Source: Methanothrix sp.
Lineage (GTDB): Archaea; Halobacteriota; Methanosarcinia; Methanotrichales; Methanotrichaceae
DNA: 64,000 bases
Assembly (NCBI GenBank): GCA_963682135.1
Contig: OY821645.1
Location: 2,880,001-2,944,000 of the forward strand
Direction of reading: 5' to 3'
Below, one piece after another: positions 1-64,000 of the stretch. Both the position numbers and the translations under genes were made by a program. Every line of letters starts with the position of its first letter. Within the stretch, counting starts at the first letter, position 1. The notes below the pieces were generated by a model. It searched no databases. It was not told where the DNA came from and saw only the letters and a list, made by a program, of their open reading frames with translations.

Positions 1-449
<449 letters not shown>

Positions 450-575
450 AACGTTATTGGGTATGCGAAACTGCATACCCGTCCCCTTAACCAGTTGGAA
501 GCTGAAAATGTCGACCGAGACCAAACAAGAGAAATTAGCCAGCTATTCTGATTATTAGCTGGGCAATGATAACCC

Positions 576-648
576 GGGCTTGTAGCTCAGCTGGTAGAGC
601 GCCGCCTTTGCAAGGCGGAGGCCCTGGGTTCGAATCCCAGCAAGTCCA
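576..648 (+). tRNA. tRNA-Ala(TGC) in the 16S-23S spacer
   Basis: Cloverleaf GGGCTTG...TAGCTCAGCTGGTAGAGC, anticodon arm CCGCC-TTTGCAA-GGCGG, T-loop GGTTCGAATCC, end CAAGTCCA. Confidence 0.98.
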
Positions 649-729
649 AATTCATATGCACACATTGAGGCAGACTCGATGTGGAAGGGCAGAGGTCCGT
701 TCATTGACGGGACGGTCCTGTGAAGCCGT

Positions 730-771
730 GCACAAGCTTTGCGACCAGACGCTCACTGAGTTTAGTGGGGC
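730..771 (+). other. 5' strand of the 23S processing stem; pairs with about 3668-3714 to form a bulge-helix-bulge
   Basis: TTTGCGACCAGA/TCTGGTCGCAAA and TGAGTTTAGTGGGGC/GCCCCGCTAAACTCG flank a 4-bp helix CGCT/GGCG with 3-nt bulges CAC and AAA. Confidence 0.9.
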
Positions 772-775
772 ATAA

Positions 776-3667
<2,892 letters not shown>

Positions 3668-3719
3668 GCCCCGCTAAACTCGGGCGAAATCTGGTCGCAA
3701 AGCATAAATTGTGCATTAC

Positions 3720-3777
3720 TCCACGGTAAGCTTCCAACGGGGAAGCAATTACTGCCGGTTCGAATCCGGACCATGGA
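3720..3777 (+). ncRNA. tRNA-like (mini-tRNA) element directly upstream of 5S rRNA
   Basis: Acceptor-like stem TCCACGGT/ACCATGGA, full T-arm CCGG-TTCGAAT-CCGG, one extra hairpin GCTTCC/GGAAGC; not a complete cloverleaf. Confidence 0.75.
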
Positions 3778-3780
3778 TTC

Positions 3781-3907
3781 GAGCATAGCGGCCAGAGCGA
3801 CAGGGAGACTCCTGAACCCATTCCGAACTCAGAAGATAAGCCTGCCCACGTTCTGCACTGTACTCAGATGCGCGAGCTCTCGGGAAATGCAGATCGCTGC
3901 TATGCTC
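3781..3907 (+). rRNA. rrf: 5S rRNA
   Basis: Terminal helix GAGCATAGCGGC/GCTGCTATGCTC and conserved CCCATTCCGAACTCAGAAGATAAGCC. Confidence 0.97.
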
Positions 3908-4333
3908 ACCTAAATTTTCTATTTTCAAGGAGATCTGATTTTATCAAAACATATCTCTTGTATACTAATTTGATGAATGGATTAGATTCTAAACTGCATG
4001 TAGGTAGCTATAATGTGTGAGAGTGCCTTCCTATAAAGAAAGGCGACATAATTTAGCTTCCTCTTTCTCACATTCGAGAGATTGATTTTGAAGGGAATGG
4101 CTGCATTTGATAAAACCGGTTTGTTGTTTGATTCCATAATCAGAGTAAATTGGATGATGACGGTCAAGCGAATTCTTGTTGACAGAAAGATCGGGGAAGC
4201 GGATGAAGATTTGCGAGCATGGGTAAATCAGGTCGTTCCCAAATGGCTTGCCATATAGTCAAGAAAAAGAGCAATAGGGAAAAGCTATAATTACCCGAAA
4301 ACCCCCTCCCGAAAGTGAGAGAAGGAGAGAATA

Positions 4334-5290
4334 ATGTCGGAGGATCAGAAAGCAGTCTACAGCCGCGCACCAGAGATGTTCAAAAGGCTCCGGCGCGAGA
4401 TCGACAAAGTCATGGTCGGCCAGAATGTGGCTATCGAGCAGCTCCTTGTTGCCATTCTGGCTGGAGGCCACGCCCTCCTGGAGAGCAATCCGGGTCTCGC
4501 CAAAACGCTGCTGGTGAAGACCACTGCTTCCTGTCTGGGTCTTGATTTCAGCAGGATTCAATGCACTCCGGACCTTATGCCCGCGGATATCACCGGAACG
4601 ACCATCATTGACGAGATCGATAAGAGCAAAAAGTTCCGCTTCGAGGCAGGTCCCGTCTTCTCCAATATCGTTTTAGCCGACGAGATCAACCGGGCATCTC
4701 CCAAGACGCAGAGCGCTCTCTTAGAAGCCATGCAGGAAAAGCAGGTGACGGTAGGAAACAAGACCTATCTTCTCGATAAACCCTTCTTTATCCTGGCCAC
4801 GCAAAATCCTATTGAGATGGAAGGCACCTTCCCTCTTCCCGAGGCACAGCTGGATCGGTTCTTGCTCAAGATTTTCATGGAATATCCATCCAAGGAAGAG
4901 GAAATGGAGATCCTGGAGAGATACACCATTCGCGGTGAGCCCAACGTGGAGCCGGTGGTCAGCAAGGATGAGGTGATCGCACTGCAGCAGCTCTGCCGCG
5001 ATATGCCTGTCTCCGATGATCTGAAGGCTGCGACAGTGAATCTCGTGCTGGCCACACGCAAGTGGGAGGGCGTCGCCTACGGAGCCAGCCCCAGGGCCAC
5101 CATCGGCCTCATTCTATCAGCCAAGGCCAGAGCATTCCTGCAGGGCAGAAACTATGTTTCCAAAGACGATCTGCATGTCATGGCCTATCCTGTCTTGAGG
5201 CACAGAATTATCCTGGGCTTTGAGGCGGAGCGAAAGGGTCTCACCCGCGACCAGGTGGTAACGGACATTTTAAAGAGTCAGTCTCTTTAA
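4334..5290 (+). CDS. MoxR-family AAA+ ATPase
   Basis: HALLESNPGLAKT (Walker A variant), RIQCTPDLMPADITG, LADEINRASPKTQSALLEAMQE, ATQNPIEMEGTFPLPEAQLDRF. Confidence 0.95.
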   Translation: MSEDQKAVYSRAPEMFKRLRREIDKVMVGQNVAIEQLLVAILAGGHALLESNPGLAKTLLVKTTASCLGLDFSRIQCTPDLMPADITGTTIIDEIDKSKKFRFEAGPVFSNIVLADEINRASPKTQSALLEAMQEKQVTVGNKTYLLDKPFFILATQNPIEMEGTFPLPEAQLDRFLLKIFMEYPSKEEEMEILERYTIRGEPNVEPVVSKDEVIALQQLCRDMPVSDDLKAATVNLVLATRKWEGVAYGASPRATIGLILSAKARAFLQGRNYVSKDDLHVMAYPVLRHRIILGFEAERKGLTRDQVVTDILKSQSL

Positions 5291-5318
5291 GGTCTTCAAG
5301 GAGAGATCAGGAAAGATT

Positions 5319-6176
5319 ATGGATACAGAGTTCTTCAAGGAGCTGGAGAAGTTCTCACTGCTTGTCAGGAAGCGAGTATCGACCGCCTACAGCGGAGGCA
5401 GAAAGTCCCTGCGCTTTGGACACGGCATCAGTCCGGTCGGCTATCGGGAGTACCGCAAAGGAGACGACTTCAAGCTGGTAGACTGGAAGGTCTACGGTCG
5501 AACTGAGAAGCTCTATATCCGGGAGCATGAGGAGGAGAGAAGCCTGGTGGTGCACATCCTTCTGGACGGCAGCGCCAGCATGGGCTATGAGGGAAAGTTC
5601 GGCTATGCATCTCGCCTGGCAGCCGGCTTTGCCTATCTGGCTACCCAGGAAAATGAGAAGTATGCCATATCGCTCTTTTGCAAGAAGCTTTATCCAGGCG
5701 AGCCCAAGCGGGGAAGAAGAAATCTCTTTCAATCTATTGAGGCGTTGGACAGGACCACTCCCCGAGGGGGTACGGGATTGCTTGCCATCGCTGATCAGGT
5801 GGAATCGCTTCTCAAGACCACCAGCCTGGTGGTCCTGATATCCGACCTGTTGGGAGAGACCGAGGATGTCCTATCCAGCATCTACCGGCTATCCGGGCAT
5901 GAGCTGGTGGTAATTCAAGTGCTGGCACCGCAAGAAACGGAGCTTCGATTCGGAGGCGATGTCAAGTTCGTGGACATGGAGAGCGGCCTGCCACTCATCA
6001 CCCGTGTTACTGAGGATGAGCGAAAGGAGTATTTGAGACGCTTGGCGGAGCATAATAATCGAATCAGGGCGGCATGCAGTCAGGTTGGAGCTGATTATTT
6101 CCTTGTGAAAACGGACCGGCCTATCTTCGAGGCCTTTTCCGAGATGCTCAGCCGCGCTGTGATCTGGAAGACATAA
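5319..6176 (+). CDS. DUF58 / vWA-like MoxR partner protein
   Basis: REYRKGDDFKLVDWKVYGR, ILLDGSASM MIDAS-like motif, VVLISDL; adjacent to the MoxR gene. Confidence 0.92.
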   Translation: MDTEFFKELEKFSLLVRKRVSTAYSGGRKSLRFGHGISPVGYREYRKGDDFKLVDWKVYGRTEKLYIREHEEERSLVVHILLDGSASMGYEGKFGYASRLAAGFAYLATQENEKYAISLFCKKLYPGEPKRGRRNLFQSIEALDRTTPRGGTGLLAIADQVESLLKTTSLVVLISDLLGETEDVLSSIYRLSGHELVVIQVLAPQETELRFGGDVKFVDMESGLPLITRVTEDERKEYLRRLAEHNNRIRAACSQVGADYFLVKTDRPIFEAFSEMLSRAVIWKT

Positions 6177-6181
6177 GTCGT

Positions 6182-6270
6182 CTTTGTGCCTTTGTGGTGA
6201 GCGTGGTAGTAATCACTTGTCTCTCATCCCTACCGAGAAAACCAAACCACAAAGGCACAAAGCCACAAAG
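6182..6270. repeat. 17-bp perfect inverted repeat with short CACAAAG reiterations
   Basis: CTTTGTGCCTTTGTGGT (6182-6198) is the exact reverse complement of ACCACAAAGGCACAAAG (6246-6262); a third CCACAAAG follows. Confidence 0.85.
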
Positions 6271-6292
6271 AACGCTCAAGAGACGAACTAAT

Positions 6293-7525
6293 ATGTTTAT
6301 GAATTCAAATAACAGCAAGATCAAGCTTGGTTATGGTCAAGGGTGCCTCGATCTGATGTTGGCTGAAGGGGCAGAGGTAGTGCTGGCAGAGGAGCTTGCC
6401 GGCGCGCCTGCTGGTGAGATTGATAGATCAATAGATCATGCCCGTGGAAAGAGTCTCGATGATTTTGCCGGCTCTAAATCAGCCAGCATTCTGGTGAGCG
6501 ATATCACCCGTCCTGCTCCCAGTCATCTCATGCTTCCTCCTCTCATCCGCCGGCTTAAGGATCTGGACATTAGCGATCTGAAAATTGTCTTTGCTCTGGG
6601 CACGCACCGCAGGATGACGGTGGAAGAAGAGCGCTTGCTATTGCGCAGCTGCACCAGCCTGCCTTACATGCAGCATGACCCCAAGAACTGCGTATGTTTG
6701 GGCGAGACAGGGCGGGGCACGCCAGTGGAGATCCTGGAGACGGTCGCCTCATCTGATCTGATCGTGGCCACAGGAAATATCGAGTATCACTATTATGCCG
6801 GCTACAGCGGCGGAGCCAAAGCCGTCTTGCCCGGAATAAGCTCGGAGCGTTCTGTGATCAAAAACCATGCGTTGATGAGAGATCCGCTCGCCATCACGGG
6901 AAGGCTGGATAGCCCGGTGCGCCAGGACATGGAGGACGCGGCTGGAATAGCGGGGCTGGACTTCATCTTGAATGTCGTTCTGAACGGCAAAAAAGAGATC
7001 GTGCAGTCGGTTGCAGGCGACTTTATCTCCGCTCACCGCATTGGGGCTGCTACCGTGGATCGCATGTACCGACGAGCCGTTAAGCCGGTGGAGATTGTTG
7101 TGACCTGTGCCGGGGGCAGGCCCAAAGACCTCAATCTCTTCCAGGCGCAAAAGGCTCTTGACAATGCCAAGAATGCCGCCCTGCCGGGAGGAAGCATCAT
7201 CCTGGTGGCGGAGTGCTGCGAGGGGCTGGGCCATCCCGTCTTCGAACGATGGGCAAGGGAAGCGACATCTGCCGAGGATTGCTGGGAGCGCTTCGGTCGG
7301 GAGTATGAGTTTGGCGGGCACAAGGCTGCTTTTCTGGCCAAGGAGTCCATGCAGCATCATCTGATCCTGGTCTCGGCTCTGCCGAGGGATAAGGCGGAGA
7401 TGTGCTTCTTTCAGCCGGCGGCAACCCTTGAGCAGGCTCTGGAGCTGGCCAGAGCCAGGCAGGGCAAAGATGCGCGCATGCTGGTCATGCCGCACGGCAA
7501 TCTGACCCTGGCTGTGGCGAAATGA
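6293..7525 (+). CDS. larA: LarA-family nickel-pincer racemase/epimerase
   Basis: SDITRP, ALGTHR, HYYAGYSGGAKAVLPG, NLFQAQK, GGHKA motifs; start set at ATG 6293 rather than GTG 6194. Confidence 0.88.
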   Translation: MFMNSNNSKIKLGYGQGCLDLMLAEGAEVVLAEELAGAPAGEIDRSIDHARGKSLDDFAGSKSASILVSDITRPAPSHLMLPPLIRRLKDLDISDLKIVFALGTHRRMTVEEERLLLRSCTSLPYMQHDPKNCVCLGETGRGTPVEILETVASSDLIVATGNIEYHYYAGYSGGAKAVLPGISSERSVIKNHALMRDPLAITGRLDSPVRQDMEDAAGIAGLDFILNVVLNGKKEIVQSVAGDFISAHRIGAATVDRMYRRAVKPVEIVVTCAGGRPKDLNLFQAQKALDNAKNAALPGGSIILVAECCEGLGHPVFERWAREATSAEDCWERFGREYEFGGHKAAFLAKESMQHHLILVSALPRDKAEMCFFQPAATLEQALELARARQGKDARMLVMPHGNLTLAVAK

Positions 7526-7929
7526 TTTTATTCCCATTTCAACCGAAAACTGTATTATCTATAACGATCAAATAGATAGTTCGCTGCGAGATAAGGCTGA
7601 AGCTGATTAAGCTCCAGGAAATGGGCACCTCGCTTAATTGCGAAGTCTTCGGTGAATGCGAGAATCTATCGGACCTCGTTTCAGTTCTTGTATGAGCGCG
7701 GCAAGGATCGAAATGTGTGCAGGCGAAGCGGGAGCAGGCTCTTCATCTCTGATGATGTGTCCCCGTAAGAAGGGCGCTGTGTCAAAATCCAGTGCTGCCT
7801 CGCTGTTGCCTGTGTGATGGCGCAGGGCGGGCTCAAGGCCGCCACTACGGTGGTTGGTCCCTTTGAGAAGGGCATTGTGGCTCGATGCTTGGCTCGCCTA
7901 AAACATCACTGTGTTAATTCAAAAAAATT

Positions 7930-10800
7930 TTATTCCGACTTTTCTGCCATTTGCAGAGCCGCCTTCAGCTCCTCCATCTTCACCGGCTTGCTGATGTATC
8001 CATCCATTCCGGCGGCAAGGCATCTCTCCCTGTCTCCTTGCAGGGTATAGGCGGTCATAGCGATTATCCTGGGCTGTTTTGCAGCAGGCAGGCTGCTGCG
8101 AATGAATCTGGTGGCCTCCAGTCCGTCCATCTCCGGCATTTGAATGTCCATGAGGATCACGTCATAAGATTTTTGCTCCAAGCTTTTCAGCAATTCCTTG
8201 CCGTTGAAGGCCACATCAGCTTTATACCCCAGATGCTTGAGCATGGCCAATGCCACTTTTTGGTTGATCGGATTGTCTTCGGCCAGAAGAATGCGAAGAT
8301 CTTGATTTGTGGCGGGAGGCAAAGTAGCATCTCTTCGCGGCTTTACAGCCTTCTCTTCTCCCCCAAGAATGCGCAGCAATGCAATGCCTAGCTGGGCTTC
8401 TCTGACCGGCTTGGTTAAGAAGGCGCGGGTCTTGGCCTGCGAGGTTGCTTTCTCTCCCAAAAAGCCGATCTCTATCACCGGCAATGATTGCAGCTCTTGC
8501 TTGCTCAGTCTTTCTGCCAGCAAGGGCCATTTTGCGATATCGCTATCAACAATAATTGCATCGTACCTCTCCCTGTCCAAGAGCTGGCAGGCTTCCCAGT
8601 CCGAGCCTGGCTTTGCAGCAGAGACTGCAAAGGAGTGAAGATGATTGGCCAGCATCTTTCGGCTCGCTTCTTTATCGACTGCAATCAGGGCTTTCTTACC
8701 TTTTAGTCTGGAGTAATCTCCTGCATATTGATTCCTGGCAGCTTCGCAAGTCCCTGTCCCTTTTTCGGGCAACAGAAAATGGAATTGGGATCCTACTCCT
8801 GCTTTGCTCTCTGCCCAGATTCGACCGCCCATCAGCTCCACCAACCGGCTGCTGATGGCTAGCCCAAGGCCAGTTCCGTCATACCGGCGGGCAAGTGATG
8901 AGTCCACCTGGCTAAAGGGGAGAAAGAGCCGGGACATGCGATCCTCCGGGATGCCTATCCCCGTATCTCTCACTATGAAATGATATGCCTTTTCTTCTTT
9001 ATCTCTGCAGACTAAGACCGTTACCTCTCCTGATTGTGTGAATTTGACGGCATTGCTGGCAAGGTTACCAAGAACCTGCCCCAGACGCAAGGCGTCGCCC
9101 ACCATTCTCCGTGGCACATCGCCGGCCAGAACATAAGCCAGTTCCAGGCGCCTCTCGGCGGCATGGGCCGCAACCTGGTCGAGAGAGGTCTCGATAACCT
9201 CCTGCAAATCGAATGGCAGGTCCACAATATCCATTTTTCTGGCATCGATCTTGGAGAAATCCAGTATCTCGTTGATGATGCAAAGCAGTGAGAGGCCGCT
9301 AATGCGAATGGTCTTCACATAATCCCGTTCCACAGGACCAAGATCGCTTTCTAAGAGCAGGTCAGTCATGCCTATGACAGCATTAAGCGGCGTTCTTATC
9401 TCATGGCTCACATTGGCGGTGAACTCCGCTTTCGCTCTGGCTGAAGCCTCGGCAGCGTCCCTGGCCCGGACCAGCTCTTCTTCCATCTTCTTCTGCTCGG
9501 TTATGTCTATGCAAACGCCCAGGGCCGCATAAAACTCGCCGGATTCGTCAAGCAGGGGATATATGGAGTACATTGCCGGAAACTTCTCCTGGCTCTTTCT
9601 TAAAAGAGTCCTAAATCCGGAGAACGTCGTCTCTTTTCTCATGCGGCGAGCCGCTTCAGCCAATTTATCGCGATCCTCGGAAACAAGCAGCATAGAGACC
9701 GGTTTTCCTAAGACCTCTGCACGACTGTAGCCGAAACATTTCTCAGATCCTGGAGAGAATTCCAGGATGAGAGGCTCCTCACTCCTGGCATCAGCAATGA
9801 TAAAGGAGACATTCTTAGCCGCTTCAAAGATGGCTTTCAAATGCCTCTCCCTCTCATGCAAAGCTTTTTCCGCCTTTTTTCGCTCTGTCAGCTCATTATT
9901 CAAATCAGCGGTTTTCTCTATTACCATCTTGCCTAGAAAGTCCTGTCTGCTGGCCACCAGGTAAAACAGGCCGACAAGAAGTCCCAGAATTATCAGGCCT
10001 GCCATTTGGACGATTCTCAGCGGCACCTGCACTGCGTCAATCCATCCGCCGGCAGGCACTCCTGCCAGCTCCCAGTAGCCGTCGGGCAGCTCTATTCTGT
10101 AGATCACCGGAGCGGACTGGAATACTCTGCTTTCCCCATAAAACACCTGTCCGCTGCTGTCTCTCAATGCCATATCCAGGCTACTGGAGCTGTTGTCCAA
10201 TCCTGCAGCTTGCAACATCTGTGGAATATGGATGGTTATGGAAATGAATCCCCAGAACGTCTCATTTTCATAGACGGCTTTCCTGGCCACCATGCCCAGG
10301 CCGCCTCTTTTCATCTCATGAGGATTGGTGATAACCAGATGATGTGTGTCAATGGCTTTTTGCATATCTTCCCGGAAGGCGGGAGAAAGGTCCTGGAAGA
10401 GGCTGCGTCCTCTCATGGCTTCATAATCCGTTGCCGGATATACATACTGAAAGACTCCATTGGGCGCTATGGCAAGATTGCGAATTCCGTCGGTGCTGGA
10501 ATAGATATGCTCTGAGTAGATCACAAACTCATCATTTAATGCGGGTTTAGGCGAGCTGATCTCAGCCTGAACAAAGGCATCCAGGCCTTCGAGCAGTTCC
10601 AGGCGCTGAGAAATAGCCATAGCTAAAGAATTTCCCTGCGAATCAAGCTGGCCGGCAATGCGGGCCTGCTCATCAGTTATGAGCTGGGATTGATACCAAA
10701 GGCCTGCCTGCCACCAGATCAATAATAAAGCAATAGCAATCAGAGCAGTCTGCAGTTGAGTCTTTCTCATTGGCCTTCCTTTTATAGGCAGATGTTCCAT
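7930..10800 (-). CDS. Membrane hybrid sensor histidine kinase (CHASE-PAS-HisKA-HATPase-REC-REC)
   Basis: Two TM helices, H-box FTANVSHEIRTPLNAVIG, NAVKFT, DTGIGI, GTGLGLAIS, terminal receiver LLAEDN...LMDIQMPEMDG...KP; start may be 10770. Confidence 0.95.
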   Translation of the reverse strand: MEHLPIKGRPMRKTQLQTALIAIALLLIWWQAGLWYQSQLITDEQARIAGQLDSQGNSLAMAISQRLELLEGLDAFVQAEISSPKPALNDEFVIYSEHIYSSTDGIRNLAIAPNGVFQYVYPATDYEAMRGRSLFQDLSPAFREDMQKAIDTHHLVITNPHEMKRGGLGMVARKAVYENETFWGFISITIHIPQMLQAAGLDNSSSSLDMALRDSSGQVFYGESRVFQSAPVIYRIELPDGYWELAGVPAGGWIDAVQVPLRIVQMAGLIILGLLVGLFYLVASRQDFLGKMVIEKTADLNNELTERKKAEKALHERERHLKAIFEAAKNVSFIIADARSEEPLILEFSPGSEKCFGYSRAEVLGKPVSMLLVSEDRDKLAEAARRMRKETTFSGFRTLLRKSQEKFPAMYSIYPLLDESGEFYAALGVCIDITEQKKMEEELVRARDAAEASARAKAEFTANVSHEIRTPLNAVIGMTDLLLESDLGPVERDYVKTIRISGLSLLCIINEILDFSKIDARKMDIVDLPFDLQEVIETSLDQVAAHAAERRLELAYVLAGDVPRRMVGDALRLGQVLGNLASNAVKFTQSGEVTVLVCRDKEEKAYHFIVRDTGIGIPEDRMSRLFLPFSQVDSSLARRYDGTGLGLAISSRLVELMGGRIWAESKAGVGSQFHFLLPEKGTGTCEAARNQYAGDYSRLKGKKALIAVDKEASRKMLANHLHSFAVSAAKPGSDWEACQLLDRERYDAIIVDSDIAKWPLLAERLSKQELQSLPVIEIGFLGEKATSQAKTRAFLTKPVREAQLGIALLRILGGEEKAVKPRRDATLPPATNQDLRILLAEDNPINQKVALAMLKHLGYKADVAFNGKELLKSLEQKSYDVILMDIQMPEMDGLEATRFIRSSLPAAKQPRIIAMTAYTLQGDRERCLAAGMDGYISKPVKMEELKAALQMAEKSE

Positions 10801-10869
10801 TCTCCTTTCAACCTTCTCTAACGGTTGTCTGATAAACTATTTCCGCTCATAAATATTGGGTACTAAGCA

Positions 10870-11370
10870 ATGTGGCCTGAGGAACAGACTCGCGGTCGGC
10901 TAATGGATGGAATGGATACGGCATTCTTCAATAACCCCGTGGTGGTAAGGAGGTTTATGCCTGGCGACCTGGAGGCAGCCTTAGAGATCGATAGGGAGGT
11001 CTTCGGCGGATATGATCCTGCCATCTTCACAGCCTTTTATGAATACCACGGCGGCAGCTCTCTTGTCGCAGAGGTTAGTGGAATTGTGGCAGGCTTTGTC
11101 CTGGGATTTCGGCATACTCCTTTCGAAGGCAGGGTATTCTGGCTGGCCGTGAGGCCGCTCTTTCAGAGTCGCAACATTGGCATGAGGCTTATGCTGGAGG
11201 TTTTGCATGCCTTCCGGCAGATGGGAGCACGCAGTGCCACCCTGGAGGTACGAGTGAGCAATAAAAAGGCCCAGTCGCTTTATTCCATGTTGGGCTTTCG
11301 CATGATAGGCATCAGTCCTGCTTACTACAGCGACGGTGAGGCGGCCATTATCATGAAGATGCGACTGTAA
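10870..11370 (+). CDS. rimI: RimI-like GNAT N-acetyltransferase
   Basis: LAVRPLFQSRNIG acetyl-CoA loop, LEVRVSNKKAQSLY, YYSDGEAAIIM; true start may be further downstream. Confidence 0.85.
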   Translation: MWPEEQTRGRLMDGMDTAFFNNPVVVRRFMPGDLEAALEIDREVFGGYDPAIFTAFYEYHGGSSLVAEVSGIVAGFVLGFRHTPFEGRVFWLAVRPLFQSRNIGMRLMLEVLHAFRQMGARSATLEVRVSNKKAQSLYSMLGFRMIGISPAYYSDGEAAIIMKMRL

Positions 11371-11408
11371 GCACTATAACGGTGAATAAAATATTTTTTA
11401 ATTGTTTG

Positions 11409-12074
11409 TTACTCCACCCCGCGAGCGGTCAGGCGGAAGTCTGCCATGATGCCCTCCGGGGAAGAGCGGTGTTTCATGATCCGGGCGCTGCGCATCCCCT
11501 CACCTTTCTTCTCCAAAAAGATGATTGCTTTGCAGATATGTTCCAGTCCCGTGCCTCCAATAGGCCGCAGCGAGTTGTTCTCTATGTCCATGTAGACTTG
11601 ATTGGTTATTACTGCGGGAATCCTGTGCCTGCGAGCAATCTCCTGCAGCTCGGAGAGCTGGACTGTTAATGTTCGGCGAACAGAACGGTTATCATCTGCT
11701 TCCAGAAGCACACGGTAAAGGGATGTTGCCGAATCCAGAATTACCAGACCTAAATTTTGGCCGGCGATCTTGGATGCCTCGCGTATGGCTATTGCCTGCT
11801 GCTCCAGGCTCATGGGTTCAAAGATCATGATCTTGGCAGCCATCTCTTCTGCGCCGGGGCCGGCGATCTGTTTGAACCTCTCCGCGGAAAAGCCTTCCGT
11901 ATCTACGAATATGACGCGTAGACCGCGGGCTACGGCCTGTACTGCCAGTTGCATGACAATATTGCTTTTTCCCGTGCCTGCTTCTCCGTAAAGCTGGGTT
12001 ATTATGCCTGACTCAAATCCTCCACTCAAGAGAAGATCCAGGCTCTGGCAGCCGGAAGGCAAACGGTCGAGCAT
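11409..12074 (-). CDS. radB: DNA repair and recombination protein RadB
   Basis: RecA core without N-terminal HhH domain, GEAGTGKS, VDTEGFS, ITNQVY, KHRS motif. Confidence 0.95.
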   Translation of the reverse strand: MLDRLPSGCQSLDLLLSGGFESGIITQLYGEAGTGKSNIVMQLAVQAVARGLRVIFVDTEGFSAERFKQIAGPGAEEMAAKIMIFEPMSLEQQAIAIREASKIAGQNLGLVILDSATSLYRVLLEADDNRSVRRTLTVQLSELQEIARRHRIPAVITNQVYMDIENNSLRPIGGTGLEHICKAIIFLEKKGEGMRSARIMKHRSSPEGIMADFRLTARGVE

Positions 12075-12090
12075 GGGCTATCACAGACAA

Positions 12091-12684
12091 CTATCTAACA
12101 TGAGTAAATTTATCTATCCTATCCATGAGTCGGTCCATGGCCTCTTGTTCCCTGGGACCGCCACAGCGATTGATGATGCGCTGCATCTTCATCAGCTCAT
12201 CGAAATAGCATTCTGTGCGAAGAGCCAGATATCGGGTGGCAGCAACAGCCGCTTCAATCACCAAATTTGCTCCACGGTTGCAGGCGCGAAAATCCTTTCG
12301 CAAGACCTCACCCTTAACCAGCTGTACATTGGCGATGATAATATCCGAGGCAAAGGTCTCGCATTTAAAGAGCCCCCAGGCTTCTGCTTCTTTTAATACG
12401 GGCAAATCATCCCGGCGCGTGAAATATTCCGAATCAAGGTCTTCTATTGCCGTCTCTGCGAAGAGCCAGGCATCATGGCTGATATTGGCCACAAACCATC
12501 CTTTGGTCAGGACGTTTTCGTAGGTATGAGTACCGAGGAAAAGCCGCACATAAAGCCTATCTCCATCTCTTATGATGCCTAGTGGCGCGGCATTGATCCG
12601 GCCCGACATCTCTGTAGTTGCGATTACCTCGTTTATGCCGCCCTGTATTCCCAGTTCATCTAAAGCGTCATTTCCATAAAGCAT
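12091..12684 (-). CDS. DUF447 family protein
   Basis: EVIATT...NAAPLGI...THTYEN, NRGANLVIEAAVAATR. Confidence 0.85.
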   Translation of the reverse strand: MLYGNDALDELGIQGGINEVIATTEMSGRINAAPLGIIRDGDRLYVRLFLGTHTYENVLTKGWFVANISHDAWLFAETAIEDLDSEYFTRRDDLPVLKEAEAWGLFKCETFASDIIIANVQLVKGEVLRKDFRACNRGANLVIEAAVAATRYLALRTECYFDELMKMQRIINRCGGPREQEAMDRLMDRIDKFTHVR

Positions 12685-12699
12685 TATTAAAACCTCAAA

Positions 12700-13542
12700 T
12701 TAAGACCTAAAACCTCCCAGAAGGGAGATAAATAAAGATGATGCAATCAGGTCCGCAGTCGACCCAGGATTTATGTCCTGTGCCAGAAGATCTTTGTCCA
12801 GCTCACGGGCCTTGCCAAGGGTGTCATCCAAGAGAGCCTCTCCGGCTCGCTCTGATACCTTGCGGGCCAGGTTTTCGCCAAATTTAGCGCAAATCAGGCT
12901 GTCGGGTACATCTGCCAGTGCCTCCAGGAAGGTTCTGACTATGCCTTCGTTTTGGCCCCATCGGCTGATTTGCTCATCTAATCTCTTCGCGAGCAAAAAT
13001 GAGCGCTCATAATTGGTGGCCCATTCGCGAGCAACAATGTCGTGCTTGGAGGAGAGCCTCATCAACTCTAACAGAGTCTTGCCGCTCTCGCGAACGGCTT
13101 CTTGCCAGTTCTTGTCATTCAGGCTGAGATAGTCCACTTCGACAACTCTCGCTTTGGCCTCCTCAAAGGCACTGTAAAAGTCGATGGCATCGGTTACCGT
13201 GGTTTCTTCCAGGACATTTGCGAGATCCTCATGCAATTCGTCGTGCTTTCCAGCAGCGATTGCTATGGGAATCATGAGAACCAGAGAGCCAAAGTGAGTG
13301 TTGCTGCTCAAATTCCAGGTCTTCCAGGCCTGCACACCCTCGAGAATAAGCGATCCCACGCCAACATGACCGTTGGCAGCTTTGCGAAAGATGGGATAAG
13401 CGGATACTGCGCTTATCAAGAACTGATTGAAGCCGATATCGGCGAAGTCGTGGCAGCGATCCACATTGCCGGGCTTGGGGCTGGAGGAGAGCTCAAAGAG
13501 CATAGCCAGCACTGCGCACTGGGCCACGCGTTCGGAATTCAT
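12700..13542 (-). CDS. citG: Archaeal CitG-like triphosphoribosyl-dephospho-CoA synthase
   Basis: PKPGNVDR, NTHFG, DSLICAKFG, NPGSTADL. Confidence 0.88.
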   Translation of the reverse strand: MNSERVAQCAVLAMLFELSSSPKPGNVDRCHDFADIGFNQFLISAVSAYPIFRKAANGHVGVGSLILEGVQAWKTWNLSSNTHFGSLVLMIPIAIAAGKHDELHEDLANVLEETTVTDAIDFYSAFEEAKARVVEVDYLSLNDKNWQEAVRESGKTLLELMRLSSKHDIVAREWATNYERSFLLAKRLDEQISRWGQNEGIVRTFLEALADVPDSLICAKFGENLARKVSERAGEALLDDTLGKARELDKDLLAQDINPGSTADLIASSLFISLLGGFRS

Positions 13543-13545
13543 AAT

Positions 13546-14529
13546 TTATGAGGAGGATTTGGAGAGAAGCTCTTCCGCCAGCTTCTTTTTCAGCTCCATG
13601 TACTCCTTTGCCGAAAGCCCGATTCTGGCTAGCGCAGCGTCACGCAAATAGCACATCTTGCTCTTCTTGCAGCACCACACGAGACTTCCAAAGCAGGTTC
13701 CATCGCCCTTCTCCAAGGGAGTTCCCTTGGCAAATGCGAGCTTCTTTTGCACAAACTCTTCCGGCGTCATACCTGCCTTCTTCAAGGCCCCATGGACCGG
13801 GCAGCTTTTGACAGGTGGACAGCAGAAGGCCAGGCCGCGCAGGTCGCCGCCCGCGCAGATATGTTTGGGTGCATTGCACCATCCGCTCAGAGAGTCATAC
13901 TCCTGCATGGCTCCTGAGAGCCATTGGGCAAATTCCGGGTCAGCTCCTCGCAAAGATACGACATCTGCGCCCATGGCAAGCAGATTCCTGGCGTCTTCAA
14001 ATTCGCCGATGTCGGCCAGAGCCATGATTACCGGACCTCTACTATCTTTTGCCTTTTTGACCATTTTTGGTCCGGCTCCGTTCAGGCCGCGCAGGTCGAG
14101 GTGGATTATGTCCAACTCGCTCTCATTCAGCTTCTCCAAAAGGGCATTGGATAGGTCTTCCGGCCTGATCCTCAGGGAGAGTGTGACGCCGCAGCGCTTC
14201 AGGCGTGGAATGAGTTCCAGAAGGCGGATGGGGTCGGTGATCTTGGAAAGCCGCAGGTCGAGCAGGCAGAGATTTCTGCTTGCCAGCCGGGCCGCCTCCA
14301 GGAGGGGCTCATCTTGGGAGCAGGTGGCGGACAGTCCAAAGGCTCCTGTTCCTTTCCTGGCATTCCGGCTGATTGTCTCTAAACTGGCCTGCATCTCCTC
14401 GAGAGGAACCTCATCCAGATCGAAGCCCTCCAGCAAGAGCAATCCCGCCGCATCATTAAAGTCGGGCTGGTTATGTGAAGATATAACGGCAATGGGATTG
14501 TCGATATGCAGATATCCTACTTCAAGCAT
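13546..14529 (-). CDS. Methanogenesis marker 9 domain protein (TIM-barrel-like N-terminus plus Cys-rich domain)
   Basis: C-terminal APKHICAGGDLRGLAFCCPPVKSCP...TCFGSLVWCCKKSKMCYLRD. Confidence 0.85.
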   Translation of the reverse strand: MLEVGYLHIDNPIAVISSHNQPDFNDAAGLLLLEGFDLDEVPLEEMQASLETISRNARKGTGAFGLSATCSQDEPLLEAARLASRNLCLLDLRLSKITDPIRLLELIPRLKRCGVTLSLRIRPEDLSNALLEKLNESELDIIHLDLRGLNGAGPKMVKKAKDSRGPVIMALADIGEFEDARNLLAMGADVVSLRGADPEFAQWLSGAMQEYDSLSGWCNAPKHICAGGDLRGLAFCCPPVKSCPVHGALKKAGMTPEEFVQKKLAFAKGTPLEKGDGTCFGSLVWCCKKSKMCYLRDAALARIGLSAKEYMELKKKLAEELLSKSSS

Positions 14530-14676
14530 CGGGATGTAATTTCGTGCATGAAGATATCAGCCTTTCGCTGCTATTATTTTAATCATATTTTATTTATTTG
14601 GTGATTATTATGGCTACTGCCTGGTACTCTGCCATTCTTTATATGCAAGAAAATCCTAAGGCTTTACGATGATATC

Positions 14677-15117
14677 ATGGTGACCTTTAAAGTAGATGCA
14701 GATGCGCGGGCAAAGATCCAGGGATCTGAGGACCTGGAGAAGCACCCCATAGTTGCCAAGGTTAAAGGAACGGGAAAGGATGGGGCTTTGAGCGTGCAGG
14801 TCTCTGGGGAGGATAGCAGTCCCATATCGGCACGGATATCAGGCGATTCCAGGAATCCGGTTGCCGTGGGGCCAATAGAGATTGCACCCATTACCATAGT
14901 TCCAAATCTAGAATCAGTAGCAAAGACCATTGATCTTGGTGCTCTGATCGGCGCATTCACAAAATTGTCTCAGGGGATCAAGGTGGAAGTGGCAAATTCC
15001 GGTGCACCCCTGTCTATCGCTCTCGGTAAAATCCCAGTAGACTTGACGATCTCCGTTTCTTCTCCTGCCTCGGAGATGGTCTTCAAGGTGGAAATCAAAG
15101 GGACTGTAGGTGAATAG
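14677..15117 (+). CDS. Hypothetical beta-rich protein
   Basis: 146-aa ORF with an AT-rich promoter region upstream and a T-rich tract downstream. Confidence 0.65.
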   Translation: MVTFKVDADARAKIQGSEDLEKHPIVAKVKGTGKDGALSVQVSGEDSSPISARISGDSRNPVAVGPIEIAPITIVPNLESVAKTIDLGALIGAFTKLSQGIKVEVANSGAPLSIALGKIPVDLTISVSSPASEMVFKVEIKGTVGE

Positions 15118-15194
15118 AATTATTTTTATATATAATCATGCAGACGCCGCCATGAGGGGCCTATGAGGGGTCTTTTATTCTCCCTGACTGGCTG

Positions 15195-15638
15195 ATGACT
15201 CTGGTGGCGGCCGCCCTTCCCGTCTCCGAGGTTCGAGGTGCCATACCTCTGGCCATAGGCGTCTACGGATACGCGCCCTGGCAAGCCTATCTCTTATCAG
15301 TTTTCGGAAACCTCCTGCCTATAATTCCCCTGCTACTCTTTCTGGGGCCGGTCTCAGATTACATGAGGCGTTTTAGCTGGGGTGACCGTTTCTTTTCCTG
15401 GCTCTTTGCCCGTACTCGCAGAAAATATATCCAGGACCATGAGAATTTTGGGCTGACAGCCCTGGCTATATTCGTGGCCATACCTCTGCCCATGACCGGG
15501 GCCTGGTCGGGATGTGCGGTTGCCTTTTTGCTGGGATTTCGTTTCTGGCCGGCGTTCGCGGCCATCGCGTCAGGTGTTCTCCTCGCCGGAGTCATAGTAA
15601 CCACCGCTGTTGTTGGCGTGCAATTCCTGGTACTCTGA
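15195..15638 (+). CDS. COG2426 small multidrug-export-like membrane protein
   Basis: LPVSEVRGAIP and FVAIPLPMTGAWSG motifs, several TM helices. Confidence 0.88.
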   Translation: MTLVAAALPVSEVRGAIPLAIGVYGYAPWQAYLLSVFGNLLPIIPLLLFLGPVSDYMRRFSWGDRFFSWLFARTRRKYIQDHENFGLTALAIFVAIPLPMTGAWSGCAVAFLLGFRFWPAFAAIASGVLLAGVIVTTAVVGVQFLVL

Positions 15639-15816
15639 GTTGGGCCATTTGGCATCTCTATCTTGATGCAATGTGAACTTGTACGGTTCTCTTATCTGTC
15701 AAAAAATACACAATTACTTATTAAATATCCTCAAAACTTATAATGTATCTAGCATAGCTTATCCAGTATATACTACCAAAAAATATAAATATTATTGACT
15801 CAGACAGTATCTTATA

Positions 15817-16245
15817 ATGAAGACTGTATGGGGTGAGATAATCAAGAAAATTGGCATTATTATGGTGCTGGCTGTGGCTATGCTCTCGGTTCATGTAATG
15901 GCGCAGGGCATCGCCGGCAACGGTGGCGTGGATATCCTTGGAAAAGACGGAGGGATATTTGAGACGGAAGGAACTGCTTTCAAGTTCCCGGAGGCGCAGG
16001 ATACAAACATCGATAACTTGATTGTTGGTGATGATAAGGCTCTGGCTATTGGGAACATCTGGAATAAGAAACCACTCGCTACTGCAACCAACAATCTGGA
16101 GATAAAGAAGAATCAGGATACTGGGAATTGCAGTCCCTGCACCAAAGTCAACATAGATATGATCAAGGCAGGCAATAGGAAGGCTATGGCTATTGGACCG
16201 GCAGATGCAGCCAACTATATCAAGATAGTAACCAATCAGCAGTAG
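15817..16245 (+). CDS. Secreted hypothetical protein with two internal N/Q-rich repeats
   Basis: Signal peptide KKIGIIMVLAVAMLSVHVMA; repeats NIDNLIVGDDKALAIG..ATNNLEIKKNQ and NIDMIKAGNRKAMAIG..AANYIKIVTNQQ. Confidence 0.75.
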   Translation: MKTVWGEIIKKIGIIMVLAVAMLSVHVMAQGIAGNGGVDILGKDGGIFETEGTAFKFPEAQDTNIDNLIVGDDKALAIGNIWNKKPLATATNNLEIKKNQDTGNCSPCTKVNIDMIKAGNRKAMAIGPADAANYIKIVTNQQ

Positions 16246-16292
16246 TATCATGATTGCTTATCTGATGTGGTTTGGGATCTGACAAAAATAAA

Positions 16293-16315
16293 CCCACCGA
16301 CAGGGTGTTGGTGGG
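16293..16315. terminator. Hairpin between convergent transcripts, possible terminator
   Basis: CCCACCGACA-GGG-TGTTGGTGGG with an A-run on the left. Confidence 0.45.
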
Positions 16316-16469
16316 CCCCTCCTAATTTTATGAATCTATTGTGTTGATGACACGGTTCATATACCGCTCAATGGTCGTGCCGGGAATAGTTCTGAAGGAA
16401 TCGAGTTCGTCTGAAACGGCAATCGCTTTGAGTAGTTCATCTTTTCTAATTTTAGCGAATAAGAAAACG

Positions 16470-16541
16470 TGCGGCTGCCGGGATTCGAACCCGGGTTACA
16501 GGCTTGGGAAGCCTATGTCATAACCACTGGACCACAGCCGC
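16470..16541 (-). tRNA. tRNA-Gly(CCC)
   Basis: Reverse complement GCGGCTGTGGTCCAGTGGTTATGACATAGGCTTCCCAAGCCTGTAACCCGGGTTCGAATCCCGGCAGCCGCA. Confidence 0.97.
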
Positions 16542-16652
16542 TCCATGACAATGAGATCTTGGTGCTTGGGATATCTGGATTTTGACAGTCTCTCAATCCC
16601 TACAGGCGCAGCTTTGAGCCATTGCGATATTTAAGCCTTTCCGCAACAATAA

Positions 16653-17177
16653 TCATGATCCTGCAGGCTGCAAATATCCTGTTGGCAGGTAATCTGTTGA
16701 GTAGTAGGGAGGGACGTTGTTGTTGTAAGGGAAGCCATAAGATGGGTAAGCATTCGTGTAGACTGGTCTTCTCGTCTTAGGGTCCAGATAATAGTAGATT
16801 GGCATTCCCGTGTAGGGATTTATGTAACCATAGACAGGATATCCTGTATTGGGATCAACGTAGACTCTTCCCAGCCAGCCACTGGTGTAGTTGAGGGACT
16901 TCCAAATGTAATAGGGGTCCGGCAATAAATTTCCATTGACAACTATGCTTCCTTTAGGAGAACTGCCCCACGACCAGAGGTCGTTCTTGAGATTTGTCTC
17001 CGCTGGCTGAGGATTTTGGGCTTTGAAGCTGTTAATCCAGTTCCTGCCAAAATCTCCACCAACGCTTTGCGGGTAACTCATGCTTTGGGCATAGCAGCCC
17101 GCTGCTAATAGGCAAATCGTCAGCGAGATGATTGCTGCAAATGCAGTTCTCATTTCAAATCCCCTTGCTATCAACAA
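16653..17177 (-). CDS. Secreted protein, QSVGGDFG / LWxWG / DPxTG-repeat family (paralog 1)
   Basis: Signal peptide, QSVGGDFG, LWSWGSSPKG, repeats VDPNTG, INPYTG, LDPKTR; likely start is ATG 17153. Confidence 0.8.
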   Translation of the reverse strand: MLIARGFEMRTAFAAIISLTICLLAAGCYAQSMSYPQSVGGDFGRNWINSFKAQNPQPAETNLKNDLWSWGSSPKGSIVVNGNLLPDPYYIWKSLNYTSGWLGRVYVDPNTGYPVYGYINPYTGMPIYYYLDPKTRRPVYTNAYPSYGFPYNNNVPPYYSTDYLPTGYLQPAGS

Positions 17178-17402
17178 GAACGCAAGCGATAAAAGGCTTT
17201 TGATTAGTCCTATTTGAGCTAAATCCTCTCAGCTTTATGAAAATAGAAAAGATGGGGCGATATCAAGCATCTGGGAGGGATATCCGACTATCGCCCCTAG
17301 TAGGTTCGACGTTCAACGATATATACTATTCGCTTGAGGGCTGGATAGGATTACAAACTGTTATCCCGCTTAACTCTAATTCAGGGTGGCTAAAGGCCAA
17401 TA

Positions 17403-17816
17403 TCATGCCTTTATCCGATGAAGCCTATCAATTTCCGCATTTCCTTTTTTCCCATCCTGCAAATATATCAGCTCAATCTCATCCTCGGAAATGATAGTCC
17501 CAATGTCGTAACCCTCTCTAAATTCAGCGATGTAGAGCTTTTTATTATCCCAATCAATGGCTCCGGCAAAACCTTCAACAACTTCTGTTCCATTCTTATC
17601 CAAGTAGGTCAAATTTCCTGCAAAGAGGTGATCCTTCTGCTCATCGATAGTAGCATTAACGCTCACGGTTTCTGTCCACTTGACAGTTCCGTTTTCGTTA
17701 TACGAACCATTTCCTAAACCCGTCCAGCTCCCTAATAGGTTTGGAACTTCAGCAGTACACATTGCCATGGTCCAGAAGACAAGGATCAACAATGAAAAAC
17801 TCCAAATCTTTTTCAT
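17403..17816 (-). CDS. Secreted beta-barrel-like hypothetical protein
   Basis: Signal peptide, VPNLLGSWTG lipocalin-like start, alternating beta pattern. Confidence 0.75.
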   Translation of the reverse strand: MKKIWSFSLLILVFWTMAMCTAEVPNLLGSWTGLGNGSYNENGTVKWTETVSVNATIDEQKDHLFAGNLTYLDKNGTEVVEGFAGAIDWDNKKLYIAEFREGYDIGTIISEDEIELIYLQDGKKGNAEIDRLHRIKA

Positions 17817-17937
17817 GCATGTTTATTAGTGCTCTTCTATTATAAATATTTCCAATGATTTGCAGAAAAGGATTAATATTTTGAGAACCCCACGATTCAA
17901 TGTTTTCTATCACATTTCTCTTACCACCTGAGATTGC

Positions 17938-18258
17938 CTATACCTGAGGAATAGCTGGTGAAATATCGCATAACCCCGGCTTATCGCCATTTGGGACGAG
18001 TTTGTATATCGCTCCATTCAAATCCAGTTCTACGTAGTCACCCATGGGCTTCGCATCGAAGTTGTGAGTCAAGAGAAAGAATGCCAGGTCTTGGGCAGTA
18101 ATTCTTGGATCATCAAATGAGAATATGCGCTCTCTCAACTCTAAGATGTCATTTCCTGATGCAGAGGCTGTATGGAGTAGCCCTGCGAGAATGATGGTCA
18201 GGATAGCGAATATTATCCTCATCTTTGGCTTTATCATTTGTGCCATGCAACTCCCCAT
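17938..18258 (-). CDS. Small secreted hypothetical protein
   Basis: Hydrophobic N-terminus ending ASA; lies directly downstream of the pentapeptide gene. Confidence 0.65.
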   Translation of the reverse strand: MGSCMAQMIKPKMRIIFAILTIILAGLLHTASASGNDILELRERIFSFDDPRITAQDLAFFLLTHNFDAKPMGDYVELDLNGAIYKLVPNGDKPGLCDISPAIPQV

Positions 18259-18266
18259 AGCCCCAT

Positions 18267-20042
18267 TTACATTGCTCGCATGCTCTCCAAATCGTTCTTT
18301 AAGTCTTCATTCATCCTGGTTTTGTTTAGCCTGCAATTTAGAATATTCTGCAAGCTGAATTTGTCATATTTTATGCCTTCCAGATTAGCGTTACTCAAAT
18401 CAACATTCATCATCATGATCATCGTGAGATTGGCTCTTCTGAGATCTGCACCTCTTAAATTTACATTCTTTAACAGTATCAGTTCCAGCCTGGCATTCCT
18501 TAGATTAGCCGTGCTCAAATTCACATCTTGGATAAGCATAGGACCTTGAAGCATAGCACCTTCTAATTTTGTTGCAGAGAAATTGGAGCCTATTAGATTC
18601 AAACCCTGTAAATTAGCTGAAACCAGAGTTGCTCCGTTCAAGTCAGCACCATTTAGAGCAGTACCGTAAATATTTGCCGAATTTAGATTTGCATCTTTAA
18701 GGGTGGCATTATTGAGGTCGCTATAAGATAGATCCGCATGCCTCAGATCTGAACCGGTCAGATTTGCTCGCATCATATAAGCCCTGGTTAGATCTGCTTC
18801 GCTCAGATCAGAGTTGCTCAGGTTGGTACCGTAGAACTCCACCCTTGATAGCTGGCTTGCAGATAAACGGCTATCACTCAGGTCTGCCCAGCTCATCTTT
18901 GCACTCATGGCAATTGCCCGGTGCATGTTCAGTCCCTTCATATTGCAGCTTACCAGATTGGTTTCAACGAGCCTCATTCCAGTCAGGTCTGCGCCCCTCA
19001 GGTCTGAGTTCTCCATGCATGCACCAGTTGCATCTGCCTCGATGAGCTTTGCATCAACAAGTTTGACCTTGTGCATCTTGCAGTCATTGAGATTAGCATT
19101 GGAAAGATCTGCTCTGCTAAGATTTGCATCTTCCATGCAAACACCGGAGGCATTTACCCGATTCAGTTTGGCTCCCGTGAGGATGGATTCATGCATCTCG
19201 GCATCGGAAAGATCGGCATCTGAAAGATTGGCATATGATAGGTCCGAATGCGAAAAAGAAGATCCCTTGAGGACGGAACCGGAAAGGTCTGCCCCGCTAA
19301 GGTTAGTGCCGGTCAGGTTTGCAAAGATTATATTTGACTTAGAAATATTAGAGTTGATTAATTTTGCTCCATAGAGCCGCGCCTCAGAGATATCTGCGCC
19401 TCTAAGGTCTGCTTCAAATAAATCTGCATTAATCAAGTTAGCTCCAACAAGACTTGCGCCAGAAAGGTCGGCTTTTACCAATGAAGCGTTTCGGAGCATA
19501 GCGCGCCTTGCATATGCATTAACCAGGCTGGCATCTGTCAGATTTGAACCGTTCAGGTCAGAAGCCATCAGATTTGCATTGTCCAACTTTGAGCCTATGA
19601 GATTCGCGTGACTTACAATTGCTTGCTGCAGGTCTGCCCATGTAAGATCTGCATCATTTAAGTTTGTGCCGAAAAGATCGGACAAGACGAGATTGGCTCC
19701 GGTCAGATCTGCCAGAGAGAGATCCGATTCATGAAGACAAATTTCTTCCATGCTGGCTCCGGTCAGATTGGCCTTTTTGAGAGAAGCGCTGCTCATCTCC
19801 GCTCCCATCAAATAAGCTCCACTGAGATTCGCACCATCTAGAACACATCGCTTCATATCGGAACGATTAAGATGAACGGCGGACAGATTCTGATCGCTGA
19901 GCTTTAGGTCGGCCAGCATAGATCCGTCCTGATATGACTGGTGGGGTGATTCGTAATTTCCTATAACTGCAGAGGAAATCGAAAAATAAAAAACAATGAA
20001 CAAACAAATTCCTAGGGCGGATCTCATTACAGGACTATCCAT
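18267..20042 (-). CDS. Exported pentapeptide-repeat protein
   Basis: Long run of A(D/N)Lxx repeats after a signal/TM segment; real start probably ATG 20042 or 20027, since the upstream extension is a decayed Fe-S gene fragment. Confidence 0.93.
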   Translation of the reverse strand: MDSPVMRSALGICLFIVFYFSISSAVIGNYESPHQSYQDGSMLADLKLSDQNLSAVHLNRSDMKRCVLDGANLSGAYLMGAEMSSASLKKANLTGASMEEICLHESDLSLADLTGANLVLSDLFGTNLNDADLTWADLQQAIVSHANLIGSKLDNANLMASDLNGSNLTDASLVNAYARRAMLRNASLVKADLSGASLVGANLINADLFEADLRGADISEARLYGAKLINSNISKSNIIFANLTGTNLSGADLSGSVLKGSSFSHSDLSYANLSDADLSDAEMHESILTGAKLNRVNASGVCMEDANLSRADLSNANLNDCKMHKVKLVDAKLIEADATGACMENSDLRGADLTGMRLVETNLVSCNMKGLNMHRAIAMSAKMSWADLSDSRLSASQLSRVEFYGTNLSNSDLSEADLTRAYMMRANLTGSDLRHADLSYSDLNNATLKDANLNSANIYGTALNGADLNGATLVSANLQGLNLIGSNFSATKLEGAMLQGPMLIQDVNLSTANLRNARLELILLKNVNLRGADLRRANLTMIMMMNVDLSNANLEGIKYDKFSLQNILNCRLNKTRMNEDLKNDLESMRAM

Positions 20043-20082
20043 AGCCTTTAATATCTCACAATTCCATAAATAATTGTTGATC

Positions 20083-20150
20083 CTGTGCAAGTCCCCTGGG
20101 AGAGGCTCGTCCGGCAGTGGCTCCGGGCAAAGCTCACTGCCAGGCAATCA
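20083..20150 (-). pseudogene. Highly decayed fragment of the Fe-S gene (most distal copy)
   Basis: GGCTCGTCCGGCAGTGGCTCCGGGCAAAG resembles GGCTCACCCGGCAGCGGAGCCAGGGCGAAG near 24830; translates as PLPDEPLPGDLH versus [13 protein letters not shown]. Confidence 0.5.
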
Positions 20151-20216
20151 GGCCTTCCGGAAGAACGAGAGGATGCCCGCAGGCGTGGGCAGGCGGGCCC
20201 GGAGGCGTCTAAGGTT

Positions 20217-20489
20217 TCAGTGCTTCTCCTTAAGCTTTATCTCAATCTCAAGCTCATCTTCCTCGTATTCTACTTCAAGCTTGATGGGGGATCGGGGATT
20301 GACAGAGAGAGACACGTTGCCATAGGCCACTTCAACCGTACCTCCGGTTTCAATCTCCGAAGCCAGATCTCTGAGAAATGCGGCTACTTCTGAATTGGTC
20401 AAAGAGAATTTTTGTTTGAACTCCTCAATTCCTGTGCCAGAGCAGAATTTCAGGGAAATTTTTCCTGTCTCACCTAATATTTTAGCCAT
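20217..20489 (-). CDS. Amphi-Trp-like domain protein
   Basis: FKQKFSLTNSEVAAFLRDLASEIETG...LEVEYEEDELEIEIKL. Confidence 0.75.
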   Translation of the reverse strand: MAKILGETGKISLKFCSGTGIEEFKQKFSLTNSEVAAFLRDLASEIETGGTVEVAYGNVSLSVNPRSPIKLEVEYEEDELEIEIKLKEKH

Positions 20490-20608
20490 GCTAATCGCGG
20501 AATATGTTTGAGCTTAGTACATAATGAGTTTTGGCCCATGATCATTTTATCTTGGTGGCATGCGTACCGCAATTAGGTTTAAGAACAATACCATCTGATC
20601 TATTGCCA

Positions 20609-20854
20609 ATGGATGAATTAGCGCAGCGGGCGGATATGCAGCTAAACGTAATTGAAAATGCATACTCGATCAGGATTCAAAATAAAGAGGAAATTGTCAG
20701 CCTCCTTTCTAAAAGGCTTCAGGATAAAAGGCAGATCTTACTGGTTTGCACATCTATTAGCTCCTGGATTGCAGGCAGCAACATCAGAGGAGATACAGTC
20801 GTTCCCATCAATATTGTTATGCATTTAATTGAAGCCGCATCTCATTCATCTTAA
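20609..20854 (+). CDS. Hypothetical protein
   Basis: Protein-like ORF from ATG (MDELAQRADM...); start uncertain. Confidence 0.5.
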   Translation: MDELAQRADMQLNVIENAYSIRIQNKEEIVSLLSKRLQDKRQILLVCTSISSWIAGSNIRGDTVVPINIVMHLIEAASHSS

Positions 20855-21028
20855 CAGCATTTGCAGAATGAGTGCTTGGGCAGCCCAAAGGCCGGTAGCG
20901 GGAGATATCGCCCGCTTTCAGCCTCGGCTCAGGATCGACGGGGTGCAGATCATTCCGGCAGGAGGGCTCGCCGGGCAGAGGTGCCAGGACATCTTCCTTT
21001 TGCAGGTCGTATTCCTTGGCGATCTCTT
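20851..21028 (-). pseudogene. Chimeric remnant: Fe-S gene fragment fused to a DUF433 fragment
   Basis: 20851-20990 matches 28861-29000 (GGGCAGCCCAAAGGCCGGTAGCGG); 20983-21028 matches 25360-25405 at 43/46 nt. Confidence 0.9.
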
Positions 21029-21168
21029 GATAATGTTAATATAATTTTGATAATCACTCCGTTAACCGAGCTTTGTGATTAATTAATATATGCACACAAA
21101 AATTTTTAAATTGGCAAAATTTAAATTCAAAGAAGTTCTAATAGAATTAGAGGCATAAAGGAGGAAAT

Positions 21169-21384
21169 ATGACAAATGAGACTTTAGAGAAGGCAAAGAC
21201 TGAGATCGAGAAGAAGCTCTCTTATGCAAAGGCCGATGCAGAGAAAGGATTTGCCGATGTAAAGGCTGAAGTGGAGAAGGCGAAAGCTGAGGTAGGCAAG
21301 AGGATGGCCCATGCAAAAGCTGATGTGGATAAGGCGAGAGCTGATGCAAAAGCTGAAGAAAGAACTAAGCAATCGCAAAAATGA
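21169..21384 (+). CDS. Small Ala/Lys/Glu-rich helical-repeat protein (LEA-like)
   Basis: Strong RBS AAAGGAGG; repeats EKAKTE, YAKADAEK, EKAKAE, HAKADVDK. Confidence 0.8.
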   Translation: MTNETLEKAKTEIEKKLSYAKADAEKGFADVKAEVEKAKAEVGKRMAHAKADVDKARADAKAEERTKQSQK

Positions 21385-21711
21385 ATCCGGTAGGAATGGA
21401 TGAGAAGAAATGAATCGGTCAAGGACCCAAATAACTTATTCTCATCTATTCCGATTTTTTGATGCAGTAAAATGAGCAAACCGTGGATGAGAGTGAAATC
21501 GCTTAGCAAAGAATGGCATTATTGACGTGCTGGGTGGCAATTATTAAAAATGTATGCAGTCACTCGACAGCAAATTTATTATCTCTTTTGCTTCCGGCCC
21601 TACTTCGGTCGCCGGGCGTGCGCACGCAGGCGGGCCCGGGAGCGGCAATGCCCGTGCCCAAGGGCGCTTTGCTCACTGCGGGGTTTTTTATGCCATTGCG
21701 TGTCTCATGTT

Positions 21712-22110
21712 TTATGCGAGGGGTTCTATTCCCAGGTAATCATAATATCCGCGCTTGAAGGATTCAAACTCTTTTATGGTCTCATAGGCTTTGTCGTACA
21801 TAAAGGGCGTTTCATCTGCGTAAAGGATCTTGCCCTTCAAGACCTGCATGCGCAAAGGAAGGGGAAGCTGCTGGAAGATCTAATGTCATAGACATCATCA
21901 AAGATCTGATAAGACTTTGAGGCGGAATTCAGGGGCATCGGCATCATCGTAGTATACACAGATATCAATGTCCGAATCCTCCTTCATCCTGCCGACTGAG
22001 GATGAGCCGTAGAGGATGATGAATCTGACTTTGTCGCCACAGAGCGATTTAATTTTCTGGACGGCTCGATCAATTTTCGCATGCATTACCATTGGTTCTC
22101 CTGGGCTCAT
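21712..22110 (-). pseudogene. MNT-type minimal nucleotidyltransferase antitoxin, disrupted
   Basis: LYGSSSVG..EDSDIDICV, then a short out-of-phase patch with four stops, then IFQQLPLPLRMQVLKGKILY...EFESFKRGYYDYLGIEPLA*. Confidence 0.85.
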
Positions 22111-22213
22111 TGGCTGGTTATCCGCGTTCAAAGGGGAAAAGCTTTTCTGAGAAGTGCATTGGCCAGGTAAAGTTTTAATCTTTAGTGAGATGCTCTCATG
22201 TTGGTGAGCCCAA

Positions 22214-24409
22214 TTGTCTAGCCAGGCTGAGATTCATGAAATGATCTCAAGCACAAAGGCCGAGGATCGGAAAGATGCGGCTTCTGCCCTGGTTTCAGCC
22301 TTAGCCCTTCTGCCCGATAAAACCCAAGGCTGGCAGGATCTCCTGAGGCTCACTCAAGACCAGGATAGCGACGTGCGAATGATTGCAGCCCGTGCCCTGG
22401 GCTTCGCCTTTTCCCTTCAGCCCGACAAAGACCAACGATGGCAAGATCTCATCAGGTTGTCCTACGATGATAAGAGCATAGGTCAATCGGAGGCAATCGA
22501 GGTTCTAGGAACTGTTTTCGGTTTCGTTCCAAATAAAGACCAGGCATGGAGGGACCTCTTCAATTTGGCTAATGATGACAATAGGCAGAGCTTCATTCAA
22601 ATGACTGCAGTAATTGCAATGGGTAAGGCATTCATCCAAATTCCAGACGAAAGAAAGGATAATGCTTGGCACGATCTCCATAATTTAACAAATCACCAGG
22701 AGAAGGGTGGCGTCCGATGGGGTGCCGCACTGGCCATTGGGACTGCTTTCTGCCATCTTTCTGAAAAATATCGTCATGAAGCTTTAGAGGATCTGCATAG
22801 GCTTGCTGATCCTAATGAAAAAACTGGAGTTAAATGGGGTGTAGCTGAAGCTTTGGGAGTGGTGTTTAGTCATATTACGGATGAAGAAAGGAGTGAAGCT
22901 CTGAGGGATTTGCTGAGCTTTACCAGGGATGTTGATAGCAGCGTGAGAATGCAAGCCTATTATTCCCTGGGAAGAGCTTCCTTTTTCAATGCTCAAGCAT
23001 GGCAAATGCTTCATAGACTAACTCAAGATAGAGACGACGTATTACGACGGGATGTAGTGCGACGGGAAGTGGCAAAAGCTCTGGGGTCAATTTTCAGCCA
23101 AGTTGCTGATCGGGATCAAGCTTGGCAAGATCTTTATGAGCTAACTCAAGATGGAGACAGAGACTTACGAATGTATGCCTATCACTCTTTAGGAAGGGCT
23201 TCCGTTTTCAAGGCCACAGAAGCGCATGATAATGATACTTTGAATAAGGAACTAAAAGCCGCTGTAGCTTTTTTTAAAAAATCGTCTCAAGAGGCAAAGT
23301 GCAGCCCTGCAAATTTCTGCTATTTATTCTATCGATCGTATCTAGCGCTGGCTTTTCAGGGAGCGTCAGAATCAGAGGTGAAAAAGTACCTTGCAGAGGC
23401 CAAAGAAGCTGTTGGTGGCTCAGAAAATAAAAAAAAGCTGCTTAGCGCTGTGGAAAATCTGGCAAAAGCTCTGGAAGAGAGCCAAAAGCTCAAGGAAAAA
23501 TCCATCAAGGATATTCAGTGCGATCTTCAAGCCTACCGATGGTATTGCGACCGGGCAGCCGAGCATATGGCAGCGGTGGAAGAAAAGGCTCCGGGTGCAG
23601 TCGGATTGCTGAGAAAATGCAACCCCATTATTGAAGAGAGGATCGAGGCCACGATCGCCGGCATCCAGAAGGCGGCCAGGGAAATCTGTCAGGTGACCCG
23701 AGGATCGGGCAAGAAATATGAGGAGCCCGGCGCTCAGATAAATCGAGAGGCAAAGAGCCTCTCTTCGGAAGATCCGATAAAAGCATTCAAGAGCAGCACA
23801 AGGATTGCCTCGATTCTCAGAGTGTTTTGCGGGCTTTTGCCCAGGGACAAAAGGGGGCATGCCTGCGAGATCGTGGATGAGATTGAAACAGAGCAGGATC
23901 TATCCGGCAGGCTCTCCAAGATCGAGTTGGCACTGACCTATCTCCAACCAAATATCGATATGGCAGCTCATGAATCAGCTACTGTCAATAAGCTGGAGGA
24001 GATGCACATCGACATAAAATCGATGGATAAGAAGCTAAATACCATCATACTCGATCTATCAAAGATCAAGATCAGCTCAGGGGATATCTCTGCCAATCTG
24101 TGTTCCGTGAGAACTGCACTCTACAAAATAGAGGAGATGGAAAGAGCCTCGGCAAAGGATCAAAAAGGCGTTCTTACGCCTCCCGTGCATCCAAGTGAGA
24201 GCCAAATTGAACTCGGTAATCTCATCGAAGCCAGAGTATCGGAGCTGGAAGAGATCCTGAAGTGCAAAGCGACGAAGGAGGATATTCAGGCCATCCTGAA
24301 TAAGTTAGAGAGCCTGAAGCCGTCAGCAGGATTTGAATGGCTGGGCAGAATTGCCGACTTGATTGCAGTCTTTGATGCGTCGATTAAGGTCTTTTCATTT
24401 CTCATGTAG
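22214..24409 (+). CDS. HEAT/PBS-lyase-like repeat protein, paralog A (divergent repeats, conserved helical C-terminus)
   Basis: WQDLxxLTQDxDxxVRxxAAxALG repeats; TTG start after GGTGAG RBS. Confidence 0.9.
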   Translation: MSSQAEIHEMISSTKAEDRKDAASALVSALALLPDKTQGWQDLLRLTQDQDSDVRMIAARALGFAFSLQPDKDQRWQDLIRLSYDDKSIGQSEAIEVLGTVFGFVPNKDQAWRDLFNLANDDNRQSFIQMTAVIAMGKAFIQIPDERKDNAWHDLHNLTNHQEKGGVRWGAALAIGTAFCHLSEKYRHEALEDLHRLADPNEKTGVKWGVAEALGVVFSHITDEERSEALRDLLSFTRDVDSSVRMQAYYSLGRASFFNAQAWQMLHRLTQDRDDVLRRDVVRREVAKALGSIFSQVADRDQAWQDLYELTQDGDRDLRMYAYHSLGRASVFKATEAHDNDTLNKELKAAVAFFKKSSQEAKCSPANFCYLFYRSYLALAFQGASESEVKKYLAEAKEAVGGSENKKKLLSAVENLAKALEESQKLKEKSIKDIQCDLQAYRWYCDRAAEHMAAVEEKAPGAVGLLRKCNPIIEERIEATIAGIQKAAREICQVTRGSGKKYEEPGAQINREAKSLSSEDPIKAFKSSTRIASILRVFCGLLPRDKRGHACEIVDEIETEQDLSGRLSKIELALTYLQPNIDMAAHESATVNKLEEMHIDIKSMDKKLNTIILDLSKIKISSGDISANLCSVRTALYKIEEMERASAKDQKGVLTPPVHPSESQIELGNLIEARVSELEEILKCKATKEDIQAILNKLESLKPSAGFEWLGRIADLIAVFDASIKVFSFLM

Positions 24410-24454
24410 TAAAGAGTTCACTTTCTTGGTTCGGTTTTTCGGTTTGTTATCCAC

Positions 24455-24890
24455 CTACCACACCTTCAAATCTATCCCCTCGATCCTCACCATCGCTCCT
24501 TCGGAGTGCACCACCACTCCGGAGTGCACCTTCTGCATCATGGAGTAGCTCCGGCAGAAATCGCACCGTCTCGCCCACTTCCGGCCTCCTGCCCCGGCTC
24601 ACCGTACCCTCGAAGGCGGCCACCATGCAGATGCCGATATCCTCAGGTGCGGGAAGCCCTTGCAGCAGATGCACCGGCCCGACCAGATGCACAGTGACGA
24701 TTCCCCTGCTTATTCTTTAGCACTTCTGCAAAATGAGTGATGGGACAGCCCAAAGGCCGGTAGCGGAAGACGTCGCCCTCCTTGAGGCGCGCCTCAGAAT
24801 TGAAGGGATGCAGATCCTCCCGGCAGGATGGCTCACCCGGCAGCGGAGCCAGGGCGAAGTCGGCCCTCAGGCCGTCCAGAACGCCGATGA
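24455..24890 (-). pseudogene. 3' two-thirds of the Fe-S gene, frameshifted copy
   Basis: Colinear with 29790-30223; carries GGAGTAGCTCC in place of GCAGTGCTCC; ends at CCGATGA. Confidence 0.93.
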
Positions 24891-24940
24891 GGTCGCTTAA
24901 TTGCGCCAGTAAATCTTCACAAGAATCGATTACGATCTTG

Positions 24941-25309
24941 TCAAGCTCTTAAGGGTCGTCTTCTGTACCTGCCCAATTCAACAATTATAATGGCTTGTTG
25001 TAGTACATCGTTTTTGGCGGAGCTTAAGAACTTCAAGAGTGCCTCGTTTACTTCACTGGCAACAAATCCTGTGGGCAATCTCAAAATTATTGCACCAGGA
25101 TGCTGTGGATATCTGATAATTTCGCCATAATCAAGGTCTCTGGTTATTACTACTCTGTCAGCATTGAGGGCGTAGTCTATTATCTCTTGATCTCTTGCAT
25201 ATCTCATGCCCAAATCTCTAACTTCCTGCACATCAAAGCCCAGGGAGTGAACAACAGCAGCGCTCGATCTGGGCATGTCGGCATCCATCAGAAATTTAGG
25301 CTTGGGCAT
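24941..25309 (-). CDS. DUF5615 PIN-like toxin
   Basis: [32 protein letters not shown]. Confidence 0.9.
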
Positions 25310-25523
25310 AGGCAGTGATCTCTTCGCCGGCAATTATCCGAGCCGCATATGCCAGAGCCGCCAGGACATCTTCTTTTTGCAGGTCATATTCCTTGACGAT
25401 CTCTTCGACCTCCATACCGCCGGCCAGTGAGCCGATAATTATCTCCAAAGGAACACGGGTGCCCTTTATGATCGGTTTACCATGCCGAACTGCCGGATCG
25501 ATTACTATTCTCTCCTCGTACAT
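25296..25523 (-). CDS. DUF433 antitoxin
   Basis: RIVIDPAVRHGKPIIKGTRVP, GMEVEEIVKEY, EDVLAALAYA. Confidence 0.93.
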   Translation of the reverse strand: MYEERIVIDPAVRHGKPIIKGTRVPLEIIIGSLAGGMEVEEIVKEYDLQKEDVLAALAYAARIIAGEEITAYAQA

Positions 25524-25766
25524 TTTATGTCCCCAGATAGGTTACTTCTGTGGCCTTCTAAGCATAAATCCTTTTGTGGAGCGTACGAAGATTAGCCATT
25601 CAATAAAATCCATTTGGAAAGATCACCTGCATGAAGATGCGCCTATCTCGGGAAAGAGCTCAAGTGCACCGGCGGACGTGCACGTGGGCGTGAGCGGGTG
25701 CATCCCACCTGGTGTAAAGCAAAGTTTTTTGATCTTTGAGGGATGACCTCGTCTCTGTGAGCCCAA

Positions 25767-28577
25767 TTGATTAATCAGGTCGAGATACATGAAAGGGTCT
25801 CAAGCAAAGAGGTTGAGGATAGAAAATGGGCGGCCAAAGCTATTGGTTCAGCATTTGCCCATTTGCTCGACAGGACTCAGGGCTGGCAGGATCTGCACCA
25901 ACTCGCTCAAGATCCGGAGAGCGAAGTGCGGCGGAATGCAGCCGATGCCCTAGGTTCAGCCTTTAACCATTTGGATGACAAAGATCAAGGCTGGTGGGAT
26001 CTGCACCAGCTCACCCAAGATCCGGAAAGCGAAGTGAGATGGGTTGCAGCCGATTCCCTGGGTTTAGCCTTTGCTATCCTGCCCGACAAGAATCAAGGAT
26101 GGCAGGATCTTCTTAGGCTCACTCAAGACCCTGAAATCGAAGTGCGATGGCGTGCAACTGACGCCCTCGGTTTAATCTTTGTTCATTTTCCAGACAAAGA
26201 CCAAGGATGGAAGGATCTTCTCAGGCTCACTCAACTATCGAAGAGCGATATGCATTGGGATGCAGCCTATTCTCTAGGTTTGGCCTTTGCCATTCTTCCC
26301 AATAAAATCCAAGGATGGCAGGATCTACATCGGCTCACTCAAGACTCGGAAAGCAAAGTGCGACAGAGTGCTGCCGATATTCTTGGTTTAGCCTTTGCCC
26401 ATTTGCCTGACAAGACCCTGGGTTGGCAAGATCTGCACCAGCTCGCATTAGATCTAGAGAGCGAAGTGCGACAAAATGCCGCCAATGCCCTGGGTTTAGC
26501 TTTTGCCCATTTGCCCGACAAGAGCCTGGGCTGGCAAGATCTGCACCAACTCACTCTAGATCCAGAGAGCGAAGTGCGACAGAGTGCTGCTGATTCTCTA
26601 AGTTCAGCTTTTGTCCATTTGCCAGAAAAAGACAAAGGCTGGCAGGATCTTCTTAGGTTATCTCAAGACCCAGAGGACGAGATGCTAGGGAGTGCAGCCT
26701 ATGCCTTGGGTTTAGCCTTCCTCCATTTGCCAGACAAGCTCCAAGGATGGCAGGATCTGCACCAGCTTATTCAAGCTACAGAAAGCGAAGTGCGAAGGAG
26801 TGCAGCCGATTCGCTGGGCTTGGCTTTTGTCCATTTGCCAGACAAAGATCAAGGATGGCAGGATCTGCACCAGCTCATTCAAGATGCAGAAAGCGAAGTT
26901 AGACGGAGTGCAGCCGATTCGCTGGGCTTGGCCTTTGCCCTTCTGCCCGACAAAATGCAAGGCTGGCTAGATCTGCACCGACTCATTCAAGACCAGTATA
27001 GCTCCGTGCGACGAAGCGCAGCCGATTCCCTGGGCTTGGCTTTTATCCATTTGCCAGATAAAGATCAAGGTTGGCAGGATCTGTACCAGCTCACTCAAGA
27101 CAAGGGTAGTTACGTGCGACTGAGCGCAGCCAAAGCCCTAATTTTAGCATTTGCCCTTCTGCCCGACAAAGTGCAAGGCTGGCAGGATCTGCACCAACTC
27201 ACTCAGGACACAGAAAGCGAAATGCGGCGGACCTCAGCCAAAGCCTTGGGCTCAACCTTTGCCCATTTGCCCAATAAAATTCAAGGCTGGCAGGATCTTT
27301 GCATGCTAACACAAGACATAGATAGCGACGTTCGAATGTATGCATACCACTCCCTGGGAAGAGTATCGGTTCATAAAGCCTCAGAGTCTATCGATAAGAA
27401 TACCATTAGAGCAGAGTTGGAAGCAGCAGTCGAATATTTTGAGAAATCATACCAAGAGGAGCCCAGCTTCAATCCAGCAAGTTTTTGTCGTCCCTTTTAT
27501 CGATCATACCTTGCTCTAGCTTTCCAAAATGCATCTGATGAAGAAGTCCAGAGGTATCTTGCCGAAGCAAAAAAAGCTGTAGGCAGCAATAAAAATAGAA
27601 AAGAGTTATTTAGCGCCATAGAAAATCTGGCCAAGGCTTTAGAAGAGACCCAAAAACTCAAGGAAAAAACGATAAAGAACATTCAAAGCGATATAAAAGC
27701 ATACCAGTGGTACTGTGATAGAGCATCTGAACACATGGTCGCAGCAGAAGGTAAAGCACCCGGTACGGTCAAGCTGCTGAGAAAATGCAATCCAATTATT
27801 GAAGAAAGAATAACGGCCACGATCGCCGGGATCCAGAATACTGCCAGGGAAATCTGTCTGGTGACCCGCGGATCTGGCACGAAATATGAAGAGGCTGGCG
27901 CCCAGATAAATCGAGAGGCAAAGAGCCTCTCTCCAGATGATCCGATAAAAGCATTCAAGAGCAGCACCAGGATGGCCTCGATTCTCAGAGAGTTCTGCGG
28001 GCTTCTGCCCAGGGACAAAAGGGGGCATGGCTGCGAGATCGTGGATGAGATTGAAGATGAACAGGATCTAATCGGCAGGTTCTGTAAGATGGAGCTGTCA
28101 CTGACATTTCTTCTGCCGAATATTACTCTAGCAGCATACGAATCTGCAACCAATAGCAAGCTGGAAGAGATTCATAGTGACGTAATAAAAATGGATGAAA
28201 AGCTAAACACGATAATATTCGACCTCTCAAAGATAAAAATTGGGTCTGGAAATATATTCGCCAATCTATGTGCGGTAAGAACTGAACTGAACAAGATAGC
28301 CGAGATTGAAAGGGGCTCAGTTTTGGATAACCAAAGGGTTTCAAAGAATCCATCCCATTCAAATGAGACTCAAATTGAACTCGGCAAGCTTATTGAATCC
28401 AAAGCCTTTGAACTGGAAGAAATCCTGAAGACGAAAGCGACGAAAGATGATGTCCAGGCAGTCCTGAATAAGCTAGAGAGCCTGAAGCAGTCAGATGGAT
28501 TTGAATGGCTTGGCAGAATTGCCGACGTGATAGCAGTCTTCGATGCATCGATAAAGGTTCTTGCATTCCTCACTTAA
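25767..28577 (+). CDS. HEAT/PBS-lyase-like repeat protein, paralog B
   Basis: 13 regular 36-aa repeats plus a capping repeat; same C-terminal domain as paralog A. Confidence 0.93.
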   Translation: MINQVEIHERVSSKEVEDRKWAAKAIGSAFAHLLDRTQGWQDLHQLAQDPESEVRRNAADALGSAFNHLDDKDQGWWDLHQLTQDPESEVRWVAADSLGLAFAILPDKNQGWQDLLRLTQDPEIEVRWRATDALGLIFVHFPDKDQGWKDLLRLTQLSKSDMHWDAAYSLGLAFAILPNKIQGWQDLHRLTQDSESKVRQSAADILGLAFAHLPDKTLGWQDLHQLALDLESEVRQNAANALGLAFAHLPDKSLGWQDLHQLTLDPESEVRQSAADSLSSAFVHLPEKDKGWQDLLRLSQDPEDEMLGSAAYALGLAFLHLPDKLQGWQDLHQLIQATESEVRRSAADSLGLAFVHLPDKDQGWQDLHQLIQDAESEVRRSAADSLGLAFALLPDKMQGWLDLHRLIQDQYSSVRRSAADSLGLAFIHLPDKDQGWQDLYQLTQDKGSYVRLSAAKALILAFALLPDKVQGWQDLHQLTQDTESEMRRTSAKALGSTFAHLPNKIQGWQDLCMLTQDIDSDVRMYAYHSLGRVSVHKASESIDKNTIRAELEAAVEYFEKSYQEEPSFNPASFCRPFYRSYLALAFQNASDEEVQRYLAEAKKAVGSNKNRKELFSAIENLAKALEETQKLKEKTIKNIQSDIKAYQWYCDRASEHMVAAEGKAPGTVKLLRKCNPIIEERITATIAGIQNTAREICLVTRGSGTKYEEAGAQINREAKSLSPDDPIKAFKSSTRMASILREFCGLLPRDKRGHGCEIVDEIEDEQDLIGRFCKMELSLTFLLPNITLAAYESATNSKLEEIHSDVIKMDEKLNTIIFDLSKIKIGSGNIFANLCAVRTELNKIAEIERGSVLDNQRVSKNPSHSNETQIELGKLIESKAFELEEILKTKATKDDVQAVLNKLESLKQSDGFEWLGRIADVIAVFDASIKVLAFLT
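25884..27287 (+). repeat. 108-bp tandem coding repeat, 13 units
   Basis: TGGCAGGATCTGCACCA(A/G)CTCACTCAAGA-like word recurring every 108 nt. Confidence 0.9.
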
Positions 28578-28597
28578 CTAAAGAACTCACGTTCCTT

Positions 28598-29035
28598 CTA
28601 CCACACCTTCAGATCGATCCCCTCGATCCTCACCATCGCCCCTTCTGAGTGCACCACAACTCCCGAGTGCACCTTTTGCATCATGGAGTAGCTCCGGCAG
28701 AAATCGCACTGTCTCCCCCACCTCCGGCCTCCTGCCCCGGCTCACCGTCCCATCGAAGGCGGCCTACCCGTGCAGATGCCGATGTCCCCCTGGCGCTGGC
28801 AGGCCATGCAGCAGATGCACCGGCCCCACCAGGTGCACGGTGACGATTCCCCTGTCATTCTTGAGCACTTTTGCAAAATGAGTGATTGGGCAGCCCAAAG
28901 GCCGGTAGCGGAAGACATCGTCCTCCTTGTGGCGCGCCTCTGGATTAAAAGGATGCAGATCTTCCCGGCAGGATGGCTCGCCGGGCAGCTGTGCCAGGGC
29001 AAAGTCGGCCCGCAGGCCGTCCAGCACACCGATGA
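28598..29035 (-). pseudogene. 3' two-thirds of the Fe-S gene, frameshifted copy (proximal)
   Basis: Colinear with 29790-30223; same GGAGTAGCTCC lesion plus further indels; ends at CCGATGA. Confidence 0.93.
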
Positions 29036-29163
29036 AATCCCAATCAGAAAAGGACCATTCTTGCCAAATTTATCCACTACCGCCAAGCTGAGCAGAAGAG
29101 AATCCGGTCATGAAACCGAATCAAAAGATAACTGTTAAATCCCATCGAGTAGTAGAATAAGTC

Positions 29164-29415
29164 ATGTTCTCGGAATATATCGCGGCGGCTTTGAGGCGGG
29201 CGAAGTACGAATCCCTGGAGAATGGCTCTTACATGGCCACTGTGGAAGGTCTTCGTGGCGTGATAGCCACCGGTGAGACTATTGAAAAATGCCGGGAAGA
29301 TCTAATCGAAGTTATTGAGGAATGGATTGCCATTCGGTTGCAGAGAGGCTTTGCCATTCCGTCCCTTGAGGGTCATGCAATAAGCGTCTCCCAGGAGCCG
29401 ATGGCCATTGTGTAG
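29164..29415 (+). CDS. hicB: HicB-family antitoxin
   Basis: YMATVEGLRGVIATGETIEKCREDLIEVIEEWI. Confidence 0.88.
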   Translation: MFSEYIAAALRRAKYESLENGSYMATVEGLRGVIATGETIEKCREDLIEVIEEWIAIRLQRGFAIPSLEGHAISVSQEPMAIV

Positions 29416-29629
29416 AATAATTCCCGTTCCTTATCGCGTCCTAATCAAGAAGCTGAAGAAGCTGGGATTAGAGGGACCACACCATGGCAGCAAGCACCCT
29501 TACATGGTCATTGGCGACACAGTTATCATCCTACCAAATCCGCATCAAGGCGAGGACGTAGATGTAAGTCTCATTAAGACCATTTTAAGAGATGCCGGTA
29601 TCTCCCGCGAGGAATGGATTTCAGCATAA
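29408..29629 (+). CDS. hicA: HicA-family toxin
   Basis: LIKKLKKLG, GSKHPYM, LPNPH, LIKTILRDAGISREEW. Confidence 0.88.
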   Translation: MCRIIPVPYRVLIKKLKKLGLEGPHHGSKHPYMVIGDTVIILPNPHQGEDVDVSLIKTILRDAGISREEWISA

Positions 29630-29789
29630 CATGCTCGCCTCGCTCAAGGAGGGGGCCCGGGAGGGGATTATACTGGGCTTTGGCGCGGTTTCTCGTGGCT
29701 CCTGATCATTCTGGAATACAAGTAAAAGACTTATGGTCGCATGCGGGGCGAGCCTAAAAGCAGTGAAGCTGATTGCTTTGAAATTACTC

Positions 29790-30416
29790 TTACCAAACCT
29801 TCAGATCTATCCCCTCGATCCTCACCATCGCCCCTTCTGAGTGCACCACCACTCCGGAGTGCACCTTTTGCATCATGCAGTGCTCCGGCAAAAAGCGCAC
29901 CGTCTCGCCCACCTCCGGCCTCCTGCCCCTGCTGACAGTCCCTTCGAAGGCTGCCACCAGGCAGATGCCGATGTCCTCGGGCGCTGGCAGGCCATGCAGC
30001 AGGTGCACCGGCCCCACCAGGTGCACGGTAATGATCCCCTGTTTGTTCTTGAGCACTTTGGCAAAATGAGTGATTGGACAGCCCAAAGGCCGGTAGCGGA
30101 AGATCTCCCCCTCTTTAGGCCGCGCCTCAGGATTGAAGGGATGCAGGTCCTCCCGGCAGGATGGCTCGCCACCCAGCGGGGCAAGCGCGAAATCAGCCCG
30201 CAAGCCGTCCAGAACGCCGATGATTTCCTCCGTCTTCTCTGAGCAGACAAAGAGCTTGGCGATCTCCTCAGCACGCCCTTTGAATCTCTCCTGCTTGAGC
30301 ACGGGGCAGCGCTCCAGCCCGGCCACGTCCACCAGCTTGGCGGCAAACTCCCGGCAACTGGAAAGGCCGCACTCCCCGCAGTTGTATCCCGGCAAGAGCT
30401 TCTCGATCTGCTGCAT
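29790..30416 (-). CDS. Fe-S cluster domain protein (intact)
   Basis: N-terminal LPGYNCGECGLSSC...CP FeS domain; [11 protein letters not shown]; [12 protein letters not shown]. Confidence 0.92.
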   Translation of the reverse strand: MQQIEKLLPGYNCGECGLSSCREFAAKLVDVAGLERCPVLKQERFKGRAEEIAKLFVCSEKTEEIIGVLDGLRADFALAPLGGEPSCREDLHPFNPEARPKEGEIFRYRPLGCPITHFAKVLKNKQGIITVHLVGPVHLLHGLPAPEDIGICLVAAFEGTVSRGRRPEVGETVRFLPEHCMMQKVHSGVVVHSEGAMVRIEGIDLKVW

Positions 30417-30424
30417 GTTTTACC

Positions 30425-31123
30425 TCACTCTCCGGTGTACTCCATGAAACCGTCCAAATGCCTCAGCACGCCCCGGTGATGCTCCTTGGCGATACGTAGC
30501 TCCCCCGTGCACAGAGTGCAGATGGCCAGAGGCGGATTGTGCCGCAAGACCATCTCACCAGAGATGTCCGGCCAGCCGGCCATGAGCTGTGCCAGCTCTG
30601 CCGAGCCCTTGCCGGAAAGCCCGTTAGCCTCAATGATCCGGCAGCCGGGATTAGCCTCCAGGATGCGTTCCCGGAAGACCTCCCTCTCCGCCTGGGATAC
30701 GAGGTCGCCTTTGGTCATGACCGCAGCATCGGCAGTGGTGAGCAGCGGCCCCACCTTGAGGGGGCTGTTGGGACCGGTGGTAACGTCGATCACGCAGATG
30801 GCCAGAGCCTTATCCGGATAAGGAGCACAGCGCAGGCACAGCCCGGCAGTCTCATTGAGCATGATGTCGGCCCCCTGGGCCGCAGCCCACTCCAGCATCT
30901 CGTCAAAATTGTAGATGGCGTAGTGGTCCGGGCACATATCCTTGGCCAGGCCCACGGCCACCGGCACCCCCAGCCGCTTAAATCGGGCGTCGTCCTCCGT
31001 CCACATGCAGTCGATCTTGACCACAGCGGGAGTGTGTCCGGCCCGCAGCAAGTCCTTCACAGCATGCATGAGCACCGAGGTCTTGCCCGAGCCCGGCGTT
31101 CCGGCCACCACTACCATCTTCAA
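30425..31123 (-). CDS. G3E (CobW/HypB/UreG-like) GTP-binding protein
   Basis: [31 protein letters not shown]. Confidence 0.9.
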
Positions 31124-31905
31124 GCTACTACCTCGCCCTGGCGAATGGTCTCCCGCAGAGCCGTGAGCCAGCCGTCCAGCCGTTCCACATCCCGAAAGAC
31201 CTTCTGCTCATCCTCGTTGGTGCTGATCACCTTGATCATGCCTCCGTTCTTCATGACTATGCGACGGGAGGCCATGAGAGCCAGCATGGGATCATGAGTT
31301 ACCACTACTACGATCTTTCCTTCTCCGGCCAAAAGGCGAAGCGCCTCCTGCTTTTTTATGCCGGCATTCTCAATCTCATCGATGAGCACTATTGGAGAGT
31401 CGCTGATGACGGCAATATCTGCAACCATAAGAGCCCTGGACTGGCCGCCACTGAGAATGGTTAGCTGAAAAGCGGGATTAACCGGCTCTCCAGTCAGGGT
31501 GTTGGCCAGAGCTATTACCCTGTCTGCCAGCCTCGGGTCCTTGCCCCGCGATTTGGCATGCATTCTCAAAAACTCATCCACAGACATGTCTGCCAGAAAG
31601 TGCATATTCTGGGAGAGCTGGGCCACCAGCTTCTTGCGGGGGTTGCTGCGCATCTCCGCCGCAGGCGCCTGGTTATTTATGAGAATGCTTCTGCCTGATG
31701 GCGTGTCTCCATAGGCGAACTGCTCAATGTCGGCAATAAGAGTGCTCTTGCCTGATCCGGTGGGCCCTACTATTCCTATTATCTCACCGGGTGCTATCTC
31801 GATCTCGGATACGCCATCGGGACGGCCTTCTTTATCCACGCCGCCTTTAATTGTTAAGGTCAGGGGCATAATTTCGCAATTAATGTGACTGATTGCCTGG
31901 CTCAT
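31120..31905 (-). CDS. Soluble ABC-type ATPase
   Basis: [25 protein letters not shown]. Confidence 0.92.
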
Positions 31906-33152
31906 TTTTTGCTCTCCAGAAATGAAACTGCTTGCTCCCAGTGGGAGAGGGTGATTTGCGGCTTGAGCATTTGCAGGGTATGATCCTCTTTGATCCTGGC
32001 TCTGCCTCCGCCTGTGATATTGAGAAGGATGATATCTCGGGGCACAACGCTGCCGGCGCTTATCGCCTGCTCGAGCGCTGCCACGGCTATTGCCGGAGCA
32101 TTAAGAATATCGATTTCCTCCGACTGCTCAAAGAGCTTCTTGGCCTCTGCTGCCTGGCGATCGGTTATGCCGTAGACCTCGCCCCGGGTATCTTGCAGGG
32201 CGTCTCTTACGCCGCCCGGCATGTCGTAGGGAGGTCTGCGATTGAAGAGAACATCATCGAACATGTCGCTACATACGGGCTCTGCCTCTTTTCCCTTCCA
32301 GGCACAGTAAATGGGCGCATTGGGAAGATTCTGGGCCAAATGTAGCATTGGAAGGTAAGAGCCGAAGCGTCCGTCTGCCTTGAGGCGAAGTGCCGCCTCC
32401 CAGGCTGATATGCCGCCCGTGCCGCTTCCTACTGCCTGGAAGTAGTGCTTGGGAATCTGTCCAAGCGCCAGAGCGGCGTCGAGCATCACCGTGCCCATCC
32501 CGTCCCGCCTGGCAATGTTTCTCGCTCCGCCCTCCGGCGCAAAGCCGGGCAGGGATTGCACCTTTTCAGCTATTTGAATGGCATCGTAGTAATCGCCCTG
32601 CACGGCTATCAACCTCACCTGCCCGGTGCCTCTGCTTTCCGCTGAGCCTGCCTTCGCAGCAGTCCACATTCTGCCCAGGGCTTTTTCCGGCACAAAGAGA
32701 ATCAGCGGCTGGCCGGTGATTATGGATACATGGGCAAAGGCGCGAGCGGTGTTGCCGGCAGAAGCCACTACCAGTGTGGGGTTGTCGCCTCGTTCCTTCA
32801 GCCTTTGCATGGTGGGTGCAGCCTCCAGATCCTTGAAGCTGCAGGTGGGCATCTTTGCGCCACGCTCCGGCCAGTAGCCGTTGAAGCTGATGTAAAGGTT
32901 TTCCAGGCCCAGTTCCCTGGCCAGGCCTCGGCTCTTGTAGGTCACTGGTGCGCCTTCCGCCTCTGCGATGATCCCCTGTACAGGAAGCCAGTCAAGGAAG
33001 CGCCAGATGCCGGGCAGGCTCTTGGGCTTAATTTGCCTGGCCTGGTAATCGGCGCGCAGAAGTGAACTGTCATGGGGACAGCTCAAGGAATAGGCAGGCT
33101 GCACTGATCCGTCGCTCACACATAAAAGCCGATATTCGCCCATAGAGGCCAC
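31902..33152 (-). CDS. Cysteate synthase (coenzyme M biosynthesis; threonine synthase-like PLP enzyme)
   Basis: [12 protein letters not shown] lysine, [36 protein letters not shown]. Confidence 0.88.
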
Positions 33153-33332
33153 TTCTCCAAATGGAGAATATAATGTTTTCTATTTAGGGACAAAATTTGT
33201 CCTAATTGTGAAAATAGATGGCTGGAAGAGTACCATTGGTCTAAATGTGGGCCATCCTGGATATTAATGTTTTGCCGTAGAGATGGTCCTTCTACCCAAA
33301 AGTAGAAATAATTGGTCTGCATTGTCCAATAG

Positions 33333-33849
33333 TATGCCAAATGTGGAGCGGGTGATGAGGGCCGCCTTCCAGTCGGACGAGAGGCTGCGGGAAACCTTGA
33401 GAGAGGTCTTCAGGGAACTGGGGCTTTCAGCTCGGGAGTTTTCCAAGGTATCAACAATTCCACAAAGCACCCTCTACAAGATTCTCTCCGGTCACAGAGA
33501 CCCGAATATCACCACGCTGCGCCAGATTGTGAAGACGATTCGCCAGCTGGAAGGCTCGGAAGGTAATTTCATCGCCATAATTGCCGCCCGGCCAGTCCTC
33601 GACAAGATCAGCGAGAAGAAGATGAAGATAGGAGACAAGATGCTAACCTTGCGAGAGTATTCGGCTACCACCATCGAGGAGGCCATCATCGCTGCCATAA
33701 GAGCAGAGAGAGATGGAGCCTCGGCCCTGGTCTGCGCCCCCATCGTCAGCCCAACGGTTGAGAAGCTGCTCTCCATTCCGGTGGCCACCATAATTCCCAG
33801 AGACAGTGTCATCCGGGCCATTGAGGTTGCGGCCAGAAAGATTGAATGA
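33333..33849 (+). CDS. XRE-family HTH transcriptional regulator
   Basis: LSAREFSKVSTIPQSTLYKILSG HTH; divergent from the cysteate synthase operon; start uncertain (33283 possible). Confidence 0.85.
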
Positions 33850-34466
33850 GGAATTGTATGAGAATTACATCTGTAGCTACTATGATACTGACTGTGTCAT
33901 TGGTATCATGTCTTTTCTTGGCGGTCGCGAGCAGCCAGAGCACTCCTCCTCAATTCCAGAGCGTGAGTGGAGAATTTGCTCAGAAGTGGATAAAGGATTT
34001 CAAGGAAGAGAATGCACAGTCGGCCCCCGTGATCGAGGATAACCCGCAAGATAAGAATGGCAGCGACTTATGGAACTGGGGCAATGCGCCTCAGGGCAGC
34101 AAGATAGTTGATGGCAATCTGGTAACCGATCCCTATTATCTCCGGCCGCTTTTAAATCTGTCCAGCAACTGGCTGGGCGAGACCTACACCGATTCCGCTA
34201 CCGGTCTTCCCATGGAGACCTACTCCGATCCTTTGACCGGGAAAAAGATCTACCGTTTCCTCAATCCCACCAATTCAAAGCCCTTCTTTACCTATTCTAC
34301 TTATCCCGATGCCAAGACCGGCAATCTGGTTTACGCCTATATTGACCCCATGACGGGAAATGAGGTCCATGCCAGCGCGGCCCCCATTGATCTCATCAAC
34401 CTTCTGGCGGGCAAGATGGCAGGTCAAACGGCCTACAGTCAGAATGAGCCGTGGACCAGGCTGTAG
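33846..34466 (+). CDS. Secreted QSVGG/LWxWG/DPxTG family protein (paralog 2)
   Basis: FQSVSGEFA, LWNWGNAPQG, DSATG, DPLTG, DAKTG, DPMTG. Confidence 0.8.
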   Translation: MRNCMRITSVATMILTVSLVSCLFLAVASSQSTPPQFQSVSGEFAQKWIKDFKEENAQSAPVIEDNPQDKNGSDLWNWGNAPQGSKIVDGNLVTDPYYLRPLLNLSSNWLGETYTDSATGLPMETYSDPLTGKKIYRFLNPTNSKPFFTYSTYPDAKTGNLVYAYIDPMTGNEVHASAAPIDLINLLAGKMAGQTAYSQNEPWTRL

Positions 34467-34651
34467 TTGAGAGCTGATAATTATGGTCTAATATCATATT
34501 TTTGGCGAATATTCCATAATCATTATCACTGTTGAGGATTCAGAGACGATATGAAAGCTAAATTTTTTCATTGTCTAACATAAAACTATCTTTCTAAAAA
34601 AAGTCTTTTATAGTTAAATGATATAATTTTGGATAGAGGGGTAATGGATTC

Positions 34652-36382
34652 ATGAGGTTATTGATCGAGATCTTCATTGTAATTATCCTATTGGCATCGG
34701 CTCAAGCATACGATTTTAATGGCAGCGTCAAATATGGCATCGGGAATAAATCATTCTCTATGAATTTGACAAACCCCTCAAATTCATCACTACCCCATGA
34801 AACGTACGATCTTAAGAATTTGGAAGCTTCGACGGCAAGAATGAATTCTCGGTTTGCTGAACGATCAGGAATGTTTCTCTTAAATCAGTCCGCTGCCATC
34901 AATTACAGCGATTGGCATGGAAATGGTCAGACGAATATTGGCCTGAATCTTAAAAACGGCTCAAATCGATCGATAAAGTCTGAGACCATTAAATTCAATA
35001 TATCGGACGATCTGGCATACAACCCAATAAAGTTCGTCATAAAGCGGGAAGATCTGCACGATAAAAGCAGATCTCAAAATTCAACAATCATTGTGCATGG
35101 GGGACAGAGTATCCAGGATGCTATCGACGCCGCCGCCTCGGGAGATACCATCGAAATAAACAGCGGAACATACATTGAAAATCTCCGCATCAACAAGCCT
35201 CTCACTATTCGGGGAGTGGATGTAGGAAGTGGTCTTCCTGTCATTGATGCCAACAGCAAAGGAAACGCCATTGAGATCTCTGCAGATCAGGTTATTTTGG
35301 AGAACATCGTTTCTACAAACGCTTCCAGGTCCAGCATGAGGCCAGGGGCAGGTATTAGATTCAGCTCTTCAAACAATTGTTCCATTGGACGCATAGAATC
35401 ATATAATAATTATTATGGCATAAACTTAGCAGACTCCAATAATAATACCATATCTGAGTGCAATATAAGCAACAGCCAGTATGGTGTCAGAATCTACTTC
35501 TCAAATAACAATAGGATACAGAATTGCGATGTAAGGGATAACGACATTCCCTTGAATATTGTTTCATCAGTTGGAAACCTGATTTCAGGCAATATTTTTA
35601 AAGACAACTTGCATGAGATTGAGACAAATAATGATAACAAAATCATAAACAATGAAGAGATCTCGGCCTCTGTAAAAGAACTTAATTCAAGCAAGGAGGT
35701 CGTGGAACTAAATGCCAAACCCAGGCCACAACCACCTCAATCCAATTATGGCGGAAAGGCTAAATCATCTCATTCATCTGGAAATCATGGTAATGGTGCA
35801 CAATGGCGTCCCGCTTTGATGAATGATGACGAAGGAAAAGAATACAATAATTTGGCTCAGAAGGCTGCAGGAACTCTCGTTTTTAATCCTCCCAATGTTA
35901 TGACAAGTGGGGAGAGCGAGTGGATTGATGCTCGTATTGGTCTGGAAAATACTTCAACATTGGTCCAGGGACTCCTTGGAAAAGGTGAAGTCCAATTTAG
36001 AGATGTCAGCACAGAGACGAATATGACTTATGTTGTCAAGCTGGAAGGTGACAGTGGTTTTGAGATCCAGGCAAAAAGACCCGACGCCCAGATATTAGGG
36101 ATTGACCCTGCAGTATGGCTCTGGTCGGTTACCCCCTTAAAAGATGGCAACCATACACTTATACTTAGCGTGGATCTTCAATTGGAAAAACCACCTTTTA
36201 ACTGCAGATGCATAAATGTGACTTACTGGCCGGTGTCTGTAAGAGTGCTGGAACCAGGCCCAGAGCAGCGAGTAATGAATTTCATGAGTTCCTCTTACTC
36301 TTTGACCACAGGGGCAATAGCCTTCCTGGCCAGCCTATTCTCTTTGATCGTCTTGTTCAGGCAACTTAAAAAAAGGAATTGA
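34652..36382 (+). CDS. Cell-surface parallel beta-helix (NosD/CASH-like) protein with C-terminal anchor
   Basis: SIQDAIDAAASGDTIEINSGTY, GIxLxxSNNNxI repeats, C-terminal TM helix plus basic tail. Confidence 0.88.
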   Translation: MRLLIEIFIVIILLASAQAYDFNGSVKYGIGNKSFSMNLTNPSNSSLPHETYDLKNLEASTARMNSRFAERSGMFLLNQSAAINYSDWHGNGQTNIGLNLKNGSNRSIKSETIKFNISDDLAYNPIKFVIKREDLHDKSRSQNSTIIVHGGQSIQDAIDAAASGDTIEINSGTYIENLRINKPLTIRGVDVGSGLPVIDANSKGNAIEISADQVILENIVSTNASRSSMRPGAGIRFSSSNNCSIGRIESYNNYYGINLADSNNNTISECNISNSQYGVRIYFSNNNRIQNCDVRDNDIPLNIVSSVGNLISGNIFKDNLHEIETNNDNKIINNEEISASVKELNSSKEVVELNAKPRPQPPQSNYGGKAKSSHSSGNHGNGAQWRPALMNDDEGKEYNNLAQKAAGTLVFNPPNVMTSGESEWIDARIGLENTSTLVQGLLGKGEVQFRDVSTETNMTYVVKLEGDSGFEIQAKRPDAQILGIDPAVWLWSVTPLKDGNHTLILSVDLQLEKPPFNCRCINVTYWPVSVRVLEPGPEQRVMNFMSSSYSLTTGAIAFLASLFSLIVLFRQLKKRN

Positions 36383-36412
36383 TGGAAATTAAAGAGGCGG
36401 AAAAGGCCGCGA

Positions 36413-38050
36413 TCAGGTCACCGCCTCCGTAGAGTTTCTTATATTGGATATCACCTCTAAAACAGCAAGGTCTGTGGCAAGTATGCCACCTCCAACTTCA
36501 TCTGGAGCAGGAACCTGCTTGCCCCCTATATCGATACTCTTGCGAGCCGTCCTCACCAGTAAAGATTTAATCCCGGAAGCATCAAGACTTGGGTCCAGAG
36601 AGCGAACTAAGGCGGCAGTAGCTGTAACAAAAGGTACAGACATACTGGTCTCACCTCCCGAGTCTTCGATTCTCCCCTTATCATCTTTACCCCAGATTGC
36701 TTGATCTCCAGGAACGCCAATTGTCACTTCGAAGTTGTCGCTGATCCGGTTGCTGTCTGCTTGAATGGTTCCATCGTTATTTATGCAGCCTACGACTATA
36801 ACGTTAGGCAAATGATATGCATAAGGAAAACGACGCGATCCGTCAAGGGCTTTTCCATCATTTCCGGCGGAACATACAAAGAGATGATCTGGATATGCAT
36901 CTGCCCATTCTTTGAAGAATTCTTCCGACTCTGTGACTGCACCTGGGTCAGCCTCGCTGTTTCCCCAGGAGAAGCTCAGTATATCAGATCCTATGCCTGC
37001 CTGGCTGAGGGCAAGCATGTAGCCCATATACCAGGCGTCCCCGGACTTGGAATAAATTGGAGATTGCATATTGATCATGCTAACACTCAGGTTATCTCTG
37101 AGCGGCTCTGAAGCAATTCCAACCAGGCCCCCATTATCCGGATCAGCTGCCAGGATATTCATGATTCCTGTACCATGACTGCCTGCGATCGGATAATCGG
37201 ATGACGGATTTTTCAGCAATGAGCCGTTACTTTTGGTATTGATTCTAACTGCGCCATCGAATTCACCATACCCTTTATAAAGGCCATCATCAATTACTCC
37301 GATCTTTGCTTTAGAGAGGGGGAGCCCAGAGGAGCTGATAGCATCCCAAGATTGCTGTACGCCAACGATCTGATAGCTTCTACTTCTGTCTTTTGAGTAA
37401 ATTGGATCGTCCAATGGAGATTTATCTGGGAATATCTCCTGATGGGGAAATGCCAGCAGTATGTCAGGATCGCTATTTGCAACAGATAGAGCATCTCTTA
37501 AGTCTTCTTCATTCTTGCCAAGGGTTTCTATCTGATACAGGCTTATGAAATCAATATAGCCCACTACTTTAGCTCCTAGATGGCTCGCCAGCTCTTGCAC
37601 GATGCAGTGGCTGCAGCCTTTCCTTGTAACCACCAGGATCTGATTGGCCGGAACTTCACCCCATTGGGATGTGGAAATGAGGCTTTCCGGTTCGGGCGGC
37701 TTGAAGGTGACCGAGCCTAATTTCGGTATTACGACCATTGGATCCGGCAGAGGTGGGCATTCAACCTGTTCGCTCTGGGGCAGGGGCTGATCGGAATAGA
37801 TTGTCGTTTCGCAAGAAAGCCAACAACCGGGCGTCTCAGAGGATCCGCTGGACATGGGTAAAGAACTGGGTAAACAATAGGGTGCTGCGGCGCAAAAATA
37901 TGCCTCATTGCAATCAGGTGGTGGCGAGCACAATATACTATTATATACATAAGTGCTCTGCGTCTGGCCGCTCTCTTGTATCAGTCCAACTTCTATTGCA
38001 TCAACTTCCTGAGCAATAAAGATCAAAGCCAGTATCAATATAATCTTCAT
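36413..38050 (-). CDS. Secreted S8 subtilase with Cys/Pro-rich N-terminus
   Basis: IGVIDDG (Asp), SHGTGI (His), SAGNDG, GETSMS (Ser). Confidence 0.9.
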   Translation of the reverse strand: MKIILILALIFIAQEVDAIEVGLIQESGQTQSTYVYNSILCSPPPDCNEAYFCAAAPYCLPSSLPMSSGSSETPGCWLSCETTIYSDQPLPQSEQVECPPLPDPMVVIPKLGSVTFKPPEPESLISTSQWGEVPANQILVVTRKGCSHCIVQELASHLGAKVVGYIDFISLYQIETLGKNEEDLRDALSVANSDPDILLAFPHQEIFPDKSPLDDPIYSKDRSRSYQIVGVQQSWDAISSSGLPLSKAKIGVIDDGLYKGYGEFDGAVRINTKSNGSLLKNPSSDYPIAGSHGTGIMNILAADPDNGGLVGIASEPLRDNLSVSMINMQSPIYSKSGDAWYMGYMLALSQAGIGSDILSFSWGNSEADPGAVTESEEFFKEWADAYPDHLFVCSAGNDGKALDGSRRFPYAYHLPNVIVVGCINNDGTIQADSNRISDNFEVTIGVPGDQAIWGKDDKGRIEDSGGETSMSVPFVTATAALVRSLDPSLDASGIKSLLVRTARKSIDIGGKQVPAPDEVGGGILATDLAVLEVISNIRNSTEAVT

Positions 38051-38988
38051 TGAATCTCACCCTGCACACCGGAACATGCGCAACTGAAAATCTCTTCAGC
38101 ATTCAGCGTTCTTCTATCAAGTATATTCATATCCTTCCAGCCCTGATAGCAGCAAGGCAGCCATTGGTCAGATTCCTTTGAATCAGGGAACCGGGATTTC
38201 ATGTTGAGTTTCTTTGTTATATTGAAGGACCCATAGTATCTTTCGTCACCTTTATTGAGAATCTCGTAGCCGGTCAATGGAGCTTGCTCTAATTCGGACC
38301 CCGATTGTTGATACTTCAGGTCTGCTATGCCGGTTGTGCTTGTCGAGATCTGGTAATTCAATTCTCTGGTGGGCTTTCGCTCTATTTGAATTATATTATC
38401 CTCCGTGGCAAGAACTGTAGCATTCATCCTGTCCAATCTCATTTCGATAATCCTGTCCTTCGATAAGTTCTTGTTAAACAGCAGATTAGCTCCCACAAAG
38501 TCGAAATTGTTGCCTGCAAAATCGCGATTATTGATATTTTTTCCAGAATATTCCAGCTTCTGGCTGGAGGATATATTTGCCTGCCACCGCTCAATAAATT
38601 TTATTGCATATGTATCCGAAGAAGTGGATTTAACTATATCCAATCCCACAGGCATTCTAATCTGTGCCCAGGCATCTATATGTTCTTGAGAGCTGTAGTT
38701 GCCCTCCGAGGCAGCAGTTCTCTCATTGAGCCTAACATCAATGAGGTTCATGTCCTGGAAATGAGAGGAATAAGGGCTCAAGACTCTGCCTCGAGGACCA
38801 ACGAAAGCCTTGATCTTTCCTTCAATATATTGGTCTGACTCAAAGCTCATATTATTGCCGTGCCTGTAAACACTCCAGAAATCATCTGTGGTTTTCACAT
38901 AGCCAAACCAGCTATCCGAGGAAGCTATTCCAGGAAGCATGATCAAGATAATTAGAATTAGACGCAATGAGACATAATGTAAAGCCAT
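38047..38988 (-). CDS. Secreted hypothetical protein, distant relative of 61070-61927
   Basis: Signal peptide; TTGIADLKY, ERYYGSFNITKKL, WLPCC; ATGA overlap with the subtilase gene. Confidence 0.75.
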   Translation of the reverse strand: MALHYVSLRLILIILIMLPGIASSDSWFGYVKTTDDFWSVYRHGNNMSFESDQYIEGKIKAFVGPRGRVLSPYSSHFQDMNLIDVRLNERTAASEGNYSSQEHIDAWAQIRMPVGLDIVKSTSSDTYAIKFIERWQANISSSQKLEYSGKNINNRDFAGNNFDFVGANLLFNKNLSKDRIIEMRLDRMNATVLATEDNIIQIERKPTRELNYQISTSTTGIADLKYQQSGSELEQAPLTGYEILNKGDERYYGSFNITKKLNMKSRFPDSKESDQWLPCCYQGWKDMNILDRRTLNAEEIFSCACSGVQGEIQ

Positions 38989-39142
38989 TATTATTCCCTC
39001 CCGCCATCAAATAATTTTTCATAATCGTTCATCTAGCTTGTATAAATATCTTTTTTAGGGCATAGCGCGAATAAGCTTATAGAATGAATGGTGCGAAAGG
39101 CTTTTATTTCTCCGCGGCCTTTTTTTGTTCGTGGGGTTTCGT

Positions 39143-39685
39143 ATGAAGACTGCATTAGCCGTAGTAGTGCTAGTAGCATGCCTACTGGCCGCGGGCGGCT
39201 TAGCTCAGGATGCGAGCCGTTTCCAGAGTGTGGGTGGGGATTTCGGCAAGAAGATGATCAGCACCATAAAATCCAGTGATACAAAGCCGGCGGCTGCAAG
39301 CGGCAATAATGGCAGCCTGTGGAGCTGGGGAAGTTCGCCCAAGGGAACCCTGGTGGTTGACGGTAACCTTATCGGCGATCCTGCATATACAATGAAAACG
39401 CTGAACGTTGTCAAGAATTGGCTGGGCGACTCTTTCGTGGACCCATACGGTACTGCATCTCCTGCTTATTCCTACACAGATCCTCAAACGGGTGAGCCGG
39501 TTACAACTTATGTTGATCCGGTCAATGGCCAGTCCTACTATACGTACACGGATTCCAAGTCTGGAAAGACGATTTACGTCTACTTTAATCCTGATACCGG
39601 AGTGCCGATCTATGCTAGCTATGCGCCTGTTTCCGGCCAATACGTGGAGCAAAAGAAATCTTCTCTGCCGCCGATCTTCAGTTAG
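39143..39685 (+). CDS. Secreted QSVGG/LWxWG/DPxTG family protein (paralog 3)
   Basis: FQSVGGDFG, LWSWGSSPKG, DPQTG, DPVNG, DSKSG, NPDTG. Confidence 0.82.
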   Translation: MKTALAVVVLVACLLAAGGLAQDASRFQSVGGDFGKKMISTIKSSDTKPAAASGNNGSLWSWGSSPKGTLVVDGNLIGDPAYTMKTLNVVKNWLGDSFVDPYGTASPAYSYTDPQTGEPVTTYVDPVNGQSYYTYTDSKSGKTIYVYFNPDTGVPIYASYAPVSGQYVEQKKSSLPPIFS

Positions 39686-39775
39686 AGCGAACGGAAAAAT
39701 CGGAAAAATTTGCCTGGTGCCGGCTGAAAAAAGGCTCTGACACTCGAAAGCCTTTTATGGTTCTGGATTAATGCC

Positions 39776-40270
39776 ATGAAAGTGGGGTTTGGTATGAAGA
39801 CTGCATTGGCAGTAATGGTATTACTGATAGCTTGTCTCTTGGCAGTGGCTTGTCATGCCCAGGACACGAGCCGTTTCCAGAGTGTTGGTGGAGACTATGG
39901 CAGAAGTGTGATTGGCACCTTTGAGGCCAATGCTACCGCGCCGTCTTCCGTCGCCAATACTAGTGGCAATAACAGCCTGTGGAACTGGGGAAATGCGCCC
40001 AAGGGAAGCTTGATTAAGAATGGAAAGCTGGTGGATGATCCATTTGCTACCTGGAAGTCCTTCAATTATTCGGATGGCTGGATGGGCGAGGTTGAGACGG
40101 ATCCCTTTACAGGAAGATCGATCTATGCCTACAAGATTCCCACTACCGGGGAAATCAAGTATTTCTACATTGATCCTTACACTGGAAAGCCCGTCTATGT
40201 AGACAAAGGTAATGCGATTGCAAATGACGCCAGCAGTGATAACTACGTACTGCCGCGGCTATTCCGCTAG
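39776..40270 (+). CDS. Secreted QSVGG/LWxWG/DPxTG family protein (paralog 4)
   Basis: FQSVGGDYG, LWNWGNAPKG, DPFTG, IPTTG, DPYTG. Confidence 0.82.
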   Translation: MKVGFGMKTALAVMVLLIACLLAVACHAQDTSRFQSVGGDYGRSVIGTFEANATAPSSVANTSGNNSLWNWGNAPKGSLIKNGKLVDDPFATWKSFNYSDGWMGEVETDPFTGRSIYAYKIPTTGEIKYFYIDPYTGKPVYVDKGNAIANDASSDNYVLPRLFR

Positions 40271-40326
40271 GGTGTTCACGGGATTTAGTTTAATGATTTG
40301 ATGAGATATTGGAGAGTGATGGATAA

Positions 40327-40770
40327 ATGAAATATATTGCTATATTTTTATGCATAGTGGGCCTGACAGTGGCCGCAGACTATACCGCCCAGCAGCAGAC
40401 CATCATGGAAGGCCTGCGCCTGTCCTACCAGCTCGGCGAGGCGCATGAGAAGTACACGCAAGGCGGAGATGCCACAACCTTCAACGCCATAATAGATCAG
40501 TGGAACGCCTGGGTGCAGACCAACTTCGGGCAGGATGCCAATTTGCTCATGCAAAAGGTGACAGGCCCGGTAGATCTTAGCAAGCCCTACCTGCTCGCCA
40601 ACAACACCACCCAGGGTGGCATGGTCCATGCGATTGATGGATCTAACAAGGCAGGCGGGTCAAAGTACACCACGAATGATATCAATCTGCTGCCGAGTGG
40701 CGCAATCAAATCGTATCAAGATAGCGATGCAGGAAAAATTACAGGCGATGGTTACCTGGGCGGGGTCTAG
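40327..40770 (+). CDS. Secreted hypothetical protein
   Basis: Short signal peptide; C-terminus YLGGV. Confidence 0.75.
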   Translation: MKYIAIFLCIVGLTVAADYTAQQQTIMEGLRLSYQLGEAHEKYTQGGDATTFNAIIDQWNAWVQTNFGQDANLLMQKVTGPVDLSKPYLLANNTTQGGMVHAIDGSNKAGGSKYTTNDINLLPSGAIKSYQDSDAGKITGDGYLGGV

Positions 40771-40926
40771 GGCCTTAGCGTACCTATATTCCTTTTCTAC
40801 ATTTTTTAATATATCACATCCGTTCTGATACGTTGGACCCGCTGCTTATTGATATCCAGGCGACTTTGGTATTCCTCCAAAGGATTTCATACTTTCATGC
40901 TATCAATATGCTATCAAGGAGGCGTT

Positions 40927-41202
40927 ATGGCCCAGATCATCGTGCGAAATCTCGACGACGACGTTGTGACTCGATTGAAAATGCGCGCTCGAGATAATGA
41001 TCGTTCCCTGGAGGCGGAGGTTCGGCATATCCTGGAGCAATCGGCCAAAATAGATGTGGCTTTGGCTCGTCAAATTGCCCTCAATATTCGAGAGAGACTG
41101 AAGGGCAGGACGTTTCCAGATTCTGCTGTGCTTATCCGCGAGGACCGTTATTGGGGAAATACTATGAGCTTCATGCGATCTTCTGTTCATGGAAGTAAAT
41201 AA
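40927..41202 (+). CDS. FitA/Arc-like ribbon-helix-helix antitoxin, C-terminus altered by deletion
   Basis: RBS GGAGG; MAQIIVRNLDDDVVTRLKMRA..RSLEAEVRHIL..DSAVLIREDR. Confidence 0.85.
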   Translation: MAQIIVRNLDDDVVTRLKMRARDNDRSLEAEVRHILEQSAKIDVALARQIALNIRERLKGRTFPDSAVLIREDRYWGNTMSFMRSSVHGSK

Positions 41203-41299
41203 CGTTCTTTGTAAGTTGATTCGTAGGGGGTTTTTATCTGAGGATGAAGGATTCGATATCCATAATAAACTCTCATATCCGGAAAACTATATATTCTAG
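41146..41299 (+). pseudogene. VapC/PIN toxin remnant
   Basis: LLGKYYELHA then, in a shifted frame, DLLFMEVNNVLCKLIRRGFLSEDEG (typical PIN LxAPDL..E..N.L.K..RRG); both ends missing. Confidence 0.72.
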
Positions 41300-41319
41300 A
41301 TCTGCTTAGCGGATGGCCC

Positions 41320-41415
41320 GTGCATAATCCTGAGATAAACACGGAGACGATAATCACCATCATAGGCTTTTTAGGGGCAATTCTGCTTCTCCTGGATGTC
41401 GTGATAATTAGATAA
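41320..41415 (+). CDS. Putative 31-aa single-TM small protein
   Basis: GTG start, (M)HNPEINTETIITIIGFLGAILLLLDVVIIR*, TATA-like CTATATATT about 25 nt upstream. Confidence 0.45.
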   Translation: MHNPEINTETIITIIGFLGAILLLLDVVIIR

Positions 41416-41667
41416 TTTTTAAAATTTTCCAGAAAAATATGTTCAAGGGGTCTTCTATCATTTTATACTGATATAATGAGGTGGGAGAGGTTCAGGAAGG
41501 AGGAATCAGGACCTGAACTCTCCTAATTTGGCAGAATATTTATCAACATTATTGTTTATGATAATACACTTTTCTAAGATCTATTCTTCCTTCATTGGAT
41601 TTAACACTTTCGGTATTTTAACTAAGTTAAAGGAAAAAGTCGAAAATTTTTTGCACTGCTGGCCTTA

Positions 41668-43818
41668 TTGAGATGGGCGAAGATTAGAAGTAGCGGCGGT
41701 GCCCATCTGTATTTGTATCCACTTGAATTCATCTGGAAAACCAAAAAGGAGGAGAATTCGCCATTGCAGAGCAAAAAAGACCATCTCAATAGGGAAAATG
41801 AAAAGGCACTGATCGTGTACGAGAAGATGCTGGCCTTCGAGATGGACCAGGTGCAGCGCGCCAATATACAAAAAAGGATAGGCGATAATTACCTGGAGAT
41901 TATCAGGCAAAAAAATGATTTTTCAAGTTGCGAGCGCGCCATTGCCGCCTATGAAGAAGCTCTGCTCGTATTTATGCCAGAGATCCATCCACTTCCTCGT
42001 GCCAGAGTCATGAGTGGCCTGGGCTTTGCCTATGCGGCTCTTGCAGACTATGAAAATCGAGCTAAAAACCTCAAGCAGGCTACCCTCTGCTGGGAAGAAT
42101 CCCTGCACTTCTTTTCTCTGACTGCTGCTCCTAATGAACATGCCTCCCTTCAAAATGAGCTGGGAAGTGCCTATCGAAAGCTGGCGGAGCTGGAAAGCCG
42201 ACAGGAAAACGGCAAAAAGGCAGCAGAGGCCTGCAAAGCAGCGCTTCGCGTCTATAACCTGAAAGATAGCCCCCAGCAATTTGCAGCAGCCATGGCCAAC
42301 CTGGGCAGCAGCTATCTGACCCTGGCCCAGTCTGCAAGTGCAGCTGATCATGCAAAAAGCTGCCAGGAAGCCGTTTCAGCTTACCGGGAAGCCATCCAGG
42401 TCTATTCCCTGGAGCGAAGCCCCATGCAGTACGCAGCCATGAAGAACAATCTGGCCATAGCTTATCTCTCTCTCTCCGAGGCCGAAGATAAAGCAGGAAA
42501 CTGCCGTCTGGCTCTTGCTGCTTGCAAGGAGGCGCTGATCTACAGAACCGAGACGGAGCATCCACTGGCCTACGCCGCTACGCAGAACAATCTGGGAAAT
42601 GCATACCTCGCCTTAGCCGAAGAAGATGAAGCAGTGAACGAGGGGTGGAAAGCGAAAAGGAAAGAGGAAGAAGAAGAGGGCAAGCATGGCTGCCTGGAAT
42701 ACTGCCGGCTTGCACAGGCGGCTTACAGCAATGCTCTGCGAATCTATTCTCCAGAAGAGTACCCCAGGCTTTATGCAACGGCTCAAAATAACCTCGCCAA
42801 TGTCCATCTCACCATGAGCCAGAAGGTGGACAAAACCGGCAATTGCATGAAGGCCATCCTGGCGGCTCAAAAGGCTCTGGAGGTTTTTTCCCTGGAAGAC
42901 TCTCCTGAGGATTACGGCGAAGCCAAAGGCAGCCTCTGGCTGGCCTATCTAACCTTGGCTGATATCGAGTATCGGGCTGAGAACTGTGCTCTTGCCCTGC
43001 AGGCCTGTGAGGAGAGGCTGCATTCTTACAGGGTTTGGGCGGCTCATCCGCTACAGATTGCTTCCTGCTGCAAGGATCTGGCCATGACGGCTATAGTCCT
43101 GGCGGATAATGAAATCTCGATCCAGGCCAAAGTGGAAGACTGCAAGAAGGCCATATCTGCCGGCAACGAAGCTCTGCAGATCTATGATGTGTCCAGACAC
43201 GCAGAGGAGTATGCAGAGGCGCAGATCTTGCTTTGGGCGGCTTATTCGGCTCTGGCCGAGGTTCAGGATCGCGAGGAGAACTGCCGGCGGGCAATAGAGG
43301 CCTGCCAGGATGCCATCGTAATCTATGAGAGGACAAGTCCGGCTGAGCACGCCGATGCTCTGAAGAATCTGGGCTACAGCTTCATCACAATGGCTGAGAT
43401 GGAGAACAAAGCGGACAACTGCCAGAGAGCAATCGATGCCTGCGAGCAGGCCATGCAATATTACACACTGGAGACGGCACCTTTGGACCATGCCGATATT
43501 CTCAGGGATCTGGCCTTTGATTATGTGACTTTGTCTGAGATGAGGGATAAAGAGGAGTGCAGCAAGAAGGCGCTCAAGGCTTACGAGAATGCCTTTAAAA
43601 TCTATCGGACCAGGTCGGAGGAGCTGGAGATGGCGGGAGAGTCGGGCGCTTCTGAGATGAGAGAGATGGCGGAAAGATGCCACCTTTCCATGCAGTCCTG
43701 CAAGGCCATCTTGAAGGCAGGGCGAAAGGCCGGAGCGGCGGCAGTGGCAGCTCCGCTACAGAAGAAGAAGTTGAAGAAGAAGGAGAAGGAGAAGACGGAG
43801 GCGAGGAAGGGAGCATGA
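41668..43818 (+). CDS. Tetratricopeptide-repeat protein
   Basis: Repeats of YAxxQNNLGxAY..L and AxxAxxxAL; start uncertain. Confidence 0.88.
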   Translation: MRWAKIRSSGGAHLYLYPLEFIWKTKKEENSPLQSKKDHLNRENEKALIVYEKMLAFEMDQVQRANIQKRIGDNYLEIIRQKNDFSSCERAIAAYEEALLVFMPEIHPLPRARVMSGLGFAYAALADYENRAKNLKQATLCWEESLHFFSLTAAPNEHASLQNELGSAYRKLAELESRQENGKKAAEACKAALRVYNLKDSPQQFAAAMANLGSSYLTLAQSASAADHAKSCQEAVSAYREAIQVYSLERSPMQYAAMKNNLAIAYLSLSEAEDKAGNCRLALAACKEALIYRTETEHPLAYAATQNNLGNAYLALAEEDEAVNEGWKAKRKEEEEEGKHGCLEYCRLAQAAYSNALRIYSPEEYPRLYATAQNNLANVHLTMSQKVDKTGNCMKAILAAQKALEVFSLEDSPEDYGEAKGSLWLAYLTLADIEYRAENCALALQACEERLHSYRVWAAHPLQIASCCKDLAMTAIVLADNEISIQAKVEDCKKAISAGNEALQIYDVSRHAEEYAEAQILLWAAYSALAEVQDREENCRRAIEACQDAIVIYERTSPAEHADALKNLGYSFITMAEMENKADNCQRAIDACEQAMQYYTLETAPLDHADILRDLAFDYVTLSEMRDKEECSKKALKAYENAFKIYRTRSEELEMAGESGASEMREMAERCHLSMQSCKAILKAGRKAGAAAVAAPLQKKKLKKKEKEKTEARKGA

Positions 43819-44360
43819 GCGGCTTGACGGACGAGCAGAAGACGGAGTACTTCCGGCGATCCTACACGGCAGTGGATGGGCTGTGGTTCATGAAGATCGA
43901 GGAGAAGCTGGGATTCGAGGAAGCCTTGCGGCTGGACGAGGCCGTCTGGAAGGTTCTGCCCAAGATTCAGGCCCGCACCCTTAAGGGCATGATGCATCTG
44001 CATGGCGGCCTGCCGGGGCTCTGGCAGGCGCTCTCTGTCCGCCTGACCCTGGAGGGCTTTGAGTTTGAGATAGAGCCGCGGGAGGATGGCTTTGTCGTGA
44101 TCGTCAAGAGGTGCCCCTGGCATGATATGATGATAAAGTCGGGGCGCGGGGAGTTATCGGAGCGGGTAAGCGATCTGATCTGCCGGGTGGAAAACTCAGT
44201 CTGGGCGAGCGAGTTTTCCGGGGAAAATGGCAAACCGGATGAGGGAGAGATTCGATATGACGAAGGCCGGGAGGGCAAGGGCCAAGGCCAGGAGATCGAC
44301 TTTCTGAGGGAGGAGAGGATTTGCCGGGGAGAAGGAAGATGCATGCTGAGATTTACCTGA
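43815..44360 (+). CDS. DUF6125-like / V4R-related protein
   Basis: SYTAVDGLWF..IEEKLG.EEAL.LD..VW, RCPW, C-terminal Cys pair; ATGA overlap with the TPR gene. Confidence 0.75.
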   Translation: MSGLTDEQKTEYFRRSYTAVDGLWFMKIEEKLGFEEALRLDEAVWKVLPKIQARTLKGMMHLHGGLPGLWQALSVRLTLEGFEFEIEPREDGFVVIVKRCPWHDMMIKSGRGELSERVSDLICRVENSVWASEFSGENGKPDEGEIRYDEGREGKGQGQEIDFLREERICRGEGRCMLRFT

Positions 44361-44449
44361 TTTAGGCAAATGAAGATGCGATCATAATACAAAATAAAAT
44401 GCCCGCTTTTGCAGCGGGCTGAGAAATTCGACTCATGCCGAAACAAAGG

Positions 44450-45802
44450 TCATCCTTTAATCGCTTTAACCCTCTTAAATATCTGCTCCATGGTATCCGC
44501 ATTGCTCGCTGTAAAGCTGAAGGGCGATTTTGTGAATGGCTGGAAATAGATGGGAACATCGTCCAAACGGTAGAAGGTTCCATCACACTCCATGGCATCG
44601 ATCACACCCGGCAATACCACATCTGATATCATAGTAGTCGGACATGGAGAAATATCGATACAGGCCACCGGGATCTCGGCTAAATACTCAGCACAGGCAG
44701 CCGGAAAGTGCGAGACCGGATCGGCAGAGACAATTAATGCAGCATCTACATCTCTCTCTCTGAGCAGGTCCACCGATGTGTACTCACCCGGGTTATAGCG
44801 CGGATATCCGCGGGAGAAATCCAGGCCGAAAGGAAAACCGTAGAGATAAGAGGCAACCTGGTTGAAGCCGGCCACATTGCAGTGCCCCCTCAGGGCTCCG
44901 ATTACGAATTTGGTGTGGGCATTCAGCTCTTTAACCAGATTGAATGCCGCCTGAGCATTGCGGTGCTTGCCATAAGATGATGCAATCCCCAGGCCCACAT
45001 AAATGGACCCGAATTTGCACTTCTTCATCAGATCGAGCATCTCTTCCATCTGGGCGATGGAGACGCCGGTTACCTCTTCAACCGAGGCGTGCGGCCTCTT
45101 GCCATGCAGAAGCGTTAAGAGTGCAGATAGAAGCTCATGGTCGGTGTTGGGTCGAAGCTGGATATGCAGATCCGAATTCTCAGCAGTTACGCTCCTTCTC
45201 GGATCAACGGTGATAACGGTGCGATCAAACCTTCCCCGCCGTGTCCAATAGCCCCGCGGATAGACTGCATAGCGGGACATGTGCCTGGGCATGGACTCCA
45301 GGGGATTGGAGCCCCAATAGACAGCCAGGTCGGATCGTGATTTGCTCTGTCCGGCAGTAGCCCCCACGCGCCCCGCTTCCTGAATGCCCATAGCAGTGGG
45401 CCCGTGGCAGACGGTGGCATTGGAATCAACCACCGCACCCAGGAACTCGCCTAAATGAAGCCCCACCTCCATGGCCTCACAGGAGGTCTCGCTTCCCATA
45501 AAGAGCAGAGGGCGCTTGGCTCTTGCCAGAATCTCTGCCGTCCTCTCTATGGCTTCCTCCCATTGAGCAGTCCTGACGGTATCCTTCTCTCGCAAGGTAG
45601 GCAGACGGATTCTGTGGCTGCTTACAATCTCCTGGAACTTGGCATTGCCCATCTTGCAGGCATTCTTAACGGTAATACCCTCGCCGGAAAGCTCCACCTG
45701 AATATCGTCACAGGATCCCCCGCAGACCGGGCAGACAATGTTCTTTGATCTCTCTGATGCCTCAGGTACCTCTGATATCTCTGACGCCATCGTTATCTTC
45801 AC
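44450..45802 (-). CDS. fwdB: Formylmethanofuran dehydrogenase subunit B
   Basis: CPVCGGSCDDI, ATVCHGP (Cys ligand), MPRHMSRY, RGHCNVAG. Confidence 0.95.
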   Translation of the reverse strand: MKITMASEISEVPEASERSKNIVCPVCGGSCDDIQVELSGEGITVKNACKMGNAKFQEIVSSHRIRLPTLREKDTVRTAQWEEAIERTAEILARAKRPLLFMGSETSCEAMEVGLHLGEFLGAVVDSNATVCHGPTAMGIQEAGRVGATAGQSKSRSDLAVYWGSNPLESMPRHMSRYAVYPRGYWTRRGRFDRTVITVDPRRSVTAENSDLHIQLRPNTDHELLSALLTLLHGKRPHASVEEVTGVSIAQMEEMLDLMKKCKFGSIYVGLGIASSYGKHRNAQAAFNLVKELNAHTKFVIGALRGHCNVAGFNQVASYLYGFPFGLDFSRGYPRYNPGEYTSVDLLRERDVDAALIVSADPVSHFPAACAEYLAEIPVACIDISPCPTTMISDVVLPGVIDAMECDGTFYRLDDVPIYFQPFTKSPFSFTASNADTMEQIFKRVKAIKG

Positions 45803-46239
45803 CTGCCCCTTGCATACAGCTTCATTGTCAAGTCTATTGCATCCAATACATCATCCAATGTGGGCTGCACCCTCACGGGAGAGCCTTTGTAGAGTGGCGA
45901 GCCGGTGGAGAATGTTTCCGGGTCCACCACCACATTGGCCCAAATCGCCCTGGGCATGAAGATCTGGCCCGGCTCCACAGAGTCTGCAGCGTAGGCATAA
46001 ACCGCCACGGTGCGCCGGCCATCCATGGTGGATATCAATACCCTTTGCGGAGTGCCCATGGCCTGAAAATCCCGGGGATTCATCTCGCAAACGGCGCATT
46101 CCTGGGTGTACTCCTCGGTGAGCTTGCTTCCCCCTTTGGCCAGCCTGCCCTCCTCAATGGTGCTTCCCGTATTAAGCAGAAATTCTATCATACTGTCTGC
46201 CACTCCTGAAAAATCAGCGAAATTGAGCATTGCCTGCAT
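45799..46239 (-). CDS. fwdD: Formylmethanofuran dehydrogenase subunit D
   Basis: LNTGSTIEEG, FMPRAIWAN, TGSPLYKG; start may be internal (MIEF). Confidence 0.92.
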   Translation of the reverse strand: MQAMLNFADFSGVADSMIEFLLNTGSTIEEGRLAKGGSKLTEEYTQECAVCEMNPRDFQAMGTPQRVLISTMDGRRTVAVYAYAADSVEPGQIFMPRAIWANVVVDPETFSTGSPLYKGSPVRVQPTLDDVLDAIDLTMKLYARGR

Positions 46240-46242
46240 CCT

Positions 46243-47052
46243 CTAGCCCTCCTTGCAATAAAGAGAGCCTTTGGGATTCTTGCCCAGAGAATAGTCGCCG
46301 GTGAACCTGGCATACCATCCATCAATCCGGATGTCTCCCAGCACCACATTCTCTTCCCGGCCAATCTCTACAAAACCAGGGGATGGCTGCTTGATAGCAC
46401 CGCATACGGCAATAGTGCCTCCATTCATCTCCGCACCCACGCCGCGCACAGCCGAGCCCTTCACCAGGATGAGACCCCCGTTCTGCCGAATGCCGCAAAA
46501 GTTCTCCACATTGCCGGCTACTATTATCCGCCCGCCTACCAATCCTCCGCCCAGCTGGCTCCTGGCGTTGCCGTCTATCAAAATCTCGCCGCCGGTCATT
46601 CCCCGCCAGCTCCCCCGGTAGCTAGAGCCTATATGATCCGCTCCATTTCCCTGAATGTGAATCTGTCCGCCTTTCATCTCCATGCCCGTCCAGGACCCGG
46701 CATCGCCCTGCACCAGGATACTGCCTCCCGTCATCTCACAGCCCAAGTGCATGCCAGCTGAACCGTGGATTTCTATCCTGCCTGCCTTCATGCCCTGGCC
46801 GATGCGCTTGACCCGGGAGACATCCCCTTCGATGATGATGCTGGTCTCTTCGGGCTTTGCCTCCTCAGGAAGCCTCGCTTGGCTCACATCCACCTCGAAG
46901 AATTCGGCTAAAGGAAGCTGCATAGCTCCCTGCCAGACAATCAGCCCCTCAATCTCTTCCTTCTTTTTTTCTGCAAAAATATCGGGCCTGATAACCTCTG
47001 CCTCGACCGTGATTCCTATGCAGCCCTTGGATCTTAGAAGAATTTCTGCCAT
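46243..47052 (-). CDS. fwdC: Formylmethanofuran dehydrogenase subunit C
   Basis: GxxMxGGxIxxxG beta-helix repeats, GSSYRGSWRGMTGG. Confidence 0.95.
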   Translation of the reverse strand: MAEILLRSKGCIGITVEAEVIRPDIFAEKKKEEIEGLIVWQGAMQLPLAEFFEVDVSQARLPEEAKPEETSIIIEGDVSRVKRIGQGMKAGRIEIHGSAGMHLGCEMTGGSILVQGDAGSWTGMEMKGGQIHIQGNGADHIGSSYRGSWRGMTGGEILIDGNARSQLGGGLVGGRIIVAGNVENFCGIRQNGGLILVKGSAVRGVGAEMNGGTIAVCGAIKQPSPGFVEIGREENVVLGDIRIDGWYARFTGDYSLGKNPKGSLYCKEG

Positions 47053-47056
47053 ACCT

Positions 47057-48844
47057 TTACCTCCTCACTAGGGCCATAGCCTCTTGGGGCTTGTTGACCG
47101 GGATGGCAACAGGATTTTTCAGATACTTATCCGGCACAGGATAGTTGGCATAGCCTACTGTGTAGTACTTGAACCAGTCCTTGAGATCGCAGTGCATCTC
47201 CTTTTCCAGGGTTTCGTCAACATAAGGCCGGCAGTAGTACCTCCTGCCATCCGGCACAGCCACGATCTCACCCTGCCTGGCCACTATTTGGCCGTCCTTG
47301 ATAGTGTAATCGGGCCGGGCCAGCTTGGCTGTCAATGCTGCCGTCTCGCTTAAGTTCAGCTTCTCGGGATTGATGTCGTAGACGGTAACATCTCCGTCTG
47401 CACCCACCCCCAGGTGGCCTTTCCGGTAGGCCATGCCGATGGTGCGGGCAGGGTTGGCGCGGGTGACTACGGCTATCTCGTAAAGGCTCATCTCCCGGTC
47501 CACCCCGCCAAGACTTGATTTGTCGTAAGCCCATTTGTGACATTCTTTGGCTGTGTCGTCCCTGGCTTTTTTGGACATGAGCCAGGTGATCAGTTGCGGA
47601 TAGGAGGTGAAGATGCCGCCGTTGGGATGATCGGTGGTCATAATGGTCTTCCAGGGATCGTCAATAAGCAGCATAACCTCAAGGCCAATAGCCCACTGCA
47701 CGCTGTGCACCGGACTGCTCTTCAAATAAACCAGCGAGAGCACCCCTGAGCCGCATTCCATTTCAACATCGCAGTTGGACCATTTCTGGCCGGTGAGCAT
47801 GTAGAGATCATGCTGGGCCGGGCCGTCGCCGGTCATTGTTGTGGCCGGGCCGAAGGGAACACTTCCGCTGTCGATCACTACACCATCGACCTGGTTTATG
47901 TATTTGGCCAGCTGTGGTGCGCCGGAGCAAAAGTCTCTCCATGATGTGCCGCCGTAGGCGCTGAACTGGGCGTGGGCCAGGTAGACGGTCTGCCTTCTTC
48001 TGGCGCTCTCTTTTGTCTCTGCCCACTCCAGCTCCGATCTGTTCTTGGGGTCCAGTCCGGAGGTGATCATCAGCGAGTCCCTGGCAATCTCCCAGTTGCC
48101 GGGGTGGCCCAGGTTATTGGCATGCAGATGCAAAGACATAGGCAGGCCCAGCATCTCATTGACCTCAGCCAGTCCCCGGATGAGCTCTCTGGGCGTCACC
48201 TCAAAATGAATATTGGGCTCGTCCAGGCCGTGCACATTTTTGGCCCAGCCCCAGTTCTCGACGCCCGCAGGATTAACGCATTTGATGCCGTAGGCCTTGT
48301 GGGTCCTCATCATCCAGGCCACATAAGCGGCTGCCTTCTCCAGATCTCCTTCCTTGAGATAGCGCATGATAAACCAGTTGTTGCCCAAAACCATGTAGGC
48401 ACCCATATCCAGAATGGGAGTGGAGCGCATCTCCTCGTGGGTGTGGCGGGCCTCCAGAGGTGGCATGGCTGCTTCAAAGACTGTGGTGTAGCCCATAGCA
48501 GCGTAATCGTAACCCTGCTTGTAAACGGATGGAACGGTGTAGCCGCTGCCGCAGTGGGTTATCTGGGTCTTTCCCCTCGTTGATTTATAGTGATCCTCGG
48601 GGCGCATGAGACGGCCGGCATTGACCTTGGCTCCGGCTACATGCGAATGGGAGTCCACGCCACCGGGCATGACCGTCTTTCCCGTGGCGTCTATGATGGT
48701 GGCATCTCTCTCTTGTGCGCTGCTGAGGCTGGAGACCACCTTTCCGTCCTTTACGAAAATATCAGTGACATCGCCGTTTATTCCATTAAGTGGATCGAAT
48801 AAGTAGCCGTTTCTGATGATCGTAATATTAGTAATAGCCGCCAT
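47057..48844 (-). CDS. fwdA: Formylmethanofuran dehydrogenase subunit A
   Basis: GGVDSHSH, GRLMRPEDH, ARHTHEE, TTDHPNGG. Confidence 0.96.
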   Translation of the reverse strand: MAAITNITIIRNGYLFDPLNGINGDVTDIFVKDGKVVSSLSSAQERDATIIDATGKTVMPGGVDSHSHVAGAKVNAGRLMRPEDHYKSTRGKTQITHCGSGYTVPSVYKQGYDYAAMGYTTVFEAAMPPLEARHTHEEMRSTPILDMGAYMVLGNNWFIMRYLKEGDLEKAAAYVAWMMRTHKAYGIKCVNPAGVENWGWAKNVHGLDEPNIHFEVTPRELIRGLAEVNEMLGLPMSLHLHANNLGHPGNWEIARDSLMITSGLDPKNRSELEWAETKESARRRQTVYLAHAQFSAYGGTSWRDFCSGAPQLAKYINQVDGVVIDSGSVPFGPATTMTGDGPAQHDLYMLTGQKWSNCDVEMECGSGVLSLVYLKSSPVHSVQWAIGLEVMLLIDDPWKTIMTTDHPNGGIFTSYPQLITWLMSKKARDDTAKECHKWAYDKSSLGGVDREMSLYEIAVVTRANPARTIGMAYRKGHLGVGADGDVTVYDINPEKLNLSETAALTAKLARPDYTIKDGQIVARQGEIVAVPDGRRYYCRPYVDETLEKEMHCDLKDWFKYYTVGYANYPVPDKYLKNPVAIPVNKPQEAMALVRR

Positions 48845-48845
48845 T

Positions 48846-49928
48846 TTAAGCCACCTCCTTTCTCTCTAACCATATTGCCTGGACCGGGCAGATCATGCTG
48901 CAAGTGGCGCAGCTGCCGCAGACCTCCTGATCTACCACCCGGACAGTGCCGTTCAGGACTTCCAGCAGCGGTTTTTCGTCCAGCTCATTGAGGTGGCCGG
49001 CGGCCAGATAGGGATCAAAGAGGGCATTGACCGGACAGACGATGACGCAGTTCCCGCAGCCAAGACAGGCATCCACGTCTGTCTTGAGAATTGAGCTTAA
49101 AGTGGGTCTTTTCGCAGGGGCACTCAATTTCTTCTCCAGAGCCTTCTTTCCCTTCATATCCGGGACTATGGCACTCTTGGAAACGGTGATGGCTCTAACC
49201 GGGCAGGCCTCCTGGCATGCTCCGCAGTAGATGCAAGCATCCTTTCTGTGGGTCACCTTCTCCACCATCTCTGCGGCTTTCCCTTCTTTATTGAAGAGAG
49301 CATTTGCAGGACAGGTGTGAACACAGGTTCGGCAAGCCTGGCAGACGTTATCGTCCCGGAAGAACTGGCCGGCAAATGGCTTTTGGTATGTTATGGCTCC
49401 GACCGGGCAGACCTGAGCGCACCAGCCGCAGTGCACGCAACGGTTCAGGTCGATGATGGTCTTTCCTTCCATCCTCAGGCTGCCGTCTTCCGCCAGTTGG
49501 CGATCCGACACTTCTATGCAGGACTGCGGGCAGACATCAACGCACAGGCCGCAGTGCACGCATTTATCGTTTACAGCCGTAGGCTCCAATGCCGCGCTGA
49601 GATAGGACTCATCCTTTTCGGCCTTGCCTGATGTGCGTAGTTCCAGAGCCCCGGTGGGGCAGACGCGAGCGCACAGAGCGCATAAGACACAGGCCCCGCT
49701 CCTTTTCTTCTCGATGAAATCTTTATCAATCAGACCGCGGGCCACAGCACCCACCGAGCCGATGACCAGTTCCCCCTTGGGGCAGATCTGGACGCAGGTT
49801 CCACAGCCGATGCACTTTTCCGGCAGATAGACATGCTGCCTATCATCTCGGGATTCCAGCAATACCTCTCTCATCCGATACCCTGCCTCGATTAGTATGG
49901 GTGGAGAAGACATAAAGAGGTTTTGCAT
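48846..49928 (-). CDS. fwdF: Polyferredoxin subunit F
   Basis: Eight CxxCxxCxxxCP motifs; first gene of the fwd operon; start may be about 49874. Confidence 0.9.
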   Translation of the reverse strand: MQNLFMSSPPILIEAGYRMREVLLESRDDRQHVYLPEKCIGCGTCVQICPKGELVIGSVGAVARGLIDKDFIEKKRSGACVLCALCARVCPTGALELRTSGKAEKDESYLSAALEPTAVNDKCVHCGLCVDVCPQSCIEVSDRQLAEDGSLRMEGKTIIDLNRCVHCGWCAQVCPVGAITYQKPFAGQFFRDDNVCQACRTCVHTCPANALFNKEGKAAEMVEKVTHRKDACIYCGACQEACPVRAITVSKSAIVPDMKGKKALEKKLSAPAKRPTLSSILKTDVDACLGCGNCVIVCPVNALFDPYLAAGHLNELDEKPLLEVLNGTVRVVDQEVCGSCATCSMICPVQAIWLERKEVA

Positions 49929-50040
49929 GGATGCTCATGAAATAATGCATAGTTAGCATTTATGTTTATATCATAACTTAGATGATCGAGGAAGAAGAGC
50001 TGATAGAACCTATTTAAGCCAGCAGATATTATCCATTCTC

Positions 50041-50910
50041 ATGTTCTTACTTGGGGAATACTATGAGGATGAGGCCAGGGATATCGTCGATCGGCTTAAA
50101 AAAGTGGGAATGAAGGTGGATATCAGAACCTTCACAGCCGGCGAAATGGAAATCTCCCATCATCTGGAAGGCCGCATGAGTGTGCTCAAAGGGAAACTAA
50201 AGGAAGCTGATTATGCAAGGAACGAGCGATACCTAGATGCCCTGCGAAAGGTTCTGGCGGCGGGAGCCGGACCCGAAGATTTCGGCGAAAAATTTACTCT
50301 GGAGCTTGACCCGCAGATAAACGAGAAGAGAGCCCAGTTCGCTGAGATTTTGAAAGCTGATCTGCCTGAGGAAGAGAGAGAAGCGAAAATGAAGGCCTTT
50401 GCAGGTATAAAGGCTGATCTGCTGGATGTGTACCATGCCGAGGCCTTCATCGACACAGTTCTGGACCGAAATGATATCGGGATCGGAGAATATGTAGGCA
50501 GCAAACTGGACGATCCTATTCTGCGCGTCATTGATGAGAGGGAGGATCTGGAGGAAGAAAGTGATCTGGCCAGGACGACCACGGTCTTCACGGTTGAGCC
50601 GAGGGCCCAGGTCTTTATCGATGAATTTTATGCGGTTCTGGCGGAAGAGCTGGACGAGGAGTTTGAAGATGAATATGAACGGGAGTATCTGTCTCTTGTC
50701 TTTTTAGGAAAACTGATCTCCGACATTAAAGAGCCGTCACAGGGAAAGGTGGATATGGAAGCTTTCCGGGAGAGATGCCGATTTGATATGGAAAAGAAAG
50801 GAGATCTGCTGGAGATAGATGGCAGCGGCGCAGCTCTAGAGCTGGCCAGGTCGCTCGAGAAAAACGGGATAATAAAGGTCAAGGGCGATAGCGTCAAGTG
50901 GAAACGGTAA
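50041..50910 (+). CDS. Acidic hypothetical protein
   Basis: 289-aa ORF with TATA-like TATTTAAG about 25 nt upstream (leaderless). Confidence 0.75.
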   Translation: MFLLGEYYEDEARDIVDRLKKVGMKVDIRTFTAGEMEISHHLEGRMSVLKGKLKEADYARNERYLDALRKVLAAGAGPEDFGEKFTLELDPQINEKRAQFAEILKADLPEEEREAKMKAFAGIKADLLDVYHAEAFIDTVLDRNDIGIGEYVGSKLDDPILRVIDEREDLEEESDLARTTTVFTVEPRAQVFIDEFYAVLAEELDEEFEDEYEREYLSLVFLGKLISDIKEPSQGKVDMEAFRERCRFDMEKKGDLLEIDGSGAALELARSLEKNGIIKVKGDSVKWKR

Positions 50911-51002
50911 GGAGAGATATGGCAACTCATCTGATCGGCTCGATTCAAAAACTATTTCGTGGAAAATGCTAATTAGCCAGAGACGGATAAAGGAGGTGTA
51001 TC

Positions 51003-52571
51003 ATGGCTAGAGGAAAAGGCAATAATTCGGCGAACAGCAAAGGTGCGGATTTAGGTTTTGAAGCCATTCTATGGGCGGCTGCCGATAGGCTGCGAAACAA
51101 TATGGATGCAGCGGAGTACAAGCACGTCGTTCTTGGGCTTATTTTCCTCAAGTACATCTCCGATGCCTTCCAAGAAAGGCATGATCAATTGATCAACGAA
51201 AAAGAGCAGGGAGCCGATCCAGAGGACCCGGATGAGTATCTTTCAGAAAACGTCTTCTGGGTGCCCAAGGAAGCCCGTTGGTCCTTTTTGAAAGCCAATG
51301 CCCGGCAGCCAAAGATAGGAAAAGCAGTAGATGATGCCATGATTGCCATCGAGAGAGATAACAAATCACTCAGAGGTGTCCTGCCCAAGGACTATGCCCG
51401 TCCTGCTCTGGATACTCATAGCATTGGTGATCTGATCGATCTCATCAGCGGGATTGAGATGATAGACAAGAAGGACCGATCAAAAGATGTTCTGGGCGAT
51501 GTCTATCAGTATTTTCTATCTCAGTTTGCATCTTCCGAAGGAAGAAAGGGTGGGCAGTTTTATACACCGCAATGCGTGGTTCAAATTTTGGTTGAGATGC
51601 TAGCGCCCTACAAAGGCCGTGTCTTTGATCCCTGCTGCGGCTCTGGGGGCATGTTTGTTCAGAGCAAAAAGTTCGTGAAGGCGCATGAAGGACGCAGGGA
51701 TGACATCAGCGTTTATGGGCAAGAGTCCAATCCCACGACCTGGAAGCTAGCCAAGATGAACCTGGCCATCCGGGGCATCGACGGAAATTTAGGCCCGGAG
51801 CACGCCGACAGCTTTCACAGGGATCTGCACAAAGATTTAAAGGCGGACTACATCCTGGCCAATCCGCCTTTCAACAGCAGTGACTGGGGTGGGGAACGCC
51901 TGCGCGAGGACGTGCGCTGGAAGTATGGCATCCCGCCGGCGGGCAATGCCAACTTCGCCTGGGTGCAGCATTTCATTTACCATTTAGCCCCTTCGGGCAT
52001 CGCGGGTTTCGTCCTGGCCAATGGCTCCATGTCCTCCAATCAGTCCGGCGAGGGCGAGATCCGCCGGGCCATCATTGAGGCTGATCTGGTAGACTGCATG
52101 GTGGCTCTGCCAGGCCAGCTATTCTACTCCACGCAGATTCCGGCCTGCCTGTGGTTCATAGCACGTGATAGGAAGAATGGAAGATTCAGGGACCGGCGGG
52201 GCCAGACGCTCTTTATCGACGCCCGGAAGATGGGAGTTTTGACCGATCGGGTGCATCGGGACCTGACACCGGAGGAGATCACAAGGATTGCCAGCGTCTA
52301 TCACGCCTGGCGGGGCGATGCAGGTGCTGGTCAGTACGAGGACGTGCCGGGATTTTGCAGGAGCGCAACGCTTGAGGAGATCAGGAAGAACGGCGGCTAC
52401 GTGCTCACGCCCGGTCGCTACGTTGGTGCAGAGGAAGTGGAGGCGGACGGCGAGCTGTTTGAAGAGAAGATGCAGCGACTGACTGCAAAGCTCGGCGAGC
52501 AGTTTCAGGAATCGGCGCGGCTGGAGACAGAGATTCGTGCTAATCTGAAGGGGCTGGGATATGATGTCTGA
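51003..52571 (+). CDS. hsdM: Type I R-M methyltransferase (m6A)
   Basis: [28 protein letters not shown]. Confidence 0.96.
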
Positions 52572-53607
52572 GGAGCGGTTGTTGGATCTGCCCGTTGGCT
52601 ACGCTGCGATTCTGGCAGACTTGAAGGATCAGATTAAAGGTGCCAGGCTAAAAGCAGGGCTGGAAGTAAACCGCGAGCTGGTGCTCTTGTACTGGAGAAT
52701 TGGAAAGCAGATTAGGACGCAGCAGCATGAAGAGGGATGGGGCTCTAAGGTTATTGAACGACTATCTCTAGATCTCCTACGAGAGTTTCCGGAGATGAAG
52801 GGTCTGTCGTCTCGGAATTTGAAGTACATGAGAGCATTTTACGAGGCTTACCCTGATGAAGCAATTGTGCAGCAGCTTGCTGCACAAATTCCATGGTTTC
52901 ATAATTGTGTATTGTTAGATAAAGTTAAACGCCCTGAAGAACGCGTTTGGTATATCCGCCAGAACATCTCCCACGGTTGGAGCAGAAATGTACTGGTCCA
53001 CCAGATCGAGAGCGGCCTGTTCGAGCGACAGGGGCGAGCGCTGGTTAACTTCAACAGAACGCTGCCTGCACCCCAATCTGAGTTGGCCAGGCAGATTCTC
53101 AAAGACCCGTACAACTTCGATTTCCTGACTCTGGGCAAAGAGGCGCAGGAGCGGGATCTGGAAGAGGCACTGCTCAGTCATCTACGGGAGTTCTTGCTGG
53201 AGCTTGGCGTGGGATTTGCCTTTGTGGGAAGCCAGTATCACCTAGAAGTTGGAGATCAGGACTATTATATTGACCTTCTATTTTACCATCTGAATCTGCG
53301 CTGCTATGTGGTTATCGACCTGAAGATCTCAGAGTTTCAGCCTGAGTTTGCGGGGAAGATGAACTTCTATCTCTCTGCCGTGGACGATATCTTGAGGCAT
53401 GCAGAGGATGAGCCATCGATTGGGATTGTGCTCTGCAAGGAAAAGAACCGGGTTATCGTGGAGTATGCATTGAAGGGCATCAATAAACCAATGGGCGTAG
53501 CGGATTATCAGCTCTCCACGGCACTGCCGGAGAATCTCAAAGGAAGCCTGCCAACGATTGAAGAGCTGGAAGCAGAACTGGAAGGGGCAAGGGGAGACGA
53601 AATATGA
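52561..53607 (+). CDS. YhcG / DUF1016 PD-(D/E)XK protein
   Basis: [46 protein letters not shown]. Confidence 0.93.
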
Positions 53608-53823
53608 GAAGAACGATCGGGCATGGAATCTCTTGGGCTTATGTGATGGGCGACATCAACGTATTCAAACTACTTCGTTTCTCTAATGTTTTTGGATTCA
53701 AGATAATCCAGACACTGTCTGGACTACTATTTTGGCTGCACTTGTTTTTGGCCAAATTGAACCAAGCCATACGATTCAGGAGAGAGATTATATCGATTGG
53801 TGAAGTATCAGGGAGAAACAGAG

Positions 53824-54294
53824 ATGACTCATTTTATTGAATGGCTTGGCATTCCTGGTAATGCCGCTTTTGCTGCATCAGTTCTTTCTTTGGTTTCCAT
53901 TGGCATTGCTAGTGCAGCGATGTACACAAGTTGGAGAACCCAGAAACGGCAAGTTGAGATCGAGGAGATACGAGAAAGAGACAGACAAAGGGGGATGCGT
54001 AAAGCAGATCTCGTAGCAAGACTAAAGGATGACGATGGAAGGGATCTTTTGGTCATTGAGAACAAAGGACCTGCGGAGGCTAGTGAGATAGTAATACTTC
54101 TCAATGGCAAACCACTATCTGAATACCAGGGGTTTGTGGGTGGCCAACCGGATATTCGAAGGGTGGGACCATATTCATCTTATCACTACCTCATGGCACT
54201 TACTATGGGTATGGACCTTTCCTTTGAGATTACTATTGCATGGGTTGACGATTCAGGAGAAGCTGGGCGTTATCTGACAACCTTAACTTACTAG
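53824..54294 (+). CDS. Hypothetical protein with N-terminal TM helix and beta-rich C-domain
   Basis: FAASVLSLVSIGIASAAMY TM segment, charged helix, LVIENKGPAEA. Confidence 0.65.
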   Translation: MTHFIEWLGIPGNAAFAASVLSLVSIGIASAAMYTSWRTQKRQVEIEEIRERDRQRGMRKADLVARLKDDDGRDLLVIENKGPAEASEIVILLNGKPLSEYQGFVGGQPDIRRVGPYSSYHYLMALTMGMDLSFEITIAWVDDSGEAGRYLTTLTY

Positions 54295-54363
54295 AGATAG
54301 CAGAAATGAACCATACACAAGTACTTTGGATAACTAGGTCTAAGAACCTTCGAGGTCTGGGCA

Positions 54364-55731
54364 ATGGTTCTTGAAAAAACCTCTCCGTTGGGACCACTTC
54401 CATATGGCTGGAAATTGGTCCCCTTAGCTGACCTTACTCTAAAAATTGGGAGCGGAGCTACACCGCTCGGCGGAGATGCAGTATATTTGGAAGCCAGAGA
54501 CAAGTATGCGTTGATCCACAGTCAGAATGTCTATGATCGAAGATTTGACTCACAGAACCTTGCTTTCATATCGGACCAAGATGCACATCGCTTGGATGGA
54601 GTTAAGGTACGGCCAAGAGATATTCTGCTAAATATAACTGGAGATGGAATTACATTTGCTAGAGCCTGTATGGTAGAAGAAACGATACTTCCTGCGAGAG
54701 TTAACCAACATGTCTCTATCATCAGAGCCAAAGAAGACTTGCTGGATCCAGGATTTCTATTTTCCTATTTAACTCACCCCCAAATAAAATATTATATGGA
54801 GAGTTTTAATGCAGGAGGAAGCCGTCGTGCGCTGACCAAAGGACATATTGAGTCTTTCCAGATACCGCTTCCACCAATTAATGAACAGCGCGCCATCGCT
54901 CACATACTCGGCTCTCTGGATGACAAGATCGAGGCCAACCGCCGCATGAACGAGACCCTGGAGGCCATGGCCCGCACGCTCTTCAAGTCCTGGTTCGTTG
55001 ACTTCGACCCTGTGCGCGCGCGGGCGGAGGGGCGGGCACCCGCTGGCATGGGCGCAGAGACGGCGGCGCTGTTTCCCGATAGCTTCGAGGAGCAGGAGGG
55101 GCGGATTGTGCCGAGGGGATGGAGGGTTGGAAGGGTAAGCGACCTTTGCAGCGCGATCTATAGTGGAGGAACACCAAGTACAGATAGACCTGAGTATTGG
55201 AATGGTGAGATCTCGTGGCTTTCATCTGGCGAGACAAGAGAGAAGTTCATTATCGGCACAAAGAGACAAATCACAACTGCTGGTGTGTCGAACTCTAGTG
55301 CGCGGCTGGCACTCTCTCGATCGACCGTGATAGCAAGCGCAGGGCAGGGAAATACTCGTGGTCAAACATCTATGCTTACGATAGATTGTTACATTAATCA
55401 GTCAGTGGTAGCGCTCGTTGCGAAACCAGAAATTAGTTCTCAATATCACCTTTTCTTTGATCTCGAACGACGCTATGAAGAGTTCAGGAGGATTTCTGAT
55501 GCACACAGTTCTCGCGGAAGTTTGACGACGAAATTGCTGGCTGGATTAAATGCAATGATGCCAGAGCACTCAGTCATTCATTGTTTTGATGATGTTGTCG
55601 GGGCAATGATAGAGCGAGTTATAGGAAACCTTCAGGAATCCCATACACTTGCAGCTTTGCGGGATTCGTTGTTGCCCAAATTCATTAGTGGAGAGATGTG
55701 CATTAATGATGCAAAGACTTTATTATTGTGA
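54364..55731 (+). CDS. hsdS: Type I R-M specificity subunit
   Basis: Two TRDs (GSGATP, SGGTPS), central PPINEQRAIAHILGSLDDKIE, end LRDSLLPKFISGE. Confidence 0.95.
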   Translation: MVLEKTSPLGPLPYGWKLVPLADLTLKIGSGATPLGGDAVYLEARDKYALIHSQNVYDRRFDSQNLAFISDQDAHRLDGVKVRPRDILLNITGDGITFARACMVEETILPARVNQHVSIIRAKEDLLDPGFLFSYLTHPQIKYYMESFNAGGSRRALTKGHIESFQIPLPPINEQRAIAHILGSLDDKIEANRRMNETLEAMARTLFKSWFVDFDPVRARAEGRAPAGMGAETAALFPDSFEEQEGRIVPRGWRVGRVSDLCSAIYSGGTPSTDRPEYWNGEISWLSSGETREKFIIGTKRQITTAGVSNSSARLALSRSTVIASAGQGNTRGQTSMLTIDCYINQSVVALVAKPEISSQYHLFFDLERRYEEFRRISDAHSSRGSLTTKLLAGLNAMMPEHSVIHCFDDVVGAMIERVIGNLQESHTLAALRDSLLPKFISGEMCINDAKTLLL

Positions 55732-55770
55732 CTATAAACGGAATATTAATGCAAAAAAATAAAGAGGAAT

Positions 55771-56163
55771 TTGATGTCACCTAAACGAGTATTCATTAGT
55801 TTTGATTTTGACCATGATGAAGCCCTTCGTAGTCTCTTGGTAGGTCAAGCAAAGAATCCTGAATCTCCATTTAGCATTTCAGATTGGTCCGTTAAGGAAC
55901 CTATGACAGGCAATTGGAAGGAGAAGGTGCGTGAGCGTATTCGCAGAACGGATTTGACTATTGTCATATGTGGCGAGTGGACTCATACGGCCACAGGCGT
56001 AGCAGAAGAGTTGAAGATTACTCGCGAAGAAAGCAAACCATATTTCTTGCTCAGTGGATACGGTGATAAAACCTGCACCAAACCAACTTCTGCATTATCG
56101 TCTGATGGGATTTACAAATGGACATGGGATAATCTGAAATTACTTATCGACGGTAGGAGGTAA
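55771..56163 (+). CDS. Stand-alone TIR domain protein (MTH538/ThsB-like)
   Basis: RVFISFDFDHD, DWSVKEP, TIVICGEWT, GVAEEL with a Glu at the expected catalytic position. Confidence 0.85.
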   Translation: MMSPKRVFISFDFDHDEALRSLLVGQAKNPESPFSISDWSVKEPMTGNWKEKVRERIRRTDLTIVICGEWTHTATGVAEELKITREESKPYFLLSGYGDKTCTKPTSALSSDGIYKWTWDNLKLLIDGRR

Positions 56164-56166
56164 TAA

Positions 56167-56658
56167 ATGGTCGGTGAGCCTCCATCCCAACTGATTCGGC
56201 AGACGAAGGAAAGCTATGGTGAATCCTTCAAGACGGACCTCTTCGAGCAGTACAAGCTTTATATTGCGTCATCTGAGAAGATAAGCGAGCGACGGGTATC
56301 GTCGAACAATTACCTGCTTACTGTCAACGCATTTCTTGTAACTTCGTATGGGTTGCTCGCTGCAAGCCAATACAAAAGCTACTGGATAATTTTGGTGCCA
56401 ATTGCTGGCGTTCTCGTCTCTTTGACGTGGTATCGAATCATTACCTCATATCGTAATCTTAACCGTGTAAAATTTAAAGTAATCAATGAGATCGAGAAAC
56501 AGATGCCTGCTGCGCTTTACGAGTATGAGTGGAAAATAGCGGAAGAGGGAAAAGGCAAGACATACCGACCATTATCACATTTGGAGCAATGGATTCCGAT
56601 TATTTTTATAATACTCTATGGTTCAGTTACGCTAATTAATTTAGTGTGTGTGATCTGA
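56167..56658 (+). CDS. Small multi-TM membrane protein (resembles the RipA-type oligomeric membrane family)
   Basis: FEQYKLY..SSEKISERR..SNNYLLTVN, TM helices, WYRIITSYRNLNRVKFKVINEIEK, C-terminal TM helix. Confidence 0.78.
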   Translation: MVGEPPSQLIRQTKESYGESFKTDLFEQYKLYIASSEKISERRVSSNNYLLTVNAFLVTSYGLLAASQYKSYWIILVPIAGVLVSLTWYRIITSYRNLNRVKFKVINEIEKQMPAALYEYEWKIAEEGKGKTYRPLSHLEQWIPIIFIILYGSVTLINLVCVI

Positions 56659-56777
56659 TGATGTCGATTATCGAATCAGATGTTGAGCCCGCCGCCTTCT
56701 ATCTCGGCCCACTGCCAAAGTTTATTCCCTATGAGATTATGATAGATATGAAGAATCCGTTGGAGACCAAAACATGA
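56658..56777 (+). pseudogene. Probable hsdR 5' stub
   Basis: TGATG-coupled ORF MMSIIESDVEPAAFYLGP resembling HsdR N-termini (xxESxVExAA...GP); no helicase motifs follow. Confidence 0.5.
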
Positions 56778-58033
56778 CTAAAGGCGACCGCGTCAAGCAA
56801 TCGGTTCCAAGAATCGAGTATTTGAAAATAAAAAACTATAGAGCCCTACATAACCTTGAGCTGAGAGGCATCACTCCTCTAACGGTTTTTCTTGGGCCAA
56901 ACGGCAGCGGAAAATCTACCATCTTCGATGTTTTTGCCTTCCTATCGGAATGCTTTTCAGTGGGCCTTAGAAAAGCACTTGATAAACGGGGTCGGTTCAA
57001 GGAGCTTCGTACTCGTGGCTCCAGCGGTCCTATTGAGATCGAGCTGAAATATCGCGAGAGAAGTGACATGCCTCTCATCACCTATCATCTCTCCCTTGAC
57101 GAAGGCATCACAGGCCCTTATGTCGTGGAGGAATGGCTGCAATGGAGGAGAGGTCAGCAAGGAAAACCCTTTAGGTTTCTCGATTTTAAGAATGGAGAGG
57201 GACAGGTAATTGCTGGAGAAAATCCGGTTGAAATCGGCGATCGGATCCATGAGATGCTCACGTCTTCGGATATGCTTGCGGTGAATGCTCTTGGCCAGCT
57301 TGCTAAAAATCCCAGAGTCAGTGCTCTGCGCCAGTTCGTAACCGGATGGTACCTTTCATATCTTACTGCAGATAGCACGCGAGGATTCTCTGAGCCAGGT
57401 CCTGAGGAGCGACTGTCTGCAACCGGCGATAACCTGCCCAATGTTATTCAGTATTTAAAAGAACAGCATAAGGATCGTTTGAACCTGATTTTGGATACAT
57501 TATCACATCGTGTTCCTAGACTTGAGAAAGTTGACTCCGAATTTATGCCCGACGGTAGGCTTCTTTTGCAGATTAAGGACGCTCCTTTTGAGCAGCCGAT
57601 ACTGGCGAAATTCGCATCTGACGGCACCCTTAAAATGCTGGCCTACCTCACTTTGCTCTATGATCCACATCCACCTCAGCTCATAGGAATTGAAGAGCCG
57701 GAAAATCAGCTTCACCCCAGGCTCTTGCCGGAACTCGCAGAAGAGTGCAGACAGGCAACAGCCCGAACCCAGCTTATGGTCACTTCCCATTCACCTTTCT
57801 TTGTAAATGGCCTGAGGCCAGAGGAGCTTTGGGTACTCTACAGAGATGAACAGGGTTACACACAGGCACGTCGTTCTGCAGATATGCGAGGCATTAAAGA
57901 GTTCATGGATGAGGGCGCACAGCTTGGTTACCTCTGGATGGAGGGTTACTTTGAGGTGGGCGATCCATTGACGGCGTCAGGTGGTCCAAAACACCCATCA
58001 TTAAGCCAAAATGCAAGGCTCCAAGCGGAGTAA
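56774..58033 (+). CDS. AAA_21 / ABC-type ATPase (defence-associated)
   Basis: [20 protein letters not shown] signature, [16 protein letters not shown]. Confidence 0.92.
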
Positions 58034-58039
58034 TGATCC

Positions 58040-58669
58040 ATGCATATTATATTTTTAGTGGAAGAACTCTCTGCAGAGGCCGCCCTCCTCAACATAGTGC
58101 CCAAGATTCTGGGTGCAAGTGCATCTTTCGAGATCCATCCTTATCAGTGCAAAGACGATCTTCTCTCAAAATTGCCACGTGTTATGCGAGCCTACGCTAA
58201 ATGGTTGCCTGACGACTGGCGCATCGTGGTCCTGGTTGACGAAGATCGATCCGATTGTGATGCACTCAAGGAAAGAATGGAGCAGTCAGCAGTTGCTGCA
58301 AGACTGATAACCAAAACGATGGCTGGCAGCTCAAACCGCCATGCAAAGTTCCAGGTCTTGAACCGAATTTCCATAGAAGAGCTTGAAGCATGGTTTTTCG
58401 GGGATGTTCATGCACTCAATCAGGCTTATACGAGGGTTCCCAAGACACTTGGAGGCAGATCAAGATATAAAGATCCAGATTCAATTAAGGGAGGAACATG
58501 GGAGTCACTGGAACGTGAGCTAAAAAAGTCCGGGTATTTTCCCGGCGGTCTGCGCAAAATAGAAGCGGCAAAGACTATTTCCGCATTCATGGAACCGGAA
58601 ATAAATAATTCAAAAAGTTTTCAAGTATTCAGAGACGGCCTGAGAGAGATGGTTAGATGGGGGATATAA
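58040..58669 (+). CDS. DUF4276-like TOPRIM-fold protein
   Basis: IFLVEELS, VVLVDED, EELEAWFFGD, NNSKSF. Confidence 0.8.
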   Translation: MHIIFLVEELSAEAALLNIVPKILGASASFEIHPYQCKDDLLSKLPRVMRAYAKWLPDDWRIVVLVDEDRSDCDALKERMEQSAVAARLITKTMAGSSNRHAKFQVLNRISIEELEAWFFGDVHALNQAYTRVPKTLGGRSRYKDPDSIKGGTWESLERELKKSGYFPGGLRKIEAAKTISAFMEPEINNSKSFQVFRDGLREMVRWGI

Positions 58670-58720
58670 CTGAAATCGATATGATCTGCTATGAAAAAAG
58701 AGATAGAGGCCTTCAGCCTC

Positions 58721-60760
58721 TCACCCCATCGCATCTATCCGGCAGGCTGCCATCTTGTACTCCGGTATCTTGGCCACCGGATCGAGGGCATCGGAGGTTA
58801 TGATGTTGGTCCCCTGCCAGTGGAAGGGCATAAAGACCATTCCTGGACTTACCTTTTCCGTCACTCGGGCCCGAGCCTCTGTCTCTCCCCGAATCGTTTT
58901 CACCTTAACCATGCCATCATGGAGCACATTCAGCTCTGTTGCATCCTTTGGATTTATCTCAACATAAAGCTCAAAGTCCCTTTCCAGAAGCGAGGGACTG
59001 CGGCGCGTCATGGAGCCGCTGTTATAGTGAACAACAATTCTGCCGGTAGAGAGAAGCAGAGGATATTTCTCGCTGGTCTGCTCGGCTGCAGGTTTGTTCA
59101 CCACTGAGGCGATATTTGCCTTTCCATTTGGGTGGGCGAATCTCTCCCTGTGCAGGATATCCGTTCCGGGATGCTGCTCATCCGGACAGGGCCAGCGTAG
59201 TCCTCCGATCTTTGATATCCGCTCAAGGGTCATGCCGCCATACTGAGGCACAGTCCGGTTGATCTCCTCAAGCACCTGTGCGGCTGAAGGGCTGCCCAGA
59301 TCCAGTCCCATCCGTTTGCCGATCTCATTGATGATCCAGAGTCCCTCCTTCGCTTCGCCTACGGGAGGAACGGCCTGATTGATCCACTGCACCCGCCGCT
59401 CCATGGAGGTGTAGCTGCCATCTTTTTCCGCCCAGGCTGCTGCCGGCAGGACGAGATCTGCCATTCTTGCCGTGGCGGTCATGAATATCTCCTGCACAAT
59501 CAGATAGTCCAGGCTGTCCAGGGCAGCTCTTGTCTTGTTGATATTAGCATCGCAGATGACTGGATCTTCTCCAACGAGGTATAGGGCTTTGATGCGGCCT
59601 TCCAGAGCCGCTTCTGTCATCTCCGTGGAGGTCAATCCCGGCCCCAGGGGTAGATCGTCTGCATTCCAGGCAGCCTTAAAAAATTCCACGGACTTCGGGT
59701 CCGAGGCCTTCTTGTAGCCGGGATAGAACTCGGCCATGCCGCCCATATCGCAATTTCCCTGGACGTTGTTCTGTCCGCGCATGGGCCAGACACCAGCACC
59801 GGGCCGACCCATCTGGCCGCAGATTAGCGATAATGTGGCGCAGGCCTTGACGTTGTCTGTGCCGCAGATGTGCTGGGTTATGCCCATGGAGTAAAGCAGA
59901 GCGGACGCAGGAGATTTGGCGTAAATTCTGGCTGCTTTGATAATCTGCCCAGCCGAGACTCCGGTCAGCTCTGCTGTCTTCTCTATGGTAACTTCGCTGA
60001 GATTGGCCAGAAGCTGTGCAAATCCCTCTGTTCTCTCGTTGATGAACTTTTTATCAATCAAGCCCTCATCCACTATCACCTTCATCATGCCTCTCAAGAG
60101 GTCAATGTCACTGCCGGGCTTGATTCTCAGGTGCATATCCGCCATCCAGGAGGTGGAGGTGATGCGCGGGTCGGCCACGATCACCACTGCCCCATTGTCT
60201 TTGGCTTTTTGCGCCCAGCGAGAGACGATGGGATGGGCCTCGGTGAAGTTTGTGCCTATGGCAAAGATGCACTGGGAGTTTTGCAGGTCGATAAGATTGT
60301 TAGTCATAGCTCCCGTTCCCAGGACCGCGCCAAGCCCTACCACGGTAGGCGAATGGCAGAGGCGAGCGCAATTGTCTACATTCGGTGATCCTAAGAGGCG
60401 GGCCAGCTTTTGCATCTGATAGTCCTCTTCATTATTGCAGCGAGATGAGACCAAAAATCCCAGAGATTTGGCCCCGTGATTCCTGATATTTCGGGCCAAT
60501 CCGCCGGCAGCCAGGTCCAGGGCCTCTTCCCAGGAGATTCTGACAAAATCTTCACCCATTCTCTTCATGGGATACTTGAGTCTCTCCTCGTGATTCAGGA
60601 CCTCCAGAACAGCGTTGCCTTTGGGACAGAGTGCGCCCTCACAGGCTGGGTGGTCGGCCATATACTCAATGCCGATAGCTTTGTCCTTCTCTACTACCAG
60701 ATACATACCGCAACCCACTGCACAGTAGGGGCAAAGAGATGGCACTAATTTTGTAGACAA
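58721..60760 (-). CDS. fdhA: Formate dehydrogenase alpha subunit (Cys form)
   Basis: CPYCAVGC, LCPKG, DNCARLCHSP, RGQNNVQG, PEYKMAA. Confidence 0.95.
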   Translation of the reverse strand: MSTKLVPSLCPYCAVGCGMYLVVEKDKAIGIEYMADHPACEGALCPKGNAVLEVLNHEERLKYPMKRMGEDFVRISWEEALDLAAGGLARNIRNHGAKSLGFLVSSRCNNEEDYQMQKLARLLGSPNVDNCARLCHSPTVVGLGAVLGTGAMTNNLIDLQNSQCIFAIGTNFTEAHPIVSRWAQKAKDNGAVVIVADPRITSTSWMADMHLRIKPGSDIDLLRGMMKVIVDEGLIDKKFINERTEGFAQLLANLSEVTIEKTAELTGVSAGQIIKAARIYAKSPASALLYSMGITQHICGTDNVKACATLSLICGQMGRPGAGVWPMRGQNNVQGNCDMGGMAEFYPGYKKASDPKSVEFFKAAWNADDLPLGPGLTSTEMTEAALEGRIKALYLVGEDPVICDANINKTRAALDSLDYLIVQEIFMTATARMADLVLPAAAWAEKDGSYTSMERRVQWINQAVPPVGEAKEGLWIINEIGKRMGLDLGSPSAAQVLEEINRTVPQYGGMTLERISKIGGLRWPCPDEQHPGTDILHRERFAHPNGKANIASVVNKPAAEQTSEKYPLLLSTGRIVVHYNSGSMTRRSPSLLERDFELYVEINPKDATELNVLHDGMVKVKTIRGETEARARVTEKVSPGMVFMPFHWQGTNIITSDALDPVAKIPEYKMAACRIDAMG

Positions 60761-61069
60761 TTAAAATCCTCCGAAAGTAAGAGACAGGCTTCAGGGCAGA
60801 ACGAAATCATCGGGTCTTGTCGCCAATGGCTACCCCGAATATATTCTATTGCGATATAATGAATCGTACCCGGCATATCGTCCCTGCCGCCATACTCATT
60901 CCGCCATGGGTTTAATAACGTTTGCATTGTGGCTTACTTTCTGTAAAATGGTAAATAAAAAGCGAGGCCAATTTCGTACAAATTCGCTCTATTATCATCA
61001 AACATAACATTCAAATACGATAAATATATAGAACTATCTAGTCGCTATCTTGGCCAGGGAGGGAATGAA

Positions 61070-61927
61070 ATGAAGAGATTGCTTATTTTGGCAGCGCTTG
61101 CTACTCTGTTAATTAGCATGGCAGGTGCGGCCAACTACATGTACGAAAAGGGATCCGTCAAGGGTGTTGGCTACAAGAATGTGGAGATGATCATCTCTAC
61201 CCAGACTGGCTTTAATGGCCAGAAGCTGGTGGAGAAGGAATCTGGTTCCGGCAACGTCATCACTGAGAGAACTGAGCTTGAGGCTGAAAGACAGCTCAAA
61301 AGGGACTACATGCCAATTAGCTGGGAGATAGTGAGAAATGGCTATATAATCCAAATCACAGGTAGTTGTGTATGGCCCACCGGCATTCATTGTCCCATGG
61401 ACTACATCAACTTCACCAAGGAAGCTGAGTTTGAGTACATGCCAGTCTCTTACCAGACTGGTTCATATGACCAGAAGTGGATTGAGAAGCTGTGTGTGCA
61501 GAATTACAGGATCGGTGCAGTTCTCACTGAGATGTACACCCATGCAGAGCATTTGCAGAAGAGCACCGAAGTCAAAACCAGAGGATACTCCAATCTCAAT
61601 TTAAGCCAGAAAGCAGATGATGCATCAATTCAATGGCCTCAATGGCCCAAGCCGCCGATTATATGGCCTGTAACAATGCTATCACCCTGCCCTGCATGCT
61701 GTACTGGCGTCCTTGAGGCCAACTTGAACAGCAACGTCATTGGCGTTGCCCACATCGGCTGGATTTCCAGAGATCCTGATGCGGATGATCAGCTCAAGGG
61801 TCGCCATGCCGAGTATGGCAGGTCAGTCGAAGACCTGACTGGTGTATTCTCCATAGAGAAGTTCATCCAGCTCTGGGGAAACTCAACATGCGGAGCCATA
61901 AGCGTTGACTGGCTGCCGTGCGTTTGA
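61070..61927 (+). CDS. Secreted beta-rich Cys-containing protein, candidate sheath (MspA-like) protein
   Basis: Strong RBS, signal peptide ending AGA, EKESGSG, many Cys, C-terminus WLPCV; the MspA link is from recall only. Confidence 0.6.
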   Translation: MKRLLILAALATLLISMAGAANYMYEKGSVKGVGYKNVEMIISTQTGFNGQKLVEKESGSGNVITERTELEAERQLKRDYMPISWEIVRNGYIIQITGSCVWPTGIHCPMDYINFTKEAEFEYMPVSYQTGSYDQKWIEKLCVQNYRIGAVLTEMYTHAEHLQKSTEVKTRGYSNLNLSQKADDASIQWPQWPKPPIIWPVTMLSPCPACCTGVLEANLNSNVIGVAHIGWISRDPDADDQLKGRHAEYGRSVEDLTGVFSIEKFIQLWGNSTCGAISVDWLPCV

Positions 61928-61975
61928 TTGTTGCGGATATCCTGCTACCTTTTTTCCAAAATCGTAGACAAATCG

Positions 61976-62536
61976 CTAGATCACACCCTTGGTGCTGGGA
62001 ACACCCGTTCCCTCTTTCCTGACCGCCTCACGAATAGCAAAGCCCAGAGCCTTAAAGATGCTTTCTATTTTGTGGTGATCGTTCTCGCCGTAAAAGCGCA
62101 CGTTCAAAGTGAGCCTGGCACCGACACAGATCGCCTCCAGAAATGGCTGCAAGAGCTGGGCCTCTAAGTCGCCAATCCTATCGCTCTGAAACTCTCCAGT
62201 CATGACCAGATAGGGCCGGCCGCTGAAATCAAGAGCTACATCGGCCAGGGCCTCGTCCATGGGCACAGAAGAGGAGCCATAGCGGCGAATTCCGATGCGC
62301 TCCCCCAGGCTCGCATCCAGAGCCAGGCCGATGGCCTCGCCCAGGGCCTGCGTTTTGTAAAAGCCCGGCTCCGCCTGGGCCGTCAGGTCCAAGAGAGCCG
62401 TCCGGGCCAGAGCTGTAAGCATGTGATCCAGAAATCCTGATCCCGTGTTGACCGTCGCCTTGCCGGAGCCATCCAGGTCCAGACAGGCTCTGGCCTTGCA
62501 CTCGCGAAACAATCCCTGTGCTTCTCCTTTTCTCAT
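61976..62536 (-). CDS. hisB: Imidazoleglycerol-phosphate dehydratase
   Basis: TGSGFLDHML, GIRRYG, PMDEALA, GENDHHKIES, PSTKG; the first DxHH motif is absent. Confidence 0.85.
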   Translation of the reverse strand: MRKGEAQGLFRECKARACLDLDGSGKATVNTGSGFLDHMLTALARTALLDLTAQAEPGFYKTQALGEAIGLALDASLGERIGIRRYGSSSVPMDEALADVALDFSGRPYLVMTGEFQSDRIGDLEAQLLQPFLEAICVGARLTLNVRFYGENDHHKIESIFKALGFAIREAVRKEGTGVPSTKGVI

Positions 62537-62552
62537 AATCTTCAATCCTCCT

Positions 62553-63293
62553 TTAAGTCGCTTCATCAAGTGCCCGCAGGGCCCTTAGAGTGCGGCGTAC
62601 GGAGAGCTTGCCGGTGTAGATGGCAGTTCCCGCCACAGCGCCGCCGGTTCCAGCCTCTCGCAGTGCCAGGACGTCTTCAACGGATGTAACTCCGCCTGCT
62701 GCCACTACCGGGATCTGCAGGGCTTGCACCAGGTCGCGCGTCGGCTCCAGATCGATGCCTTTTTGCTGTCCTTCCACATCGATATTGGTAAAGAGAATAG
62801 AGCCGGCTCCCTTCTCCTCAAAGAGCCGGCCCAGTTCTACTGCCTTCTTTCCCAGCGTCCTCTGCCAGCCCTCCGTGGTCACATCACCACGCCGCACATC
62901 CAGGGCCACCATAATTCTCTCCCGACCGTGGCGATCGGCCAGGCGAGAGACCATATCCGGATCTTTCAGGGCGGCAGTTCCCAGTATGGCCCGATCCACG
63001 CCTAGATCGAGGATAGTCGAGACATCCTCCTCTGTGCGGATGCCGCCTCCTACTTGAATAAACAGGTCCAGCTCTTTCACAATCTGGCTTAGGATGGATG
63101 CGTTGACTCGTTTTCCCAAGATCGCTCCGTCCAGATCGATGATATGCAGATGGTCCGCGCCCTCTGCCACCCAGCGTTCTGCCTGGGCCAGTGGATTGTC
63201 CAGGGCCACGACCTCGGTGCCAGGCACGCCGCCGATGAGCTGTACGCACTTGCCGCCACGCAGATCCACCGCAGGAAAGAATGAAAAAGTCAT
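62553..63293 (-). CDS. hisA: ProFAR isomerase
   Basis: PAVDLRGGKCVQL, HIIDLDGA, QVGGGIR, AAGGV. Confidence 0.95.
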   Translation of the reverse strand: MTFSFFPAVDLRGGKCVQLIGGVPGTEVVALDNPLAQAERWVAEGADHLHIIDLDGAILGKRVNASILSQIVKELDLFIQVGGGIRTEEDVSTILDLGVDRAILGTAALKDPDMVSRLADRHGRERIMVALDVRRGDVTTEGWQRTLGKKAVELGRLFEEKGAGSILFTNIDVEGQQKGIDLEPTRDLVQALQIPVVAAGGVTSVEDVLALREAGTGGAVAGTAIYTGKLSVRRTLRALRALDEAT

Positions 63294-63414
63294 GCCAACT
63301 GTTTTGCAGCAAATAGACCTTAACAGTTTCGATTCTTCTTAGAAAAAAAGGGTGTTGGGATTTTAGATTGCCTTCAGATTGCTTATGCCAGGTTTCGGAT
63401 TATCAAGTCCGCAG

Positions 63415-63642
63415 TTATGCCAGGCGACCCCTGAGGAATCGCGCTGCAGCAATTAGCGCGCCGCCGGCAAATGCAAATTCGAAGCCCGGCACGCTATTTT
63501 CTTTTTCTTCATCATCTGAATTGCCTTCGCCAGCTTCATTCTCATCGGCCTCTTTGCCCTCATCGTCATCGGCATAAACCGGTACCGAGCATGCCATGAT
63601 CATGAAGATGGCAGCGAGCAGAATTATGAGAGTCTTTTTCAT
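63415..63642 (-). CDS. Tiny acidic PGF-CTERM surface protein
   Basis: Signal peptide, Asp/Glu-rich stretch, then VPGF + TM helix + RFLRGR. Confidence 0.8.
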   Translation of the reverse strand: MKKTLIILLAAIFMIMACSVPVYADDDEGKEADENEAGEGNSDDEEKENSVPGFEFAFAGGALIAAARFLRGRLA

Positions 63643-63753
63643 TTCTTTCACCCAACTGTAGTTCCTATTCATTGTATATTTGATTTTAGGTCCGCGAAAG
63701 AGTGAGCCAATAAGATGTCTAGCATAATATTATATATGTTTAGGACGGAATCA

Positions 63754-64000
63754 GGGCTAATCTCCGCCTTTTCAAAGGCGGGATACAGCCCGTACCTATC
63801 GAAAGATATGTAAACTAATTGAACTAATAGCAAAGCAGAAAGGTGAAGTAAACCATTGAGAGTGTTTCGATATAGACTTAAGCCAACAAAAGCTCAAGTA
63901 ACCAAGCTGAATGAGCAACTAGAGCTTTGCCGATGGGTCTATAACGAAACGTTGGCTATGCGAAAGAATGCCTTTGAACAAGATGGGAAGTCTGTAAGCT
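63754..64000 (+). mobile_element. IS200/IS605-family element left end (tnpB-first), truncated by the window
   Basis: Subterminal hairpin GGGCT-AA-TCTCCGCCTT-TTCA-AAGGCGGGA-TAC-AGCCC followed by the tnpB start. Confidence 0.8.
63856..64000 (+). CDS. tnpB: TnpB RNA-guided endonuclease, N-terminal part
   Basis: RBS AGGTGA, TTG start, (M)RVFRYRLKPTKAQVTKLNEQLELCRWVYNETLAMRK. Confidence 0.9.
   Translation, partial: MRVFRYRLKPTKAQVTKLNEQLELCRWVYNETLAMRKNAFEQDGKSVS

Follow-up and report, generated by a model that had tools for sequence, protein, structure and literature searches.

Thoeris systems join a TIR protein, ThsB, to an effector, and their expanded catalogue, in the available text of Yirmiya et al. 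(10.64898/2025.12.03.692087), lists 11 types as verified and 29 as predicted, with membrane effectors in several. According to the same text, the effector is a caspase-like protease in type IV and ThsJ in type IX (Yirmiya et al., 10.64898/2025.12.03.692087). Types II (ThsB with Macro-TM) and VII (ThsB with SLATT), in the descriptions available, combine a TIR signal maker with a membrane-spanning effector that is thought to breach the membrane, as we propose for the gene pair presented here. Type V, found in defence islands, is a two-gene operon in which the TIR gene thsB is accompanied by ThsF (DUF2270/PF10028), a small protein with three membrane helices that is activated by TIR-made 3'cADPR; in the text available, the authors model ThsF as a homo-oligomeric ring in which positively charged pockets lie between protomers, on the cytoplasmic side (Yirmiya et al., 10.64898/2025.12.03.692087).

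A second point of reference is the two-gene anti-phage operon of Bacillus cereus that encodes BcTir (8fz9), a small stand-alone TIR protein, together with BcTpr, a soluble glycosidase-TPR protein that makes a cADPR isomer. In the available part of that report, BcTir is NADase-inactive and acts in complex with its partner (10.1101/2023.05.26.542521).

Here, we examined a window of 64,000 nucleotides whose host is an archaeon, as indicated by an archaeal rRNA operon at positions 1-3905; the window also encodes formylmethanofuran dehydrogenase subunit A and formate dehydrogenase alpha. It contains a TIR gene followed by a gene for a membrane protein of the 8xMP family, which, in our judgement, moderately likely form a two-gene Thoeris-type antiviral signalling cassette, acquired horizontally and lying inside a type I restriction-modification (R-M) cluster. 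The features to which we refer are the following.

51003..52571, + strand: hsdM, type I R-M methylase (Pfam N6_Mtase, 361.5 bits, and HsdM_N; PADLOC MTase_I, E 4.6e-232)
54364..55731, + strand: hsdS, type I specificity subunit, directly 5' of the pair (Pfam Methylase_S; PADLOC Specificity_I, E 9.8e-122)
55732..55773, + strand: 42-nt AT-rich stretch separating hsdS from the TIR gene; GAGG occupies 55764-55767 (direct reading)
55774..56163, + strand: thsB-like TIR gene, encoding a 129-aa single-domain TIR protein (Pfam, fold, homologues)
56156..56169, + strand: gene junction, with GGAGG (56156-56160) within the 3' end of the TIR gene, TAA TAA and the 8xMP ATG
56167..56658, + strand: 8xMP-family membrane protein gene, 163 aa, putative effector (Pfam, model, hydropathy)
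56774-58033, + strand: HEC-01A, ABC-type ATPase (PADLOC, E 3.2e-168; Pfam AAA_21)
58040-58669, + strand: HEC-01B, DUF4276 (PADLOC, E 4e-87; Pfam DUF4276)

Both open reading frames are real and lie at the coordinates originally given, on the + strand: direct reading places the TIR stop codon TAA at 56161-56163, followed by a second TAA and the 8xMP ATG at 56167, leaving a gap of 3 nt. This layout, with the GGAGG inside the upstream gene, suggests translational coupling of the two genes. The claimed position in a defence operon also held, since the cluster reads hsdM, a YhcG-like nuclease (PDC-S02), hsdS, the TIR-8xMP pair and HEC-01A/B, the last being a separate candidate defence pair at the place held by hsdR in many related loci; no hsdR was found in the window. 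The spacer could hold a promoter of the pair's own; a sigma-70 scan, which does not cover archaeal promoters, gave no + strand match in 55732..55773. As had been noted, the pair is richer in AT than hsdM (GC 0.428 and 0.425 against 0.543), and the flanking genes are at about 0.55, a difference from which horizontal acquisition appears probable.

The TIR gene starts at TTG 55771 in the list of open reading frames, which would give 130 aa. Because the close homologues are all 129 aa long, with their first codon one after this TTG, and because ATG 55774 lies 6 nt downstream of the GAGG at 55764-55767, 129 aa is the likelier product; the original prediction of a 130-aa TIR protein was thus borne out in its identity, by Pfam and by fold, and probably needs correction in its length. 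The protein scores 34.6 bits with Pfam ThsB_TIR (PF08937), whose cut-off is 21.2, and its homologues form 1945 clusters, mostly of 129 aa. Its AlphaFold model (pLDDT 82) has TIR structures as top matches, namely 8fz9 (E 3e-8) and then EcThsB (8wcf), SARM1 and TIR-STING. PADLOC models match it weakly (ThsB, E 1.5e-4; PDC-M50B, E 0.0019), and the weakness of the ThsB match counts against a Thoeris-type reading. A SLOG-like match in the TIR protein stays below threshold (18.7 bits for a cut-off of 25.3).

The Glu that had been seen at the expected catalytic position is E79 in the 129-aa numbering. In EcThsB its counterpart is the Glu within the KYEIE stretch, and in BcTir it is E82. The residue is the same in 79/79 intact relatives and also in nine of nine distant TIRs that are paired with distant 8xMP proteins. 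Four residues N-terminal of E79, 78 of the 79 TIRs of the window subfamily have Gly, where BcTir and EcThsB have Trp, a residue that forms part of the W-x-x-x-E motif of TIR NADases. The chemistry of the TIR protein may therefore be unusual or absent, which counts against the Thoeris-type reading. An unlikely further possibility is that this Gly-for-Trp active site makes a TIR product that is as yet undescribed.

These features bear on an alternative in which a TIR protein with little or no enzymatic activity docks on the cytoplasmic face of an 8xMP ring and keeps it shut or makes it open; infection would alter this protein contact, with no diffusible signal involved. Among solved relatives, BcTir comes closest to the window TIR (sequence, E 3.8e-6; fold, E 3e-8, TM 0.72), and its reported inactivity and action in complex with its partner, in the available text (10.1101/2023.05.26.542521), speak for direct contact and against the Thoeris-type reading, as the missing Trp does for direct contact. 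The window partner is a membrane protein, unlike the soluble BcTpr. The 3-nt junction with its internal GGAGG, which suggests coupled and near-equimolar synthesis, also fits, as do two natural TIR-8xMP fusions, each a fixed 1:1 covalent link (P0375, 300 aa, distant; P0391, 295 aa, 68% identical). A Glu that is invariant in 79/79 and 9/9 sequences is, however, hard to reconcile with a pure adaptor, and loci with two TIR genes, a locus with a caspase-family gene and a TIR-NB-ARC-WD40 partner, all described below, fit a shared diffusible signal better. We regard direct contact as rather unlikely. A complex prediction for TIR and 8xMP (score 0.00, mark 0.32) counts neither for nor against binding.

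The 163-aa partner scores 133.3 bits with Pfam 8xMP (PF24838), whose cut-off is 30, over profile positions 1-134 of 136, and all 57 aligned relatives match the same family. Four long helices, of which three are of membrane length, appear in its monomer model (pLDDT 88), with predicted boundaries at 21-65, 71-110, 117-128 and 136-162; it was the monomer that was modelled, and the term "octameric" comes solely from the name of the Pfam family. Hydropathy and charge counts point to a protein that has its N-terminus in the cytoplasm, crosses the membrane three times and carries a basic loop, residues 94-135, on the cytoplasmic side; conservation is highest at charged and aromatic residues that are predicted to lie on this side. 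In line with the original description of a multi-TM protein devoid of SIR2, SLOG and Macro domains, three membrane helices are predicted and Pfam and PADLOC profiles detected none of these domains. Nor was a recognised nucleotide-binding domain found, which counts against the Thoeris-type reading. Homologues comprise 298 close clusters and 2596 clusters at 50% identity, and species-representative genomes contain at least 541 relatives; the closest homologues are 88-95% identical.

When set beside the Thoeris types, the pair resembles type V in architecture only. The effector family differs, as none of the 57 8xMP members matches DUF2270 (PF10028) even at E 1, 3'cADPR is the signal reported for type V in the text available (10.64898/2025.12.03.692087), and the window TIR subfamily has Gly in the position of the Trp that precedes the Glu. 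Type II differs by its Macro domain, to which neither the window protein nor the 57 members have a match. Type VII differs in that SLATT_1 gives weak, sub-threshold matches in two of the 57 members (best E 0.0029) and none in the window protein, S_4TM matching one of the 57 and again not the window protein, all at the level of profile-sequence matches. Type I differs by its SIR2-SLOG effector ThsA, for which the pair has no counterpart, and the genes neighbouring it carry no SIR2 or SLOG domain by Pfam or PADLOC. A tblastn search with the Clostridium 8xMP protein, made for a possible link to type IX, found no Bacillus plasmid. The earlier view that the effector has no place among the canonical Thoeris classes thus stands insofar as the protein belongs to none of SIR2-SLOG, Macro, caspase, DUF2270, DUF6650, SLATT and CMP hydrolase, the families named in the available text of the Thoeris papers, but the protein does have a family, namely Pfam 8xMP. 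Given the breadth of the expanded catalogue in the text available, the pair is best viewed as one more variation on a known theme and not as a new class, and TIR-8xMP may be among the 29 predicted types (Yirmiya et al., 10.64898/2025.12.03.692087). The PADLOC check was also made, and the pair fits no single system listed in PADLOC-DB v2.0.0: the window 8xMP protein has no match at E 0.1, and the 57 members gave four single marginal matches (best E 0.0013). Our literature search found no experimental study of the 8xMP family and no paper on TIR-8xMP or on TIR modules within type I R-M operons.

The original prediction expected the two families to co-occur, and they do. In all 80 related genome loci, which were retrieved with an 8xMP profile built from an alignment narrower than the 57-row family set and of which two copies (L002 and L013) are fragmentary, a TIR open reading frame lies directly 5' of the 8xMP gene on the same strand. 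These loci span many phyla, at 42-75% identity to the window 8xMP protein. The gap between the genes is 2-8 nt in 62 of the 80 loci, with a mode of 3 nt (31 loci), when starts are assigned by an ATG-only rule. Pairwise distances of the TIR and 8xMP proteins are correlated (Mantel r 0.50, reached by none of 999 permutations; n = 79, L002 and L013 dropped), which supports co-inheritance of the two genes. Outside HsdS, HsdR and HsdM, no neighbour family is common to more than 19 of the 80 loci, and the pair is therefore self-contained.

More distant 8xMP homologues are found on plasmids (35 records, 23-41% identity), of which 16 contexts were examined. A TIR gene lies directly 5' in 12 of these, 11 of the TIR genes being small, whereas in one context the position is taken by a 1215-aa TIR-NB-ARC-WD40 protein. 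Among the 12 are all five haloarchaeal plasmids examined, so that the archaeal host put forward for the system is correct for the window without being unique to it. Together with the fusions, the 80/80 and 12/16 counts make the pairing no chance event. The TIR neighbour is absent from the remaining four plasmid contexts (H2, H8, H10 and H17), and 8xMP also forms the C-terminal domain of two giant proteins, behind NosD/beta-helix/PQQ domains; 8xMP is thus not always the partner of a TIR protein, which counts against the Thoeris-type reading.

Several arrangements bear on the direction of signalling. Two TIR genes lie 5' of a single 8xMP gene in seven of the 80 loci, and several ThsB genes per locus are a pattern of Thoeris loci. 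On a Clostridium perfringens plasmid, genes for a caspase-family protein, a TIR protein, 8xMP and a second TIR protein stand in a row. Along with the TIR-NB-ARC-WD40 partner, which carries its own sensor and thus leaves 8xMP as the sole candidate effector there, these arrangements favour signalling from TIR to 8xMP. The converse assignment would make 8xMP a membrane sensor or anchor for envelope or membrane perturbation, with the TIR protein killing through NAD+ depletion, as TIR domains do as effectors of CBASS, Pycsar and TIR-Argonaute systems in the available text of Yirmiya et al. (10.64898/2025.12.03.692087). Its position as the C-terminal membrane part of the giant proteins does look anchor-like, but the TIR-NB-ARC-WD40 protein already has both sensor and switch, several TIR genes for one 8xMP gene are the pattern of sensors feeding one effector, and the conserved charged and aromatic residues on the cytoplasmic side fit ligand binding better than sensing of the outside. 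Such reversed roles appear decidedly unlikely.

In the Thoeris-type reading that we favour, the small TIR protein would act as sensor and signal maker: once infection is detected, it would use Glu79 to cleave NAD+ and release a small molecule derived from ADP-ribose. The 8xMP protein would form a ring-shaped homo-oligomer in the cytoplasmic membrane and bind this signal through Q28, Y29, K30, R42, R43, N99, K102, E121 and W122, conserved basic or aromatic positions that are predicted to face the cytoplasm at the membrane boundary. The ring would then open or rearrange, membrane integrity or potential would be lost, and the cell would stop growing or die ahead of virus progeny. From the families and folds of both proteins, the invariant Glu, the pairing in bacteria and archaea, the fusions and the defence context, which are observed, we infer the enzymatic activity of the TIR protein, the signal, the 8xMP ring, the pore and the antiviral protection. 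If this reading is true, 8xMP would add to the effector classes of TIR immune signalling one that is very widespread, occurring in bacteria, a methanogen and haloarchaeal plasmids; a Pfam family so far bearing a structural name only would gain a function; and the pair would offer a compact system of 292 residues for work on the opening of a membrane ring by a small nucleotide.

Type I R-M genes lie within 6 kb of the pair in 61 of the 80 loci, and none were seen in the other 19. An HsdS-like open reading frame is located 5' of the pair on the same strand in 60 loci and HsdR 3' of it in 43, the HsdR start being no more than 100 nt past the 8xMP stop in 21. This habitual position between hsdS and hsdR recalls PrrC, a single tRNA-cleaving ATPase (anticodon nuclease) that is held in check by the R-M enzyme in EcoprrI. 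Like TIR-8xMP, PrrC is an abortive-infection-type module within a type I R-M operon, beside hsdS and hsdR; PrrC is restrained by the R-M enzyme, whereas TIR-8xMP is tied to R-M by gene position alone. In the available text of Payne et al. (10.1101/2024.01.29.577857), PrrC is labelled as a system that, almost without exception, occurs inside type I R-M loci. By analogy, TIR-8xMP might guard restriction, staying silent while the host type I enzyme works and firing once a viral anti-restriction protein disables it, so that failed restriction would lead to TIR signalling and membrane-mediated suicide. The HsdS and HsdR counts, the close HsdR genes and a Polaromonas plasmid with hsdR, TIR, 8xMP and PIN genes in a row are consistent with such a guard; the 19 loci devoid of type I genes, the occurrence of distant members elsewhere and a window that has no hsdR argue against it. 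We consider it unlikely, and the hsdS-hsdR position brings a possible link from failed restriction to TIR signalling within reach of a direct test.

The same neighbourhoods bear on whether the pair serves defence at all. RipA of Francisella is a cytoplasmic-membrane protein needed for intracellular growth, and we know of no TIR link for it. It shares just a family label with the window protein, whose nearest protein-atlas clusters are auto-named "RipA family octameric membrane protein" and have PF24838 in 90-93% of members; no NCBIfam model matches the window 8xMP. This naming, together with the four of 16 plasmid contexts in which a neighbouring TIR is absent, would suit a housekeeping function of 8xMP in membrane or envelope, with the TIR protein regulating that process. 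Unlike RipA, the window subfamily is mobile and lies within R-M operons: 61 of the 80 loci lie in such type I operons, and on plasmids the neighbours of the 8xMP gene include toxin-antitoxin, PIN, HEPN, caspase and nuclease genes. Between the methanogen and many bacterial phyla, identity is 63-70% by alignment and up to 75% by tblastn, which with the low GC points to a mobile accessory cassette. A non-defence role appears highly improbable. The identity of 63-75% between an archaeon and distant bacterial phyla also makes the cassette a clear example of a putative immune module passed from one domain of life to another.

Structural searches with the 8xMP protein gave no relative in the PDB by sequence at E 10, a best fold match there of E 0.89, and no structural relative in the viral BFVD (best E 0.15), a result that also counts against the Thoeris-type reading. 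In the protein atlas, the best score outside PF24838 is 0.81, and a PycTM-tagged cluster, with the family on 11% of its members, scores 0.76, which we note as a lead.

In the window, the TIR and 8xMP genes are an archaeal representative of a mobile, highly conserved two-gene cassette, which is very probably a Thoeris-type defence system. The host is a methanogenic archaeon, since the window opens with an archaeal rRNA operon, and the pair lies within a type I restriction-modification cluster (window 51003-58669) whose genes run in the order hsdM, YhcG-like, a 165-aa ORF, hsdS, TIR, 8xMP, HEC-01A and HEC-01B.

1-3905, archaeal rRNA operon: 16S, partial 3' end; tRNA, 576-648; 23S, 771-3672; 5S, 3784-3905
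50041-50910, acidic protein of 289 aa, encoded immediately before hsdM; no Pfam, PADLOC or NCBIfam match
52561-53607, YhcG-like PD-(D/E)xK protein, PADLOC PDC-S02 (E 8.9e-159); shares 11 nt with the 3' end of hsdM
53797-54294, 165-aa ORF, hydrophobic near its N-terminus; no Pfam, PADLOC or NCBIfam family
55771/55774-56163, + strand, TIR ORF (ORF listing)
56167-56658, + strand, 8xMP ORF (ORF listing)

The two ORFs are adjacent on the + strand and, as originally predicted, 3 nt apart, the first ending at 56163 and the second starting at 56167, and both are AT-richer than hsdM, with a GC content of 0.428 (TIR) and 0.425 (8xMP) versus 0.543. In the flanks, the genes encoding subunit A of formylmethanofuran dehydrogenase and formate dehydrogenase alpha have a GC of about 0.55, and the gene for the 289-aa protein (GC 0.497) sits on the island's low-GC edge. 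In the sequence, TAA TAA stands between the two genes and GGAGG lies inside the 3' end of the TIR gene. The TIR gene most likely starts at ATG 55774; GAGG is found 6 nt ahead of this codon, and in the homologue alignment nearly all relatives are 129 aa long with an equivalent first codon.

For 8xMP, a word-index search returned 298 close clusters (65-100% identity among the best 120 listed), and for the TIR 1945 (73-100% among the best 120 listed); the few named clusters among those listed belong to Gemmatimonadaceae, Burkholderiales, Poribacteria, Planctomycetota, Dehalococcoidia and Caldiserica. A HMMER scan recovered 2596 8xMP clusters at E <=0.001, 1375 at 1e-10 and 42 at 1e-30, while a genome scan found at least 541 8xMP relatives among 600 candidate stretches, the best 80 of which make up our locus set. 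The two families, whose co-occurrence had been proposed as a check, are paired in all of these: in 80/80 loci, a TIR ORF recognized by the window-type profile lies directly upstream on the same strand and ends at or just before the 8xMP start, two of the copies being broken (L002 and L013). The gap measures 2-8 nt in 62/80 loci (mode 3 nt, 31 loci) under an ATG-only start rule, which chose an internal Met in 11 loci, with other values in 7. Seven loci (L024, L030, L043, L044, L045, L056, L071) carry two full TIR genes ahead of a single 8xMP gene, L069 holds two complete pairs, and L058 and L072 have an additional weak TIR-like ORF downstream. TIR distances are correlated with 8xMP distances (Mantel r 0.50, 0/999 permutations), which fits inheritance as a unit, a correlation alone being no proof of co-evolution.

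Distant 8xMP homologues (23-41% identity) occur on 35 plasmid records, and the gene context was inspected in 16. A small annotated TIR gene lies directly upstream in 11 of the 16 (H1, H6, H7, H9, H14, H19, H20, H21, H24, H29, H30), including all five haloarchaeal plasmids inspected. In a Rhizobium leguminosarum plasmid (H13/L097, NZ_CP050092.1, locus 1631-5738), the 8xMP gene follows, after 2 nt, the gene for a 1215-aa TIR-NB-ARC-WD40 protein; this protein is an NLR-like sensor bearing a TIR, here partnered with the 8xMP family. An adjacent TIR is absent in four contexts: in H2 the neighbour is a 449-aa protein without a Pfam match, in H8 a TIR gene lies 2.5 kb upstream, in H10 8xMP sits between transposases, and in H17 it adjoins DUF4328.

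The TIR protein matches Pfam ThsB_TIR (34.6 bits, curated cut-off 21.2), with TIR_2 and a SLOG model below threshold, weak PADLOC ThsB matches (best E 1.5e-4) and no NCBIfam match. Just two relatives found by sequence have solved structures: BcTir (8fz9, E 3.8e-6) and MTH538, the latter a marginal match. Of five AlphaFold models built from 22 aligned homologues, one reached pLDDT 82 and the rest stayed below 50; the best fold match of the former is again 8fz9 (E 3e-8, TM 0.72), followed by EcThsB, SARM1 TIR, TIR-STING and SPARTA TIR. The glutamate expected at the catalytic position is borne out: E79 is invariant in 79/79 intact sequences, namely those of the window and of 78 loci (the fragmentary L002 and L013 were dropped), and its equivalent is kept in 9/9 TIRs of distant pairs. 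In the alignments, E79 pairs with E82 of BcTir and with the first Glu in the KYEIE stretch of EcThsB. Four residues before it, G75 is Gly in 78/79 of the window-type subfamily, where BcTir and EcThsB have Trp, part of the W-x-x-x-E motif of TIR NADases; the nine distant TIRs have Trp in four cases and Gly in five. This Gly-for-Trp exchange near the Glu could give window-type TIRs a different reaction product. In the portion of the BcTir preprint consulted (bioRxiv 10.1101/2023.05.26.542521), BcTir is reported inactive, the SARM1 catalytic Glu is set opposite BcTir K37, and E82 is given only as a possible inhibitor contact; that alignment would place a Ser at the catalytic position of the window TIR. 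The alignment with EcThsB argues for E79, rather than this Ser, as the catalytic residue.

The multi-TM partner has no match in PADLOC or NCBIfam; in Pfam, it matches 8xMP (PF24838, "Octameric membrane protein family") over the entire profile at 133.3 bits. The closest protein-atlas clusters likewise carry PF24838 and are auto-named "RipA family octameric membrane protein", and neither solved structures nor viral predicted structures resemble the model in sequence and fold searches. This model (57 aligned relatives, pLDDT 88) has helices at 21-65, 71-110, 117-128 and 136-162; hydropathy windows above 1.6 fall in helices 2 and 4, and the first membrane stretch is more polar. Seven Lys/Arg lie in the N-terminal 45 residues and nine in the 94-135 loop, and the 66-70 loop is short; this charge distribution and the loop lengths suggest an inside N-terminus, three membrane spans and an outside C-terminus. 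Across the 57 relatives (33-93% identity), the invariant or near-invariant columns are Q28, Y29, S40, R42, R43, G81, W88, N99, K102, E110, P114, E121, W122, E140 and P144, most of them falling on the predicted cytoplasmic side, close to the membrane boundary, where by analogy with ThsF they may form a nucleotide pocket.

Type I genes around the 80 pairs were located by phmmer with the window HsdM and HsdS and a 1062-aa protein of L001 carrying Pfam HSDR_N, SWI2_SNF2 and T1RH-like_C. HsdS-like genes lie upstream on the same strand in 60/80 loci, HsdM-like genes nearby in 37/80, and HsdR-like genes downstream on the same strand in 43/80; at least one of the three is present in 61 loci, all three in 30 and none in 19. 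In 21/43 loci, no more than 100 nt separate the 8xMP stop from the start of the HsdR ORF; between the end of HsdS and the TIR start, the distance is that short in just 6/60, so other genes often stand between the latter two. No further neighbour family is common to more than 19 of the 80 loci, and the one reaching 19 resembles antisense ORFs; the 165-aa ORF has a homologue in just one. In the window, HEC-01A/B occupies the place held by hsdR in 43/80 loci, and tblastn found no hsdR in the whole 64 kb (best E 0.94). The cluster may serve for methylation alone, or its hsdR may be encoded at another place in the genome. A function of the pair outside defence is a rival reading. Payne et al. (bioRxiv 10.1101/2024.01.29.577857) argue that most genes found inside type I R-M, BREX and DISARM loci serve defence, and name PrrC as a system that is nearly always embedded in type I R-M; HEC-01 gave no protection in the assays of the same study. 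On a small Polaromonas plasmid (L084, NZ_MG869622.1, locus 1-4531), hsdR, TIR, 8xMP and a PIN_12-domain protein are consecutive on one strand, a further instance of the pair abutting a type I subunit gene.

The evidence best supports a Thoeris-type system, with the TIR as the putative signal maker and 8xMP as the putative membrane effector. Reversed roles are a rival, and the direction from TIR to 8xMP is favoured by the multi-TIR loci, by the TIR-NB-ARC-WD40 partner and by a Clostridium perfringens plasmid (L088, NZ_CP065633.1, locus 1501-3814) with caspase-family, TIR, 8xMP and TIR genes consecutive on one strand. Direct gating of 8xMP by TIR contact is another; TIR and 8xMP are fused in one protein in two cases (P0375 and P0391). 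Two giant NosD/beta-helix/PQQ beta-propeller proteins of the representative library with a C-terminal 8xMP domain (P0353, 1724 aa; P0379, 1546 aa) would represent 8xMP use without a TIR, and speak against a universal link, unless they are gene-calling artefacts.

Among described systems, type V Thoeris comes closest; its effector, a three-helix membrane protein of the DUF2270 family, is triggered by 3'cADPR and has been modelled as a ring of seven subunits with basic pockets (Yirmiya et al., bioRxiv 2025, 10.64898/2025.12.03.692087). By sequence, however, 8xMP is not DUF2270 (0/57 members match), and none of the 57 could be assigned to an effector family named in the text of that preprint, weak SLATT_1 matches occurring in two and an S_4TM match in one. 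No characterisation of the 8xMP effector family was found in the literature searched; the pair may well already be in Table S1 or Figure 1C of the preprint, or be its type IX. For the original prediction, the observation is confirmed and the interpretation supported in part. The cassette gains somewhat in significance from its regular presence inside type I restriction operons and from its unusual active-site neighbourhood. The L088 row looks, from its gene order, like a Thoeris locus with two effectors. A Paenarthrobacter plasmid (L092) likewise carries a caspase-family gene, located 2 kb upstream of the TIR-8xMP genes, and at the end of the L088 plasmid stretch stands a gene annotated as the cpb2 toxin.
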